Source: Bacteroidales bacterium (GTDB lineage Bacteria > Bacteroidota > Bacteroidia > Bacteroidales > UBA12077). Taken from it: DNA of 64,000 nucleotides. Both the position numbers and the translations under genes were made by a program. Each line of letters opens with the position of its first letter. Position 1 is the first letter of the stretch. The notes under the pieces are model-generated. The model made no database searches. It worked only from the letters and a program-made list of their open reading frames with translations, and was not told the DNA's origin. This document shows, one piece after another, positions 1-64,000 of this stretch. Location: the NCBI GenBank assembly GCA_021108325.1, contig JAIORB010000027.1:114321-178320 (forward strand), in the 5' to 3' direction.

Positions 1-22
1 CATATTGCTTTATTTGCTTCAT
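1..22 (-). CDS. Possible 5' end of the next PUL gene, running off the left edge (MKQIKQY...)
   Basis: ATG at 22..20 on the minus strand, co-oriented with the upstream PUL genes; only 7 codons visible. Confidence 0.3.
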
Positions 23-60
23 TTATTGTTATCGGGTTATAATAATGAGTACAGTTTAAA

Positions 61-141
61 AACCCTGCCAGGGTAATCTTGTTAAAATTCTAAATTGCAC
101 AAAGCAGGTTATCAGTCTATTAATACAACCCTGGCAGGGTT
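61..141. repeat. REPIN-like inverted pair of palindromic units
   Basis: AACCCTGCCAGGGT (61-74) and its exact reverse complement ACCCTGGCAGGGTT (128-141); each unit is itself a palindrome (ACCCTG-n-CAGGGT). Confidence 0.75.
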
Positions 142-164
142 CTGTAATTTAGCTTAAATAAGCT

Positions 165-184
165 CCCCCCGCTCTGGCGGGGGA
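165..184 (-). terminator. GC-rich hairpin downstream of the LamG lipoprotein gene
   Basis: CCCCCGC-TCTG-GCGGGGG stem-loop about 35 bp past the stop; weak U-tract. Confidence 0.5.
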
Positions 185-218
185 AACTACATTTTTAAGC
201 TATAAAAAAATAATTAAT

Positions 219-1280
219 CTATGGTTTTTCTAAGTTATATATACTTGTAATCTGCGTAGCAGTAAGTACTGTATTGTACATTCTTATCTCATCAAGAATT
301 CCATGGAAATATCCTCCCCAATCAAGAGGTATGATTTTATCAACACCATAATTATCTGCAGTTGCTGCATATTTACTTGAACCAACTCCAAAAACTAAAT
401 CATGACCGGTAACAGTTACTAAATCACCTGTTTCCCCGTTAATTGTTCTTGTTTTAAGACCGTTAATATAAAATATCAATTGGCCATCTCCCCAAGTTGC
501 AACAATATGATACCATGTATCCAGGTCTAAAACAGGTTCTGTATCATCTTGAAGAAATAAACCGTCTCCAGCTTGATCAATACATCCTGTAAAATATGCT
601 TTATTTGCTGATTGAAGTTGAAATTTATATCCATTCCATGATTGTAAACCTAAGAAACGATTGCTTTCTCTCACTTCAGCAGCATTTACCCATAATGCAA
701 TAGTTAATTGTGCAGGGTTTATGGCAGTAGTATAAGGAACAGTTATTTTAGCACCTTCATTAAATGAAATAGCTTTACCTGCATTTCCATAACGGTCGGT
801 TGTCCAAGTTGGAACGCCTGAGCCAAAACCTGTTTCTGTTCCAAAAGTACCATCATAACCATTATCAGAGTAGTCTTTAGCTGTTGTTCCTGTACCATCG
901 TCAAAAGCCCAATGGCCAATTAAAGCATCCGGTGCAATAGGAGAAATTTCCGCAGCTTCATATACCGTTATTGCAGCATCCAGTGCAGTAACACTATTGT
1001 CAACCTCGGTTTGAGTAGCGAGAGGATTAAGTTCAACTACTTTAGCAAGATCAATAACAGCTTGCAAAGTTGCCTGAGAACCAATAGCATATTGGCCATT
1101 AGCAGTTCCTTCTTCGGTTGTGGCAATTAAATTTTCAGCTTCAGTAATTTTTGCCGATAAGGCTGTTTTATCAACAGGATCATCATCATCATCATCACTA
1201 CAAGCTGGTACAAAAGCAATACTAATTACAAGGAATAGTACCGCTAATAATTTAGCATAATTTGTTTTTAGATTTTTCAT
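219..1280 (-). CDS. PUL surface lipoprotein: FIVAR-like helical domain + LamG/concanavalin A-like domain
   Basis: Lipobox VPAC followed by acidic SDDDDDD; DKTAL...ATQTEVD FIVAR-like segment; GHWAFDDG, WYHIVATW, FYING, LDEIRMYN LamG motifs; downstream of susD. Confidence 0.85.
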   Translation of the reverse strand: MKNLKTNYAKLLAVLFLVISIAFVPACSDDDDDDPVDKTALSAKITEAENLIATTEEGTANGQYAIGSQATLQAVIDLAKVVELNPLATQTEVDNSVTALDAAITVYEAAEISPIAPDALIGHWAFDDGTGTTAKDYSDNGYDGTFGTETGFGSGVPTWTTDRYGNAGKAISFNEGAKITVPYTTAINPAQLTIALWVNAAEVRESNRFLGLQSWNGYKFQLQSANKAYFTGCIDQAGDGLFLQDDTEPVLDLDTWYHIVATWGDGQLIFYINGLKTRTINGETGDLVTVTGHDLVFGVGSSKYAATADNYGVDKIIPLDWGGYFHGILDEIRMYNTVLTATQITSIYNLEKP

Positions 1281-1324
1281 TTGTTTATAAAATTTAGTTA
1301 ATAAAAAAAATAATTAGTAAAATA

Positions 1325-2809
1325 TTAAATTTCAGAATTTGCATCTATTTCACTTTGAGGAATTGGAAAATACCTGTGATCTTCGTAATTAAAATTTGTA
1401 TTGCTTAATGCTTGTTCAGCTATATTTTTACCATAACGCATTAAATCGTAAAAACGATGGAACTCAAAACCTAGCTCCACTCTTCTTTCGTGGTAAATAG
1501 CAGTTCTTAAATAGCTTGTGTTTGAATTAGTAATATCAGGCAATAATTGATCAGGAATGGTCCCGGTATATCCGTCTAATTCTGTATCATACAAATAACA
1601 CTCTCTAGCTCTTTTACGAACCTCATTTAAAGGGATTAAAGCTTCTGCACCTCGGTTAAGTTCATTAAGTGCTTCAGCCTGAATTAATAATATTTCGGCA
1701 TACCTCATAAAGGTATAATTCAGGTTTCCGTCACCAATAGGCACTTCAGATGTAGGTTGTACATGTTTCTTTTGTAAATAACCGGTAACAGACCATGTAG
1801 GGTCAAATGGTTCTCCATTAACCCAATCTTGCCCGTCTCGTCCCACGGTATAATCCAGGCGTGGGTCATAAACACTATCTACAGGTGTAATTTCAAACTC
1901 ATCAATATAATTTTGTGTTGGAACATTAAACGAATAGCCACTGGGCTTAGGAGAAAAATATTGATTTAGGTAAGACCCTAAAAACGGTGACTGTTCTTCC
2001 AAATGTTGAATTTCGAAAATTGATTCTGAATTGTTTTTATCCAGCACATTAAAATTATGGCTGTAAACATCCATTAAATCATAGATTAATAAACCTTCAA
2101 CAGCATTAGCATTATCTAAGGCAAGTTGCCATTCCCCTTGAAATAAATATACTTTTGCTAATAAGCCCAGTGCAGCTCCCCTGGTAGCCCTGCCAATATC
2201 ATCACTATCGTAACTTACAGGTAATGCGGCACTTGCATCTGTTAAATCTTGTTCGATTTGGGCATATATTGTTTCAACAGAAGAAACAGGTATATTTAAA
2301 TCCTCAACGCTTGTAATAGTTGTTGTTTTTAATGGTATTGCCCCAAAAATATTGCTTAGATGAAAATAGTAATAAGCTCTCAGAAATTTAGCTTCAGCAA
2401 TAATACGTTGTTTTAATTCTTCATCCATATCAATATCGGGCACGTAAGAAGTAACATTGTTTGCCCTTACAATTCCTTCGTAGTAATGTCTCCATATCGA
2501 CTCTATTTCTCCGTTATCCGGATTAACAGCAAAATCATTAATATAAGTAATATCACTTCTGTCTCCGGCATCTCCTCCTTTAAGGGCGTCATCGGAAGCC
2601 ACATCTCCGAATACCCATAAATTATTTGCTGTATTTACAAATGCACAAAGTTCATAAGTGCTGTTTACAGCAAGAATCGCGTGTTCTTCTGTTTGATAAA
2701 AAGTTGTATTAGTATATTCTCCTTGCAATTCAACATCCAGCATGTTATCACAACTACTAAACGAAATGAATAAACAAGATATTAACCCGTATATGTATTT
2801 TGATTTCAT
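1325..2809 (-). CDS. susD: RagB/SusD family outer-membrane lipoprotein
   Basis: Lipobox FSSC; AEAKFLRAYYY, GRATRGAA, MRYAEILL, ERRVELGFEFHRFYDLMR, FPIPQSEI motifs. Confidence 0.95.
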   Translation of the reverse strand: MKSKYIYGLISCLFISFSSCDNMLDVELQGEYTNTTFYQTEEHAILAVNSTYELCAFVNTANNLWVFGDVASDDALKGGDAGDRSDITYINDFAVNPDNGEIESIWRHYYEGIVRANNVTSYVPDIDMDEELKQRIIAEAKFLRAYYYFHLSNIFGAIPLKTTTITSVEDLNIPVSSVETIYAQIEQDLTDASAALPVSYDSDDIGRATRGAALGLLAKVYLFQGEWQLALDNANAVEGLLIYDLMDVYSHNFNVLDKNNSESIFEIQHLEEQSPFLGSYLNQYFSPKPSGYSFNVPTQNYIDEFEITPVDSVYDPRLDYTVGRDGQDWVNGEPFDPTWSVTGYLQKKHVQPTSEVPIGDGNLNYTFMRYAEILLIQAEALNELNRGAEALIPLNEVRKRARECYLYDTELDGYTGTIPDQLLPDITNSNTSYLRTAIYHERRVELGFEFHRFYDLMRYGKNIAEQALSNTNFNYEDHRYFPIPQSEIDANSEI

Positions 2810-2821
2810 GATAATTGTTTT

Positions 2822-5800
2822 TTAAAATGTTAGTTGTACTCCAAAACTAATGGTAAAAGCTGCCGGATATGTACCCCAATCTATTCCTGTTACACGAAAA
2901 GCTTCGCTGCCATGTAAAGTATTATCGCTGGTTGTTAATTCCGGGTCTAATCCCGGATAATTAGTTAAAGTATATAAATTTGTACCCGAACAGTAAACTC
3001 TTAGTTTAGTTAAAGATAATTTTTCCAGCATTGTCTCAGAAAGACTATAACCAATTTGGATATTCTTTAATTTTAGATACGAAGCATCCTCTAAGAATCG
3101 AGATGACGGCCTTGCATTATTCGATTTTGCTTCCCAGGAGGCCCGTGGTTGTGTATCGCTTGTTCCTTCGCCTGTCCATCGTTCATCATAATAATCTTGT
3201 GTAAGATTAAACGGGCGGTAAAAGCCTTCAATATCCGTTGCTATTTGGTTATATATTTTATGTCCGTAAGCACCTGCTATAAACATAGAAAAATCGAATT
3301 GTTTATAATTTAACCCTATGTTTATACCTGCTGTTATTTTAGGAATAGAGCTTCCTAAATGTGTTCTGTCTTCACTGTCGATTATACCGTCATTGTTTTG
3401 GTCTTTAAATTTAACATCGCCCGGTTCAATACCATTTCCCTGGAAAGCGTGAGTTACAATTTCCATTTCGTTTTGGAATATGCCTTCCATTTCGTACAAA
3501 TAAAATGATCCTATGGGATATCCTTCTTCGGTTTTGGTTGCATAAACACCATTGTCAATACGCCCGGCCAGGATAGGATTATCTAGTTCCAGCATTTCAT
3601 TATGAAGTAGTGCTCCATTGGCTTTAATATAATATGAAAAATCATCTGAACTATATTTTCGATACCCAATGGTTAATTCTAATCCTGTATTTAAGATTTT
3701 ACCTGTATTTACAATCGGGGGATCGGCATAACCTGCCGAAGAAGGTATAGATACACCTAACAGCAAGTTGTCAGTTGTTTTATAATAATAATCTATACTT
3801 ATATCTAATTTACGATTATAAAGAAACAAATCAGTACCAATGTCTATTTGATTACTTGTCTCCCATTGTACATATTCGTTTCCTAATTTATAAGTTGCAT
3901 ACCCTTCTTGATTATCGTATCCCAATGGATATTGATAGCCTGATTTAATGCGTTCCAGGTATGCAAAATCAGGAATTTCCTGATTTCCTACTTCTCCATA
4001 ACTAAGTCTTAATTTCCACTGGTCTATAATATCGCTATCTTTAAAAAAGTCTTTGTCAATTCTCCATCCTAATGAAACTGAATAAAAAGTTCCCCATCTA
4101 TTCTCTTCACTAAATCTCGAAGAACCGTCTCTTCTGATTAATCCTGATAAAAAGTATTTTTCTTTCAAGTTATAATTAACTCTAGAAAAATAGGAAAGCA
4201 GGTTATAAGTTATTTTACTTTCGTATGTAGTTTTTATACCTAAACCATTTCCAAGATAAACAGATACAGGATTTTGGTCGGGAAATTTTCTATCAGTTAC
4301 TTCGGTAACAGCAAATTCATTATTAACACTTTCAATACCGAGTATGGCATTAAAATTATGAATGTCATTTATAGTTTTGTTATAATTTAATACATTGCTC
4401 CACGTCCAGTTAAATGAAGAATTATGTATAACATTTAAAGAATTTTCTTCATTTACTTTTCTACTGGTACTATTTCCCCAGGTTTTATTAAATCTTCTTT
4501 GCTTGGATTCATTATTATCTATTCCAAAAATGGAAACTATATTTAAATCTTCGGTTAATTTGATTTTAGCATTGAAATCTCCGAAAGTACTAAATGCTTT
4601 TTTAACATTATCGGTATTTTCTAAAAGTCCTACAGGGTTGTATCCATCACCCATTAAGGCAGGATAGTCAGGTAAATCAACAAATTCACCTTCATCATCA
4701 TATATAGGAATCATAGGATTTCTGAAAAAAGCATAACGGACAGCACTTCCACCGTTTCCACCATAACCATCTCCCGAACTCCCAACTATATTTGTTGTTG
4801 ATTTTGTTATATTAATATTAGCACCAACAGTTAGCCAATCCTTAACATCAGAAGTAATGCTGATTTTTCCTGTAAGTTTTTCATAATCGCTTCCTATCAA
4901 TATTCCTTCCTGTCCAAAATAGCTTCCCGAAATATTATATTGAGTTTTTTCATTGCCTCCGCTTATTCCCAAATAGTAATTACCTATAATGGCTGTTCTA
5001 AAAATAGATTCCAAATGGTTAATGTTCGGGGTACTATTAAGAATATCATCTGTTATTTTATCACGCCATAATTCCGGATTATCAGGAATGGTATTATTAA
5101 AATTATCTGCTGCTTCATTAAATAATTCTGCATATTCATATTTGTCACACATTTCAGTTAATTGGCCATGTTTTTGAAATCCTGTACTTGAATTAAAAGT
5201 TATTCTCGGGTTACCGTCTTTCGATCCTTTATAGGTTGTAATCAATACTACCCCATTATTTGCCCTTGATCCATATATTGCAGCCGAAGCGGCATCTTTT
5301 AATACACTGATAGATTTTATATCTGAAACAGAAAGGGTATTCATTGCATCTTTAGTTGGTACGCCATCAACTATATATAGAGGCGAACCATCTCCTGTAA
5401 CAGATCCAACACCCCTTATTTGTACGGCTACACCTTCGCCCGGGGCGCCTGTATTTTGGGTAATATTAACACCTGCAGCTAATCCTTGCATAGCCTGTGA
5501 AATATCAGGGACACTGATTTTAGTAATATCATCAATTTTTATTGTTGAGATAGATCCTGTAACATCTGATTTTTTTTGTGATCCATAACCTATAACTACA
5601 ACATCATCTAATGCAATAGTATCCATTTGCAAAACAACATTTATTTCACTTTGGCCATTAACCGGAATTGAAATGGGTAGATATCCAACATATGAAAACA
5701 CAAGGGTTATGTTTGGATCACTTACTTCAAGTGTGTAATTTCCGTCAAAATCGGTTACTGTTCCGGTTGTTGTCCCTTCAATAATAATATTTACTCCAAT

Positions 5801-6199
5801 CAGGGACTCTCCGGTTTCATCGGTCACTTTACCCTTAATTATAAATTCTTGCTGCGGAGAGCTTTTGGTTGCTTTTTGAGGAGTTATAACAATATGGTTA
5901 TCAACATATTTATAAGTAAAGCCGCATTGTGGTAATGTTTTATCAAGGATATCATCAATACTGCCTTTTTTCGGTGTAAACGAAACTTTCTGTTTTAAAT
6001 TAACCTGATCATTCTGGAAAAAAACGGTATAATCACTGTTATTTTCAACGTATTCAAAAAGATCCTCAATTGTTTGTGTATCAGCTACTGCTAAATTCTG
6101 AGCTGTTAAATTAAAAGGAGAATAAACAATTAAAAGCAATATTATTATTCCTGCTTGAAACCTGAAAAGCAGATTTGATAAATTATGTTTGTTTTTCAT
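2822..6199 (-). CDS. susC: SusC/RagA TonB-dependent receptor with N-terminal STN-like domain
   Basis: VVVIGYG, VLKDAASAAIYGSRANNGVVLIT, YIVDGVP, C-terminal FGVQLTF; STN extension fits the fecR/ECF linkage; likely start MKNKHN at 6199 (ORF track extends to 6235). Confidence 0.96.
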   Translation of the reverse strand: MKNKHNLSNLLFRFQAGIIILLLIVYSPFNLTAQNLAVADTQTIEDLFEYVENNSDYTVFFQNDQVNLKQKVSFTPKKGSIDDILDKTLPQCGFTYKYVDNHIVITPQKATKSSPQQEFIIKGKVTDETGESLIGVNIIIEGTTTGTVTDFDGNYTLEVSDPNITLVFSYVGYLPISIPVNGQSEINVVLQMDTIALDDVVVIGYGSQKKSDVTGSISTIKIDDITKISVPDISQAMQGLAAGVNITQNTGAPGEGVAVQIRGVGSVTGDGSPLYIVDGVPTKDAMNTLSVSDIKSISVLKDAASAAIYGSRANNGVVLITTYKGSKDGNPRITFNSSTGFQKHGQLTEMCDKYEYAELFNEAADNFNNTIPDNPELWRDKITDDILNSTPNINHLESIFRTAIIGNYYLGISGGNEKTQYNISGSYFGQEGILIGSDYEKLTGKISITSDVKDWLTVGANINITKSTTNIVGSSGDGYGGNGGSAVRYAFFRNPMIPIYDDEGEFVDLPDYPALMGDGYNPVGLLENTDNVKKAFSTFGDFNAKIKLTEDLNIVSIFGIDNNESKQRRFNKTWGNSTSRKVNEENSLNVIHNSSFNWTWSNVLNYNKTINDIHNFNAILGIESVNNEFAVTEVTDRKFPDQNPVSVYLGNGLGIKTTYESKITYNLLSYFSRVNYNLKEKYFLSGLIRRDGSSRFSEENRWGTFYSVSLGWRIDKDFFKDSDIIDQWKLRLSYGEVGNQEIPDFAYLERIKSGYQYPLGYDNQEGYATYKLGNEYVQWETSNQIDIGTDLFLYNRKLDISIDYYYKTTDNLLLGVSIPSSAGYADPPIVNTGKILNTGLELTIGYRKYSSDDFSYYIKANGALLHNEMLELDNPILAGRIDNGVYATKTEEGYPIGSFYLYEMEGIFQNEMEIVTHAFQGNGIEPGDVKFKDQNNDGIIDSEDRTHLGSSIPKITAGINIGLNYKQFDFSMFIAGAYGHKIYNQIATDIEGFYRPFNLTQDYYDERWTGEGTSDTQPRASWEAKSNNARPSSRFLEDASYLKLKNIQIGYSLSETMLEKLSLTKLRVYCSGTNLYTLTNYPGLDPELTTSDNTLHGSEAFRVTGIDWGTYPAAFTISFGVQLTF

Positions 6200-6553
6200 T
6201 CGGGTATAATTTTTAGTATATAGTATTAAGTACATAGTATCAAGACAAAATAGCTTTTAGTACAATTTACAATTACTAACCAGGCTATGCCGGGTTTCAC
6301 CCTTCTCTCTTTTTCTTCCCGGATAACTATCGGGATCACATTTTCCTATCTGTTAACTGTCAATTGAATCCTGTAACTCTTTCTTGACAAAACCCCGGCA
6401 GAGCCTTCTGTTTTACTGCTACTAACCATGCCCTGCAAGGTTTCGTCATTCACTATTTAACCCTTTTCTTAATCTACCAGTTGCATCCTGCAACTTATTT
6501 GCACAAACTCCCACAGTCTAACTTCAGACACTGTCGGGTTTCCCCTTTTCTCT

Positions 6554-7582
6554 CTATCTAATAAATATCGTGTCCTTTTTTATTTCATAATTAATTGATG
6601 TTGTCAGGCTTATTATTTCAAGTATCTTCCTGATATCATCATTAATATTAAATTCACCGGTATATCGTAAATCTTCAATTTTAGTATTTTGTATGTTAAT
6701 AACTATATTGTGTGATCTCTCTAATTTTCGGGAAATATCTGCGAAGCGTTGATTTCTGAAAATGATTTTACCATCTTTCCAGGATGAATACATTTCTACA
6801 TTTTCGGTTTTAAATATTTTTGATTGATTTTTATTACAAAGTAGCAAATAGGTTTGATTAGCATTTAGTATAGCAGATTTTCCTTTATCATGCGAAATGC
6901 TGATTTTTCCCCTTTCGAGAGATATTTGATGTATATTTTCATTAGGATAAGCAGAAACATTAAACGCTGTTCCTAAAACTTTAACCGTATTTTCTGAAGT
7001 ATGAATAAAAAAAGGCTTGCGTGAATCATGTGTTACATCGAAAAAAGCTTCTCCTTCCAGAAATACTTCCCTCTTTTTTGTGCCAAAATTGCTTCCATAT
7101 TTTAGTTTAGTATCAGAATTAAGAAATACCAGGGAGCCATCGGGCAATAAAATATTTTTAATCTGGCCTTTAGGTGTAATAATTTCGTGATAAGCAATTT
7201 CATTATTTGTATTAAAAATAGAATCACTAAAAAAAACAGAACCTGCCAAAACCATTAAAAAAGCAAAAACAGCAGCATATTGCCAGATTTTAATTTTAAA
7301 CTTTTTAAATCCGGCAAGGGTTCTTTGATTATCGATATTCAAGCGCCTATTTAAGCGGTTCCATTCCGTATTAATAAATTCTTGTGATAATGACTGTTTC
7401 TTGAAATTTATAAGTTGTATAAATTTTTTTGCTTCTGTTGCAGTTTTATGTTTATCGGGGTTCTCTGCCAGCCGATTTTCCCACAATTTAATATTATCGG
7501 GATTTGTTCCTTTGGCATAATCTAAAAAAGATTCATCTGAAATGAAATCTTCAAATTGATAGTCTGAAAAGTTTTTCATCAT
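6554..7582 (-). CDS. fecR: FecR family anti-sigma factor
   Basis: Single TM then LPDGSLVFLNSDT, REVFLEGEAFFDV, VKVLGTAFNV; lies between ECF sigma and susC. Confidence 0.93.
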   Translation of the reverse strand: MMKNFSDYQFEDFISDESFLDYAKGTNPDNIKLWENRLAENPDKHKTATEAKKFIQLINFKKQSLSQEFINTEWNRLNRRLNIDNQRTLAGFKKFKIKIWQYAAVFAFLMVLAGSVFFSDSIFNTNNEIAYHEIITPKGQIKNILLPDGSLVFLNSDTKLKYGSNFGTKKREVFLEGEAFFDVTHDSRKPFFIHTSENTVKVLGTAFNVSAYPNENIHQISLERGKISISHDKGKSAILNANQTYLLLCNKNQSKIFKTENVEMYSSWKDGKIIFRNQRFADISRKLERSHNIVINIQNTKIEDLRYTGEFNINDDIRKILEIISLTTSINYEIKKDTIFIR

Positions 7583-7653
7583 TATAGTATGTATTTAATT
7601 AAGAGTCAAAAAAAGCGATTTGCTACTCACAAAAAAGAAGGAAAATATAAAGT

Positions 7654-8277
7654 TTATTCTATTGTACAGAATGTCAGGCATATAAGAAACAATAAAAAGC
7701 TGTTATTTTTTAGTTTTTCCCGTAGTATATTAAATGTCCTGTTAAGTATATTGCATACAGACTGTTTTTTGATTGACAAGCTCCGGCTGATTTCCGAATT
7801 TGACAGGTTACAGTAAAACTTCAGGTAAATAATTTCTCGTTGTTTATCGGTTAAATCTTCAAGCAGGGTAGTAATTATTTTTCTTGTTTTAGTTTTGGCT
7901 TCATGTTCAATAATAATATCTTCATGCGAAATAACAAACTCGTTTTCCTGTTTGTTATTACCAGGTAACAAAGTAAATATTATATTTTTATTTGATGTTT
8001 TAAGTAATTTATTTCTAAATATTTTAAAAATATATGCTTTTACATGTACAACGTCTGATAATTTATTCCTGTTTTCCCATAAGTTTGCAAATATATCTTG
8101 AATAGTATCTATAACATGATTATCATCACTGCTAAGTTTTTTGCCATAAAAATACAGATCGTTATAAAATCTGTAAAACAAGCTGTTTAATGCATCTGGA
8201 TTGTTTTCTTTAAGATCAATCCATAATTCAGAATCGCTTTTTTCTGATAAGTTATTTTTGCAGGAGATTATATTCAT
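7654..8277 (-). CDS. ECF sigma-70 factor
   Basis: Region 2 (DTIQDIFANLW) and region 4 (LTDKQREIIYLKFYCNLSNSEIS); upstream of fecR. Confidence 0.92.
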   Translation of the reverse strand: MNIISCKNNLSEKSDSELWIDLKENNPDALNSLFYRFYNDLYFYGKKLSSDDNHVIDTIQDIFANLWENRNKLSDVVHVKAYIFKIFRNKLLKTSNKNIIFTLLPGNNKQENEFVISHEDIIIEHEAKTKTRKIITTLLEDLTDKQREIIYLKFYCNLSNSEISRSLSIKKQSVCNILNRTFNILREKLKNNSFLLFLICLTFCTIE

Positions 8278-8355
8278 TTTAAAAAAACAGCTCTATATAA
8301 TACCTAAAAGTATAGATTCTGCGTTTAAACTCCAAATGGTGATTATTTCAAAAAA

Positions 8356-8384
8356 AAATAGAGCTATTCAAAATAACTCTATTT
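8356..8384 (-). terminator. Intrinsic terminator of the malic enzyme gene
   Basis: AAATAGAGCTATT-CAA-AATAACTCTATTT hairpin followed by a T-run on the minus strand. Confidence 0.65.
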
Positions 8385-8406
8385 AATTTATTTTAGAGGC
8401 TCTTAG

Positions 8407-9861
8407 TTATTTAACGGCATCAACTGCTATTTTTAAAGCATCTTCAAGCATCTTAGTATCCGGTTCAGGAATAAAACCATTTTTCATCATCATATCGATC
8501 GTATCTCTGGTTTGTTTAATATCAGCCATGGTACGGTTAAATGCCTCATCCCAGGTCATCTGTACACGGGCAACTCCATTCTTAATAGCTTCCATTGCAA
8601 CATCGGCAGCTTCGTGAGCAAACATTTCAGTTTCGTCCATTTTCGGCATAATATAATCTGCATTAATACTATTCTTTTCTGCATAATTCGCCATAGAATA
8701 TGCAGCAGTAATAGCCATTTCATCAGTTATTTTTCTGGCTTGAACTAACAATGCTCCTTTTAGAATTCCAGGAAACCCTAATGAATTATTAACCTGATTT
8801 GGGAAATCGCCACGGCCTGTTGCAACAATGTATGCTCCTGCTTCTTTTGCTGCATAAGGATAAATTTCAGGTACAGGATTAGCACATGCAAAAACAATTG
8901 GTTTTGTACCCATACTTTTTATCCACTCAGGCTTAACCACATCAGGTCCTGGTTTGCTCAGTGCTATAAGAACATCAGCACCTTTACAAGCTTCAACTAT
9001 ATCATTAATTTTATTTGGATTTGTTTTTTGGCAAAGTTCCCATTTACGATAAAATCTTGGATCAGCTTTAATATCTTCGCGATCTTTATGTAATCCTCCC
9101 TTTGAATCAAATAAGGTCATATTTTCCGGATTAGCTCCAGCTTGAAGAATTAAACGAGCAATAGTCGTATTTGAAGCTCCGGCTCCATACATAACTACTT
9201 TAATGTCGTCAATTTTTTTACCAACAATTCGCAATGCATTAATAAGCCCGGCAAGAGTTACAGAACCTGTTCCCTGAGCATCGTCGTGCCATACCGGGAT
9301 ATCGCATTCTTCTCTTAATGTATCAAGTACCTTATAGCAGTTTGGTTGCGAGATATCTTCAAGGTTAATAGCGCCAAAACTAGGCTGCAACATTTTTACA
9401 AAATTGATGATTTTATCAGGATCATGCTCCCCTTTTTCGTTGTAACTGTCAACGCATAATGCAACGGCATCAACACCGGCAAGGTATTTCATTAAGTAAG
9501 CTTTTCCTTCCATTACTCCTAATCCTCCCGGAGGAGTACAATCTCCATCACCTAAAACCCGTGTTGAATCTGATACAACAGCAACCATATTACTACGATT
9601 TGATAATTCAAAAGAAGTATCGTTATTATCGCGTATAGTTGTAGATATTTTTGAAACTCCCGGTGTATAATAAACATTAAACCAGTTAAAGCCATAAATA
9701 CCGGCTTTGGGAAGGGTTTGCATTTTTCCACCGTAAAACTTGTGACTCGATAAAGCCAATTCCTTTAAAAAAACTGTTTTCGCTTTTGCAATTTGTTCCT
9801 GAGTAAAGTTTTCAGGAAATAAAGCATCCAGATTTTGTAAGGAAAGATCAATTTTTGACAT
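8407..9861 (-). CDS. NAD(P)-dependent malic enzyme, single-domain (no PTA fusion)
   Basis: YYTPGV, VLGDGD, MEGKAYL, INLEDI, HDDAQGT, YGAGA, ANPVPEI, ATGRGDFPNQVNNSLGFPG. Confidence 0.92.
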   Translation of the reverse strand: MSKIDLSLQNLDALFPENFTQEQIAKAKTVFLKELALSSHKFYGGKMQTLPKAGIYGFNWFNVYYTPGVSKISTTIRDNNDTSFELSNRSNMVAVVSDSTRVLGDGDCTPPGGLGVMEGKAYLMKYLAGVDAVALCVDSYNEKGEHDPDKIINFVKMLQPSFGAINLEDISQPNCYKVLDTLREECDIPVWHDDAQGTGSVTLAGLINALRIVGKKIDDIKVVMYGAGASNTTIARLILQAGANPENMTLFDSKGGLHKDREDIKADPRFYRKWELCQKTNPNKINDIVEACKGADVLIALSKPGPDVVKPEWIKSMGTKPIVFACANPVPEIYPYAAKEAGAYIVATGRGDFPNQVNNSLGFPGILKGALLVQARKITDEMAITAAYSMANYAEKNSINADYIMPKMDETEMFAHEAADVAMEAIKNGVARVQMTWDEAFNRTMADIKQTRDTIDMMMKNGFIPEPDTKMLEDALKIAVDAVK

Positions 9862-9988
9862 AAAAACCTCCGTATTTTAATTTTAGTTTGATTTGTAATC
9901 AGGTTACCTAACAAAAATACTAAATAATTTGCCTTAATAATAGAGGTTATCTTATCATAAATGCCTGATTCTTATGTTATATAACATT

Positions 9989-10027
9989 AATAGTAAAGGG
10001 TGACTCATGAATCACCCTTTTACTATT
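9989..10027 (-). terminator. Hairpin downstream of pdxA
   Basis: ATAGTAAAGGGTGA...TCACCCTTTTACTAT near-perfect inverted repeat 15 bp after the stop. Confidence 0.65.
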
Positions 10028-10041
10028 GTTTATAATTTATT

Positions 10042-11106
10042 TTACTGTTCAGGTTCTTTGTCGGATATTTCAAAGTGCTGAAGTGGATCTTTACTGATTT
10101 TTTTATATTCAGATCTACTTTTGTAGATATCACAAGCGAGATAAATAGCATTTCTGAACGATATTTCAGATGCCTGACCTAAACCGACTATTTCATAAGC
10201 CGTTCCGTGTCCGGGAGATGTTCTGACAAAATCTAAACCAGCAGTATAATTAACCCCTGAATTAAAAGCCAGTGCTTTAAATGGTGTTAAACCCTGGTCG
10301 TGATACATAGCCAGAATAGCATCAAATTTCTTGAAATTATCGCTACCAAAAAATCCATCGGCAGGATATGGCCCAAGTGCTAATATACCTTCTTCTTTAG
10401 CTTTTTTAAGAGAAGGAATAATAATATCAATTTCCTCAGTTCCTAATAAACCATTATCTCCTGCATGCGGATTTAGACCCAAAACAGCAATTTTAGGTTT
10501 TCTAATACCGAAGTCCTGAATAAGGCTTTTATTCATTATTTTAAGCTTACTTAAAATGGCTTCTTCTGTAATTGCCTCAGAAACTTTACTTAAAGGCAAG
10601 TGTGTTGTAACAACTCCAACTTTAAGGTTTTCACTTACCATTAACATCAAAGATTCCTTTGATTCAGATTCCTTTGTAAGATATTCGGTATGTCCGGGAA
10701 AATTAAATTTTTCGGATTGAACGTTATCTTTATTTATTGGAGCTGTAACTAAAACATCAATTTTACCATCTTTTAAATCTTTCACAGCATTTTCTAAAGA
10801 AATTAAAGATGATTCACCGGCAATATTTGTTGACTTACCAAGCTCAACACGAACATTATCATCAAGACAATTAATTATGTTTGCCCTTTTTACATTTGCT
10901 TCATCTGCGGATCTGATGTTGTTAAAACTGAAATTTACAATGTTCAATGCTTTACGATGATAAGCAGCAACTTTTGCTGATCCGTAAACAACAGGAATGC
11001 AAAAATCAAATATTCTGTTATCCATTAAGGATTTGATAATTACTTCGTAACTTACTCCATTAATATCTCCATGAGATATTCCAACAACTATTTTATTTTG
11101 AATCAT
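10042..11106 (-). CDS. pdxA: 4-hydroxythreonine-4-phosphate dehydrogenase
   Basis: GDINGVSYE, TAPINK, PGHTEYL, LNPHAG, AMYHDQG, RTSPGHGTA. Confidence 0.93.
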   Translation of the reverse strand: MIQNKIVVGISHGDINGVSYEVIIKSLMDNRIFDFCIPVVYGSAKVAAYHRKALNIVNFSFNNIRSADEANVKRANIINCLDDNVRVELGKSTNIAGESSLISLENAVKDLKDGKIDVLVTAPINKDNVQSEKFNFPGHTEYLTKESESKESLMLMVSENLKVGVVTTHLPLSKVSEAITEEAILSKLKIMNKSLIQDFGIRKPKIAVLGLNPHAGDNGLLGTEEIDIIIPSLKKAKEEGILALGPYPADGFFGSDNFKKFDAILAMYHDQGLTPFKALAFNSGVNYTAGLDFVRTSPGHGTAYEIVGLGQASEISFRNAIYLACDIYKSRSEYKKISKDPLQHFEISDKEPEQ

Positions 11107-11211
11107 ATATCGTATTTTATATAGTCAAACAATAAAGGTAATTAAAGAAACAAAATTAACTATAATATTTTTAAGAATTGGTTTAATTTCTTAAATCCGC
11201 AGATGTTTTTT

Positions 11212-11325
11212 AACCGCAAAGTTCACAATGATTTACGCAAAGTTCACAAAGAATTTAAAGTGATGTTTTTTCTTTGAGACCTTTGTGATCCCGAAAGTTT
11301 TCGGGACTTAGCGTTCATTGCGGTT
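11212..11325. repeat. Composite intergenic repeat: direct repeats, inverted arms and a nested palindrome
   Basis: CGCAAAGTTCACAA repeated at 11215 and 11236; arms AACCGCAA/TTGCGGTT and CACAAAG/CTTTGTG; nested TCCCGAAAGTTTTCGGGA at 11289-11306. Confidence 0.75.
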
Positions 11326-11371
11326 TCATGTTTTTTTTTATTATTTACTTGCGTATTTAAGGTAATTAAAA

Positions 11372-12805
11372 TTACAATTTACTATTGAAGAAGTCGAAAA
11401 GCAAGCGAACACCAACAGCTGTTGCTCCAATTCCCCTGTAATTATCTTGTTTAGTTAGAAATGCAGATCCTGCAATATCTAAATGTATCCACTGATAATA
11501 GGTGAAATGTTCGAGAAATTTAGCAGCAGTAATTGCCCCAGCTTCACGTGCGCCCAGATTTTTAATATCTGCAATGTCAGATTTTAACATTTCATCATAT
11601 TCTTCCCAAAGGGGAAATTCAACAATTCTTTCATAAACATTATTCCCTGATACTTTTAGTTGTTCGAACTGATTGTCTTTAACATTACTCATGGCTACAA
11701 TTCCCAAATCTCCGATTGCCGCATGTGCAGAACCGGTTAATGTAGCCAGATCAATAACTAATTCAGGATTATAATTTTTAGCAAAACTTAAAGCATCAGC
11801 AAGTATTAACCGGCCTTCTGCATCTGTATTTTTTACTTCAACAGTAGTTCCGTTATGCATTGTAATAATGTCGTCCGAAGCATAAGCATTACCATTTGGA
11901 CGATTATCTGTTGCCGGAATTAAACCAATAACATAAACAGGAATTTTTGCTTTTGTAATTGAGTGAATTGTTCCTGCGACTGCTGCAGCACCTGCCATGT
12001 CGGATTTCATGGTGTCCATATAATTGCCGGTTTTAATATTCAGCCCTCCGGTATCGTAAACCACTCCTTTACCAACCAGAACAAAAGGTTTTTTGTTAAC
12101 TGCATTTTCAGGTTTCCAGGTTAAAATGGTAAATGTTGGTGGATCAACACTTCCTTTGTTCACAGCCAATAAACCATTCATTTTTAATGATTCAATTTTC
12201 TTTTTATTAAAAACCTCTACTTCAAACCCTGCTTTTTTTCCAAGTTTTTCAATTTCAAGCGATAGCTGTTCTGCATTTAAAAAAGAAACAGGTTCATTTA
12301 CCAGATCTTTGGTGCTATAAACTGATTCAACCAAAATATTAAGTTCAGATATTTGTTTATCATCAACCAGTGTGTTGTATATAAGAATTTCTTCAAGATG
12401 ATTTTCCTTTTCTTCCGGTTTACTATAATATTTTAGAAACTGGTAATGACTTAACGCTAACCCTTCGGTAAATGCTAATGTGTATTCAGTATTATTACAT
12501 AAATCAACTACTAAAATTTTACTGTGTTTATTTGTCTTTATGTCGCTATAAAGTTTTCCTGCGGCCCTACGTAATTTTTCTTTTACAATGTGCTGTTCTT
12601 TTTCTGTATTAACCCACTGTATGTACGACCATTTGGGATATGAATTAATTTTGATATTGGTTTTTTTATCAGATGCCTGGTTTTTTATATACTCAAATTC
12701 GGCTGGAGAAAAGAATACGTTTTTTAAATCTTCTTCTTTTTCAGCAAGGTATATCACAGGTAAATCAACCTGAATTTCTTTTATTTTAGTTATTTTAATA
12801 TTCAT
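11372..12805 (-). CDS. pepA: Leucyl aminopeptidase (M17)
   Basis: VGKGVVYDTGG, MKSDMAG, NTDAEGRLILADAL, DLATLTG, WIHLDIAG. Confidence 0.95.
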   Translation of the reverse strand: MNIKITKIKEIQVDLPVIYLAEKEEDLKNVFFSPAEFEYIKNQASDKKTNIKINSYPKWSYIQWVNTEKEQHIVKEKLRRAAGKLYSDIKTNKHSKILVVDLCNNTEYTLAFTEGLALSHYQFLKYYSKPEEKENHLEEILIYNTLVDDKQISELNILVESVYSTKDLVNEPVSFLNAEQLSLEIEKLGKKAGFEVEVFNKKKIESLKMNGLLAVNKGSVDPPTFTILTWKPENAVNKKPFVLVGKGVVYDTGGLNIKTGNYMDTMKSDMAGAAAVAGTIHSITKAKIPVYVIGLIPATDNRPNGNAYASDDIITMHNGTTVEVKNTDAEGRLILADALSFAKNYNPELVIDLATLTGSAHAAIGDLGIVAMSNVKDNQFEQLKVSGNNVYERIVEFPLWEEYDEMLKSDIADIKNLGAREAGAITAAKFLEHFTYYQWIHLDIAGSAFLTKQDNYRGIGATAVGVRLLFDFFNSKL

Positions 12806-12925
12806 AGTTAAATATTTTTAGTTACAGATTGTAAAGTTAATAATTTTGATCCTTGAATTATTATTTTGTTGCTTAACTAAATTGACAGCTTTTATTTGAT
12901 TAATTTTGTGTTCACATTTTAAAAT

Positions 12926-14017
12926 ATGGTTTTTACAGATTTATATAAAAAAGCACTAAACTTTGAGTTTTTAACAATAGAAGAAGGCCTTTTGTTGTAT
13001 GAGCAAGCTCCTTTAGAAGAATTGATTTATTTGGGAAATCAATTAAAACAAACTCAGAAGCCCGGTAATATTGTTACATGGCAAATCGACAGAAATATTA
13101 ATATTACAAATGCCTGTATATCGCAATGTAAATTTTGTAATTTTTACAAAAAACCTAATGATAAGGATGTTTATGTAACTACTATTGATGAATATAAAAC
13201 GAAAATTGAAGAACTTTTTAACTTAGGCGGAGAACAGATATTATTACAAGGCGGTTTGCATCCTAAACTGAAACTCGATTTTTATACAAATCTTTTTAGG
13301 GAGTTAAAATCATTGTATCCAAATATTAAGTTACATGCTTTAGGGCCTCCTGAAATTGTTCATATTGCACGACTGGAGAAAAAATCGTACAGAGAAATTC
13401 TGGAATCTTTAATAGATGCCGGATTGGATAGCTTACCTGGTGCAGGTGCCGAAATTTTATGCGATCGTGTTCGAAAAAGTATCTCGCCTGCTAAAGCAAC
13501 TACTCAGCAATGGCTTGATGTTATGCGCGAAGCTCATAAGCTGAATATGGTTACATCAGCAACCATGATGTTTGGGCATGTTGAGACTAAAAAAGAGAGA
13601 ATAGAACACTTAATTGCCATTAGAGATGTGCAATCTGAAAAACCAGAATCATCGCCGGGATTTTTAGCTTTTATTCCATGGCCATTTCAGGATGAAGATA
13701 CCTTTTTACAAAAAGAATTTGGAATAACAAACCAGGTTACATCCGAAGAATATATCAGGACAATTGCAATAAGTCGTATTATGTTGCCAAATATTAAAAA
13801 TATTCAGGCTTCGTGGCTAACTATTGGAAAAGATATTGCTCAAATTTGTTTGCATGCAGGAGCGAATGATTTTGGATCAATAATGATAGAAGAAAATGTT
13901 GTTTCATCTGCCGGGGCGAGTTATAAATTTGATGCCGAAGGAATTCAAAATGCTATTCATGAAGCCGGATTTACTCCACAATTAAGAAATCAGCGGTATG
14001 AATTTATTGAATATTAG
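12926..14017 (+). CDS. mqnC: Cyclic dehypoxanthine futalosine synthase (radical SAM, CofH/MqnC family)
   Basis: DRNINITNACISQCKFC CxxxCxxC motif, LLQGG, LPGAGAEIL, ATMMFGH, FIPWPF, NIQASW, GANDFGSIMIEENVV. Confidence 0.88.
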   Translation: MVFTDLYKKALNFEFLTIEEGLLLYEQAPLEELIYLGNQLKQTQKPGNIVTWQIDRNINITNACISQCKFCNFYKKPNDKDVYVTTIDEYKTKIEELFNLGGEQILLQGGLHPKLKLDFYTNLFRELKSLYPNIKLHALGPPEIVHIARLEKKSYREILESLIDAGLDSLPGAGAEILCDRVRKSISPAKATTQQWLDVMREAHKLNMVTSATMMFGHVETKKERIEHLIAIRDVQSEKPESSPGFLAFIPWPFQDEDTFLQKEFGITNQVTSEEYIRTIAISRIMLPNIKNIQASWLTIGKDIAQICLHAGANDFGSIMIEENVVSSAGASYKFDAEGIQNAIHEAGFTPQLRNQRYEFIEY

Positions 14018-14027
14018 ATAGATTATT

Positions 14028-15536
14028 TTATTGAGGAGAAAGTTCCGTATTGATAAATAAAATGAATTCCGATCCTTTGTTAACTTGTGAATTAACAATT
14101 ATTTTACCCTTATGTTTTTTGATAATTCCATAACTCAATGATAAACCCAGACCGATTCCTTCCCCGACTTCTTTTGTTGTAAAGAATGGTAAAAATATAT
14201 TGTCCGTAATCTTATCTGAAATTCCGCAACCCGTATCTTTAATACTGATTTGTATATAATTACCTTCCAATTTATATTTATTTGCTTCGTTTTTATCAAT
14301 CAAGGATGTCGTAATTGTAATTTTCCCTTTGTCCTTTATGGCATAAATCGAGTTTTTTAAAATGTTCATGTAAACCTGGTTAAGTTCACCATTAAAACAA
14401 TAAATTGATTTTATTTTATTATCATAAATTTTTTCAATTTCTATTTTATCTTTTAAGTTACTTTGCAGCAGCATTAATGTAGCATCTATTCCATCGTGTA
14501 TATTCGATAAAATGCATTTCCCTTTGTTAGTTTGTGTAAAAGTTTTTAAGCCGTTAAATATTTCTTCAATTCGTGCTACTCCCGTTTTAATTACTTCTAC
14601 TGATTGACTTAAGATTGAAACGGTATTATCATATTCGGATTTAACTTTTTTATCATTTGTTAAATCGTTTTTGCTTAGAAGATCGTGCAATACTGAAAAG
14701 TTATAATCTATATTTTGAATACCAACTGAAATAAAATTGAGTGGATTGTTTAATTCATGAGTTATTCCTGCCATAAGAATACCTAACGAAGCCATTTGTT
14801 CACTCTGAATTAATTGTAATTGAGCTTTTTGTAATTTATCAACAGTTTCGGTTAATTTAATATTATTGTTATATAACGAATCTCTAATTTTTTTCAGCTC
14901 ACTATTTTGATTTTTAAATTTTTGTTCATACCTGTGATTTATATTTTTCAAATAAATAATTACCAAATTAACAAACAAAAATACCAACACATGGGCAGCT
15001 ATGTAATAGACTACAAACTGTTTTATTAGTGTGAGTATTTGATATTGCTCTTCAGGCAGATTCAATAAAATAATATCATAGAGAGAAATGATTACTATGA
15101 AATAAATTATCGAAAACCAAAAAGAGAATTTTTCTTTTTTCGCGGAAAATAACAATTGTGGTATAACCGAAATGGCAATTGCAACATACGTGCTGTAAAT
15201 AAAATCTTCTTCCTGGACATAACCAAAAATAGCAGGTACCAATATAAACATAAAAGCAGGAACAACAGAAGTTAAAATTTTTGAAAGTTGTATGAGTTTA
15301 CGCGAAGCAAGAAGAAGATTAAACAGACAGAATATTGCAATAACTATTATTTTATAGGTGTTAAAACCAATTGGTTTATTATTAATATTATTTTCTATTG
15401 CGCTAATAGTAAACACAACAAGCATAATGAAAAATATGATTACATTAATTTTATTTGATAAAATTAATCCTTTATCATTGTTTTCAACAGACTCAGAATC
15501 AATACCAAGATATGAAATGTATTTCCAATACGACAT
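14028..15536 (-). CDS. Multi-TM membrane sensor histidine kinase (NtrB-like)
   Basis: 5-6 hydrophobic segments, coiled coil, H-box GITHELNNPL, N-box NILKNS, DTGCG, GIGLGLS. Confidence 0.92.
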   Translation of the reverse strand: MSYWKYISYLGIDSESVENNDKGLILSNKINVIIFFIMLVVFTISAIENNINNKPIGFNTYKIIVIAIFCLFNLLLASRKLIQLSKILTSVVPAFMFILVPAIFGYVQEEDFIYSTYVAIAISVIPQLLFSAKKEKFSFWFSIIYFIVIISLYDIILLNLPEEQYQILTLIKQFVVYYIAAHVLVFLFVNLVIIYLKNINHRYEQKFKNQNSELKKIRDSLYNNNIKLTETVDKLQKAQLQLIQSEQMASLGILMAGITHELNNPLNFISVGIQNIDYNFSVLHDLLSKNDLTNDKKVKSEYDNTVSILSQSVEVIKTGVARIEEIFNGLKTFTQTNKGKCILSNIHDGIDATLMLLQSNLKDKIEIEKIYDNKIKSIYCFNGELNQVYMNILKNSIYAIKDKGKITITTSLIDKNEANKYKLEGNYIQISIKDTGCGISDKITDNIFLPFFTTKEVGEGIGLGLSLSYGIIKKHKGKIIVNSQVNKGSEFILFINTELSPQ

Positions 15537-15978
15537 TGCAAAAATATTAATAGCTCAGTAATTTACAAAAAATTAACTAATCTAATAAATTTTTAATAAC
15601 GAAAGCATTTTGTTGTCTCTTAAAAAGTTGTGTAATGTAAAAGCCATAATACCTCCTAACATTAATAATAAAAAAAGGTTTATCAAAGTAGGGTAAATTT
15701 ACTTTAGCTTATCATATAAACAAGAGCAATATATACGGCGGAGTTGGTTCAATTTAGAGTTAGGAGTTCAATATATACCTCTAAAATTAAGCCGAGATTT
15801 AAATGTGATGAGCCTGATTCTATGGTAATCTTCTCCGCCTCCTTTTAAAATATAAATTATATAGCATTAGTTTTTCTTCTTCATAGGATTCTAAATAATG
15901 AAAACCCATGCAAATAATAAGTTAGGGTTATTTGTATACTATCGACAGAGTAGATTCTCACAATTTGTAAAGGGTTGG

Positions 15979-15996
15979 CCCTCGCTTCAGCGAGGG
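15979..15996. terminator. Hairpin directly after the PAS kinase stop
   Basis: CCCTCGCT-TC-AGCGAGGG. Confidence 0.5.
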
Positions 15997-15998
15997 TT

Positions 15999-17474
15999 TT
16001 AATTGCTTAAGGGTAAAGTAAAAATAAATTTCGAACCAAAACCAACTTTACTTTCAACCCATATTTTGCTTCCATGTTTTTCAACAAATTCTTTACATAA
16101 GATAAGCCCCAGGCCGGTTCCCATTTCATCTTCCGTGCCTTCAGTTGTGAAGCTTTCGTCTAGTTTAAAGAGCTTTTTTATATCTTTCGGATCGATTCCG
16201 ATTCCTGTATCCCGAATAGAAATTTCTTTAAATCCTTCAATGTCTTTTTCCGTTATTTCGATAGCTCCTCCACGATCTGTAAATTTTAAAGCATTTGAAA
16301 TCAGATTCCTGAAAATGGTTTTAAGCATATTTTTATCTGCTATAGCTTCAGAGTTCTTATTAATCTTATTTGTAAGTAATATTTCTTTTTGTACAGCTTT
16401 TGAATTATATAACGAAAATGTTTCTTCTACAACAGCACAGATGTTTTGAATTTCCGGCTTAAATTTAATACTACCCATTTGTGAGCGAGACCATTCTAAA
16501 AGATTAATTAATAATTCGTAGCCATTTTTAGAGATTTGATATAGGCTTTTGTGAAAATATTTAATTTTTTCCTCACTCATTCGGTCATATCCATAAACTA
16601 ATAGTTGTGATAACCCGATTAATGTATTGAATGGATTTTTTAGGTCGTGTGCAATGATAGAAAAGAATTTATCTTTCGTAACTAAAAGTTTCTGTAGTTC
16701 ATTTTCAACTTCTTTAAGTTTTGTAACATCAGAGTTAATAGCGATTAATCTTATAACTTCATTGTCATTATTTAAAATAGGGGTTAAGGTAGTTTGAATT
16801 CTATATTTTTTACCATCTTTTGAAACAGCATCAGCTTCATAAATTTGAGATTTCTTTTCGGTCAGGGCTTTGTTAAATATTACTTCAATTTCCGGGTTTG
16901 AGCTCGATTCGATAATTGTTTTCCCTTTTTTTGCTAATAATTCCTCATAAGTATATCCGTATAATCGTGTATAACCTTCATTAATCCATTCTATTTCACC
17001 ATTGGGATTTAATATTAAAATTGCATTATCTGTTTCACTTACTACTATGGATAATTTTTCAAGCTCTTTATTGATTTTAGTCAGGTTTTCTGTTTTCTGC
17101 TTTATTTCAAGGTTTTTATTTTGTATTTGTTTGTTTTGCTTTTGCAAAATATTGTTTGCTTTTATTTTGTTTCTAAAGCTTATAATATATAGTATCAGGA
17201 GAATTAAAATTATAATGGAACCGACAATTAATATATTTCTAAAAACTTTTTTATTTTTTATTAAAATATGTGCTTCTCTGGTATATTCAATTGATTTTTG
17301 TGGCGATATTTGCAAATATAATTCTGACAAGTCCATTAAAACATCAATACGGTTAATCCCTGAAGTTTCTTTTAATGCATTTTCTAGGCTGTCAATTTTA
17401 GTTTGTGCAAATGAAGAATAGGAGATTAGAAACAGCAGGAGAATAATAATATGTTTCAAATTGCGAATTTTCAT
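15999..17474 (-). CDS. PAS-domain sensor histidine kinase with a very short extracytoplasmic region
   Basis: Signal peptide, one TM, PAS (EWINEGYTRLYGY), H-box IAHDLKNPF, NLISNALKF, DTGIG, GTGLGL; likely start MKIRN at 17474. Confidence 0.9.
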   Translation of the reverse strand: MKIRNLKHIIILLLFLISYSSFAQTKIDSLENALKETSGINRIDVLMDLSELYLQISPQKSIEYTREAHILIKNKKVFRNILIVGSIIILILLILYIISFRNKIKANNILQKQNKQIQNKNLEIKQKTENLTKINKELEKLSIVVSETDNAILILNPNGEIEWINEGYTRLYGYTYEELLAKKGKTIIESSSNPEIEVIFNKALTEKKSQIYEADAVSKDGKKYRIQTTLTPILNNDNEVIRLIAINSDVTKLKEVENELQKLLVTKDKFFSIIAHDLKNPFNTLIGLSQLLVYGYDRMSEEKIKYFHKSLYQISKNGYELLINLLEWSRSQMGSIKFKPEIQNICAVVEETFSLYNSKAVQKEILLTNKINKNSEAIADKNMLKTIFRNLISNALKFTDRGGAIEITEKDIEGFKEISIRDTGIGIDPKDIKKLFKLDESFTTEGTEDEMGTGLGLILCKEFVEKHGSKIWVESKVGFGSKFIFTLPLSN

Positions 17475-17520
17475 TATATAAATATATAAAAATCTGAGCA
17501 TTCTAGTTAAAAGTATGTAC

Positions 17521-17560
17521 AAAAAAAATAGGTCAAAGTAAACAACCTGACCTATTTTTT
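17521..17560 (-). terminator. Terminator of the M14 peptidase gene
   Basis: AAAAAAATAGGTCA...TGACCTATTTTTT inverted repeat with A/T tracts. Confidence 0.7.
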
Positions 17561-17577
17561 AGCAGATAATATGCGAA

Positions 17578-20205
17578 TTATAATAATATAGAATTAAAAA
17601 GCAGTTTGTATGTAGCAGGCGTAGAGGCCCTGAATTGAGGATTAAAACTAAACAAGACTATCTGTCCCTTCCCTTTTTTTAACCAAACAATTGATGACAT
17701 ATTTCCAATTTTTTCTTCGTTCTCCACATACCCGCTAATCAATATATCTCTTTCAGGAAATGTTCCAATAACTCTTCTGTCAACATCAAAATAAGGTTGC
17801 CAGGTTCTGAAAACAGGACCGCTTCTGTGAAATACTCCAACTTTAGATTGCATACCATAAGTTACAGGATGATTTTTTGTGAGATTAATTTTTAATAGTG
17901 ATCCCGGGCACGAAAATCCTTGTTTTACAATATCCGACGATACATCTTTTACCGGAAATTCAAATTCTTCTATGTTTTTATCATCTAACGAATATTTTTG
18001 TATCCCGGAAAAAAGTTCTGTTGCATTTCTCCAGGCTATTGCTTTTCCTCCATCGTTAATAAATTTTAGAATCTTTTCATATCCTTTTTGTTCCATCCCT
18101 TTCATATATTCAGGCGGATATTTCATATAATAATGTTCATTTTCCGATTTGTAAGAACCATCAATTAATACAGACTTTTTTTCGTCAGGAATTATTAAAA
18201 TATCATAATCTTTACTAAAATCAGTTTTTTGAACTTCTTCAGGCCGTATTGTTTTAAACGGTATATTATATGAGTCTAACACGAATCGTGTCCAACCTGC
18301 ATCCATTGCGTGAAAGTATGTTTCTAACAAAGCAATTCGAGGTAGTTTAAGTTCTCGTTTGTTTATAGTTATATTTTCAGATAAATATTCAGGCGTAAAA
18401 TTTAGCAGTTCAAGAATTTGATTAACATTTTTTGATTTATGAATAATAAAACTTCCAGCCGGAAATAATTTATTATTAAATATATAAGATTCTAAGATTT
18501 GCTCAACTTTTAAGCCATTTTTCATTGCAGTAAAAACAGCCTTATAACTATTATTATTTGTTGCAGATAACAGAATATAGCTGAATTCCGATTCTGAAGC
18601 ATGAAATAGGCTGAATGGAATTTCAAGCTTTGAGAATGCATTTTCAAAGGAATTTTTATTTTCGTTTATTTCGAAAACCTTTACTCCTTTGTGCAATGGT
18701 AATGACCATGAAGTGATATCATAAGGTTTTATTAATTCACCACCCGGGGTATAATGTCGGGCCGGGAAAATTTGTGATTCTAACATTTCTTTAATAAAGG
18801 CCCTGAATGGTTGAGCCAGAGGAACTATAATATCATCAGCATGAAACTTTGTATTATTAATGTGAATATCCTTATCCAACTTATAAACCGAAACACCATG
18901 ATCATTAAGTAAATTAACCAGATTTACAAGTTCGCTCTGGTCATGCTGATTTTTTGGAAAAACATAGAAATAAGGAGGCTGATTAATACCTTTTTCAATC
19001 TCTTTTTTACACATATCATTTCTGAATTGTAATATCTCTTCTTTATATAAAGCTGCTGTTTCCAGGTATGCTTTTGTTGATTCAATTTCGTATTGAATTA
19101 AATCGCTTAATCTCCACCAACCACCTTCCCAGGGTTCAGGCATATTTATACTTATTTTGTATTCGCCCATTCCTTTTCCATAAGCTCCTAACTCATTTGG
19201 CTCAATATATATTGGGGTTGCATATTTTACACTTGCCCCTTCGGATAACATCCCAATGGTATTTTTCCAAATACAAGTTTCTGTAGCACCTGGCCAGTAA
19301 TTGTCAAATAAATAATTTTGTGATATGCCTGTTAAACCTGCTTCTGTCATTTTAGTTATTGTTCTTGAACCAAATATTTTTATCCAGTTCCAGATTCCGG
19401 CATCAATATTTTCTGCAATCGGGTCGTGAGGCGGAGAAATAAAATAACGAGGACCTCTTGATCCCATTTGATGTTTTTCAACCATGATTTGAGGAAACCA
19501 CTCTTTGCTAAATAAATTTGAAATAGCTCTGGTATCACTTTGTGTTAATGCCACAAAATCCCGATTATTATCATGTCCAACATATTTGTGGTATAATCCA
19601 GGCATTGAAGAACCTTCATACTTAGTGCCTTTATATTTTTTATAATGTTCAACAACCATGTCCATTCCGTCGGGGTTATGATTTGGAACAACCATATAAA
19701 CTACATCATCTAACCATGAAATTATTTTCTCATCTTTTGTAGTCAATAATTTATATGCAATTAATGGTAAAGCTTGCGAAGGGCCAACCTCATTTGAATG
19801 CATCGATAAGGTAAATAGAAAAAATGCTTTACCATCTTTTATATAATTATTTTGTTGCTCGTCTGATAATTGATAATTTAATGTTAGTTCCTTATTTATT
19901 TCTTTTAACTTATTAAGATTACTTATATTTTTTTCTGATGAAATAAATGCGGCATACATCGGCTTCCCCATTGGAGATACACCAATTTTTTCCATTTTCA
20001 TCATAGGAGAAACCTGATCAAGTTTTTCTAAATAAGAAATAAGATCTTCGTAATTAAATAACATTCGGTCTGTTCCGGGAACAAAACCAAAATGACTTTC
20101 CGGAGTTGGAATTATTATTTGAGAATAAGAGTTAGAAGTAATCAGAAGGTTAAAAACTAAAATAACTGCGATAAAAATCTTGAAGTTAAGATTATGTTTT
20201 TTCAT
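17578..20205 (-). CDS. Secreted M14 zinc carboxypeptidase-like protein with C-terminal class I GATase-like domain
   Basis: Signal peptide; SMHSNE (HxxE), NPDG, GHDNNRD, EKHQMG; C-terminal DAGWTRFVLD...FNPQFRA. Confidence 0.88.
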   Translation of the reverse strand: MKKHNLNFKIFIAVILVFNLLITSNSYSQIIIPTPESHFGFVPGTDRMLFNYEDLISYLEKLDQVSPMMKMEKIGVSPMGKPMYAAFISSEKNISNLNKLKEINKELTLNYQLSDEQQNNYIKDGKAFFLFTLSMHSNEVGPSQALPLIAYKLLTTKDEKIISWLDDVVYMVVPNHNPDGMDMVVEHYKKYKGTKYEGSSMPGLYHKYVGHDNNRDFVALTQSDTRAISNLFSKEWFPQIMVEKHQMGSRGPRYFISPPHDPIAENIDAGIWNWIKIFGSRTITKMTEAGLTGISQNYLFDNYWPGATETCIWKNTIGMLSEGASVKYATPIYIEPNELGAYGKGMGEYKISINMPEPWEGGWWRLSDLIQYEIESTKAYLETAALYKEEILQFRNDMCKKEIEKGINQPPYFYVFPKNQHDQSELVNLVNLLNDHGVSVYKLDKDIHINNTKFHADDIIVPLAQPFRAFIKEMLESQIFPARHYTPGGELIKPYDITSWSLPLHKGVKVFEINENKNSFENAFSKLEIPFSLFHASESEFSYILLSATNNNSYKAVFTAMKNGLKVEQILESYIFNNKLFPAGSFIIHKSKNVNQILELLNFTPEYLSENITINKRELKLPRIALLETYFHAMDAGWTRFVLDSYNIPFKTIRPEEVQKTDFSKDYDILIIPDEKKSVLIDGSYKSENEHYYMKYPPEYMKGMEQKGYEKILKFINDGGKAIAWRNATELFSGIQKYSLDDKNIEEFEFPVKDVSSDIVKQGFSCPGSLLKINLTKNHPVTYGMQSKVGVFHRSGPVFRTWQPYFDVDRRVIGTFPERDILISGYVENEEKIGNMSSIVWLKKGKGQIVLFSFNPQFRASTPATYKLLFNSILL

Positions 20206-20410
20206 GATTATAAGAATTAAGTATAAATAAGATCCGAAACTTCATGTTAGACTATGTAATTATTTGAAAAGTTTAATGTATGTATAATCTGGCAATAACA
20301 ATTTCATTTTAAAACTGTTTTAAAATTATAAAAATTAAATTACTTTTCTTTTTTTGAATTTAGAATACAAGAATTTTATAATTTTGTGTTTCTTGTTTAA
20401 CTTCGTAAAA

Positions 20411-21304
20411 ATGCAATCTTTTTTTTCAACATATCTTTTACCGTTATCCTTGGCCATTATAATGATGGGAATGGGATTATCTCTTGATAAAAGAGATTTT
20501 AGTAATATAATACGTTACCCTAAACCTGTGCTAACAGGCATAATAAGTCAGGTTTTTATATTACCATTAGTTGCTTTTTTACTGTTTGGATTTACTAGCT
20601 TAAGCCCGGTTGTTAAAGTTGGGTTTATATTAATAACTGCGTGTGCCGGTGGTTCAGCAACAAATGTAATTACCCATTTGCTAAAAGGGAATCTAGCTCT
20701 TTCAATTTCTTTAACAGCTATAAACAGCTTGATTATTCTGGTAACATTACCACTAATAGTAAAACTGGGTTTGATATTGTTTATTGGAGTTGAAAGAAGT
20801 ATTCATTTAAATGTATACGATACTATTTTAAATATATTATTAACTATAATTATTCCAATATTAATTGGAATGTCAATCAGGTATTATTTTTTCCGATTTG
20901 CACTTAAAGCACAGAAACCATTAAAGTTTATTTTACCAACGATATTGTTTTCGGTTTTTATTGTTATGATTTTTTTTAATGACAACAGTTCCCAGAATGG
21001 GATTTATGATTATTTATACATAGTTCCATGGGCTCTATTATTGAACTTTATATCAATGCTTGTTGTTTACTTAATATCAAAGTATTTAAGATTAGGTGGG
21101 AAAAACAATTTTACGATAAGTATTGAAGTTGGATTAAAAAATAGCATAGTAGGAATATATGTTGCAGAAAGCCTACTTAACAATTATGATATGGCTATGG
21201 TATCAGTGGTGTATGGTTCTATTACTTTCTTTTCGACCTTATTATTCGGGTATTTGGCAAAAAGAATAGAGCTTTGGGGATTTGGATATAGAAAATTATT
21301 CTAA
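20411..21304 (+). CDS. Bile acid:sodium symporter family transporter
   Basis: LAIIMMGMGLSL, QVFILP, ACAGGSATN, GNLALSISLTA, IEVGLKN; likely start ATG 20411 (ORF track 20354). Confidence 0.9.
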   Translation: MQSFFSTYLLPLSLAIIMMGMGLSLDKRDFSNIIRYPKPVLTGIISQVFILPLVAFLLFGFTSLSPVVKVGFILITACAGGSATNVITHLLKGNLALSISLTAINSLIILVTLPLIVKLGLILFIGVERSIHLNVYDTILNILLTIIIPILIGMSIRYYFFRFALKAQKPLKFILPTILFSVFIVMIFFNDNSSQNGIYDYLYIVPWALLLNFISMLVVYLISKYLRLGGKNNFTISIEVGLKNSIVGIYVAESLLNNYDMAMVSVVYGSITFFSTLLFGYLAKRIELWGFGYRKLF

Positions 21305-21322
21305 TTTTGAAATTGAAAATAT

Positions 21323-21584
21323 GGGAGCCTCTAATAATTCCTTTGCATCAAGATTTTCATAGTTTTTTAAAGACAATAAAAATTTTTGTAACACTATCGG
21401 GATAATGTAATAAAATTTGAAGCAGTATTTGAAAAACTATGATAACCCTATGGGAACAAAGAAACTAAACAATCTGACTTCGTTATATTTTTTGTGAAAT
21501 AGCTACGGCTATTACAAAAAAATATGCCTTGCATCTTATTCAGTTTCTTTGTTTCTTGAAATAAATGAATTATTAGAGGCTCCC
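21323..21584. mobile_element. Non-autonomous MITE with 18-bp perfect TIRs and ATAT target duplication
   Basis: GGGAGCCTCTAATAATTC at 21323-21340 and its reverse complement at 21567-21584; ATAT on both flanks; internal hairpin 21485-21525; no ORF. Confidence 0.82.
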
Positions 21585-21676
21585 ATATATAAAAAAAACC
21601 GTAAATTACGGCTGTAAGTTAAAATCGCTCTAATTAGATAAATAATTAAAAATCAAAGAATTAAAAATAATTATCA

Positions 21677-22522
21677 ATGAAAACATTAAAATCTTTTATC
21701 AGAAAAACAGCATTTGTTTTATTATCAGGTATGCTAATTGTTTCACTTGTGAATTGTTCAGGTGGCAAAAAAGGTGAGCCTGTTGACGAAACAACATCTG
21801 AAGCTAAGCTTGATAAGGAAGAAATAGAACAAAAAGTGAGAGAAATTGTTTATCCGCTTCCAACAGCCTTTGAGGTTACCGAAATGATTAATAAAATAGA
21901 GGCAAGTTATATTGTTGGCTTATCAAATGAAACAAGTAATGTAGATAAATACTTTACGGATAAAGATCAGGCAATTAATCTTGGTGTATATAGTGCAGAT
22001 TTAAGTTACGCAAGTACATATAATATGAAACAAGATGTAATGAATTATATGGAAGCGTCTGAAAACTTAGTTATGGAGCTTGGTATTACAGGAGCATTTT
22101 CGATTGATTTTGTTGATGAAGTAGAAGCTAATATTGATAATAAAGATGTACTGGTTGATTTAATTACAGGATCTTTTTATGATACGTACGAATATCTTGT
22201 TAAAAACAATAAAGAAGATTTATCTTTATTAGTATTGGCCGGAACATGGATTGAAGCAATGTATATTTCTTGTAATATTTCTGAAATAGTATACAATAAC
22301 CCCGACTTAGTAAAAGTAATATTGCATCAGAAATCTTCGTTAGATAAATTAATTGAATTATTAGCCCCGCACAGCGAGCACGAAACAATTCAATCTGTTT
22401 TAACAGATTTAAAACCAATAAAAGAAACTTATGATAGTGTTGACGAAACAGGTATTACAGAAAGTCAATTAAATAAGATAATTGAGCAATCGATTAGTTT
22501 AAGAAATAAGATTATATTATAA
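21677..22522 (+). CDS. Uncharacterised acidic alpha-helical lipoprotein
   Basis: Signal peptide with lipobox LVNC; no catalytic motif recognised; upstream of the fused ABC transporter. Confidence 0.8.
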   Translation: MKTLKSFIRKTAFVLLSGMLIVSLVNCSGGKKGEPVDETTSEAKLDKEEIEQKVREIVYPLPTAFEVTEMINKIEASYIVGLSNETSNVDKYFTDKDQAINLGVYSADLSYASTYNMKQDVMNYMEASENLVMELGITGAFSIDFVDEVEANIDNKDVLVDLITGSFYDTYEYLVKNNKEDLSLLVLAGTWIEAMYISCNISEIVYNNPDLVKVILHQKSSLDKLIELLAPHSEHETIQSVLTDLKPIKETYDSVDETGITESQLNKIIEQSISLRNKIIL

Positions 22523-22545
22523 CATTTTTGTAATAAATATTTCAG

Positions 22546-22577
22546 GCTCATGTGTAATTAACGCATGAGCTTTTTTT
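22546..22577 (+). terminator. Intrinsic terminator after the lipoprotein gene
   Basis: GCTCATG-N11-CATGAGC followed by a T-run. Confidence 0.7.
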
Positions 22578-22586
22578 ATTCCCTTG

Positions 22587-22690
22587 AATCCGCACAAGCA
22601 TTTAACACTCTGATAGTCACGGGGTGACTTGATGCAAACAGATTACGTAATTGTCATAATATCAATCAGTCACCCCGTGACTTGCGGATT
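22587..22690. repeat. REPIN-like nested inverted repeat
   Basis: AGTCACGGGGTGACT (22615-22629) and reverse complement AGTCACCCCGTGACT (22668-22682); outer arms AATCCGCA/TGCGGATT. Confidence 0.78.
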
Positions 22691-22739
22691 TTAGGTATTC
22701 TATAAATTATTTCTTAAATTTTGTCCAAAATACAAATTA

Positions 22740-25700
22740 ATGAGCGAATCGATACTAAATGCACTTATTCATTTATTTGCGATTGTAGCAAATGTAAATC
22801 CCGGAGGGCTTACAGCTAAGGGGAGGAAAATTGTTGAGATTTATCTTTCGCGATATTTAACAAATGAACTTATACAAGAATACCTTCGATTATTTGATAA
22901 CTATTTAGAATTTTATAAACGCGAGTTAGATCAAGAGGAAGTTAAAGATTTAAAAGATAGTGCATCCTTAATATCTTTCCAAATTTCGAATGTTTGCCGG
23001 CAAATTAAAAAAGGATTGCTTCGCAATGAAAGAGTAATTGTGTTTTTACAAGTGCTGGAATTTGTTTACGAAGATCATGTTGTAACAGAGCAAGAGTTTC
23101 AATTTATAAAAGCGGTAGCAAAATCATTCAGTTTATCCGAAAGCGAATTTAATAATTTTAGGTCATTCATTTTTGAAGGAGATCCGGAAAAACTCGAAAG
23201 CGATAAAGTATTAGTAATTGATAACGAGGTAAAGGAGTGGTCAGATAATCTGGCATGGTTGATGAAAAAGAAAAAAACTCAACAAGGGAAACCATACAAA
23301 CATTTATTCAGGGAAAATCTTTATGGTAAAATTGTTGTTTTTTATATCCAGTCAATTCAATCATTCATTTTTAGATATTTTGGAGAGCTTAATCTTTATA
23401 TAGAGGGTCAAAAAATAGAATATGGACGTCCGTATTTTTTTAATAAAGGAGCAATTATTAAAGGCCCCAATATTAAATCGGTTTATTATTACGATATAGC
23501 TTCGAAATTTGTTTTAGCCTTAGAAGAAGATATAATTACATTTTCCGGTAATGATGTAGAATTTTATTTTAAGAATAGTAAAAACGGAATTCAAAAATTT
23601 AATTTTTCTGAGCAATCAGGTCAGATGATTGCAATAATGGGAGGTAGCGGGGTTGGGAAATCTACTTTGCTAAACTTGCTAAGTGGGAAGCTAAAACCTA
23701 CAGGAGGGAAAATTAAAATAAACGATCATACTATTCATTCCCGAAGCAGTTCTTTGACTGGCTTGATAGGTTTTGTACCTCAGGATGATTTATTATTTGA
23801 AGAGCTCACAGTATATCAAAATCTTTATTATAATGCTAAGCTTTGTTTTAGTGAGTTTACGGAACAACAAATAATCGAAAAAGTAAATTCAGTACTCATT
23901 GATTTGGATTTATATGATGCACAGGATCTTCAGGTTGGAAATCCACTTAATAAGTTTATAAGCGGAGGGCAACGCAAAAGGTTAAATATTGGCCTGGAAT
24001 TAATGCGCGAACCAATGTTGCTTTTTGTTGATGAGCCAACATCAGGATTATCATCTACTGACTCCGAAAAAGTAATAAACTTACTTAAAGAACAGACTCA
24101 TAAAGGGAAACTGGTAATAGCAAATATTCATCAACCATCATCTGATATTTTTAAGCTTTTTGATAAGCTTTGGATACTTGACAAAGGAGGATATCCTATT
24201 TATCAGGGAAATCCTGTCGATGCTATTGTTTATTTTAAAACTGTAACATCGCTTGTAAATGCTGCGGAAAGCGAATGTGCTTGCTGTGGAACAGTTAATC
24301 CTGATCAGATTTTAAGAATAGTTGAGGAGAAAGAGATTAACGAATATGGTAAAGAAACACATGTTCGAAAGACACCACCGGAAACATGGTATTACAGATA
24401 TATTGAAAATATTGAAAAGAAAATAGAACCCAGACATATTGAAGACTCCCTTCCGGATTCTGATTTTAAAATCCCTGATTTTATAAGGCAGTTTAAAGTC
24501 TTTAGCATGAGAAATTTTCTTTCCAAGCTAACCAATAAGCAATACTTATTAATTAATCTTCTTGAAGCTCCTTTACTTGCCCTCTTTTTAGGATTTTTCA
24601 CAAAATATATAACACCTAATGGTTATGTTTTTGGCGAAAATAAGAATTTGCCGATATTCTTGTTTATGGCTGTGGTGGTGGCTGTGTTTTTAGGATTAAC
24701 TGTAAGCGCCGAGGAAATTATTAAAGACAGGAAAATTCTTGAGAGAGAATTGTTTTTGAAGTTGAGTTGGTTTAGTTATATAAACTCCAAGCTTGTTATA
24801 TTATTTGTTATTTCGGCAGTACAAACTTTTTTATACACGCTTATTGGCAATGCAATTCTCGAAATCCACGGAATGCTATTGCCATTTTGGTTAATTTTGT
24901 TTTCTGCTGCTTGTATGGGTAATATTATTGGGCTAAATATTTCTTCAGGGCTCGATTCTGTGATTGCAATTTATATTCTTATACCTTTAATACTTGTTCC
25001 TCAACTGCTGCTGGGTGGAGCAATGATCAATTTTGATGATTTGCATAAAGGGTTTACAAACAAAACATATGTTCCCTTTATTGGTAATTTGATGACCACA
25101 CGTTGGGCTTATGAAGCATTAACAGTAGAACAATTCAAGAATAATAAATTCGAAAAAATATTTTTTGAAGATGAAAAAATTATAAGTAATGCTGATTACA
25201 AAACATCTTTCCTTATTCCCCGGTTACAAAATAAATTAGGACTTTGTATGCGAAGAAAAGATAGTGGAATGGATTCCTTAGCATTAATGAGAGATTTGCT
25301 AATAATAAGCAACGAGTTGGATATTATCGCAATAAATGAAGATTTACCATCTTTCCAGTATATACATCTGTTAAATAATAATGACTTTAGTGAAAGTGTA
25401 ATGGAACAAACCTATCAGTATTTGGTAAGGTTAGATAAAAATCTCTCGGAAGAAGAAAAAAAGGCCAATGAGAGAAAAGATACAAAATATCAACAAATGA
25501 TTGATGAAATGGGTCAAGACGAGTTTGTAGATTTTAAACAAAGATATTACAATAAAAAACTGGCTGACATTGTATTGAACAGAAATGAAATTAACAAAAT
25601 CTATCAAACGCATAAACGATTAATACAAAAGAAGGATCCAATATTTATGGAACCAACTTCAAGTTTTGGGAGAGCACATTTTTTTGCACCTGTTAAAATT

Positions 25701-25865
25701 TTTAATAAAGTTAAAATTGATACACTTTTGTACAATATTTTAATGATGTGGTTCCTTTCCGGAATATTGTATTTAATGTTATTATTTGACCTGTTAAGAA
25801 AAGGATTAAAATATTTGCAATCCTTAAATGTTAAAGAATGGATTTTTAATATCAAACAAGCATAA
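22740..25865 (+). CDS. Fused ABCG/White-type ABC transporter (TerB-like + FHA-like + NBD + ABC2 TMD)
   Basis: Walker A GGSGVGKS, signature ISGGQRKR, Walker B LLFVDEP, NIHQP H-loop, NPDQ and RWAYEAL motifs, ~6 C-terminal TMs; helical TerB-like N-terminus. Confidence 0.88.
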   Translation: MSESILNALIHLFAIVANVNPGGLTAKGRKIVEIYLSRYLTNELIQEYLRLFDNYLEFYKRELDQEEVKDLKDSASLISFQISNVCRQIKKGLLRNERVIVFLQVLEFVYEDHVVTEQEFQFIKAVAKSFSLSESEFNNFRSFIFEGDPEKLESDKVLVIDNEVKEWSDNLAWLMKKKKTQQGKPYKHLFRENLYGKIVVFYIQSIQSFIFRYFGELNLYIEGQKIEYGRPYFFNKGAIIKGPNIKSVYYYDIASKFVLALEEDIITFSGNDVEFYFKNSKNGIQKFNFSEQSGQMIAIMGGSGVGKSTLLNLLSGKLKPTGGKIKINDHTIHSRSSSLTGLIGFVPQDDLLFEELTVYQNLYYNAKLCFSEFTEQQIIEKVNSVLIDLDLYDAQDLQVGNPLNKFISGGQRKRLNIGLELMREPMLLFVDEPTSGLSSTDSEKVINLLKEQTHKGKLVIANIHQPSSDIFKLFDKLWILDKGGYPIYQGNPVDAIVYFKTVTSLVNAAESECACCGTVNPDQILRIVEEKEINEYGKETHVRKTPPETWYYRYIENIEKKIEPRHIEDSLPDSDFKIPDFIRQFKVFSMRNFLSKLTNKQYLLINLLEAPLLALFLGFFTKYITPNGYVFGENKNLPIFLFMAVVVAVFLGLTVSAEEIIKDRKILERELFLKLSWFSYINSKLVILFVISAVQTFLYTLIGNAILEIHGMLLPFWLILFSAACMGNIIGLNISSGLDSVIAIYILIPLILVPQLLLGGAMINFDDLHKGFTNKTYVPFIGNLMTTRWAYEALTVEQFKNNKFEKIFFEDEKIISNADYKTSFLIPRLQNKLGLCMRRKDSGMDSLALMRDLLIISNELDIIAINEDLPSFQYIHLLNNNDFSESVMEQTYQYLVRLDKNLSEEEKKANERKDTKYQQMIDEMGQDEFVDFKQRYYNKKLADIVLNRNEINKIYQTHKRLIQKKDPIFMEPTSSFGRAHFFAPVKIFNKVKIDTLLYNILMMWFLSGILYLMLLFDLLRKGLKYLQSLNVKEWIFNIKQA

Positions 25866-25969
25866 ACAATTCATTTAATGTATTATACAGTAATATTAAT
25901 TTGAGGTAACCAATTTAGATACATTACGTAATAAATTAACATATACTACATTTAAATTAAAATATTGAA

Positions 25970-26479
25970 ATGAGCCTTACATTAGAAAAATCTTCTGACA
26001 CACCGTACATTCATCTTGAAAATGGTTTGATAAAAATGGAAGGGCAACTAATGCCTGAAAATATTTTAATATTTTTTAAACCGGTGGATACATGGATTCA
26101 TAAATATCTTGAAAAACCTGCTGATTTCACAAAAATAGACTTAGACTTTTCTTATTTAAATAGTTGTTCCACAAAGCAAATATGCGATATTCTAAAATTA
26201 TTTAACCAGAAATATCTCGAAGGATTCGATATGAAAATTTATTGGACATATGAAGAAGGAGATGATACGGTTCAGGAAATTGGAGATGATCTGGAATCTA
26301 TGATAGAAATTCCTTTTGAATACACAGTAAAAGAAACTCAAGTTAAAGAACTAACACGCCTTAAAGTTAAAAATAAACTTACAGGTAAAATTGGCGAAAT
26401 TTCTCTTAAATATTGGGAAACCATAAAAAGAAACGGTCATGAACGAGATTTTGAACTTTTAGAAAAGTTTAATCTTTAG
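25970..26479 (+). CDS. siaC: DUF1987/SiaC family regulatory phosphoprotein with C-terminal extension
   Basis: TPYI, MEGQLMPEN..FFKPV..W, YLNSCSTK, IYWTYEEGDDTVQEIGDDL, FEY pattern typical of SiaC. Confidence 0.82.
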   Translation: MSLTLEKSSDTPYIHLENGLIKMEGQLMPENILIFFKPVDTWIHKYLEKPADFTKIDLDFSYLNSCSTKQICDILKLFNQKYLEGFDMKIYWTYEEGDDTVQEIGDDLESMIEIPFEYTVKETQVKELTRLKVKNKLTGKIGEISLKYWETIKRNGHERDFELLEKFNL

Positions 26480-26485
26480 ATCCCC

Positions 26486-27268
26486 TTAAGCACCATTGTA
26501 TCCTCTTACTATTCCTCTTTCAGATGTTTTAATAAAATCTAATATGTAATCTCTTTCGGGAGATTGATTTATTTCTTTTTCGATATACTTTAATGCCTGG
26601 GTTACGTTTTGTTCTTTCACAAAAATTTCCCTGTAAATATCTTGAATTTGTGCAATAGTCTCGTTTGAGAATCCTCTGCGACGCAGACCAACTGAATTAA
26701 CACTAACATAAGATACAGGTTCATGTGCCACAGTTATATATGGTGGAACATCTTTTCGAATGAGAGTACCTCCGGAAATCATAACATGACCTCCAATATG
26801 AACAAACTGATGAATTTGAACATCGCCACTAATTATAGCAAAATCATCAATTGTAATTTCTCCGGCAACGTTAGTACTATTAGAAATTATAATATTGTTT
26901 CCAAGCACACAATCGTGGCCTACATGTACATAAGCCATTAAAAGGCAGTTATCACCAACAACAGTTTTTCCTTTTGAAGCGGTACCTCGATTAACAGTTA
27001 CGCATTCGCGTAAAATTGTATTATCACCAATTTCGGCTGTTGTTTCTTCACCCTTAAATTTTAAATCTTGGGGAATAGCCGAAACAACTGCTCCGGGGAA
27101 GACCTTGCAGTTTTTGCCAATTCTTGCACCACTCATTATTGTTGCATTTGGGCCAATCCATGTACCATCGCCAATTTCTACATTTTTATCGATCCATGCA
27201 AATGCTTCTATTCTTACATTTTTCCCAATTATTGCTTCGGGATGAATATATGCTAAGTCTCTATTCAT
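26486..27268 (-). CDS. lpxA: UDP-N-acetylglucosamine acyltransferase
   Basis: Hexapeptide repeats, PQDLKF, TVNRGT, LLMAYVHVGHDC, VHQF-like IHQF. Confidence 0.97.
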   Translation of the reverse strand: MNRDLAYIHPEAIIGKNVRIEAFAWIDKNVEIGDGTWIGPNATIMSGARIGKNCKVFPGAVVSAIPQDLKFKGEETTAEIGDNTILRECVTVNRGTASKGKTVVGDNCLLMAYVHVGHDCVLGNNIIISNSTNVAGEITIDDFAIISGDVQIHQFVHIGGHVMISGGTLIRKDVPPYITVAHEPVSYVSVNSVGLRRRGFSNETIAQIQDIYREIFVKEQNVTQALKYIEKEINQSPERDYILDFIKTSERGIVRGYNGA

Positions 27269-27279
27269 GATAATTAGTT

Positions 27280-28677
27280 TTATTGTGCTTTTGAAACCTG
27301 GGCCATTAACTCACCTTCCATAACAAGATCATCACCTACAAATGCTTGTCCAAACATATTTACCAATCCACGTCTTATTGGTGAGATAAGTTCCAATCTG
27401 AAAATTATTGTATCTCCTGGAATTACCTTTCTTTTAAATTTTACTTTATCAATTTTTAAAAATAAGGTTTGGTAATTTTCGGGATCTTCTACCTTGCTAA
27501 GAGCTAAAATACCACCAACTTGTGCCATAGCCTCTATTTGCAATACTCCTGGCATAATAGGTTCGTTCGGAAAATGCCCAAGAAAGAAATTCTCGTTCAT
27601 TGTAACATTTTTTATCCCGACAACAGAATTTTCATTCAATTCAATTACTTTATCAATTAAAAGAAAAGGAAATCTGTGAGGTAACAATTCCTTTATTTGA
27701 TTTATATCGTATACAGGCTTTTTAGCCGGATCATATTTTGGAATAGCAATTCTTGATAATTCCTTTTTTATATTATCCTTAATTATTTTGGCTAGTTGAG
27801 TGTTTGCAAAATGCCCCGGACGCGATGCTACAATTTTCCCTTTTATCGGTCGGCCAATTAAAGCTAAATCACCAAGAATATCTAACAATTTATGACGTGC
27901 AGGCTCATTACTAAATCGTAAATCAATATTATTTAAAATTCCTTCTTTAACTTTAACATGAGGTTTGTTAAATAAATCGGCCATTCTATCAAGCTCCTCT
28001 TGCGAAACTTCATTTTCCATTATAACGATAGCGTTTTGTAAATCACCACCTTTAATCAGGTTGTGTTTTAAAAGATATTCCAACTCATGGAAAAACACAA
28101 AAGTTCTTGATGGTGCAATTTCTTTTTCGAAATCATGAGAAGGATGGTATGATGCATATTGATGTCCTAAAACTTTTGAATTATAATCAACCATTACATC
28201 AATAGAAAACTGATCATCAGGATATGCAACAAGTTCAATGTCATTTTCCTCATCGCGAAATACAGTTCGTTCTTTTATAACATAATAATCCTTTTCTGCT
28301 TCTTGTTCAACAATTCCTGCTTTTTTAAGTGCTTCAACATATTTAATTGAACTGCCATCAAGAATTGGAGCTTCCGGTCCGGTAAATTCCATTAATATAT
28401 TATCGAGTTCTAAACCAACCAACGATGCTAATAAATGTTCGATAGTATGAACCTGAACACCATTTTCTTCTAGTGTTGTACCTCGTGAAGTATCAACAAC
28501 GTTATCAGCTATTGGAGTAATAAATGGTTTTCCTTCAAGATCAACACGTTGAATTTTGAACCCATGGTTAATTGGGGCAGAGTGAAATGTTACCTGAACT
28601 TCGTACCCGGTATGTAATCCTTTTCCTGATAAAGAAACAGATTCTTTTATAGTTTTTTGCATTTGTAACATATTCAA
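27280..28677 (-). CDS. lpxC: Bifunctional LpxC/FabZ
   Basis: GKGLHTG, TIEHLL, RHKLLDILGDL (LpxC); LPHRFPFLLID, GHFPNEPIMPGVLQIEAMAQ (FabZ). Confidence 0.97.
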   Translation of the reverse strand: MNMLQMQKTIKESVSLSGKGLHTGYEVQVTFHSAPINHGFKIQRVDLEGKPFITPIADNVVDTSRGTTLEENGVQVHTIEHLLASLVGLELDNILMEFTGPEAPILDGSSIKYVEALKKAGIVEQEAEKDYYVIKERTVFRDEENDIELVAYPDDQFSIDVMVDYNSKVLGHQYASYHPSHDFEKEIAPSRTFVFFHELEYLLKHNLIKGGDLQNAIVIMENEVSQEELDRMADLFNKPHVKVKEGILNNIDLRFSNEPARHKLLDILGDLALIGRPIKGKIVASRPGHFANTQLAKIIKDNIKKELSRIAIPKYDPAKKPVYDINQIKELLPHRFPFLLIDKVIELNENSVVGIKNVTMNENFFLGHFPNEPIMPGVLQIEAMAQVGGILALSKVEDPENYQTLFLKIDKVKFKRKVIPGDTIIFRLELISPIRRGLVNMFGQAFVGDDLVMEGELMAQVSKAQ

Positions 28678-28791
28678 TAAATGTTTAATTTGATCTCAAT
28701 AATAAAAAAAATCGTCGCAAGTTACAAAAAATCGGGTAAATTCCCGTGCAAGAAATTCGAATATATAAAAATTGTAAGATTAAAAAGCTTT

Positions 28792-29829
28792 CTATTTCCC
28801 TTTAAGCTTCTTTAATTCGTTTTCTAATTCTTTGACTCTTTTATATAAGTCAGGAAGTTGTTTGTAAACAATAAAAGACCTTTGAAATTCACGAATGTTA
28901 AATGCCGGAGTTCCCATAACAATACTGCCTTTTTCTTTTATATTATTTGGAATTCCTGCTTGAGGAACTACTTTTACACCATCGGCTATTTGAATATGAG
29001 GGGCAGCTGCTGATTGACCTCCAAACTGACAGTCTTTTCCAATTTTTGTTGATCCTGCAATTCCGACTTGAGCTGCCATAACTGTATTTTCTCCAATCTG
29101 AACATTATGTGCAATTTGAATTAAATTATCAAGTTTAGCGCCTTTTCTAATATAAGTTGAGCCCATTGTAGCTCTGTCGATAGTGCTATTAGATCCAATT
29201 TCCACATTATCCTCAATAATTACATTTCCTAATTGTGGTATTTTACGATAAACATTATTTTCGTCAGGAGCGAAACCAAAACCATCAGAACCAATTATAG
29301 CACCTGCATGTATAATACAATTTTCACCAATAACACATTCGTGATAAATTTTAACACCGGAATTTAGTGTTGAATTCTTTTTAACCGTAACATTATCATC
29401 AATAAAAACATGCGGGTTTAATTTAACATTGTTTTCAACAATAGCATTTTCGCCGATATAAACAAAAGGAGCTATATAAACACCATTACCAATTTTTGCA
29501 GACTCATCAATAAAAGCCAGGGAGCTTGTGCCTTGTTTTACAAGTTTAGCCTGTTCTGCGAGCTCAAGTAGTTTAGCAAAACTTTCATAAGCATTATCAA
29601 CTTTGATTAATGTAGTGGAAACATTTTTTTCGAGCTCAAAATCTTTATTTATTAATACTATTGATGCATTTGTAGTGTATAAGTATTTGGCGTATTTGAG
29701 GTTTGCTAAAAAAGCAAGTGTGCCGGATTCAGCTTCTTCGATTTTAGCTACATTATTTACTTTTACCTCAGGATTTCCAACAATTTCTCCTTTTAAAAAT
29801 TCGGCAATTGATTTGGCTGTAAATTCCAT
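28792..29829 (-). CDS. lpxD: UDP-3-O-acylglucosamine N-acyltransferase
   Basis: GSDGFGF, IPQLGNV, TIDRAT, KLDNLIQIAHNV. Confidence 0.97.
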   Translation of the reverse strand: MEFTAKSIAEFLKGEIVGNPEVKVNNVAKIEEAESGTLAFLANLKYAKYLYTTNASIVLINKDFELEKNVSTTLIKVDNAYESFAKLLELAEQAKLVKQGTSSLAFIDESAKIGNGVYIAPFVYIGENAIVENNVKLNPHVFIDDNVTVKKNSTLNSGVKIYHECVIGENCIIHAGAIIGSDGFGFAPDENNVYRKIPQLGNVIIEDNVEIGSNSTIDRATMGSTYIRKGAKLDNLIQIAHNVQIGENTVMAAQVGIAGSTKIGKDCQFGGQSAAAPHIQIADGVKVVPQAGIPNNIKEKGSIVMGTPAFNIREFQRSFIVYKQLPDLYKRVKELENELKKLKGK

Positions 29830-29857
29830 GTTTATTGAGTATTAAAAAGTTTAGTCG

Positions 29858-29865
29858 CAAAAATA
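29858..29865 (-). promoter_or_regulatory. Bacteroidota sigma-A -7 box upstream of lpxD
   Basis: TATTTTTG on the minus strand followed by CG; no clear -33 box. Confidence 0.45.
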
Positions 29866-29883
29866 GTATTTATATATTTAGAT

Positions 29884-31119
29884 TCATTTAATTTCTTTCG
29901 GATAACACAAAAAATATTTGCGTACAGTTTTCGATAAAACCGATGTGTTTAACATATCTGAAGCCTTGGCTATATCAATAATTATTTCATCTTTATATAA
30001 AATTTGAATTTTATCGTCGAAAGCACTGTAAGCATTTTTACTAATATGATCGGTAAAAACAAAAAAATCTATTTCTTCTTCCGATAAATTTAGTTTTTGT
30101 GAAGCTTCCCTTTTTAGTTTTGAAATTTTAGCATCTTCAAATGGAGAATCTTGAATTTCAATTTTTAATAAATTTCTGTTAAGGAGCCTTTCTGATAGCA
30201 TAGATAAAACCTTGTCAGTGCTATTAGCCCATTTTTTTGCTAAACTAAAAATATCTGTATCGTCAATTGCAGAAAAGTTATTTAATAAGACTGAAAAATC
30301 AGATTTGTCTAATTGTGGATTATTTAGGAAGAATTCAAGATCTTTTGTTAAATAGACATCCTTTTTATTTAAGACTAGAAATTTTACACGTTTAAAAATT
30401 TGTATTAATAACTGTTCTGCAGAAACAACTGTTTTATGTAAATAAACCTGCCAGTACATTAACCATCGGGCAATAAGAAATTTTTCTATTGAATGAATCC
30501 CTTTTGCTTCAACAACTAACTGATCGTTTACAACATTCAGCATTTTAATTATTCTGTCCGATCCAATTACTCCTTCCGAAACCCCAGTGTAAAAACTATC
30601 TCTTCGGAGATAATCGAGTCTATCAACATCTAACTGGCTTGAAATCAGTTGATGTAAAAACTTTTTATGGTACTGATTCTTGAAAATTTTTATTGCCAGG
30701 CTTAGCTTTCCTTTATACTCTGTATTTAGCGATTCCATAAATAACAAGGAAAGTTCCTCGTGCCCATATTTTTCAACAATTATATTTTCAAGCGTGTGAG
30801 AAAAAGGACCATGTCCAATATCATGCAGTAATATTGCAAGTGTAACTGCTGCTTCTTCTTCTTTTGTAATCTCAATATTTTTTGATTTGAGAACATTTAT
30901 AGCCAGAGTTAATAAATGAACAGCTCCTAATGTGTGTTGGAACCTGGTATGAACTGCTCCGGGATAAACATAATCTGTTAATCCTAGTTGTTTAATTCTT
31001 CTTAATCTTTGAAAATATTTGTGTTCGATTATATCGTAAACAATTTCAGAAGGAATATTTATCAATCCGTACACAGGGTCGTTTACTATTTTTCGCTTAT
31101 TTTGCCAACTTTCTGTCAC
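29884..31119 (-). CDS. HD-domain phosphohydrolase (SAMHD1/dNTPase-like)
   Basis: NDPVYG, FQRLRRIKQLG, YPGAVHTRFQH, LLHDIGHGPFSH, DVDRLDYLRRD; probable GTG start 31119 (ORF track 31200). Confidence 0.92.
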   Translation of the reverse strand: MTESWQNKRKIVNDPVYGLINIPSEIVYDIIEHKYFQRLRRIKQLGLTDYVYPGAVHTRFQHTLGAVHLLTLAINVLKSKNIEITKEEEAAVTLAILLHDIGHGPFSHTLENIIVEKYGHEELSLLFMESLNTEYKGKLSLAIKIFKNQYHKKFLHQLISSQLDVDRLDYLRRDSFYTGVSEGVIGSDRIIKMLNVVNDQLVVEAKGIHSIEKFLIARWLMYWQVYLHKTVVSAEQLLIQIFKRVKFLVLNKKDVYLTKDLEFFLNNPQLDKSDFSVLLNNFSAIDDTDIFSLAKKWANSTDKVLSMLSERLLNRNLLKIEIQDSPFEDAKISKLKREASQKLNLSEEEIDFFVFTDHISKNAYSAFDDKIQILYKDEIIIDIAKASDMLNTSVLSKTVRKYFLCYPKEIK

Positions 31120-31277
31120 TGTATTTCTATTTAATTTTCTGACAAAAATACAAGAAATTGAGAAATTAGCCATACATATCTCAATTGGAAATGTAATCAC
31201 ACATAACTTTAAAAGGATTATATTATTAATCTTTTGGATTCTAATCCATAAGATGTCCTAATTTTCAGGTCAATAAT

Positions 31278-31308
31278 TTTGTGTTTTACAAGTTTATTTA
31301 TACTTTTG
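31278..31308 (+). promoter_or_regulatory. Bacteroidota sigma-A promoter of rimP-nusA-infB
   Basis: TTTG (31278-81)-N19-TACTTTTG (31301-08), exact phylum consensus. Confidence 0.8.
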
Positions 31309-31333
31309 CGGCTGAATTATACTTGATTTGTGT

Positions 31334-31351
31334 AGGGGACCTTAGTCCCCT
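31334..31351 (+). ncRNA. rimP leader hairpin
   Basis: AGGGGAC-CTTA-GTCCCCT just upstream of the rimP ATG, matching the described GGG...CCC rimP-leader. Confidence 0.7.
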
Positions 31352-31373
31352 TTATTATTATCTTATAAAAAAG

Positions 31374-31841
31374 ATGATTACAAAAGAAAATATTAAAGAT
31401 ATAATTGCAGAAATTATCAAAGATAAAAACGCTTTTGTTGTAGATATAAAAGTGAGTTTATCAAATAAAATAAATATTGAAATTGATAGTTTCGATGGGT
31501 TTACAATTAAAGATTGCGTTGAAGTTAGCAGGTTGGTTGAAAGTAGCATAGATAGGGATAAGGAAGATTTTGAACTGGAGGTTGCTTCTGCAGGATTATC
31601 GGAACCTTTTAAAGTTATACAGCAGTATCAAAAAAATCTTGGAAAAGAGATTGAGACTGTAACTAAGGAAGGAATTAAATTGAAAGGGATTCTTTCAAAT
31701 ATTTCAGAAGAAGGATTTGAAATTGAAGAATCAAAAATGGTAAAAGTTGAAGGTAAAAAGAAAAAACAAAATGTGATTGAAAAACATCAGTTTTCTTTTA
31801 ACCAGATTAAATCAACTAAAATTATTATTAAGTTTAAATAA
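31374..31841 (+). CDS. rimP: Ribosome maturation factor RimP
   Basis: IKDCVEVSR, FELEVASAGL; precedes nusA; real start 31374 downstream of promoter and leader. Confidence 0.93.
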   Translation: MITKENIKDIIAEIIKDKNAFVVDIKVSLSNKINIEIDSFDGFTIKDCVEVSRLVESSIDRDKEDFELEVASAGLSEPFKVIQQYQKNLGKEIETVTKEGIKLKGILSNISEEGFEIEESKMVKVEGKKKKQNVIEKHQFSFNQIKSTKIIIKFK

Positions 31842-31863
31842 AAAGTTAAACATAAAAAGTAAA

Positions 31864-33102
31864 ATGGAAAATTTGAATTTGATCGACACGTTTTCTGAAT
31901 TTAAAGAATTAAAGAATATTGATCGTGCAACGATGATGACAGTTCTTGAAGATGTTTTCCGAAGTTTATTGCTTAAGAAATTCGGAACAGACGAGAATTT
32001 CGATATTATTATAAATATTGATAAGGGAGACTTCGAAATATGGAGAAACCGCGAGGTTGTTAAGGAAAGCGATTTAGAAGACCCAAATCTTCAAATCACC
32101 TTAAAAGAAGCAAAAAAGATTGATGAAGATTATGAGGTTGGGGAAGAAGTAACCGACGAAGTAAAACTTCTTGATTTTGGAAGGAGATCAATATTAGCTC
32201 TTAGACAGAACCTTACTAATCGTATTCTTGACCTTGAGAAAAACAATATATATAATAAATATAAAGATAAAATTGGAGATATTGTAACAGCTGAAGTTTA
32301 CCAGATTTGGAAGAAGGAAATGTTAACTTTGGATGATGAAGGTAATGAACTCATATTACCAAAAACAGAACAAATACCTTCTGATTATTTTAGAAAAGGA
32401 GATACAATTCGTGCGGTTGTTGTTCGTGTTGAAATGAAGAATAATAATCCGTTAATTATTTTATCGCGTACAAGCCCGGTATTTTTGGAAAGATTATTTG
32501 AACTTGAAGTTCCGGAAATCTTCGATGGCTTAATTACTATTAAAAATATAGTCAGGATTCCTGGTGAAAGAGCAAAAGTGGCTGTTGAATCTTACGATGA
32601 AAGAATTGATCCTGTTGGAGCTTGTGTTGGAATGAAAGGTTCAAGAATTCATGGTATTGTTCGTGAGTTGAGAAATGAAAATATCGATGTAATTAATTTT
32701 ACAAATAATACGCAATTATTTATACAGAGATCATTAAGCCCGGCAAAAATAATGTCAATAAAATTGAACGAAGAAGAAAAACGTGCAGATGTTTATCTTC
32801 TTCCGGAAGAAGTTTCATTGGCAATTGGGAAAGGTGGTTTAAACATTAAGCTTGCAGGTCAGCTGACCGGATACGAAATTGATGTTTATCGAGAAACAGA
32901 GGGTGAAGACGAGGGAGATGTTGGTATTGATGAATTTGCTGATGAGATTGAAGGCTGGATACTCGATGCACTAAAGGCTGTGGGTTGCGATACAGCTAAA
33001 AGTGTTCTTGAATTATCACGTGAGGATTTAATAAAAAGAACTGATTTAGAAGAAGAAACAGTGGATGACGTTATTCGGATTTTTAAATCAGAATTTGAAT
33101 AA
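31864..33102 (+). CDS. nusA: Transcription termination factor NusA
   Basis: S1/KH domains, RIPGERAKVAV, DPVGACVGMKGSRI, SLAIGKGG; start MENL at 31864. Confidence 0.97.
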   Translation: MENLNLIDTFSEFKELKNIDRATMMTVLEDVFRSLLLKKFGTDENFDIIINIDKGDFEIWRNREVVKESDLEDPNLQITLKEAKKIDEDYEVGEEVTDEVKLLDFGRRSILALRQNLTNRILDLEKNNIYNKYKDKIGDIVTAEVYQIWKKEMLTLDDEGNELILPKTEQIPSDYFRKGDTIRAVVVRVEMKNNNPLIILSRTSPVFLERLFELEVPEIFDGLITIKNIVRIPGERAKVAVESYDERIDPVGACVGMKGSRIHGIVRELRNENIDVINFTNNTQLFIQRSLSPAKIMSIKLNEEEKRADVYLLPEEVSLAIGKGGLNIKLAGQLTGYEIDVYRETEGEDEGDVGIDEFADEIEGWILDALKAVGCDTAKSVLELSREDLIKRTDLEEETVDDVIRIFKSEFE

Positions 33103-33175
33103 TTTAATACTTTAGTTATAAATTTAGCAAATATTTGAGTTTTTTGGTTTTTTAAAATTGTTTTAGAAACAAAAT

Positions 33176-36061
33176 ATGGCAACAGGTAAAGCAACAAGAC
33201 TGAGTAAAGCGGCAAGAGAATTTAATGTTGGAATATCAACAATAGTTGAATTTCTTCATAAAAAGGGGTTTGATATAGATTCTAATCCTAATACAAAAGT
33301 GTCACCTGAACAATATGATTTATTAGTTAAAGAATATAGTTCGGATTTTGATGTAAAAAAAGAATCTGAAAAGTTAAGCTTGGATCAACTTCATGCCAAA
33401 AATGAAACTGTTTCAATTAATGACATACATAAAGAAGAAGACAAAGAAGAAGAAACGTTTTTAGCTGATGAAGAAATTATAATAAAAGATGTTAGTGGTT
33501 CGTCTAAAATTGCAACAAGTAAGCCTGATGCCGAGTTGATTATTGCAGACGAGGATGTTGACTCAGATAAAACTGATGAAAGTGCGGATACGCAAGAAAA
33601 AATAATTACTACTGAAAAGACCGCTGAGATAAAAGACAAGAAATCTGAATTAGAAGAGACAAAAGAACCCGTTAAAGTTGTTGGTAAAATCGATTTAGAT
33701 TCTTTAAACCAAAAAACCAGACCTGATAAGAAGACCAGGAAACAAAGGGATGAAGAGCAAAAATTAGCAAAACAAGAAACTAAGAAAACTGAAGTTGAAA
33801 AAGCAACACAAGAACAAGAGCATGTCAAAGAAGATATAATAAGTGAAGAAAAGATTGCTGAAGAAAAAAAGGAACAAGAACCTGAAGTGTATAAGTCTTC
33901 TGTTAAAAAATTATCCGGACCAACAGTTGTTGGTAAAATAGATTTACCTAAACCTCCACCTCCAAAAGAAAAGAAAAAAGAACCGGTAGCATCCTCCGAT
34001 GATCAAAAGAATAAGAAGAAAAAACGAAAAAGAATTTATAAAGATAAAGGAAAAGTTGATGTAGCTAAGAAACCTGGAGAAGGTACTCCACAGGAAAAGA
34101 AAGGCGAAAAAGACCACTTTAAATCCAGAAAGAAAAAGAAAAAACAATTACGTCCGGAAGTTAGTGAAGAAGATGTGCAGAAACAAATTAAGGACACTTT
34201 AGCACGATTAACTACTAAGGGTAAATCTAAAGGAGCAAAGCACAGAAGAGAAAAGCGTGAGGCTGTTAGCCAAAAACAACAGGAGGAACTTGAACAACAA
34301 GAAGCTGAAAAGCAAATTTTAAAAGTAACGGAATTTGTTTCTGTAAATGAACTTGCTACAATGATGGAAGTGCCGGCAACTGACGTTATTTCTGTTTGTA
34401 TGAATCTTGGATTGTTAGTTTCTATTAACCAGAGACTCGATGCGGAAACAATGGCTTTAGTTGCTGATGAATTTAATTTTAAGGTTGAGTTTATTAGTGT
34501 TGAAGTTCAGGAAGCAATTAAAGAAGAAGAAGATACTGAAGAACAATTATTATCAAGATCTCCTATTGTTACCGTAATGGGACACGTGGATCATGGTAAA
34601 ACATCATTGCTTGATTATATTCGAAAAGCGAATGTAATTGCTGGCGAGGCAGGTGGTATTACACAGCACGTTGGAGCATATAATGTTGAAATAGGTGAAG
34701 GTAAAACAATTACTTTCCTTGATACTCCTGGTCACGAAGCTTTTACTGCAATGCGTGCTCGTGGTGCCCAGGTAACCGATATTGCAATTATTGTTGTTTC
34801 GGCCGATGATAACGTGATGCCACAAACTGTTGAGGCTATTAACCATGCTAGTGCTGCCGGGGTTCCAATAGTTTTTGCAATTAACAAAATTGATAAAGCG
34901 GGAGCTAATCCTGAAAAAATAAAAGAAGAACTTGCAAATATGAATTACCTTGTTGAAGAGTGGGGTGGAAAATATCAATCACAAGATATATCTGCTAAGC
35001 AAGGAACAAATATTGACTTATTATTAGAAAAAGTTTTGCTCGAAGCAGAAATGCTTGATCTTAAAGCGAATCCTAATAAAAAAGCATTAGGAACTGTAAT
35101 TGAATCGGAACTTGATAAAGGTCGCGGATATATGTCTACTCTTCTTATTGAAGCAGGAACATTAAGAATTGGAGATGTTGTTCTTGCGGGAAGTTATTTT
35201 GGTCATGCCAAAGCAATGTATAACGAAAGAGGAAAACGAATTGAAAAAGTTGGCCCTGCTGCTCCTGTTCAGATACTTGGTTTAAATGGTGCGCCACAAG
35301 CAGGAGACAAATTTAATGTACTGGAAGGAGATAAAGAAGCCAGGGAAATTGCTAACAAGCGAGAACAATTACAACGAGAACAAAGTATGCGTACTCAAAA
35401 ACATATTACTCTTGATGAGATTGGCCGTCGTATTGCAATAGGAAACTTCCAGGAGATTAACATTATTGTGAAAGGTGATGTGGATGGTTCAATTGAAGCA
35501 TTATCCGATTCATTAATAAAACTAAGTACCGAAGAAATACAGGTAAATATAATTCATAAAGGTGTTGGTCAGATTTCAGAAACTGATATTATGCTGGCTG
35601 TTGCATCCAATGCTATTATAGTTGGCTTTCAGGTACGACCTTCTATGAATGCACGTAAATTAGCCGAAAAAGAGGAGATAGATATCAGGTTATATTCTAT
35701 TATTTATGATGCTATTAATGAGATTAAAGATGCGATGGAAGGAATGTTGTCGCCGGATATTAAAGAGGAAATTGTGGCAACTGTTGAAGTAAGAGAGACT
35801 TTCAAAATTAAGAAAGTAGGTACTATAGCCGGATGTATGGTTAAAGAAGGTAAAATTAACCGAAACACCAGAGTTCGTGTAATTCGTGATGGTATTGTGA
35901 TTTATACAGGAAGATTGGGTTCGCTAAAACGATTTAAAGATGATGTAAAAGAAGTTGCATCAGGTTATGAATGTGGTTTAAATATTGAGAACTTCAATGA
36001 TATAAAAGTTGGTGATATAGTTGAAGGTTACGAGGAAGTTGAAGTTAAAAAAACCTTGTAG
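33176..36061 (+). CDS. infB: Translation initiation factor IF-2
   Basis: [32 protein letters not shown]-terminal IAGCMV...ECGL. Confidence 0.98.
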
Positions 36062-36085
36062 TAGTTAAATATTAATATAATTTAG

Positions 36086-36115
36086 AGGCTGTCTTAATGT
36101 AAGATGGCCTTTTTT
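36086..36115 (+). terminator. Terminator after infB
   Basis: AGGCTGTCTT-AATGT-AAGATGGCCT followed by a T-run. Confidence 0.65.
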
Positions 36116-36291
36116 ATGCATCAAAAAAAATAATTATCCGTCCTTCTTCGGGAAGAGGATAATAAATCAACTCAGAACACTTTTTAGATAGTTCAATACT
36201 TAAATAATAGAATTAAATTAAATCTTCTTGAAGTTGATATGTTCTTAATTTATTTTTGTTAGATACTTGATTAATTAAACACAGGAAAGTC

Positions 36292-38667
36292 ATGTTTAAA
36301 AATTTCTTAATTATTTCACTCCGTTATTTATTGAAGAATTTTTTATTTGTAGGAATAAATATACTTGGTTTAGCGGTGGCTTTGGCCCTTTGTATAACGG
36401 CATATTTAAATAATAAATATGATATGGATTGGGATAAAACTCATGCAAATTATGAAGAAATTTATAAAATAAATATTACCAGAGAGATACAGGATCGACA
36501 TCAAGAATATGGAATTACCCCAACAGCACTTGCTCCATTATTAAAACAAGACATATCAGGTATTGAAGAAATATGTAGATATAATTCTAATCGCTCACCA
36601 GTTAAATATGATGATAAAATATTTAATAAACGTGTTGGTTATACAGATCCTAATTTCTTCGACATATTTACCATTGATTTGGTAAAAGGGAATAAGAATG
36701 CATTAAAAGAAAAAGGCAATATTCTAATTAGTGAAAATATTGCCGAGGTATATTATGGAAAAGAAGATCCAATTGGGAAAGTAATTTCTGTAATGAACGA
36801 TAAAGGTGAAGAAACAACTTTCATTATTGCCGGTATTTATGAGGATTTGCCTTTAAACGGCAGTTTTCGACACGAGTTGATAACACAATTTGAAAGTTAT
36901 ATGGATATGTGGGAAGTAGAAGAGCAAAACTGGGACGATTGGATTGCCGCTACTTTTTTGTTGATTAGAAACCATGATAATATACCGCAAATTAATGAAC
37001 AATTAAAAAAATATATACCTGTACAAAACGCTGCTCGTGAAGATTGGATGATAACAAGTTATTTTGTTAAATCCTTAAAAGAAGTTGCTGATGATAGAGG
37101 TGTTTGGGCTACCTGGTTACGGACAAGTTTTCATCCGGCAGCAGTTGCAACACCTCCAATAATGGCAATTTTCATTTTGATAATTGCAGCCTTTAACTTT
37201 ATGAATTCTTCTATTTCTTTTGCTGGTAAGCGACTTAAAGAAATAGGCCTTAGAAAAGTATTTGGCGGATTACGTAAGCATATTATTATCCAGTTTTTGA
37301 GTGAAAACCTGGTAATAAGCTTTATTGCAATGATTTTGGGTATTTTCTTTTCCGGATTTCTCGTTCCGGAATATTCAAGTATGTGGGAATACATGGATAT
37401 AGAATTAAATTTTACAAACGACCCTGCACTAATCAGTTTTATTTTATTATTATGGATTTTTACAGCACTTTTGGCAGGTGCATATCCTGCATTTTATATA
37501 AGCAGGTTTAATCCGGTTAAAATCTTCAGGGATAACCTAAAACTTAAAAATAAAAATGTGTTTTCAAGATTTCTTTTAGGATTTCAGTTTTTCACTTCAG
37601 TTTTAGCGTTGGTTATGGGTGTTATGTTTGCTCAAAATGCCGTATTCCAGGAAAATATGGATTTGGGATATGACAAGGACAATTTAATAATTCTTGGAAT
37701 GCATAATAATGATGATTACAAACCTTTTGAGCAGGTTGTGAAAAGTAATCCTAAAATTGAAATGTATGCCGGAACCAGTTATCATATTGGTTATGGAAAT
37801 TATAACAGATCAATTAAATATCTTGACCAACAAATTGAGACAAACATTATGCATATTGGCCATGATTATTTAAAGACAATGGGAGTGGATATTACCGATG
37901 GACGCGGATTTGATTTAAAGAATCAAGGAGGAGATATATCAGAAAACAATGTTGTTATTAATGAAAAATTTGTTAAAGATTTTGGCTTTGACGATCCTAT
38001 TGGTAAAACTGTTTATATGAATGATACATTGGCTTTACATATTATTGGTGTCTCGAATGACATTTATTTATATGGTTTATGGGCTCCGATTAATCCTTTG
38101 ATATATAAGTTAGTTCCTGAGGAAGATTATGGCAGAATTGCAATACGAACATCAAAAGAGAATCTACATGAAGTAAACGAATTTTTACGTGCAGAGTGGG
38201 CAGAACTTGTTCCCAACTACCCATACGAAGGCGAGTTCCAGGAGGAATTATTAGCAGAATCTAAACAAGTAAATAAGAATATTAAGGTCATGTTTGTTTT
38301 TCTGGCAATTTGTGCATTATTCTTGTCTGCCATAGGATTATATACTCTTGTGAGTTTGAGTGTTCTTAATAGAACTAAAGAAATGGGAGTTAGGAAAGTG
38401 CATGGAGCATCTGTAAGGAAGATTATGATAATAATTACCAAGCCATTTGCTCTGTTAATTATAATTTCTTCGGTATTTGGATGTGCCGGTGGATATTATA
38501 TGTCGAAAATGTTAATGGATAGTGTTTGGGCAAAGCATATGAATCCAAATACATTGAGTTTTGCTTTACCTGTTTTGGTTATATTTACTATATCATTAAT
38601 TACAATAATCTGGAGAGTTTATAAAGCTGCACTACAAAATCCTGCAAATTCGCTTAGGTACGAATAA
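36292..38667 (+). CDS. FtsX/MacB-like ABC permease (duplicated MacB_PCD+FtsX)
   Basis: MFKNFL..INILGLA start, FNFMN, KEIGLRKVFG, QFLSE, KEMGVRKVHGAS, NPANSLRYE end. Confidence 0.92.
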   Translation: MFKNFLIISLRYLLKNFLFVGINILGLAVALALCITAYLNNKYDMDWDKTHANYEEIYKINITREIQDRHQEYGITPTALAPLLKQDISGIEEICRYNSNRSPVKYDDKIFNKRVGYTDPNFFDIFTIDLVKGNKNALKEKGNILISENIAEVYYGKEDPIGKVISVMNDKGEETTFIIAGIYEDLPLNGSFRHELITQFESYMDMWEVEEQNWDDWIAATFLLIRNHDNIPQINEQLKKYIPVQNAAREDWMITSYFVKSLKEVADDRGVWATWLRTSFHPAAVATPPIMAIFILIIAAFNFMNSSISFAGKRLKEIGLRKVFGGLRKHIIIQFLSENLVISFIAMILGIFFSGFLVPEYSSMWEYMDIELNFTNDPALISFILLLWIFTALLAGAYPAFYISRFNPVKIFRDNLKLKNKNVFSRFLLGFQFFTSVLALVMGVMFAQNAVFQENMDLGYDKDNLIILGMHNNDDYKPFEQVVKSNPKIEMYAGTSYHIGYGNYNRSIKYLDQQIETNIMHIGHDYLKTMGVDITDGRGFDLKNQGGDISENNVVINEKFVKDFGFDDPIGKTVYMNDTLALHIIGVSNDIYLYGLWAPINPLIYKLVPEEDYGRIAIRTSKENLHEVNEFLRAEWAELVPNYPYEGEFQEELLAESKQVNKNIKVMFVFLAICALFLSAIGLYTLVSLSVLNRTKEMGVRKVHGASVRKIMIIITKPFALLIIISSVFGCAGGYYMSKMLMDSVWAKHMNPNTLSFALPVLVIFTISLITIIWRVYKAALQNPANSLRYE

Positions 38668-38672
38668 TATTG

Positions 38673-38699
38673 AAAAGAGCAGAAACAATCTGCTCTTTT
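38673..38699. terminator. Bidirectional terminator between convergent genes
   Basis: AAAAGAGCAGA-AACAA-TCTGCTCTTTT. Confidence 0.75.
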
Positions 38700-38710
38700 T
38701 TAGTTAATAG

Positions 38711-40903
38711 CTAGTTTTTTTTAATAAAGGCTTGGTTGTAACCTATAGATTTTAAGTTGGCTAATTCTTGTTTTGCTTTTTCGTATGAGTTAAAAGAACC
38801 AATGGTGTATCTGAAATAATCGCCTGAACCTTTTGTAACTACAACCGAAGATAAATCTTTAAAATAATCCGGTTTAACAGGAATTATTAAAGCCATAATC
38901 TGGATTGTATATTTAGGAGCTGATTCATTAATTCTGACAAAAGCATCTTTATAACCAACTTCATGAATCTTTGCCATTAATTCTTTAGCTTCGGAATATG
39001 AACTGGTATTTCCAACAGTGTACCTATAATATCCATCGGGGTATTTTGTTAACTTTACATTATCAACATCCTTAAAATAATCAACCTCAACTGGATTTAT
39101 TAAAGCCATTAATTGAACCGAATATGTTTTCACTCCGCCGGTTAAAAATGTTTTAGGAACATATTTTACTATTTCTTTTTCCGGCGTTTTTTCTTCAACA
39201 ATTGGTTCAGGTACTTTTTCTATAACAGGAGGTTCAACAGGTTTTTCTTCTATTTGCTTTTCAGTTATAACTTCTTCTTCAGGTTGTGTAACGACTTCCT
39301 CTTCAACCACAGGCTCAACTTTTGGCGGTTCAATTATTTCTGCAACTAATTCTTCTTGTTCAACAACTAATGGATTTAAAAGAGCTTCAAAAGAATAAAT
39401 TCTTTCAGAGTAATTATCAGGAATATTAAATTCGCTGGTAAAAGGATTATAATCTTCATTATTAATTACAAGGGTATAATTCCCCGGGTTAATTTCAAAT
39501 TCAAATTGCCCGTTATTGGTATTAATTGACTTAACAATATCATTTGTTTTGGTTTCAATTATCGAAATATCAAAACCGGAATTGGTTATTTTTTCTCCAC
39601 TTGTTTCATTCTTAATATTACCCGCAAAATTTATTTTTGGTAAAATGGAAACATAATAAATATCTTTTTTCCCAACCGAAGTATTATCATATTGTGAAAT
39701 GTATCCTGATGTTAATGAGTTATCTGGGACAAAAAACAAATCATCGCTAGTTGTATTGGCAGGATAACCCAAATTTATGGCCATTGATTTGCTTCCTAAA
39801 TCTATATAAAAAATATCAAAACCACCAATGCTGCTATGTCCTTGTGAGCTGAAGAATAAATATTTATCATCCATTGTAACGAATGGCGTTTCTTCATCGA
39901 ATTCGGTATTTATTGCCGGTCCCATATTTTCTGCTTCACCCCAATTGCCTTTTGCATCCTTTGTAGATTTATAAATATCCATTCCACCTAAACCACCTTC
40001 TCTGTCACTTGTAAAATAAAGAGTTTTCCCATCTTTCGAGATACATGCATGAGTTTCATTGCTTTTTTTACCGTTTACTGTTTTAGAAAGTTTATCTGCT
40101 TCTATCCAGTTGCTACCTTCCTTATAACAAACAAAGATGATGTTTTCCTCGGGATCATCAGTAACCAGGTATAGTTCTTTTCCATCGTATGATAAACTGG
40201 CAGTTTTTAAATAGTATTTGCCACTAAGCTTTTCACTAATTCGTTTAGGCGTGCCCCATACACCATTTTTTCTTACAGAGTAATAATTATCTAAATAATT
40301 TCTTGTGTATGAAGTGTAAATTATGGTATTTCCATCTCCGGAAACAACAGCGCCAAAATTTGAATCATCGTTATTGACTGGTTCTCCAAGATTTTTTTTT
40401 GAAACTCTCAATGGATTATTTATAGCAATTTTAGCATTTTCGCATGTCTTTAAGCGTTGAACAACAACAGGATAAAGTCCGTTGTCGGCATTAATTAAAT
40501 CTTTAAATTTGTTGTACGCTACTATTGCTTTATCAATTTTGTTTGCTATCTGGTATGCTTCGCCAAGATAAAGTAATACATCACCCGGGGTTCTTATTTC
40601 GCGAAGTGATTTTTCATTAAAATCTAAAGCAATATTTTGAGATGCTTCTTCTAAGTATTCTATCGCACGATCTTTTTGATCGTCTGTAAGGAGGTATAAC
40701 TGACCAATTTTATATTTAGCAAGCGAGTGTTCAGGTACCTCTCTTATCATTCTGCGATATATATCTATAGCTTTTTCGTATTTTTTTTCTTCAAGAAGAT
40801 ATTGAGCCTCATCTTCAAGATAGTAAATCTCATTCCAGTCTTGAGCATGTAATGTACTGTTTATGAGGATGAAAATTATGAAAAGTCGTAAGATTTTATA
40901 CAT
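38711..40903 (-). CDS. TPR + PD40 beta-propeller + beta-sandwich + two SPOR-like domains
   Basis: TPR helices; PD40 repeats (SGDGNTIIY, SYDGKELY, SKDGKTLYFTSDREGGLGGMDIY, YLFFSSQGH..GGFDIF); two QxMA...YRYTxG...GY..AF repeats. Confidence 0.85.
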   Translation of the reverse strand: MYKILRLFIIFILINSTLHAQDWNEIYYLEDEAQYLLEEKKYEKAIDIYRRMIREVPEHSLAKYKIGQLYLLTDDQKDRAIEYLEEASQNIALDFNEKSLREIRTPGDVLLYLGEAYQIANKIDKAIVAYNKFKDLINADNGLYPVVVQRLKTCENAKIAINNPLRVSKKNLGEPVNNDDSNFGAVVSGDGNTIIYTSYTRNYLDNYYSVRKNGVWGTPKRISEKLSGKYYLKTASLSYDGKELYLVTDDPEENIIFVCYKEGSNWIEADKLSKTVNGKKSNETHACISKDGKTLYFTSDREGGLGGMDIYKSTKDAKGNWGEAENMGPAINTEFDEETPFVTMDDKYLFFSSQGHSSIGGFDIFYIDLGSKSMAINLGYPANTTSDDLFFVPDNSLTSGYISQYDNTSVGKKDIYYVSILPKINFAGNIKNETSGEKITNSGFDISIIETKTNDIVKSINTNNGQFEFEINPGNYTLVINNEDYNPFTSEFNIPDNYSERIYSFEALLNPLVVEQEELVAEIIEPPKVEPVVEEEVVTQPEEEVITEKQIEEKPVEPPVIEKVPEPIVEEKTPEKEIVKYVPKTFLTGGVKTYSVQLMALINPVEVDYFKDVDNVKLTKYPDGYYRYTVGNTSSYSEAKELMAKIHEVGYKDAFVRINESAPKYTIQIMALIIPVKPDYFKDLSSVVVTKGSGDYFRYTIGSFNSYEKAKQELANLKSIGYNQAFIKKN

Positions 40904-41246
40904 GAGAGTATATTTAGATTTATATCATCAATTGTAACGTTTTTAACGTTGATTAAGTTAGTATGTTTTGATGAAATAATCAAATTTATAAAGAATCGGT
41001 TAAAATTCTTATGTAAAATTAATACAAGGCACTTTTTATCTATTTGATTTGTAGCACTATATTTCTTATAAATTAGACAATTTTTTGAAATTTATGAAAA
41101 GAAAGCGGAAAAAAGTTTAAACAGACATTTTAAACAATAGCTTAAAACGCTTGTTTTAAACAACTGTTTTAATTAACTTACGATAATTTAATTTTGATGA
41201 TTTAACACAAATAGATAAAACTAATGTCTAACTAAATTCTAATAAC

Positions 41247-41639
41247 ATGAAAAATTTAATTAAAAACAGCATTGGTGTTTTATTTTTAGCACTAATAAGT
41301 GTTTCATTGTTAATGACAAATTGTGAAAAAGATGATGAAACAGATGCAATTGTTGGTACCTGGATACTTGAAAAAGTTGAAGTATTGGGTGTTTCTTATC
41401 CTGCTAGTGAATTTGGAATAAGCATGACCATCAATATTAATGATGACAACACTTTTTCCGGAACAACAAATTTGGGCGAAGGGACAGAGTCCGTTAATGG
41501 TACTTGGAAAAGAATAGACTCTGAAACTGTTGAAATTTATGAAGGAACAGATACATCGACACTTAAGAAAGAAGGGGATTACTATACTATAACAGAAACA
41601 GAAGATAGTATTACAATGAAGATGTTTTTCAAAAAGTAA
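41247..41639 (+). CDS. Lipocalin-like lipoprotein
   Basis: Lipobox MTNC, acidic KDDETD, IVGTWIL lipocalin GxW motif, NGTW. Confidence 0.75.
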   Translation: MKNLIKNSIGVLFLALISVSLLMTNCEKDDETDAIVGTWILEKVEVLGVSYPASEFGISMTININDDNTFSGTTNLGEGTESVNGTWKRIDSETVEIYEGTDTSTLKKEGDYYTITETEDSITMKMFFKK

Positions 41640-41657
41640 TAATCTGGGAAATAATAA

Positions 41658-41706
41658 AGGGGACTCTAATAATTCATTTATTTCAAAGGAATTATTAGAG
41701 GTTTCC
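41658..41706. mobile_element. Collapsed copy of the 21.3-kb MITE (ends only), sitting between convergent genes
   Basis: CTCTAATAATTCATTTATTTCAA is identical to the MITE right end; AAAGGAATTATTAGAGG is identical to the reverse complement of its left end. Confidence 0.75.
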
Positions 41707-41749
41707 TTAAAACCCAAACAAATGCTAATTAAACCTTCGCTTTAATGTT

Positions 41750-43159
41750 TTATTCAAAATATCCTGATCCGTCCCAACAGTGGGTGCAGAGTTTTTCTTT
41801 TGGCAGCCCGATAGCTTTTACCAGGTCTTCAAGTTTTTGAAATTTTAAACTTGTAAGATCAAGGTTTTTTCTGATTTGCTCAACCATGGCTTCATATTTA
41901 CCATTATTGGTATCAGAATACTCCTTCATATCTACATTTTCTTTTCCCTCAAGTTGTTTTACTGCTTTATGTGTTGCAAGATCAAGGTTTGATCTGGAGC
42001 GACTGAAATTCAGAAATTCACACGGAAATGTTAAAGGAGGACATGCAATACGCATATGAACTTCTTTTATACCTGCTTCGTGCAAATCCTTTACATTATC
42101 TTTAAGTTGAGTGCCGCGGACTATCGAATCGTCAAGAAAAATACCACGTTTATCTTTTATAAGAGAACTATTTGGAATTAGTTTCATTTTTGCAACTAAA
42201 TCGCGCATGTTCTGACTTTGAGGCATAAAACTTCTGGGCCACGTTGGTGTGTATTTTGAATAAGGGCGTTTAAGAGGAATCCTTTTTTCATTGCTATAAC
42301 CCATAGCATGTCCTATTCCTGAATCGGGAATGCCGGCAATAAAATCTGCTTCTACCCGATCTTTTTTTGCTAATTCGGCACCACAACAGTAGCGTGTTTC
42401 ATCTACATTTATATTTTCGTAAAATGAAGGTGGATATCCATAATAAACCCACAGAAAAGAACAAATCTGCAATTTCTCATCTGGTTTTCTTAATTGTTTA
42501 TGACCATCAGATGTTATTTTTACAATTTCCCCGGGTCCTAAAAATTTATCTATTTCGTAGTTAAGGTTTGGGAATGAGCAAGTTTCAAAAGCAGCTGTAA
42601 AAGCATTTTCTTTTTTGCCAATAACAATAGGTGTTCTTCCAAGTTTATCGCGTGCGGCAATAATACTGTCTTCGGTTAAAATAAGCATTGAACAAGATCC
42701 TTTAACACGATTGTAAACATTTTCAATACCTGCTACAAAATCATTTCCTTCAGCAATTAGCATTGCTATCAGCTCAGTCTGGTTTATTCCGCCCTGACTG
42801 GTTTCGGAAAATGTTCGGTGCTGTTTTGTATAGCGTTCTTCCAACTCATCAATATTTACTATTTTACTAATCGTAACAACAGCAAAACGTCCTAAATGAG
42901 AAGTTACAACCATAGGTTGTGCTTCTGTGTCACTTATAACACCGATGCCACTGTTTCCTGAAAAATTTGCTATATCGTTTTCAAATTTATTTCTGAAATA
43001 ACCGTCTTCCAGGCTATGAATTGCACTTTGAAAACCTTTTTCTTTTGAGTAGAAAGCCATGCCGGCTCTTTTTGTCCCAAGGTGCGAATGATAATCAGTG
43101 CCATAAAAAACTTCAGATACACAATCTGATTTGGAAATACTGCCAAAAAAACCGCTCAT
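41750..43159 (-). CDS. purF: Amidophosphoribosyltransferase-like protein (Bacteroidota type, Ser in place of Cys1)
   Basis: Ntn fold N-terminus, GIPDSG, PRPP loop LDDSIVRGT, Fe-S cysteines CSF, CPP..PC, CTHC. Confidence 0.85.
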   Translation of the reverse strand: MSGFFGSISKSDCVSEVFYGTDYHSHLGTKRAGMAFYSKEKGFQSAIHSLEDGYFRNKFENDIANFSGNSGIGVISDTEAQPMVVTSHLGRFAVVTISKIVNIDELEERYTKQHRTFSETSQGGINQTELIAMLIAEGNDFVAGIENVYNRVKGSCSMLILTEDSIIAARDKLGRTPIVIGKKENAFTAAFETCSFPNLNYEIDKFLGPGEIVKITSDGHKQLRKPDEKLQICSFLWVYYGYPPSFYENINVDETRYCCGAELAKKDRVEADFIAGIPDSGIGHAMGYSNEKRIPLKRPYSKYTPTWPRSFMPQSQNMRDLVAKMKLIPNSSLIKDKRGIFLDDSIVRGTQLKDNVKDLHEAGIKEVHMRIACPPLTFPCEFLNFSRSRSNLDLATHKAVKQLEGKENVDMKEYSDTNNGKYEAMVEQIRKNLDLTSLKFQKLEDLVKAIGLPKEKLCTHCWDGSGYFE

Positions 43160-43325
43160 ATTTTTATTTTTTAAATATTAAAATTTAGTTAATAAATGTA
43201 TAAGTTTTATTTAATCAAGTAAAGCAACGTTGATAAATGAGCACGTTTTGTTGAAATGTTTTATGTGATTAGATATTTAATTGAGTGTTATAAAATAGAA
43301 GTTTAAATATGAATAATAAATAAAA

Positions 43326-43348
43326 AATCCCGGTTTTGAGCCGGGATT
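43326..43348 (-). terminator. Terminator of the second ABC permease gene
   Basis: AATCCCGG-N7-CCGGGATT with T-run on the minus strand. Confidence 0.7.
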
Positions 43349-43370
43349 GATTTTGTCAGGTTGATTTTAG

Positions 43371-45788
43371 TTATTCATATCTTAATGAGTTTACCGGATT
43401 TGCCGATGCTGCTTTAACGGTCTGATAGCTTACGGTTAACAGGGCAATAAATATGGAAGCAAGTCCTGCAATAACAAATAATATAAGGTTAATATCTATT
43501 CTGTATTCAAAATTTTGTAACCATTTATCCATAAAGTAATAAGTCGCCGGCCATGCAATTATGTTTGCAATAATAATCCATCGGGTAAATTGTTTACTTA
43601 ATAAAATCAGAATTTCCGAAAGTGTTGATCCTAATACTTTACGAATACCTATTTCTTTTGTCCGTTGTTCTGAAATAAATGATGATAAACCGAAAAGTCC
43701 TAGTGATGCAATAAATAAAGCCAACACTGAAAAAATCCCAAGTATTTTCCCGGTTCGTGATTCTGCACTATGTAAACTGTTAAAGTGATCATCCATAAAG
43801 AAATAATCGAATGGTTGCTGAGGAAGAAACTCTTGCCACTTTTCCTCAAGCGTTTTTAATGTTTTATTAATGTCCGAATTTTTAACCTTAACTGCCATGT
43901 AAGAAGCATAATAATTCTCAGGATAAAACATCACAACATTAGGAATGCGCTCACGCAACGATTGTGTATGAAAGTCTTCCATGATACCAATAATCTGAAA
44001 TCTAATTTGCTCATCACTATTGCCATAACCAATTATAAACTTTCCAACAGGATTATCATAACCCAAAGATTTTACAGCGGATTCATTAATAACAACACAA
44101 GCTGAATCTCCGGGATATTCTTTTGAAAAATATCTTCCTTCTTTTATCTTCATTCCTATTGCTTTTGGGAAATCATAATCCGCATTCATTCTTTGGAAAT
44201 GAATCATTTCTTCCGATTTAGCATTTTCTCTCTGAAAAACGCTCCCGTTGAAATCTTTCCCCGGAACAGTAGTAGTTGCTCCTACTGCATAAATATCAGG
44301 GAAACGTAAAAGTTCTTCTTTAAATGTTTCAAGTTGATCGCCTAATGCATTAGGACGTTCTATAACAATCACATTTTCTTTTTCAAACCCCAGTTTTTTA
44401 TTTTGCATGTATATTAATTGATTATAAACAATTATCGTAGCAATGATAATACCCACTGAAATTGCAAACTGGAATACAACTAAACCACTTCTGAAAAAGG
44501 CGCTTTTTTTACCAGTTTGAATTTTACCTTTTAAAACGGTTAAAACATTAAACGATGATAATGAAATAGAAGAATAACTTCCGGCAAAAAAACCAACAAA
44601 TAAAGTCATTAGGATTATTCCCAGAATATATTCCCAATTTGATAAATAATTAATGGTAAGTTCTTTTTGAATAATATTATTAAACCCCGGTAGTAATAAG
44701 TAAACTAAAACTAAGGCTATTATCATAGCAAAAATGCTTAAAAAGAATGATTCGTTTAAAAACTGAAAAATTAATTGTCCGCGATGAGCCCCGGCAACTT
44801 TTCTTATTCCTACCTCTTTAGCCCTGTTAGAAGCTTTTGCCGTAGTCAGATTCATGAAGTTTACACACGCAATGATTAAAATAAAAATAGCAACAATTGA
44901 GAATATTATTACGTAACGTTTGTCACCAACAGGCTCCATATGCATTGTGGCGTCTGAATTAAGATAAATTCCTGTTAAAGGTTCAAGAAAATATCCATAT
45001 CTGTTACCCGACTTTTCCCACTCTTCTAATGATATTCCCAGGCTTTCTTCTACTTGCGGACCAACATATTTCAAAACAAAATCATGAATTTTAGCTTCAA
45101 CATCAGCATCAGTAAAACCTTTATCTAATAATAAATATGAAGCATACTGATCGCTTAGCCAATATTCATTTCGGCTCCACTCAAACGTAGATAACGAAGC
45201 TAAAAAATCAAAATGAAAATGCGAATTATGAGGAACATCTTTTATTATTCCTGTAACATTAAATTCACGATCATTATCGAAGGTAACGGTTTTATCCATT
45301 GGATCTTCATCGCCAAAATACTTTTTAGCCATGCTTTCGGTAAAAACAATAGAGTTTGGCCCGACTAAAGCAGTCTTGGGATTCCCTTTAATCATTTTCC
45401 AGGAGAAAATATCGAAAACAGTCGAATCGGTATAATAAACACCGTCCTCAATAAAATTTCGATCACCATATGTAATTAACTTGTTGCTTCCGGATAAAAA
45501 TCTGGTTGCATTAATCACTTCAGGAAATTCATCCACCATTGTTCTTGCAAAAGGAGCTGCTGTGGTATAAGTCATAAAATCGCGATCGCCCAGACGGCCA
45601 TCAATTCCTGCTCTGTAAATCTGATTAGCATTTTTATGATACCTGTCATAGCTTAGTTCATCAGTAATAAACAATAAAATCATAATACAACAGGCCATGC
45701 CAATGGCTAATCCTGTAACATTAATAAAAGTGAATCCCCGATGTTTTATAATTGTTCGTAATGTAGTTAATAAGTAATTTTTAAACAT
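43371..45788 (-). CDS. FtsX/MacB-like ABC permease (duplicated MacB_PCD+FtsX)
   Basis: MFKNYL, INVTGLAIG, CVNFMNL, KEVGIRKVAGA, KEIGIRKVLGS, NPVNSLRYE. Confidence 0.93.
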   Translation of the reverse strand: MFKNYLLTTLRTIIKHRGFTFINVTGLAIGMACCIMILLFITDELSYDRYHKNANQIYRAGIDGRLGDRDFMTYTTAAPFARTMVDEFPEVINATRFLSGSNKLITYGDRNFIEDGVYYTDSTVFDIFSWKMIKGNPKTALVGPNSIVFTESMAKKYFGDEDPMDKTVTFDNDREFNVTGIIKDVPHNSHFHFDFLASLSTFEWSRNEYWLSDQYASYLLLDKGFTDADVEAKIHDFVLKYVGPQVEESLGISLEEWEKSGNRYGYFLEPLTGIYLNSDATMHMEPVGDKRYVIIFSIVAIFILIIACVNFMNLTTAKASNRAKEVGIRKVAGAHRGQLIFQFLNESFFLSIFAMIIALVLVYLLLPGFNNIIQKELTINYLSNWEYILGIILMTLFVGFFAGSYSSISLSSFNVLTVLKGKIQTGKKSAFFRSGLVVFQFAISVGIIIATIIVYNQLIYMQNKKLGFEKENVIVIERPNALGDQLETFKEELLRFPDIYAVGATTTVPGKDFNGSVFQRENAKSEEMIHFQRMNADYDFPKAIGMKIKEGRYFSKEYPGDSACVVINESAVKSLGYDNPVGKFIIGYGNSDEQIRFQIIGIMEDFHTQSLRERIPNVVMFYPENYYASYMAVKVKNSDINKTLKTLEEKWQEFLPQQPFDYFFMDDHFNSLHSAESRTGKILGIFSVLALFIASLGLFGLSSFISEQRTKEIGIRKVLGSTLSEILILLSKQFTRWIIIANIIAWPATYYFMDKWLQNFEYRIDINLILFVIAGLASIFIALLTVSYQTVKAASANPVNSLRYE

Positions 45789-45983
45789 AATTTTTATTTT
45801 TTATTCATATGACGATTGAAAGTGTTAGTAGTTACACATTTTTTTGAAAAAGACGAAAAGCTTATGGATTTGATGCATTTTATAAAAGAAAGTTTTGGTA
45901 TAACCAGAAAACTAATCCGAATAATTTTAGTTGGTCGTTTAAGAAAAGGAGTAAGTCAGAATGAGTTTAGGGAAAATAAAAAT

Positions 45984-46016
45984 AAAAAAGCCCGATACTT
46001 TTGTATCAGGCTTTTT
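45984..46016 (-). terminator. Terminator downstream of tRNA-fMet
   Basis: AAAAAGCCCGATAC-TTTT-GTATCAGGCTTTTT. Confidence 0.7.
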
Positions 46017-46021
46017 CTTAG

Positions 46022-46094
<73 letters not shown>

Positions 46095-46133
46095 ATATAT
46101 TTTAAGTACGTTTATTTTGCTTAATTGCGGATG

Positions 46134-46164
46134 CAAAAGTAAGTAATGATAGGTAAAAAACAAA
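46134..46164 (-). promoter_or_regulatory. Sigma-A promoter of tRNA-fMet
   Basis: TTTG (46164-61)-N19-TACTTTTG (46141-34) on the minus strand. Confidence 0.8.
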
Positions 46165-46359
46165 TTTTTTTTTACTATTCTTGCATTTTGAATGTATTTA
46201 ATATTTTTTGCAATTTATATTCACTTAAATATCAATTGTTAATTTATGTTATTTTCATCGCATAAATATTAAAAACGGTTCGTTTAATTCAATTGTTTGG
46301 GCTATTTTAGTGGGCTCATTTTTAACCTGAATGATTACTCCTTTCAGTCGTGAAAGAAG

Positions 46360-46516
46360 TTCATAAGTTTGTCGTCATGAGAAATGAAAATGCCAATAGA
46401 ATTTAAAAGCGCAAAATTGAGCCTCGCAGGTGTAGCCTTGGTTACATTGAGAAGCGAAAGTCGAGCATTTTAAATTATAGCAAGTAGTTTCATTTCGTAA
46501 TAGATTAATTTATGAA
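46360..46516. repeat. Long imperfect nested hairpin element upstream of the M23-dxr operon
   Basis: Arm pairs TTCATAA/TTATGAA, GAAATGAAA/TTTCATTTC, AATTTAAAA-GC/GC-ATTTTAAATT, apical TGTAGCC-TT-GGTTACA. Confidence 0.6.
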
Positions 46517-46551
46517 TTATTTAGGTGAGTATTTTCTTTATCGAAAACGTG

Positions 46552-46559
46552 TATCTTTG
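46552..46559 (+). promoter_or_regulatory. Sigma-A -7 box of the M23-dxr-rseP operon
   Basis: TATCTTTG followed by CA, 18 bp before the start. Confidence 0.6.
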
Positions 46560-46577
46560 CAAACAAATTAATTATTG

Positions 46578-47441
46578 ATGATCAAAGAGAAAAAGAAGCG
46601 TATTGTTAATAAACTAAGGAATAAATACCGCTTAAGTATTTATAATGACGATACTTTTGAAGAAGTATGGTTCTTGCGACTTTCAAGATTAAATGTTTTT
46701 TCTATTGTTGGAACAAGTGTTTTACTTTTTATTATTGCTATTACAGTTTTAATAGCATTTACTCCTATAAGGGAGTTTATTCCGGGTTACCCCGATGGTA
46801 ATATGCGTCGAAATATAATTAATAATGTTTATAAACTTGATTCATTAGAACATGAGCTGGAAATTCGTGATCGATATTTTGAAAGTATAAATACAATTAT
46901 CAGGGGAGGTACCCCTTTAAGTTATGAAAGTTCGCAGGATACAACTGTTAGATACGAGGAAATTACGTTTGATAAATCTGAACATGATTCATTATTACGT
47001 CAGCAAATTGAGGAAGAAGAGTTGTTTAATCTCTCTATTTTAGCAAATACTTCTAATAAAACCGATTTTTCAAGCATACATTTTTATCCTCCTGTTAAAG
47101 GCTTGGTTACAAATTCATTTAATCCGAATGAATATCATTTTGGAACTGATATCGTAACAGCTTCAAACAAAGTGGTTGTGGCAACATTAGATGGAACAGT
47201 TACCATTGCAAACTGGACACTAGAGACAGGATACGTAATCCAGATTCAGCATGATAACAATTTATTATCGGTATACAAACACAATTCTGAACTTCTGAAA
47301 AAAATTGGAAATCATGTAACTGCAGGTGAGGCAATTGCTATTATTGGAAACTCAGGAGAACTTACCAGTGGACCACATTTACATTTCGAGTTATGGCATA
47401 ACGGAACTCCCATTGATCCGGAAGATTACGTGGCATTTTAG
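46578..47441 (+). CDS. M23 family metallopeptidase
   Basis: HFGTD, IQIQH, HLHFELW motifs; N-terminal TM. Confidence 0.92.
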   Translation: MIKEKKKRIVNKLRNKYRLSIYNDDTFEEVWFLRLSRLNVFSIVGTSVLLFIIAITVLIAFTPIREFIPGYPDGNMRRNIINNVYKLDSLEHELEIRDRYFESINTIIRGGTPLSYESSQDTTVRYEEITFDKSEHDSLLRQQIEEEELFNLSILANTSNKTDFSSIHFYPPVKGLVTNSFNPNEYHFGTDIVTASNKVVVATLDGTVTIANWTLETGYVIQIQHDNNLLSVYKHNSELLKKIGNHVTAGEAIAIIGNSGELTSGPHLHFELWHNGTPIDPEDYVAF

Positions 47442-47462
47442 ATAAATTTTGTGGAAGGATAA

Positions 47463-48620
47463 ATGAAAAAAAGAGTTGCAATATTAGGATCTACAGGTTC
47501 AATCGGAAAACAAGCTTTAGATGTAGTCAGGAAGAATCCTGATCATTTCGAAATTGAAGTTCTTACTGCTTACAATAATATTGATTTACTGTCGAAACAA
47601 GCAAAAGAATTTCAGCCTAATACGGTGGTTATTGCAAATGAATCAAAATATGATGAATTAGTTACTGCTCTTGGAGACCTTCCTGTTAAAATATATGCCG
47701 GTAATGATGCTATCGCACAAATTGTTGAAATGGAGACTATTGATATTGTACTTACTGCAATGGTTGGATATTCCGGATTACTTCCAACAATAAACGCAAT
47801 CAAAGCAGGTAAAACAATTGCTTTAGCAAACAAGGAAACACTTGTTGTGGCAGGTGAGATTATTCAAAAATTAGCATTTCATCATAAAGTTAGTATATAC
47901 CCGGTCGATTCTGAACATTCGGCTATTTTTCAATGTCTGGTTGGCGAAGGACAAAATGCGATAGAAAAAATTATCTTAACTGCATCCGGAGGTCCATTTA
48001 GGGGAAAGGATATTGAATTTTTAAAATCTGCAACCAAAGAAAATGCATTGAAACATCCGAACTGGGATATGGGTGCTAAAATTACTATTGATTCAGCTAC
48101 AATGATGAATAAAGGCTTAGAAGCAATAGAAGCACGGTGGTTGTTTGGATTAAATCCAAACCAGATTGAGGTTGTAGTTCATCCACAATCCATAATTCAT
48201 TCAGCAGTACAATTCGAAGATGGCTCGATGAAAGCACAAATGGGATTACCTGATATGAAACTACCGATTTTATATGCCTTAAGTTTTCCTGATCGTATTA
48301 AAACTGATTTCCCGCGTTTTAACTTTTGGGATTACCCGGAATTAACATTCGAAAAACCCGATTTAAAAAGTTTCAGGAATCTTGCATTAGCATTTGAGGC
48401 GATGGATAAATGTGGAAATATGCCATGTATTTTAAATGCTGCAAACGAAATTGCTGTTGAGGCATTTTTAAAAGATAAAATTGGTTTTTGTGAAATGACA
48501 GAAATTATTGAACAAAGTATGCAAAAAATAACTTACATAAAACATCCTGCATTGGATGACTTAATAAATACAGATAAGGAAACAAGAGAATTTTCAAAAT
48601 CAATAATAAACAAATCATAA
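47463..48620 (+). CDS. dxr: 1-deoxy-D-xylulose-5-phosphate reductoisomerase
   Basis: LGSTGSIG, LANKETLV, PVDSEHSA, LTASGGPF, HPNWDMGAKITIDSATMMNKGLE. Confidence 0.98.
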   Translation: MKKRVAILGSTGSIGKQALDVVRKNPDHFEIEVLTAYNNIDLLSKQAKEFQPNTVVIANESKYDELVTALGDLPVKIYAGNDAIAQIVEMETIDIVLTAMVGYSGLLPTINAIKAGKTIALANKETLVVAGEIIQKLAFHHKVSIYPVDSEHSAIFQCLVGEGQNAIEKIILTASGGPFRGKDIEFLKSATKENALKHPNWDMGAKITIDSATMMNKGLEAIEARWLFGLNPNQIEVVVHPQSIIHSAVQFEDGSMKAQMGLPDMKLPILYALSFPDRIKTDFPRFNFWDYPELTFEKPDLKSFRNLALAFEAMDKCGNMPCILNAANEIAVEAFLKDKIGFCEMTEIIEQSMQKITYIKHPALDDLINTDKETREFSKSIINKS

Positions 48621-48631
48621 AAAAGAGATAG

Positions 48632-49957
48632 ATGGAAGTATTAGTTAAGATCGCACAATTTATACTTAGCATATCCATATTAGTTATTTTACACGAATTT
48701 GGACATTTTGCATTTGCTAAAATTTTTAAGACAAGGGTTGAGAAATTTTATCTTTTCTTTAATCCATGGTTTTCATTATTTAAAGTGAAAAAAGGAGAAA
48801 CAGAATATGGATTAGGTTGGTTGCCTTTAGGCGGATATGTAAAAATATCAGGGATGATTGATGAGTCGATGGATAAGGAACAAATGAAAAAGCCACCACA
48901 GCCTTACGAGTTTAGGTCAAAAAAAACATGGCAACGATTGTTAATTATGCTTGGCGGTGTAATGGTTAATTTTATTACTGCACTGGTAATATATTCTGCT
49001 ATTTTGTATGTGTGGGGCGACCAATATCTTCCGAATAAAAATGTAGAACATGGTATAGTGGTCGATTCTTTGGCTTATGACATGGGTTTACGAAACGGCG
49101 ATAAAATTTTATCATTAGATGGTGAGGAAATAGAAGGGTTTTATACTATTGTTCCGCAAATTGTTTTAGAAGACGTTAAAACAATTCAGATCGAAAGAAA
49201 TGGACAACAAAGGGAAATACCTGTTCCTGAAAGCATCATCCCTGAATTACTAAAAAGTAAAGGATTTATTGAAACGCGGATTCCTTTTTATGCGGGAGGC
49301 TTCACGAAAGATTCGCCCGCAAAAAAAGCCGGATTGAAAAAGGATGATAAACTAATCGGAATTAACAGAAACCCGGTAGAGTTTTTTGATGAATTTAAAG
49401 ATACTCTTTCTCATTATAAAAATGAACTTGTTGTGATTACTGCATTAAGGGGAGAAGATAGTGTTCATTTTGAAGTTGTTGTTCCTGAAACTGGACTCAT
49501 AGGAGTAGCTCCTGGCGGAAGTATTAATGAGTTTTTCGAAATTGAGCGTATAGAATATAGCTTGATAGCATCAATCCCGGCAGGTATTGATAAAGGAGTT
49601 AAAACTATTGATAGTTATCTAAAACAACTAAAGCTGATTTTTTCGCCAAAAACGGAAGCGTACAAATCATTAGGAGGATTTATAACCATTGGAAATATTT
49701 TTCCTGGAAAATGGAATTGGCAGATTTTCTGGAATTTAACAGCTTTCTTGTCAATCATTCTTGCAATAATGAATCTTCTTCCAATTCCTGCATTAGACGG
49801 AGGGCATGTAATGTTTTTGCTTTATGAAATAGTTACAGGACGTAAACCAAGTGACAAATTTTTAGAGTATGCTCAAATCGCGGGAATGATTATTTTATTA
49901 TCACTTTTACTATATGCAAATGGTAATGATATATTTAGACATTTTATAAATAAATAA
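48632..49957 (+). CDS. rseP: RIP metalloprotease RseP
   Basis: HEFGH, PLGGYVKI, PDZ domains, NLLPIPALDGG. Confidence 0.96.
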   Translation: MEVLVKIAQFILSISILVILHEFGHFAFAKIFKTRVEKFYLFFNPWFSLFKVKKGETEYGLGWLPLGGYVKISGMIDESMDKEQMKKPPQPYEFRSKKTWQRLLIMLGGVMVNFITALVIYSAILYVWGDQYLPNKNVEHGIVVDSLAYDMGLRNGDKILSLDGEEIEGFYTIVPQIVLEDVKTIQIERNGQQREIPVPESIIPELLKSKGFIETRIPFYAGGFTKDSPAKKAGLKKDDKLIGINRNPVEFFDEFKDTLSHYKNELVVITALRGEDSVHFEVVVPETGLIGVAPGGSINEFFEIERIEYSLIASIPAGIDKGVKTIDSYLKQLKLIFSPKTEAYKSLGGFITIGNIFPGKWNWQIFWNLTAFLSIILAIMNLLPIPALDGGHVMFLLYEIVTGRKPSDKFLEYAQIAGMIILLSLLLYANGNDIFRHFINK

Positions 49958-49998
49958 TAAAATATCTTACATTTGTATAAACAAATAAATTAAAAGCT

Positions 49999-50190
49999 AT
50001 GCAAGCATTATTTATCTTATTAGGAATGCCAGGGCCATGGGAAATAATTTTAATTGTAATTGTTGTATTGCTTTTTGTTGGAGGAAGAAAAATTCCTGAA
50101 TTAATGAAGGGGTTAGGAAAAGGAATCAAAGAATTCAAAAATGCAACAAAAGAAGATAGTGAAGACGAAAAAAATTCAGAAAAAGAATAA
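49999..50190 (+). CDS. tatA: Twin-arginine translocase TatA/E subunit
   Basis: [29 protein letters not shown]. Confidence 0.93.
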
Positions 50191-50208
50191 TCTTTACTAA
50201 TATACATT

Positions 50209-50245
50209 AACCTGCCCTTACTTAATTTGTTTAGGCAGGTTTTTT
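50209..50245 (+). terminator. Terminator after tatA
   Basis: AACCTGCC...GGCAGGTT followed by a T-run. Confidence 0.7.
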
Positions 50246-50365
50246 ATTTGTTAAAATACTTGTTAATAAATTATATACTGCTTTTTCAGATTATTTAATG
50301 AATAAGTTTTAGATATATTATTATTTTTACCGGATATATTAAAAGTGAGATAATCTAATAGATTT

Positions 50366-51766
50366 ATGTGTAGAAATTTTTGTGTTACGATTTTGTTAAC
50401 TATAGCATTACTAATTGCAGGAATTTGCACTTATGCTATTGATTCAAATATAGTGGGTGAAGAAAATCCTGTTGATAAAAGGAAGAAAAAAGATTCCATC
50501 CCGATTTATCCCGATTTAGTTTATGAATACAAAATTGCCGAGCTAAATAACTTAACTCCAATTGAATTGGAATATAACGATCGGGTTCGAAGATATATTG
50601 ACGTATATACTATTGAGCGTAGAGAACATCTGGCTAAAATTATAGGACTGGCCGAATTATATTTTCCGATTTTCGAAGAGGCATTGGATAAATACCAATT
50701 ACCACTTGAACTAAAATATCTCGCAATAGTTGAATCTGCACTTGACCCAAGAGCCGTATCTTCATCGGCAGCGGTTGGGTTATGGCAATTTAAAATCAAT
50801 ACAAGTAAGATGTTCGATTTGGAAGTAAATTCTTATGTCGATGAACGTTGCGATCCATACAAATCAACAGAAGCGGCTTGTAGTTATCTGCAATATTTAT
50901 ATAGGATTTATAACGACTGGCAATTGGCGCTTGCTGCATATAATGGAGGCCCTGGAGTTGTTCGAAATGCTATTGCACGTTCAGGTGGGAAAACTAATTT
51001 TTGGGAAATACAACCTTATTTACCTGCACAAACAAATGGATATGTTCCTGCTTTTATTGCTGTGAATTATGTGATGAATCATTATAAAGATCATAACATA
51101 GAACCAATTAAATCTGACTTTATATACCTTGATGTTGATACTGTTAAAATAAAAAAAGCTGCTACACTTAAAAGAATTTCTGAAGTAACGAAAATACCGA
51201 TCGAAACTTTGCAGTTTTTAAACCCATCATATAAGCTGGATTATATTCCAAAAATGAAAGAACCGGCAACTGTTATATTACCTGTTAGTAAAATAAGATC
51301 CTTTATTAAAAACGAAAAAGCAATATTCGATGAGTCGGTGCCAAAAAAAGATTTTAATGAAGTTGTTTCAGAAGCAGGAGAGACAAATGGTAAAATAAAG
51401 ATTATTCATGAAGTTGCTAAAGGAGAATATTTCCATAAGATTGCAATAAAATATAATTGTACAATTGATGATATAAAAATATGGAATAGTTTACCAACGA
51501 ATGATCTTAACGTAGGGCAAAAACTTGATGTGTGGATTACACCACAAATGGCGGGAGTAATTGAAGAAGAAAGAACACGACCAAAACAACAAAGAGATTC
51601 AACCGACCGTTTTATTTATTATACCGTTCAAAATGGTGATACAGTATGGAGTATTGCTGAAAAATTTAATTGCAGGTCTATTTCTGAATTAAAAGAGGAA
51701 AATAATATTAATGATGAGAAAGATTTAAAACCGGGAAAAAAATTAAAGATATATCTAAATAAGTAA
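50366..51766 (+). CDS. mltD: Lytic transglycosylase with two LysM domains (MltD-like)
   Basis: LAIVESAL, AVGLWQF, LAAYNGG, two LysM repeats (HEVAKGEYF.., YTVQNGDTVWSIA). Confidence 0.9.
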   Translation: MCRNFCVTILLTIALLIAGICTYAIDSNIVGEENPVDKRKKKDSIPIYPDLVYEYKIAELNNLTPIELEYNDRVRRYIDVYTIERREHLAKIIGLAELYFPIFEEALDKYQLPLELKYLAIVESALDPRAVSSSAAVGLWQFKINTSKMFDLEVNSYVDERCDPYKSTEAACSYLQYLYRIYNDWQLALAAYNGGPGVVRNAIARSGGKTNFWEIQPYLPAQTNGYVPAFIAVNYVMNHYKDHNIEPIKSDFIYLDVDTVKIKKAATLKRISEVTKIPIETLQFLNPSYKLDYIPKMKEPATVILPVSKIRSFIKNEKAIFDESVPKKDFNEVVSEAGETNGKIKIIHEVAKGEYFHKIAIKYNCTIDDIKIWNSLPTNDLNVGQKLDVWITPQMAGVIEEERTRPKQQRDSTDRFIYYTVQNGDTVWSIAEKFNCRSISELKEENNINDEKDLKPGKKLKIYLNK

Positions 51767-51778
51767 TACTAATTTACC

Positions 51779-52780
51779 ATGAGAAAACTTATTCTTTCAA
51801 TTATTGCTTTAACTATTCTGTTATCTTCTTGTAAAGATAATGATTCATCAAAATTATTAACTAATGTAACGGGAAAATCAGGCGAAGTTGTATTGGTTAT
51901 AGAGCCCGATCATTGGAGTTCAAATATTGGGATTGAGTTCAGAAAAAAGTTGAGTCAGGTGCATCCTGCTTTGCCACAACAAGAACCAATATTCGATCTG
52001 GTACATATTCCATATAATGCGTTTACCAATATTTTTAAAACACACAGGAATATTGTTATTGCCAGGGTCGATAAAGATTTGCACGAGCCAAAAATGGTTA
52101 TTCAGAAGAATCTTTGGGCTAAACCTCAGATTATAGTAAATGTTTTAGCTCCTGATGATAGTAGTTTAGAGGTTCTTGTTCGAGAAAAAGGCGATTTGCT
52201 GATCGATAAGATTCTTAAAATGGAAATGGAAAGATATGCTAATAATTATAAAAAATACGAACAAATTGGTGTTGCTGATCGAATTGAAAAGAAATTTGGA
52301 ATTAGAATAACTGTTCCGAAAGGTTATACTTTGGATTTAGATACAACAGATTTTATTTGGATGGAGAATAGGGGCCGTGGTGATCTTGTTCAGGGAATTT
52401 TAGTTTATTCTTATGATAAACCGGATGTTGAATTAACAACGGATTATTTATTCGCTAAAAGAACACAATTTACAAAACGATTTATTCCCGGGCCAACAGA
52501 TGGTTCATATATGGCTGTTGAAACAGAAGCTATTCCTTATCGAAGAGAAATTGCAGTTAATGATATTAATGTAATTGAATTAAGAAATCTCTGGAAAGTT
52601 GAAAACGATTTTATGGGTGGACCTTTTGTTAGTTTTTCTTTTATTGATGATAAGCAAAATAAAGTAATTAATATTGATGGATTTGTTTTTGCCCCGCAGT
52701 TTGATAAGCGTAATTATTTACGTCAGGTAGAAGCAATTCTTAATTCTGTGCAGAAACCGGTTAATGAGTCAGATAATTAG
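51779..52780 (+). CDS. DUF4837 family lipoprotein
   Basis: Lipobox LSSC; LPQQEPIF, WAKPQ, RNLWKVENDFMGGPFV, KRNYLRQVEAI. Confidence 0.8.
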   Translation: MRKLILSIIALTILLSSCKDNDSSKLLTNVTGKSGEVVLVIEPDHWSSNIGIEFRKKLSQVHPALPQQEPIFDLVHIPYNAFTNIFKTHRNIVIARVDKDLHEPKMVIQKNLWAKPQIIVNVLAPDDSSLEVLVREKGDLLIDKILKMEMERYANNYKKYEQIGVADRIEKKFGIRITVPKGYTLDLDTTDFIWMENRGRGDLVQGILVYSYDKPDVELTTDYLFAKRTQFTKRFIPGPTDGSYMAVETEAIPYRREIAVNDINVIELRNLWKVENDFMGGPFVSFSFIDDKQNKVINIDGFVFAPQFDKRNYLRQVEAILNSVQKPVNESDN

Positions 52781-52857
52781 CCACAGTTATTGATTATAGA
52801 AAAGTATCAAGATTTTAATATCAAGTATAAAGATGTCCTGATACTCAATACTCATAT

Positions 52858-53524
52858 CTATGTTCTTTGAGATTTTAATAAATAACCCCCTTTTTCTCCT
52901 CCTTCAGGTCCAAGCTCGATTAAATAATCAGCCACTTTTATTAACCACGGATGATGCTCAATGATATATAAAGCATGTCCTTCATCCCTTAATTTTAAGA
53001 GCACCCTCGCGTAAGTTTTTATTTGGATCTTTTATTAAAAGTTCAGGATCGATTCGGTCTTCTACTCCCAATCCTTTGCAATGAGAACATGCTCCTTCAG
53101 GATTGTTGAATGAAAAAAGACTTCTGGTTAATTTTAGTTTTGAAAACAGTTTAGATTTTTCTCCTGTTCGGGCAAAAAGTAATCTTAGGTAATCGTACAA
53201 TTCACTCATTGTACCAACAGTCGATCGTGGATTTCGACTTACTGTTTTTTGGTCAACAGAAATGGCAGGCATTAAACCTTCGATACGCTCAACTTCAGGG
53301 CGGTTCATTTTTCCCAAAAACTGGCGGGCATAAGACGAAAAGGATTCAAAATATCTTCTTTGACTTTCTTTACAAATTATATCATAGACTAAGGAAGATT
53401 TTCCCGAACCTGAAACACCCGTAAAACACGTAATCTGGTGATGAGGAATTTTGAGACTTACATCTTTTAAATTGTGTTCGCGCGCTTTTTCAATAGCGAT
53501 ATATTGCTGTTCCTTTTCTTTCAT
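52858..53524 (-). pseudogene. uvrA: UvrA-like gene with a large internal deletion (N-terminal 180 aa plus out-of-frame C-terminal tail)
   Basis: [48 protein letters not shown]; then in the +1 frame [38 protein letters not shown] to TAG at 52858. Confidence 0.88.
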
Positions 53525-53606
53525 TCTGTGTTAAATTGGAGGAACAAAGATACAGAAATTGATTTTTATTGATACTTTTACGATTATTAGATAAAGTTCA
53601 AAATAA

Positions 53607-54188
53607 ATGAAAAAGCAGAATTTTCTATTTGTAATTTTCTTTTTGGTCTCGTTTTTAAACTTAAATGGCCAAAATATTAAAATAGAAATTAAAACAGAAT
53701 TAGGATCTATTATCGCTGAATTATATTCTGATAAAGCTCCGGTTACTTGTGCGAATTTTATTAAATATATCGATCAAAATAAACTGGAAGGAGCAAATTT
53801 CTATCGTGTTGTAAGGATGGATAATCAGCCAAACAATGAAATAAAGATTGAGGTTATTCAGGGTGGTCTTGGTTTTGATGTGGAAGAATCGCCATTTCCT
53901 CCAATAAGGCATGAAACAACAAAAGAAACAGGAGTATTACATAAAGGAGGAACTTTATCAATGGCTCGTGCAGAACCTGGAACTGCCAGTTCAGAATTCT
54001 TTATTTGTATTGGAGATCAACCCGAATTAGATTATGGTGGTAAAAGAAATTCTGATGGACAGGGTTTTGCTGCATTTGGGGAAATAATTAAAGGGATGGA
54101 TATTGTAAGAGAAATTCAAAATATGCCGGATGAAGGGCAGCTGCTTTTAAAATCGGTTAGAATAGATTCTATTGAAATTCTTAAATAA
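53607..54188 (+). CDS. Secreted cyclophilin-type peptidyl-prolyl isomerase
   Basis: Signal peptide; APVTCANF, FYRVV, VIQGG, GTLSMAR, SEFFI, GFAAFG. Confidence 0.9.
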   Translation: MKKQNFLFVIFFLVSFLNLNGQNIKIEIKTELGSIIAELYSDKAPVTCANFIKYIDQNKLEGANFYRVVRMDNQPNNEIKIEVIQGGLGFDVEESPFPPIRHETTKETGVLHKGGTLSMARAEPGTASSEFFICIGDQPELDYGGKRNSDGQGFAAFGEIIKGMDIVREIQNMPDEGQLLLKSVRIDSIEILK

Positions 54189-54308
54189 TGATTTTCTTCC
54201 ACATGTGTTAATATGGAGGGAAGAGTATTTTATATCAAAAAATATTCCGAATTTGTAATAAATTGTAATTTTTATCTACTTATTTTTCAGAAAACAAAAT
54301 TTTAAAAA

Positions 54309-54818
54309 TTGAGTAATAGAAATTTAAAAGAGGAGTTTGTTTCACAAATTGAAAAACACCAGGGAATTATTTATAAAGTTTCCCGGATGTATTGTGATAA
54401 AGAAGAGTGTAGGCAAGATCTTTTTCAAGATATTCTGGTTCAATTATGGCAATCGTTTCCTACATTCAATAAACAATCGAAATTTTCGACATGGATGTAT
54501 AGAGTAGCTTTGAATACAGCAATTGCCCAATTCAGAAAAGACAAAAAAAACAACGAGGATACTATGTCTGAAATACCGGTAAATATAATCGAAGAAGAAA
54601 GTTATAAAGAAAAAGAAGACAGAAAGGAACTTGTACAAAGGGCAATTAATAAATTGAGTAAAGCCGAAAAAGCGATTATTATATTATATATGGATGATTA
54701 CACTTACGAAGAAATATCTGAAATTGCTGGTATTACAATGTCAAATGTTGGAGTAAAAATTAGTAGGATTAAAACCAAGTTACAAAAAATCTTAAAGGAG
54801 CTGGAATATGGACTTTAA
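54309..54818 (+). CDS. ECF sigma-70 factor
   Basis: DLFQDILVQLW, FSTWMYRVALNTA, YEEISEIAGIT.SNVGVKISRIK; TTG start. Confidence 0.92.
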   Translation: MSNRNLKEEFVSQIEKHQGIIYKVSRMYCDKEECRQDLFQDILVQLWQSFPTFNKQSKFSTWMYRVALNTAIAQFRKDKKNNEDTMSEIPVNIIEEESYKEKEDRKELVQRAINKLSKAEKAIIILYMDDYTYEEISEIAGITMSNVGVKISRIKTKLQKILKELEYGL

Positions 54819-55452
54819 AGAAATAAAAAATGTCTGGAAAGATTCAGTAAAAGATGAAAAACTTCTAAATAAAGAAGAAATTGAAGCTAAATTGAAAATT
54901 AAAGGCAAATCAAATACTGCCCTTAATAAGGTAAAACGTAATTATAAAATTGAATTAATATTAGGAGGAAGTTTCTCTGTTTTTTTTATAGTATGGATGT
55001 TCATGAATTTAGCAATGGATTATAAGTTTATTATAATTACTTTGACCGTATTGTTTTTTGGAATACTTATATCTTTTACATGGAGAAATTTCAGAAAAGT
55101 AAGAAAAACAGTAATATCAAGTGAGCAATTAAAACCTGCGCTGGTTAAAACGATTAAAGATATAGAGATATATGTAAATTTTAACAAAAGTAATTTCAGT
55201 AAGTTTCTACTATTACCTTTTGCTATTTGTTTTGGGATGGTAATAGGTTTGTTTATGAATTCAGAGGATAAGGGAATTTTGGAGATCTTTGATTCAGTTG
55301 AAATTATCAAACTAGTAGTAACTTTGGTAATTGTAAGCGCTGTTTTTATTCCAATCTCTCAATATTTCAATAAGAAAATGTATAAACAACACCTGGATGA
55401 ACTAAAACAGTGCCTGAAAGAGTTTGAAAATATTGAAGATGAAAACAAGTAA
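54808..55452 (+). CDS. Putative 4-TM anti-sigma factor
   Basis: Overlaps the sigma stop; MDFKEIKNVWK N-terminus; four hydrophobic helices. Confidence 0.75.
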   Translation: MDFKEIKNVWKDSVKDEKLLNKEEIEAKLKIKGKSNTALNKVKRNYKIELILGGSFSVFFIVWMFMNLAMDYKFIIITLTVLFFGILISFTWRNFRKVRKTVISSEQLKPALVKTIKDIEIYVNFNKSNFSKFLLLPFAICFGMVIGLFMNSEDKGILEIFDSVEIIKLVVTLVIVSAVFIPISQYFNKKMYKQHLDELKQCLKEFENIEDENK

Positions 55453-55538
55453 TTAGATTTGTAAACAACTGAGTTTTAGTTTTCTGTCAATCTTAATATA
55501 ACTTATGTAAAAGTCAATCTAAATTAAAAATTAATAAT

Positions 55539-56432
55539 ATGGAAGAAAACTATTTAATCGAAAAAAAGCCAGCAATTAAACAAGCGTGGTTAAGAATTTT
55601 ATTATTTATTATAATGTACCTTGTTGGTAGTGTAGTGATGACTATGATAGCTGGTGCGTTTATAGTATTAACCGGATATGTTTCTCTCGAAGAGCTACAA
55701 TCAGTAATGGGTAATAAAGGAGATATTAATATTTTGATTTTTACTCAATTTTTTTCATTGATAGCGGTTGCATTATCTATTTGGGTATTTAGAAAATTTA
55801 TAGATAAGAAATCAATCATCTCTCTTGGTTTTACAATAAAAGGAAGACTAAAAGATATTGTTGCGGGTTTTTTACTTGGATTTATTCTTCTATTACTGGG
55901 ATTTCTAATACTTTATTTTATAAATCAACTTGAAGTTACAGGAATTACTTATAGTGCTAAAGCCATTTTGGGTTCTTTGATCTTATTTATTATCGTAGCT
56001 GTTGTCGAAGAAAGTATGATGAGAGGTTACATTTTGAATAATCTAATAGAGTCGTTAAAGAATAAATATATCGCACTCTTAATATCGGCTGTTATTTTTG
56101 CACTTTTTCATGGGATAAACCCCAATATTACGATACTTGGTTTTATAAACTTGATTTTTGCCGGTTTAGCTTTGGGAATAACTTATGTTCATACTAAGAA
56201 TTTATGGTTCCCGATTTTTCTTCATATAAGCTGGAATTTTTTCCAAGGCCCGATTTTTGGTTTCGAAGTAAGCGGATTAAATATTAAATCAATCATAAAT
56301 CATGATGTATTAGGTAGTGATTTGATTACAGGAGGAAAATTTGGTTTCGAAGGCTCAATAATAATCACTGTTTTATTAATTGGAATGATCCTTTCAATCG
56401 AATTAATATTCAGGAAACGAATTAAAGATTAA
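55539..56432 (+). CDS. CPBP (CAAX/Abi) intramembrane metalloprotease
   Basis: EESMMRGY, FALFH, HISWNF motifs; multiple TMs. Confidence 0.9.
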   Translation: MEENYLIEKKPAIKQAWLRILLFIIMYLVGSVVMTMIAGAFIVLTGYVSLEELQSVMGNKGDINILIFTQFFSLIAVALSIWVFRKFIDKKSIISLGFTIKGRLKDIVAGFLLGFILLLLGFLILYFINQLEVTGITYSAKAILGSLILFIIVAVVEESMMRGYILNNLIESLKNKYIALLISAVIFALFHGINPNITILGFINLIFAGLALGITYVHTKNLWFPIFLHISWNFFQGPIFGFEVSGLNIKSIINHDVLGSDLITGGKFGFEGSIIITVLLIGMILSIELIFRKRIKD

Positions 56433-56482
56433 AATAATCCAATAAAGCATGAAAAAAGAGATACGATACCCTGTTAAAATTA

Positions 56483-57034
56483 TTAAAAACGGATAAAGAA
56501 ACCTAAATCAAAAGCGGGAAAAATTTCGGTTCCTCCTATATCTAATGATATACCTCCTCCAAAATTAATTCCAAACATTTCTCCTAAATTAATATCCGCT
56601 CCTGCTAAGAATGATGGTCCCCAAGCTGGCCATTCATCAATATAGTCATCGATATATTGACTATTTTCTCCAAAAACTCCAAATTGCAAGTCAATATAAA
56701 CAGGTTTGTAAAAATACATTTTAAGTCCTGCATTTAAAAAAATTGGAAATCCAATGTTATTTGGGGTATATCCTAAACCTAAATGTGGTGCAAATGCAAA
56801 ATCTTCACCCAGTCTCCATTGTGCACGGACACCTATTCCTCCATAACTACGACCAAAGCCAGCACCTAAACTAAAATGTTTTTCATAGTATGTATAATTA
56901 TTAGCTACTTGTTCTTTAGCAAGAGAGTGTTGAATTTTGTTAATGTTTTCATGAGAGTCAATTAATTCACTACCATAACTTTTGGTATAAAGAATTAAAT
57001 TAGCCAATAGTAATATTATTAAAACTCTTTTCAT
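56483..57034 (-). CDS. Small outer-membrane beta-barrel protein
   Basis: Signal peptide, alternating Gly/aromatic strands, C-terminal LGFFIRF. Confidence 0.7.
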   Translation of the reverse strand: MKRVLIILLLANLILYTKSYGSELIDSHENINKIQHSLAKEQVANNYTYYEKHFSLGAGFGRSYGGIGVRAQWRLGEDFAFAPHLGLGYTPNNIGFPIFLNAGLKMYFYKPVYIDLQFGVFGENSQYIDDYIDEWPAWGPSFLAGADINLGEMFGINFGGGISLDIGGTEIFPAFDLGFFIRF

Positions 57035-57167
57035 TTTTGTATAAATTTGTTAATGTATATATACGAAATTAAATATTTAATAAATGAAAGTCAAATTCCT
57101 AAGAGTATTAAATTGTTTTTTTAGCAAACAGAATGACTTTTTATCTCAGAAATTTATTAAAATTAAG

Positions 57168-57623
57168 ATGATGAACAAAAAACAAAGTATCGAGCAATTT
57201 CTTGCACCTAAAAAAATGGCGATAGCAGGGGTGTCCGGTAATTCAAAAAAATTCGGGTACATGGTTTTTAATGAACTTAGACAAAAAGGATTCGATGTTT
57301 GCCCTATTAATCCAAAATTAGACGAAATCGATGAAGTTAAAGTGTATAAATCAGTATCAGATATTCCTAATGATTACGAAAAGTTGTTTATCGTTACACC
57401 AAAATCGGAAACGGATACAATTATAAAGCAAGCTGCAGAAAAGGGCATAAAGCATATTTGGGTGCAACAAATGTCGAATACAAAAGAAACTAAGCAAGTT
57501 GCTCAACAATACAATATTGATTTAATTGAAAAAGAATGCATATTTATGTTTGCTGAACCTGTTAAAAGTATTCATAAGTTCCATAAAACAATCTGGAAAA
57601 TATTTGGATTGTTGCCAAAATAG
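57168..57623 (+). CDS. CoA-binding protein (YccU-like)
   Basis: AIAGVSGNSKKFG, PINP, IKHIWVQ, ECIFM; likely start 57168/57171 (ORF track 57084). Confidence 0.88.
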   Translation: MMNKKQSIEQFLAPKKMAIAGVSGNSKKFGYMVFNELRQKGFDVCPINPKLDEIDEVKVYKSVSDIPNDYEKLFIVTPKSETDTIIKQAAEKGIKHIWVQQMSNTKETKQVAQQYNIDLIEKECIFMFAEPVKSIHKFHKTIWKIFGLLPK

Positions 57624-57694
57624 TTAAAATATATTAAATCTGTTTTAAGCAATTTTTATTTTGTTATGTTTGTGCAAAATAAATTAAACTTATC

Positions 57695-58162
57695 ATGATG
57701 AAAAAAGCAATCTTTTTTTTAGTTTTTTCTTTAATAATAATAGCTGCATGTGATGATGATGATAATTCATTAAGTTATGATGAACAATTAGCTGTTGATA
57801 TTGAGAAAATAGAAAATTATCTTTTAGAAAACAATCTTTCTGCGGACTCTACGGGGTCGGGTCTACATTATATTATTGAAGAAGAAGGTACGGGAGATTA
57901 TCCTGATTTGGAATCTTTTGTAAAAATTAACTATACAGGTACATTATTAAATGGAGAGGTATTCGATGAAGGTACAATAGACTACTATCCTTTATATTCT
58001 CTTATTGAGGGTTGGCAGGAAGGTATGCAGTTGTTTAGAAAAGGAGGGTATGGAACACTCTTTATTCCTTCCGGGATAGGTTATGGTTCAACTGCTCAAT
58101 CTACTATCCCTGCTAATTCAGTCTTGATTTTTGAGGTTGAATTAGTTGGTTTTGTTAATTGA
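57695..58162 (+). CDS. FKBP-type peptidyl-prolyl isomerase lipoprotein
   Basis: Lipobox IAAC + DDDDN; YTGTLLNGEVFD, LIEGWQEG, IPSGIGYG, LIFEVEL. Confidence 0.93.
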   Translation: MMKKAIFFLVFSLIIIAACDDDDNSLSYDEQLAVDIEKIENYLLENNLSADSTGSGLHYIIEEEGTGDYPDLESFVKINYTGTLLNGEVFDEGTIDYYPLYSLIEGWQEGMQLFRKGGYGTLFIPSGIGYGSTAQSTIPANSVLIFEVELVGFVN

Positions 58163-58190
58163 TTAATTTAAACAAGAAGGAAATTTAAAA

Positions 58191-59234
58191 TTATTCTTTC
58201 ATTTGATTCCATCCTTGAGCCTGAAGTGCAATTGATTGCCCACTGTTTGTAATCAGTACTGCTCCGTGTTCTTTATCTGTGATATGACCTATTGGATGAA
58301 TCATTGATTGATCTTTGATCTTCTCAAGATCATTTATATCAATTGTGAATAATAATTCGTAATCCTCTCCACCGTTTAAGGCTGCAGTTAAAGGATCAAT
58401 GTTAAATTCTTCGGCCATTTTTTCGGTGTTTAAATCAATTGGAATTTTATCCTGGAAAATCTTACAACCCACAGTAGACTTTTTACAAATATGAAAAATC
58501 TCAGAAGACAAACCATCCGAAATATCGATCATCGATGTTGGTTTAACATTTAATTCTCTTAAAATTTTAATTACATCTTTTCGGGCTTCTGGTTTTAATT
58601 GACGCTGAAGAATGTAATCGTAGCCCTCCAGGCTAGGGCTAAAACCCGGATCTGTTTTGAAGATTTCTTTTTCTCGCTCCAATAGTTGTAAACCCATATA
58701 TGCACTTCCTAAATTACCTGTAACACAAACAACATCATTCTTCTTTGCCGTATTTCTATAGGTAATTTTTTCTTTTCTAGCTTCACCAATTGCTGTAATA
58801 CTAATTGCCAAACCAGTCAACGACGATGATGTATCACCACCAATTAGATCAACGTTGTATTGTTCACATGCCAGTTTAATTCCTTCATAAATTTGTTCAA
58901 TATGCTCAACAGCAAATTTTTTTGATATAGCCAACGAAACGGTTATTTGTTTTGGTGTGGCATTCATTGCATAAATATCTGATAGATTTACAACTACTGC
59001 CTTATATCCTAGATGTTTTAATGGTGTATAAATTAGGTTAAAGTGAATGCCTTCAACAAGAAGGTCAGTTGTAATTATTGCACAAATATCTCCATATTCA
59101 ATAACTGCTGCATCATCACCAACTCCTTTAAGCGTATTTTTATGATTAAGTTTTATACCTTTTGTAATATGATCAATTAGTCCAAACTCCCCTAATTCTG
59201 ATATTTCCCTTAGTTTTTGTTTATTGTCGTCCAT
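58191..59234 (-). CDS. thiL: Thiamine-monophosphate kinase
   Basis: LGEFGLI, GDDAAV, NLSDIYAM, GGDT, MIDISDGL, GGEDYELLFT. Confidence 0.96.
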   Translation of the reverse strand: MDDNKQKLREISELGEFGLIDHITKGIKLNHKNTLKGVGDDAAVIEYGDICAIITTDLLVEGIHFNLIYTPLKHLGYKAVVVNLSDIYAMNATPKQITVSLAISKKFAVEHIEQIYEGIKLACEQYNVDLIGGDTSSSLTGLAISITAIGEARKEKITYRNTAKKNDVVCVTGNLGSAYMGLQLLEREKEIFKTDPGFSPSLEGYDYILQRQLKPEARKDVIKILRELNVKPTSMIDISDGLSSEIFHICKKSTVGCKIFQDKIPIDLNTEKMAEEFNIDPLTAALNGGEDYELLFTIDINDLEKIKDQSMIHPIGHITDKEHGAVLITNSGQSIALQAQGWNQMKE

Positions 59235-59305
59235 CTTAAAAATTGATATTTATCATGAATAAAAAAGATTAAACAATCTTGCTTTATTAGTTGTTATATT
59301 TTAAA

Positions 59306-59313
59306 TATATTTG
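59306..59313 (+). promoter_or_regulatory. Sigma-A -7 box upstream of sufB
   Basis: TATATTTG followed by CA. Confidence 0.55.
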
Positions 59314-59375
59314 CACCCAATTTAGATTTAATCTATTTAAGCGTAGCGCCGGTTTTTTAGAGATTTTGCAAAGTT

Positions 59376-60824
59376 ATGGAAAAAGATCAAGATAAAATAT
59401 TAAACGAAGTAACTCAGGGAGAATATAAATATGGTTTTGTTACTGATATTGAAAATGAAACTATCCCAAAGGGCTTAAATGAAGATGTTGTTAGGCTGAT
59501 TTCTCAAAAAAAGAATGAACCGGAATTTATGTTAGAGGCTAGGTTGAAAGCTTTTCGGCACTGGCAAACTTTAATAATGCCCGAATGGGCTCATTTGATT
59601 ATCCCAAAAATTAATTATCAGGATATTATATATTACGCAGCACCTAAACAGAAAGCTACTTTGGAAAGCATGGATGATGTTGATCCTGAGTTAAAAGCTA
59701 CTTTCGATAAATTAGGAATTCCTTTAGATGAGCAAAAACTAATGTCTGGAGTTGCAGTTGATGCAGTTATGGATAGTGTCTCGGTAAAAACTACTTTTAA
59801 AGAAAACCTGGCTGAATTGGGAATTATTTTCTGTTCGTTTAGCGAAGCAGTTCAGGAACATCCCGATCTTATTAAAAAATATATGGGATCGGTTGTACCA
59901 TATACCGACAATTATTTTGCAGCGTTAAATTCAGCTGTATTTAGTGATGGTTCATTTTGTTATATTCCAAAAGGAGTAAGATGTCCAATGGAATTATCAA
60001 CATATTTTAGAATTAATGCAGCTAATACAGGACAATTTGAAAGAACTTTAATTATTGCTGATGATGATGCTTATGTGAGCTATTTAGAAGGTTGTACAGC
60101 ACCACAAAGAGACGAGAACCAGCTTCATGCTGCAATTGTTGAAATTGTTACACATAAAAATGCTGAAGTAAAGTATTCGACAGTACAGAACTGGTATCCG
60201 GGTGATAAAAACGGGAAAGGTGGTATTTACAATTTTGTAACTAAGCGTGGAAAATGTGCTGGTGAAAATTCAAAAATATCCTGGACTCAAGTTGAAACAG
60301 GTTCTGCGATTACCTGGAAATATCCAAGTTGTTTATTATTAGGAGATAATTCGGTTGGCGAATTTTATTCTGTTGCTGTAACTAATAATCACCAACAAGC
60401 CGATACGGGAACTAAAATGATACATATTGGTAAAAACACTAAAAGCACTATTGTATCAAAAGGAATTTCAGCAGGACTAAGTCAAAATAGTTATCGTGGT
60501 TTGGTAAAAGTAGTTAAGAATGCTACAAATGCCCGTAACTTTTCACAATGCGATAGTCTTTTATTAAGCGATAAATGCGGAGCTCACACCTTTCCATATA
60601 TCGAAGTAGATAATAAAGATTCAATTGTTGAACATGAAGCTACTACATCAAAAATTGGTGAAGACCAAATTTTCTATTGTAATCAGCGTGGAATTAAAAC
60701 TGAAGATGCAATTGGTTTAATTGTAAACGGATATGCAAAAGAAGTGTTAAATAAACTACCTATGGAGTTTGCTGTTGAAGCGCAAAAATTATTACAAATT
60801 AGCTTGGAAGGAAGTGTTGGATAA
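59376..60824 (+). CDS. sufB: Fe-S cluster assembly protein SufB
   Basis: [39 protein letters not shown]. Confidence 0.98.
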
Positions 60825-60882
60825 ATAAAGTTCCAGGTTTCAAGTTAAAAGAATTAAGAATTTTAAAATATACAATATAATC

Positions 60883-61632
60883 ATGTTAAGTATAAAAAAT
60901 TTACACGCATCCATTGAAGGAAAAGAGATTCTGAAAGGAATTAATCTTGAAGTAAAAGCAGGAGAGGTTCATGCTATTATGGGCCCGAATGGTTCAGGGA
61001 AAAGTACTTTGGCATCAGTTTTGGCTGGAAGGGAACTTTTTGAAGTTACTGAAGGTAAAATAACTTATTTAGGAAATAACCTTTTTGAAATGTCTCCTGA
61101 AGAGCGTGCAAGCGAAGGAATATTCCTTGGGTTTCAGTATCCGATCGAAATTCCGGGTGTTAGTATGGTTAATTTTATGAAAACTGCAGTAAATGAACAG
61201 CGAAAACATAAAGGACTGGAACCTTTATCTTCGTCAGATTTCTTAAAACTAATGCGCGAAAAAAAGAAATTAGTTGAACTAGATGCAGATTTAGTAAGCA
61301 GGTCGGTTAATGAAGGTTTTTCAGGTGGAGAGAAAAAAAGAAATGAAATTTTCCAGATGGCGATGTTGGAACCAAAATTATCAATTCTGGATGAAACGGA
61401 TTCAGGTTTGGATATTGACGCATTAAAAGTGGTTGCAAACGGAGTAAATAAATTAAAATCTCCTGATAATGCAAGTATCGTAATTACTCATTATCAAAGA
61501 TTGCTTGATTATATAGTTCCCGACTTTGTTCATGTTTTATATAATGGCAAAATAATTAAATCCGGGGGAAAAGAACTGGCTCTTGAGCTTGAAGAAAAGG
61601 GATATGACTGGCTGAAGAAAGGTGTTGAATAA
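60883..61632 (+). CDS. sufC: Fe-S cluster assembly ATPase SufC
   Basis: GPNGSGKST, NEGFSGGEKKRNE, LDETDSGLD, ITHYQRLL. Confidence 0.98.
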   Translation: MLSIKNLHASIEGKEILKGINLEVKAGEVHAIMGPNGSGKSTLASVLAGRELFEVTEGKITYLGNNLFEMSPEERASEGIFLGFQYPIEIPGVSMVNFMKTAVNEQRKHKGLEPLSSSDFLKLMREKKKLVELDADLVSRSVNEGFSGGEKKRNEIFQMAMLEPKLSILDETDSGLDIDALKVVANGVNKLKSPDNASIVITHYQRLLDYIVPDFVHVLYNGKIIKSGGKELALELEEKGYDWLKKGVE

Positions 61633-61674
61633 TAGAGTATAAAGAACAGTAATCGGATTTTTAAAAGCAATGTT

Positions 61675-63042
61675 ATGAGCTTAGAAACAATTAAAACAGA
61701 TACTAAAGGACGTTTCGTTGAATTATACCGGGAGAATCAGGATTTAATTAAAAACGACTTGCCTGATTATATCAATGAAGTTCGTGAAAAAGCATTTGAA
61801 CAATTTAAAAAGCTGGGTATTCCTGATAAAAAGAATGAGAATTATAAATATACCGATCTGAATAAGGAGTTTAATAATACTTATAAAATGTACTTATCAC
61901 CTAAGAATATTGAATTTCAGGTTGATGATATTTTTAAATGTGATGTGCCGGATTTAAATACTAAAGTTATTCTTCTTTTAAATGGTTGGTATTACGATAG
62001 AGAAAATTTAATTCAAGAACTCCCGGGAGGTGTTATAATTGGAAGTTTTCAAAAAGCTGCGGAAGTATATCCTGATCTGGTAAAAAAACATTTTGCTAAA
62101 TATGCCGGTTTTGAAAATGAAGGTTTGGTTGCATTAAATACAGCATTTGTAAAAGATGGCGTTTTCTTATATGTTCCTAAAGGGGTTGTAATTGAGAAAC
62201 CAATTCAGATTATAAATATATTAATGGACGATGAGGAGGGATTGACTCAACATCGTAATTTATTTATTCTTGAAGAGAATAGTCAGGCTTCAATTGTTGT
62301 GTGTGATCATACATTATCAATGCCTAATTTTGTTACAAATTCAGTTTCTGAATTTTACATTGGTAAAAATGCACAATTTGATTTTTCAAGAATGCAAAAT
62401 GAACATAATGGCTCAAAGCAGATTTCTCATTTATATTTCCATCAGGAAAGAGATAGCCGCGTGAGTGCAAATAATATTTCATTACACGGTGGTTTAATCA
62501 GAAATAATGTAAATGTATTATTAAACGGTGAAGGCTGTGAAAACAATACTTATGGCCTATATTTAACCGATAAAGGCCAGCATATTGATAATTATGTATT
62601 TGTTGATCATGCCAATCCTAATTGTATAAGTAATCAATTGTTTAAAGGTGTTTTGGACGATTTTGCCACAGGAGCTTTTAATGGTAAAGTATTAGTAAGG
62701 AAGGATGCGCAAAACACTCTGGCATACCAGACAAATAATAATATTTTGCTTACTGATGATGCCGATTTTAATACTAAACCACAATTGGAAATTTATGCCG
62801 ATGATGTAAAATGTAGCCATGGGGCAACTGTTGGTCAGTTAGATGAGGATGCGTTATTTTATTTACGTTCTCGCGGTATTAATAAAAAGGAAGCAAAGCT
62901 TTTACTGATGTATGCATTTGCGCATGATGTAATTCATAAAATTCAAGTTCCTGCCTTACAAGAGCGAATCCAGGATTTGGTTGATAAGCGTTTACGTGGT
63001 GAATTATCGCGATGTAATAATTGTCAAATGCATTGTTGTTAA
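61675..63042 (+). CDS. sufD: Fe-S cluster assembly protein SufD
   Basis: WKYT-like YKYTDL, PQLEIYADDVKCSHGATVGQLD, FYLRSRGI. Confidence 0.96.
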   Translation: MSLETIKTDTKGRFVELYRENQDLIKNDLPDYINEVREKAFEQFKKLGIPDKKNENYKYTDLNKEFNNTYKMYLSPKNIEFQVDDIFKCDVPDLNTKVILLLNGWYYDRENLIQELPGGVIIGSFQKAAEVYPDLVKKHFAKYAGFENEGLVALNTAFVKDGVFLYVPKGVVIEKPIQIINILMDDEEGLTQHRNLFILEENSQASIVVCDHTLSMPNFVTNSVSEFYIGKNAQFDFSRMQNEHNGSKQISHLYFHQERDSRVSANNISLHGGLIRNNVNVLLNGEGCENNTYGLYLTDKGQHIDNYVFVDHANPNCISNQLFKGVLDDFATGAFNGKVLVRKDAQNTLAYQTNNNILLTDDADFNTKPQLEIYADDVKCSHGATVGQLDEDALFYLRSRGINKKEAKLLLMYAFAHDVIHKIQVPALQERIQDLVDKRLRGELSRCNNCQMHCC

Positions 63043-63059
63043 ACTAAAAATCTTAAAAA

Positions 63060-64000
63060 TTGAGTTTAGATATTCAAAAAATACGTAATGATTTTCCAAT
63101 CTTAAATCAACAGGTTTATAATAAACCTTTGATTTATTTCGATAATGCTGCAACTACTCAAAAGCCGCAAGTTGTGATCGATGAAGAGCTCAAAATTTAT
63201 TCTCATGAGAATAGTAATATTCATCGTGGAGTACATTATTTGAGCGAACAATTAACTCAGCGTTATGAAGATGCCCGAAAAGTAGTTCGGAAATTTATTA
63301 ATGCTAAGCATGATTACGAAGTAATTTTTACAAGCGGAACAACCGAATCGATCAATACTATTGCATTTTCTTTTGGAGAAAAATACATTTCCGAAGGAGA
63401 TGAGATTATCATTTCTACACTAGAACATCATGCTAACATTGTTCCGTGGCAAATGCTTTGCGAACGAAAAAAGGCAATTTTAAAAGTAATTCCGATAAAT
63501 GATAAGGGAGAATTATTATTAGATGAATATCAAAAATTAATATCTCCGAAAACAAAAATTGTTGCTGTAAATCAGGTTTCAAATGCACTGGGTACAGTAA
63601 ACGATGTTAAAAAGCTTATTGATATTGCTCATCAACAAAATATTCCCGTATTAATAGATGGTGCTCAAAGTATTCAGCACGGTAATGTTGATGTGCAGGA
63701 ACTGGATTGTGACTTCTTTGTTTTTTCAGGTCATAAAATATATGGTCCAAATGGAATAGGAGTAATATACGGTAAAGAAAAATGGCTTAACGAAATGCCG
63801 CCGTTCATGACCGGTGGTGAGATGATTAAAAAAGTAACATTCGAAAAAACTACTTTTAACGAACTACCATTTAAATTCGAAGCAGGAACACCAAATTACG
63901 TTGGAGCAATCGGATTAGTAGCAGCCATTAATTATATTCAGGATATTGGATTAGAAAATATTGCTGTATATGAAAAAGAATTACTGGATTATGCTACCAA
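63060..64000 (+). CDS. sufS: Cysteine desulfurase SufS, partial at the right edge (not in the ORF track)
   Basis: TTG start, IRNDFPIL, YFDNAATTQKP, NIHRG, LEHHANIVPW, DGAQS, FSGHKIYGP (PLP Lys), FEAGTP. Confidence 0.95.
   Translation, partial: MSLDIQKIRNDFPILNQQVYNKPLIYFDNAATTQKPQVVIDEELKIYSHENSNIHRGVHYLSEQLTQRYEDARKVVRKFINAKHDYEVIFTSGTTESINTIAFSFGEKYISEGDEIIISTLEHHANIVPWQMLCERKKAILKVIPINDKGELLLDEYQKLISPKTKIVAVNQVSNALGTVNDVKKLIDIAHQQNIPVLIDGAQSIQHGNVDVQELDCDFFVFSGHKIYGPNGIGVIYGKEKWLNEMPPFMTGGEMIKKVTFEKTTFNELPFKFEAGTPNYVGAIGLVAAINYIQDIGLENIAVYEKELLDYAT

Follow-up and report, generated by a model that had tools for sequence, protein, structure and literature searches.

Organisation of the locus

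The DNA considered here, a stretch of 64,000 nucleotides from a Bacteroidales bacterium (hereafter the window), contains three open reading frames that all lie on the forward strand: a lipoprotein gene (21677-22522, 281 aa), a gene for an ABCG-like half-transporter (22740-25865, 1041 aa) and a gene for a SiaC-family protein (25970-26479, 169 aa). A preliminary description of the locus had reported three co-oriented genes, and their coordinates and common strand proved exact. The intergenic gaps measure about 100-220 bp.

The lipoprotein gene is followed, on the forward strand, by an intrinsic-terminator-like hairpin and T-run (22544..22579), the hairpin itself (22544-22572) having a 12-pair stem and a fold energy of -16.9 kcal/mol. 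A hairpin and T-run of different sequence are found at the equivalent place in L119, a genome of the same genus, and in L009. Between the terminator and the start region of the transporter gene lies an insertion, a REP-like inverted-repeat element with arms AATCCGCA...AGTCACGGGGTGACT (22584..22690, no strand assigned), which is absent from L119, where the spacer between the two genes is 94 bp long. The palindrome AGTCACGGGGTGACT gives 24 matches in the genome, corresponding to about 12 sites because both strands are counted. Terminator and repeat had both been proposed earlier for this spacer, and both are present; a conserved terminator between the lipoprotein and transporter genes is an observation that speaks against a single module. 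Sigma-70-type promoter sites were not enriched (32 vs 29.5 in shuffled sequence), no exact Bacteroidota TAnnTTTG box occurs in the three intergenic regions, and no Rfam family was found across positions 20000-27500.

The lipoprotein

The N-terminus of the first protein reads MKTLKSFIRKTAFVLLSGMLIVSLVNC, a signal peptide followed by the lipobox LVNC with its cysteine at position 27, and this Cys27 is invariant across 43 homologues, which identifies the protein as a bacterial lipoprotein. It had been described as uncharacterised and it is so in the databases: it matched no Pfam or NCBIfam family, and among the 120 best homologues listed, all those with a source name are called 'hypothetical protein'. 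The family comprises approximately 3,200 clusters at 50% identity. The AlphaFold2 (AF2) model is all-helical, with 12 helices (pLDDT 84.5, pTM 0.78); since a fold search of this model against the PDB returned nothing significant (best E 0.41, TM 0.26), no fold family is named. Comparison of its sequence with the PDB gave no match, and neither sequence nor fold searches detected any similarity to LolA/B, MlaC or LptC.

The N-terminal head of the transporter

The transporter was said to carry two extra N-terminal domains, and this is confirmed: when modelled with AF2, residues 1-285 (pLDDT 83.8) form a helical domain (residues 1-146, with helices spanning residues 3-146) and a beta domain (residues ~157-241). 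The helical domain, predicted to be cytoplasmic and encoded at 22740..23177 on the forward strand, is TerB-like. Pfam TerB (PF05099) covers residues 66-141 of the window protein, where its score of 20.9-22.8 bits stays under the cut-off of 24.4; 32 of 43 members of the transporter family are matched at E<=0.01 (best E 1e-6). By Foldseek, this domain resembles 2h5n (PG1108; TMt 0.57-0.60), the sole non-FHA match among the 50 best fold matches of the head.

The beta domain (23208..23519, forward strand, residues ~157-260) is FHA-like and is modelled with a pLDDT of 93-95 over residues 190-250. FHA domains account for nearly all of the 50 best PDB matches of the head, among them those of CEP170, Rad53, MEK1, KIF1A, TIFA and DgcB, with probabilities of up to 0.99 and weak E-values (0.02-0.4), and the beta domain of the model matches no other fold than the FHA beta-sandwich; Pfam FHA (PF00498) gave no hit. 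Positions conserved in the family are G196, S205, Y213, G215, N222-G223 and G237, the window protein having E222 where the family keeps N222-G223. The residue that follows G196 is variable (Q/E/N/K/R), the canonical Arg not being invariant, and S205 is retained in a canonical Ser-x-x-His motif that has lost its His. As the domain lacks the canonical pThr-binding Arg and His, phospho-dependent docking to it should not be assumed.

The ATPase and membrane parts of the transporter

The ABC ATPase domain (23592..24239, forward strand, residues ~285-500) was recognised by Pfam ABC_tran (PF00005; residues 285-435, 104 bits) and the membrane part by Pfam ABC2_membrane (PF01061; residues 583-796, 77 bits). 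The nucleotide-binding domain (NBD) is thus N-terminal to the transmembrane domain (TMD). In an alignment of 12 members, the ATPase motifs are invariant (Walker A GGSGVGKST, Q348, SGGQ at 408-411, Walker B D431-E432 and H464), as are the IHQP (H-loop), NPxD and RWAYEA motifs, all present in the window transporter. Domain order and motifs therefore agree with the ABCG-type character first attributed to this protein.

The best NCBIfam model is TIGR00955 ('pigment precursor permease', White/ABCG), which aligns with residues 291-806 at 241.3 bits and does not reach its equivalog cut-off of 736 bits. In profile comparisons with solved structures, the window transporter comes closest to Cdr1/Pdr5 and ABCG8/5/1/2, and the profile alignment extends over ABCG2 residues 75-562. 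By these scores, the window transporter is a distant bacterial relative of the ABCG proteins, outside the eukaryotic TIGR00955 subfamily.

Hydropathy gives six transmembrane segments (603-621, 637-655, 685-703, ~709-730, 741-759 and 1000-1018). TM1-TM5 make up the ABC-2/ABCG-type membrane domain (24486..25016, forward strand, residues ~583-759). A hydrophilic stretch of some 240 aa (25017..25736, forward strand, residues 760-999) is inserted next, in what corresponds to extracellular loop 3; placed between TM5 and the last helix, it is predicted to be periplasmic. The protein ends (25737..25865, forward strand, residues 1000-1041) with TM6 (1000-1018) and a basic tail (5 K/R and 1 D/E) on the cytoplasmic side. 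The insert is conserved in length, because family matches cover query residues 1 to ~1030. Searched by sequence against the PDB, residues 760-999 gave no significant match; a marginal PadR match of this segment (E 0.001, 70 residues) was judged to be due to chance. Type VII ABC mechanotransducers have four transmembrane helices, the first two of which (TM1 and TM2) enclose a large periplasmic domain. Assignment to this type (MacB/FtsEX/LolCDE) was considered and rejected, as the window protein has six helices and its large loop between TM5 and TM6. Sequence and models together show this architecture of head, ATPase and membrane part.

The SiaC-family protein

The third gene was correctly recognised as a DUF1987/SiaC gene: its SiaC-family domain (25970..26326, forward strand) scores 92.6 bits with PF09345, for a gathering cut-off of 24.5. 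With the equivalog model NF038265, which indicates orthology to Pseudomonas aeruginosa SiaC, it scores 72.9 bits and does not reach the cut-off of 150. The putative phospho-acceptor position is a Ser (YLNSCS), which aligns with T68 of LLYLNTSSIK in P. aeruginosa SiaC (6kko/6k4f; T68 according to PMC7647112), and all 16 SiaC paralogues of the genome have Thr or Ser at this position.

The domain is followed by a C-terminal extension of about 50 aa (26327..26479, forward strand), which matches no Pfam family, is conserved in L119 and L009 and defines a 'long SiaC' clade with 98% tree support. Three of the six members of this clade have no transporter within 1.5 kb, one of these adjoining a Wzx/MurJ-type flippase. 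Neither a SiaB kinase gene nor a PP2C (SiaA) phosphatase gene is present at the window locus, and the window SiaC is an orphan 'long' variant. Several observations on this protein speak against a module: SiaB and PP2C genes are missing from the locus, the phospho-site is Ser instead of Thr, and half of the long clade lies away from a transporter.

Paralogous copies and gene neighbourhoods

The source genome encodes three paralogues of the transporter and each of them has a SiaC gene beside it (3/3), for about 1% expected per gene by chance. The copy on contig C61 belongs to a full set of genes encoding a GAF-PAS-PP2C protein, SiaB, SiaC, the transporter, the lipoprotein and a small secreted protein, and a SiaB gene is also present at the C81 transporter locus. 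Since the genome has 16 SiaC genes and only 5 SiaB genes, many SiaCs are scattered. A fourth transporter, sought beside a pair of lipoprotein and small-protein genes on contig C33, was rejected, the 943-aa neighbour being UvrA.

Using two samples, the 80 best-matching transporter loci and 100 loci (55 genomes) from an order-wide sample, we studied the genes that surround the transporter in relatives. Lipoprotein homologues are its commonest neighbour, adjoining it in 55 of the 80 best-matching loci; for the order-wide sample the figure is 46 of 100 loci (35 of 55 genomes). Most of these 55 best-matching loci have the lipoprotein gene immediately before the transporter gene and in the same orientation, with outer flanking genes that differ. 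This pairing is kept across Bacteroidales, Marinilabiliales and Cytophagales, including the culturable Labilibaculum filiforme, Marinifilum sp. and Perlabentimonas gracilis, and conserved synteny thus shows lipoprotein and transporter genes to be paired.

A SiaC gene was found within 700 bp of the transporter in 22 of the 100 order-sample loci, vs 0.4 expected (17 of 55 genomes), and anywhere in the flanks in 24 loci, vs 1.95 expected. SiaB (DUF6272/NF038262) occurs in 20 of the 100 loci and PP2C phosphatases beside several; a home-made PP2C HMM, which matched 75 ORFs in the genome and was too unspecific, was used only where Pfam confirmed SpoIIE. Transporter-adjacent SiaC genes are usually accompanied by a SiaB kinase and sometimes by a PP2C phosphatase, in gene orders that may be convergent (SiaB>SiaC> <ABC), co-directional (SiaB>SiaC>ABC>lipoprotein) or divergent. 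Detected as recurrent partners in foreign loci were the families of the transporter, the lipoprotein, the small secreted protein, SiaB and PP2C. Genes for the biosynthesis of a substrate are not conserved beside the module. SiaC and transporter also go together in the phyletic pattern, with 61 genomes having both, 7 and 7 having one only and 76 having neither (odds ratio 95), and transporter-linked SiaCs form clades of their own, mirroring the transporter clades. Adjacency statistics and phyletic pattern together show a link, at the level of genes and genomes, between SiaC and the transporter.

No partner gene was found within 4 kb for 43 of the 100 family members. Of the 102 transporters placed in the tree, 66 belong to the clade of the window transporter. 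SiaC adjacency is rare there: besides the window and its congener L119, only L009 and a few others (e.g. L143, L162 and L210) have it. Both points speak against the module. Among window-type orthologues, only those of L119 and L009 are followed by a SiaC gene. The whole triad is kept in L009 (transporter identity 72%) and in G106 (transporter 85%, SiaC 78%).

The preliminary description had named such a survey as one that could refute its proposal of a joint module, and co-occurrence with the lipoprotein and with SiaC/SiaB was found; lipoprotein pairing and SiaC adjacency both support that proposal.

Comparison with known systems

The SiaABCD system of P. aeruginosa consists of the PP2C phosphatase SiaA, the kinase SiaB, the DUF1987 phosphoprotein SiaC and the diguanylate cyclase SiaD (PMC7647112, PMC8457831). 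Only unphosphorylated SiaC binds and activates SiaD, encoded by the adjacent gene, and the authors proposed DUF1987 proteins as modulators of adjacent proteins (PMC8457831). The window system shares with it a SiaC-family domain with Ser/Thr at the T68-equivalent position, a SiaB-family kinase and PP2C phosphatase at the paralogous C61 locus (SiaB at C81, and both at many foreign loci) and, in its logic, a small phosphoprotein that would act on the product of a neighbouring gene. It differs from it in its constant neighbour, which is an ABC transporter, whereas domain scans found no GGDEF protein, and so no diguanylate cyclase, among the genes checked at the window, C61 and C81 loci. Unlike P. 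aeruginosa SiaC, the window SiaC has Ser, a 50-aa C-terminal extension, a score below the equivalog cut-off and no local kinase or phosphatase.

Rv1747 of Mycobacterium tuberculosis is reported to be an FHA-FHA-NBD-TMD exporter that is controlled via its FHA domains, PknF phosphorylation and the small protein Rv2623 both taking part (PMC3138270, PMC5549992). Like Rv1747, the window protein is a half-transporter in one polypeptide, in which a cytoplasmic head of FHA fold and the NBD precede an ABC-2-type TMD, and its regulation may likewise involve Ser/Thr phospho-signalling together with a small binding protein of the cytosol. The analogy with Rv1747, drawn in the preliminary description, holds at the level of the fold, since FHA domains are all that the second N-terminal domain matched in a PDB fold search; the canonical Arg and His are absent from this domain. 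The window transporter further differs in having a single FHA-like domain, without these pThr-binding residues and preceded by a TerB-like domain, and an associated kinase, SiaB, that is anti-sigma-kinase-like rather than of the Hanks type and is found only at paralogous loci. Set beside Rv1747, the 240-aa putative periplasmic loop and the dedicated lipoprotein partner are features of the window protein.

With ABCG2, ABCG5/G8, ABCG1, Cdr1 and Pdr5, the window transporter has in common the reverse domain order, the IHQP/NPxD/RWAYEA-type motifs and an alignment over NBD and TM1-TM5. Unlike these eukaryotic ABCG/PDR proteins, it is bacterial, scores 241 vs 736 bits with TIGR00955, carries an N-terminal regulatory head and has a loop before TM6 of ~240 aa, vs ~70 aa in the eukaryotic proteins. 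Like LolCDE-LolA, MlaFEDB-MlaC, LptB2FG-LptC and FtsEX-EnvC, it is an inner-membrane ABC ATPase genetically paired with a periplasmic or lipoprotein partner. By analogy with these machines, such a pairing suggests a hand-over of hydrophobic cargo or mechanotransmission; the fold class of the window protein is, however, ABCG/ABC-2 and not type VI/VII.

A literature search on DUF1987/SiaC, DUF6272 and FHA/TerB-ABC transporters in Bacteroidota found no paper describing the module, in keeping with the earlier statement that no characterised Bacteroidota system of this composition was known. The module is widespread in Bacteroidota but unstudied. To our knowledge, Pseudomonas is the only genus in which the output of a SiaABC-type switch has been identified, namely a c-di-GMP cyclase.

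Proposed function and alternatives

We consider it reasonably likely that the SiaC-linked transporter and lipoprotein represent one of three paralogous envelope modules of this Bacteroidota genome, in which SiaC regulates the transporter and the lipoprotein is its periplasmic partner. The core is a homodimer-type ABCG-like half-transporter, with TerB-like and FHA-like domains and a catalytically intact ATPase on the cytoplasmic side, and a membrane part of six helices whose last outward loop is enlarged into a putative periplasmic domain of ~240 residues. On this loop (residues 760-999), the helical lipoprotein would most likely dock as periplasmic partner, and it would there receive, deliver or gate the cargo, which is, judging from the family, probably a lipid or another hydrophobic component of the envelope. 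On the cytoplasmic side, the SiaC-family protein would be the regulator and its Ser/Thr phosphorylation state would decide target binding, as in Pseudomonas SiaABC; its target would be the TerB/FHA-like head of the transporter, not a diguanylate cyclase, and the orphan long SiaC of the window would need phosphorylation in trans, by any of the 5 SiaB kinases of the genome. We infer in this way that the phospho-state of SiaC may control export, and the analysis suggests that a known biofilm switch has been re-used here to control a membrane transporter. A wider form of this proposal, in which direct gating of the transporter by SiaC docked on the TerB/FHA-like head is the principal output of Sia switches in Bacteroidota and the lipoprotein (with the small secreted protein where present) is a new periplasmic acceptor of the envelope component transported, is offered tentatively, as a possibility with somewhat less than even chances.

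Lipoprotein and transporter might cooperate alone, the long SiaC having become adjacent by a lineage-specific accident and regulating something else or nothing. The restriction of SiaC behind window-type orthologues to L119 and L009, the long SiaCs of three other genomes without an adjoining transporter, the scatter of many SiaCs (16 genes vs 5 for SiaB) and the lack of a kinase or phosphatase at the window locus all speak for this; it is nevertheless unlikely, given that all three paralogues of the genome itself are SiaC-adjacent where ~1% is expected per gene, that the triad is kept at transporter identities of 72% (L009) and 85% (G106) and that the family-wide adjacency statistics are extreme. 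A further alternative is that the three genes are functionally unrelated neighbours. A terminator and a REP element do separate the first two, the gaps are of ~100-220 bp and promoter signals are not above those of shuffled sequence (32 vs 29.5), but a pairing kept across Bacteroidales, Marinilabiliales and Cytophagales despite varying outer flanks, along with the adjacency and phyletic statistics, makes this highly improbable and we strongly disfavour it.

Information could also flow in the reverse direction, the ABC protein and lipoprotein (with the small secreted protein where present) forming an envelope sensor or mechanotransducer that exports no cargo; SiaC would read its ATPase and conformational state and relay the signal to other targets. 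FtsEX and MacB work by mechanotransmission, and the large putative periplasmic domain with its dedicated periplasmic partners resembles this type; substrate-biosynthesis genes are not conserved beside the module, and the 16 SiaC to 5 SiaB genes may point to a network over one-to-one pairs. Known members of the ABCG/ABC-2 type, to which the fold belongs, are however exporters, the putative periplasmic insert joins TM5 to TM6 (TM1 to TM2 in type VII ABC proteins), and SiaC is the output-binding element of the Pseudomonas switch (PMC8457831), and we hold such a sensor to be quite unlikely.

Regulation of the transporter by SiaC, with the lipoprotein as periplasmic partner, thus remains the reading that we prefer. 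The traffic of lipids and lipoproteins to the outer membrane of Bacteroidota is only partly understood, and the present analysis brings out an envelope machine that has not been studied so far, made up of an ABCG-like transporter that has a predicted periplasmic domain and of an unnamed lipoprotein family of ~3,200 clusters without known fold. Culturable relatives carry the lipoprotein-transporter pair and genetics is therefore feasible. In the sample of one Bacteroidota order, 61 of the 68 SiaC-bearing genomes also have the transporter family and SiaC genes lie beside the transporter about 50 times above chance, which provides a concrete candidate target for a large orphan signalling family, of which the source genome alone has 16 genes. 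If SiaC indeed gates the transporter directly, this would be the first partner-switching system with a transporter as output.

Organisation of the locus

The three co-oriented genes lie on the forward strand exactly where the preliminary description had placed them: a lipoprotein gene (21677-22522, 281 aa ORF), an ABCG-like transporter gene (22740-25865, 1041 aa ORF) and a SiaC-family gene (25970-26479, 169 aa ORF). The terminator and the repeat element that it had reported between the first two are both real, and correspond to a terminator-like hairpin with a T-run, 3' of the lipoprotein gene (22544-22572), and to a REP-like inverted-repeat element (22584-22690). In L119, a locus of the same genus, and in L009, from a close relative, a hairpin with a T-run is also found 3' of the lipoprotein gene, at the same place and with a different stem sequence, which suggests a functional terminator that may either attenuate read-through or split the locus into two transcription units. 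Many other lineages have just 13-80 bp between the two genes, which leaves no room for a terminator. The REP-like element, with a palindromic core AGTCACGGGGTGACT and flanks AATCCGCA/TGCGGATT, is a window-specific insertion, because the same-genus spacer (L119) is 94 bp long and lacks it. Its palindrome gives 24 matches over both strands of the window's own genome, that is about 12 sites, and the element is scattered on many contigs (C1, C3, C5, C11, C12, C13, C15, C67 and others).

Between an SBF-family gene and the lipoprotein gene lies a 268-bp element (21323-21590) with perfect 18-bp terminal inverted repeats GGGAGCCTCTAATAATTC and a fold of -89 kcal/mol, which looks like a MITE-like insertion since it is missing at the same spot in L119; a related short hairpin occurs at 41658-41706. 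A terminator-like hairpin CCGTAAATTACGG at 21597-21613, kept in L119, has its T-run on the minus strand, where no gene ends, and may serve the upstream SBF-family gene as a bidirectional terminator. In convergent orientation to the SiaC gene, the minus strand at 26486-29829 carries putative lpxA, a fused lpxC-fabZ (465 aa) and lpxD, named from their translations; lpx genes did not recur among the transporter neighbours of 80 clustered loci.

Architecture of the transporter and the lipoprotein

The NBD-before-TMD order of the transporter was recovered with Pfam (ABC ATPase domain 285-435, ABC-2 membrane domain 583-796), and the IHQP, NPxD and RWAYEA motifs already pointed out from the sequence are invariant among its relatives, as are all ATPase motifs. 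The best NCBIfam model is TIGR00955 (White/ABCG "pigment precursor permease", residues 291-806), with a score of 241 bits that is far under the model cut-off, and the best solved relatives obtained with the family profile are Cdr1/Pdr5 and ABCG8/5/1/2, the alignments spanning the NBD and TM1-TM5. Hydropathy indicates five TM segments within 603-759, a hydrophilic stretch of 240 residues (760-999), a last TM segment (1000-1018) and a basic tail. Given a cytoplasmic ATPase and a tail that obeys the positive-inside rule, residues 760-999 are predicted to be periplasmic; they lie where ABCG proteins have extracellular loop 3 and gave no significant match in a sequence search.

An AF2 model of residues 1-285 (43 sequences, pLDDT 83.8) resolved the two extra N-terminal domains: residues 3-146 form a domain of seven helices, and residues from about 157 to 241 a beta domain. 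For the helical domain, the PDB fold search gave 2h5n (PG1108; TMt 0.57-0.60) and Pfam a sub-threshold TerB match (66-141); across the transporter family, 32 of 43 sequences matched TerB. FHA domains (CEP170, Rad53 FHA1, MEK1, KIF1A, TIFA and Bdellovibrio DgcB) were the sole PDB fold matches of the beta domain, with probability up to 0.99 and weak E-values (0.02-0.4). This domain retains G196, S205, Y213, G215, N222-G223 and G237, the window protein having E222. The Arg expected next to the Gly is variable (Q/E/N among SiaC-linked paralogues, K in the window) and the His of the FHA SxxH motif is missing, and on these residues we therefore call the domain FHA-like rather than a demonstrated phosphothreonine reader.

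The lipoprotein has a signal peptide followed by a lipobox, LVNC, the Cys of which is invariant in 43 homologues, and matches no Pfam or NCBIfam family. Its AF2 model is confident (pLDDT 84.5, pTM 0.78) and consists of 12 helices only, and the PDB fold search gave no significant match (best E 0.41, TM 0.26). Among 1.84 billion cluster representatives, a profile search retrieved 3,191 clusters at E<=0.001, including 1,635 at E<=1e-30; homologues among the matches listed are typically 260-320 aa long, and the best 120 listed contain no Pfam domain, those named by their source being all "hypothetical protein".

Distribution and gene neighbourhood

We collected the 80 best-matching loci with full-length transporter relatives (44-72% identity; Bacteroidales, Marinilabiliales and Cytophagales) and, from an order-wide sample of 151 genomes in which each genome outside the window's genus had a different family label, 100 transporter loci with 4-kb flanks (55 genomes), scanned with HMMs built for the analysis. 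The neighbourhood conservation that the preliminary description had proposed as a check was found in both sets. Of the 80 loci, 55 contain a lipoprotein homologue, mostly directly upstream on the same strand (gap 13-350 bp), with genes farther out varying between lineages, a pattern that marks a conserved two-gene unit. Of the 100 loci, 46 (35 genomes) have the lipoprotein gene adjacent. Several lipoprotein-free loci among the 80 have SiaC, a DUF6272 gene (SiaB-family kinase by NCBIfam) and a SpoIIE/PP2C phosphatase, some or all, directly adjoining the transporter, these phosphatases carrying a HAMP, PAS or RyR sensor domain.

In the order-wide sample, the transporter family (one to five or more copies) and SiaC each occur in 68 of the 151 genomes; 61 have both, 7 + 7 only one and 76 neither (odds ratio 95). 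Among the 100 loci, SiaC is found in 24, against 1.95 expected when the number of SiaC genes in each genome and the genome's size are taken into account, and SiaB in 20. Within 700 bp, SiaC is observed at 22 loci in 17 genomes against 0.4 expected, the loci not being phylogenetically independent; however, besides the different family labels noted above, the arrangements also differ (convergent, co-directional or divergent). A small secreted protein family of about 140-150 aa, next to the lipoprotein at 26 loci, constitutes a fourth partner, and all four partners are missing at 43 loci. By adjacency and phyletic pattern, the transporter is recurrently and strongly associated with SiaC, SiaB and PP2C genes. 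The transporter tree splits into two main clades: Clade I (36 rows) contains the SiaB/SiaC-linked and the lipoprotein-plus-small-protein types, among them the C81 and C61 paralogues of the window's genome, and Clade II (66 rows), which includes the window, is mostly lipoprotein only or partnerless, with a few SiaC/SiaB-linked exceptions (L143, L162, L210) and the window/L119 pair.

Paralogues and SiaC proteins of the same genome

The window's genome encodes 16 SiaC-family genes and 5 SiaB-family genes with 6 DUF6272 domains, so that most SiaC genes are without a kinase gene beside them. One SiaB gene encodes a 377-aa double-domain protein (C20:29986-31119), and C43 and C54 contain SiaC genes in tandem pairs. 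On contig C61, a complete six-gene module lies on one strand (C61:10958-19129; L219:2958-11129), with the order GAF-PAS-PAS-SpoIIE (PP2C) phosphatase (869 aa), SiaB (191), SiaC (126), transporter (1020), lipoprotein (303) and small secreted protein (149). On C81, SiaB and SiaC genes converge with a lipoprotein, small secreted protein and transporter series on the other strand. The small secreted protein genes (C81:5293-5715, C61:18680-19129 and C33:3774-4220) have no Pfam match; that on C33 is paired with a lipoprotein gene next to uvrA, without transporter.

The third protein of the window is a clear PF09345 member (92.6 bits) and scores 72.9 bits, under the 150 bits set for orthologues of Pseudomonas SiaC. 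At the position of the Pseudomonas phospho-site T68 (peptide LLYLNTSSIK; PMC7647112), Thr or Ser stands in each of the 16 paralogues, and Ser in the window protein. In another family, a transporter-unlinked long SiaC (L093:1069-3501, genome G033; L091) directly follows a Wzx/MurJ-type (Polysacc_synt) flippase gene and is accompanied by a second, short SiaC, a hint that the partners of long SiaCs may include other envelope exporters.

A possible switch-controlled exporter

As rival readings, less likely than an export module, the SiaC adjacency in the window could be incidental or, least probably, the three genes could be unrelated. A downstream SiaC gene like that of the window was found among the 80 loci at L009 only, the nearest relative in the set, and the "long SiaC" clade of the window protein (98% support; defined by a C-terminal extension, conserved and about 50 aa long) includes, besides the transporter-linked window, L119 and L009 members, three without a transporter within 1.5 kb. 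These observations are to be weighed together with the conserved pairing of lipoprotein and transporter, with the SiaC tree, in which transporter-linked SiaCs form dedicated clades mirroring the transporter clades, and with the three full-length transporter paralogues of the genome, all of which adjoin a SiaC gene, the chance of such an immediate neighbour being about 1% (16 SiaC among roughly 3,300 genes). A further and likewise less likely reading makes the complex a sensor whose signal goes to the switch. The transporter has an intact ATPase, the ABCG-like architecture and a predicted periplasmic loop, and no conserved biosynthetic genes stand beside the module in the 80 clustered loci.

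Known relatives exist for every part (the SiaABC switch, the FHA-ABC protein Rv1747 and the ABCG exporters), and our literature search found no paper on an ABC transporter coupled to a SiaC-type switch, on the lipoprotein family, or on DUF6272 in any context. In the proposed export module, the lipoprotein would dock on the periplasmic loop of the transporter, and SiaC, according to its phosphorylation state, would bind the TerB/FHA-like head and modulate the ATPase or assembly of the transporter. Such binding would parallel that of Pseudomonas SiaC, which binds SiaD only when unphosphorylated (PMC8457831), and control through the head would parallel that of Rv1747 through its FHA domains (PMC3138270, PMC5549992). 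The C61 locus is the complete module and the better archetype, the window copy (lipoprotein, transporter, long SiaC), from which the small secreted protein is missing, being a reduced, orphan-SiaC form.
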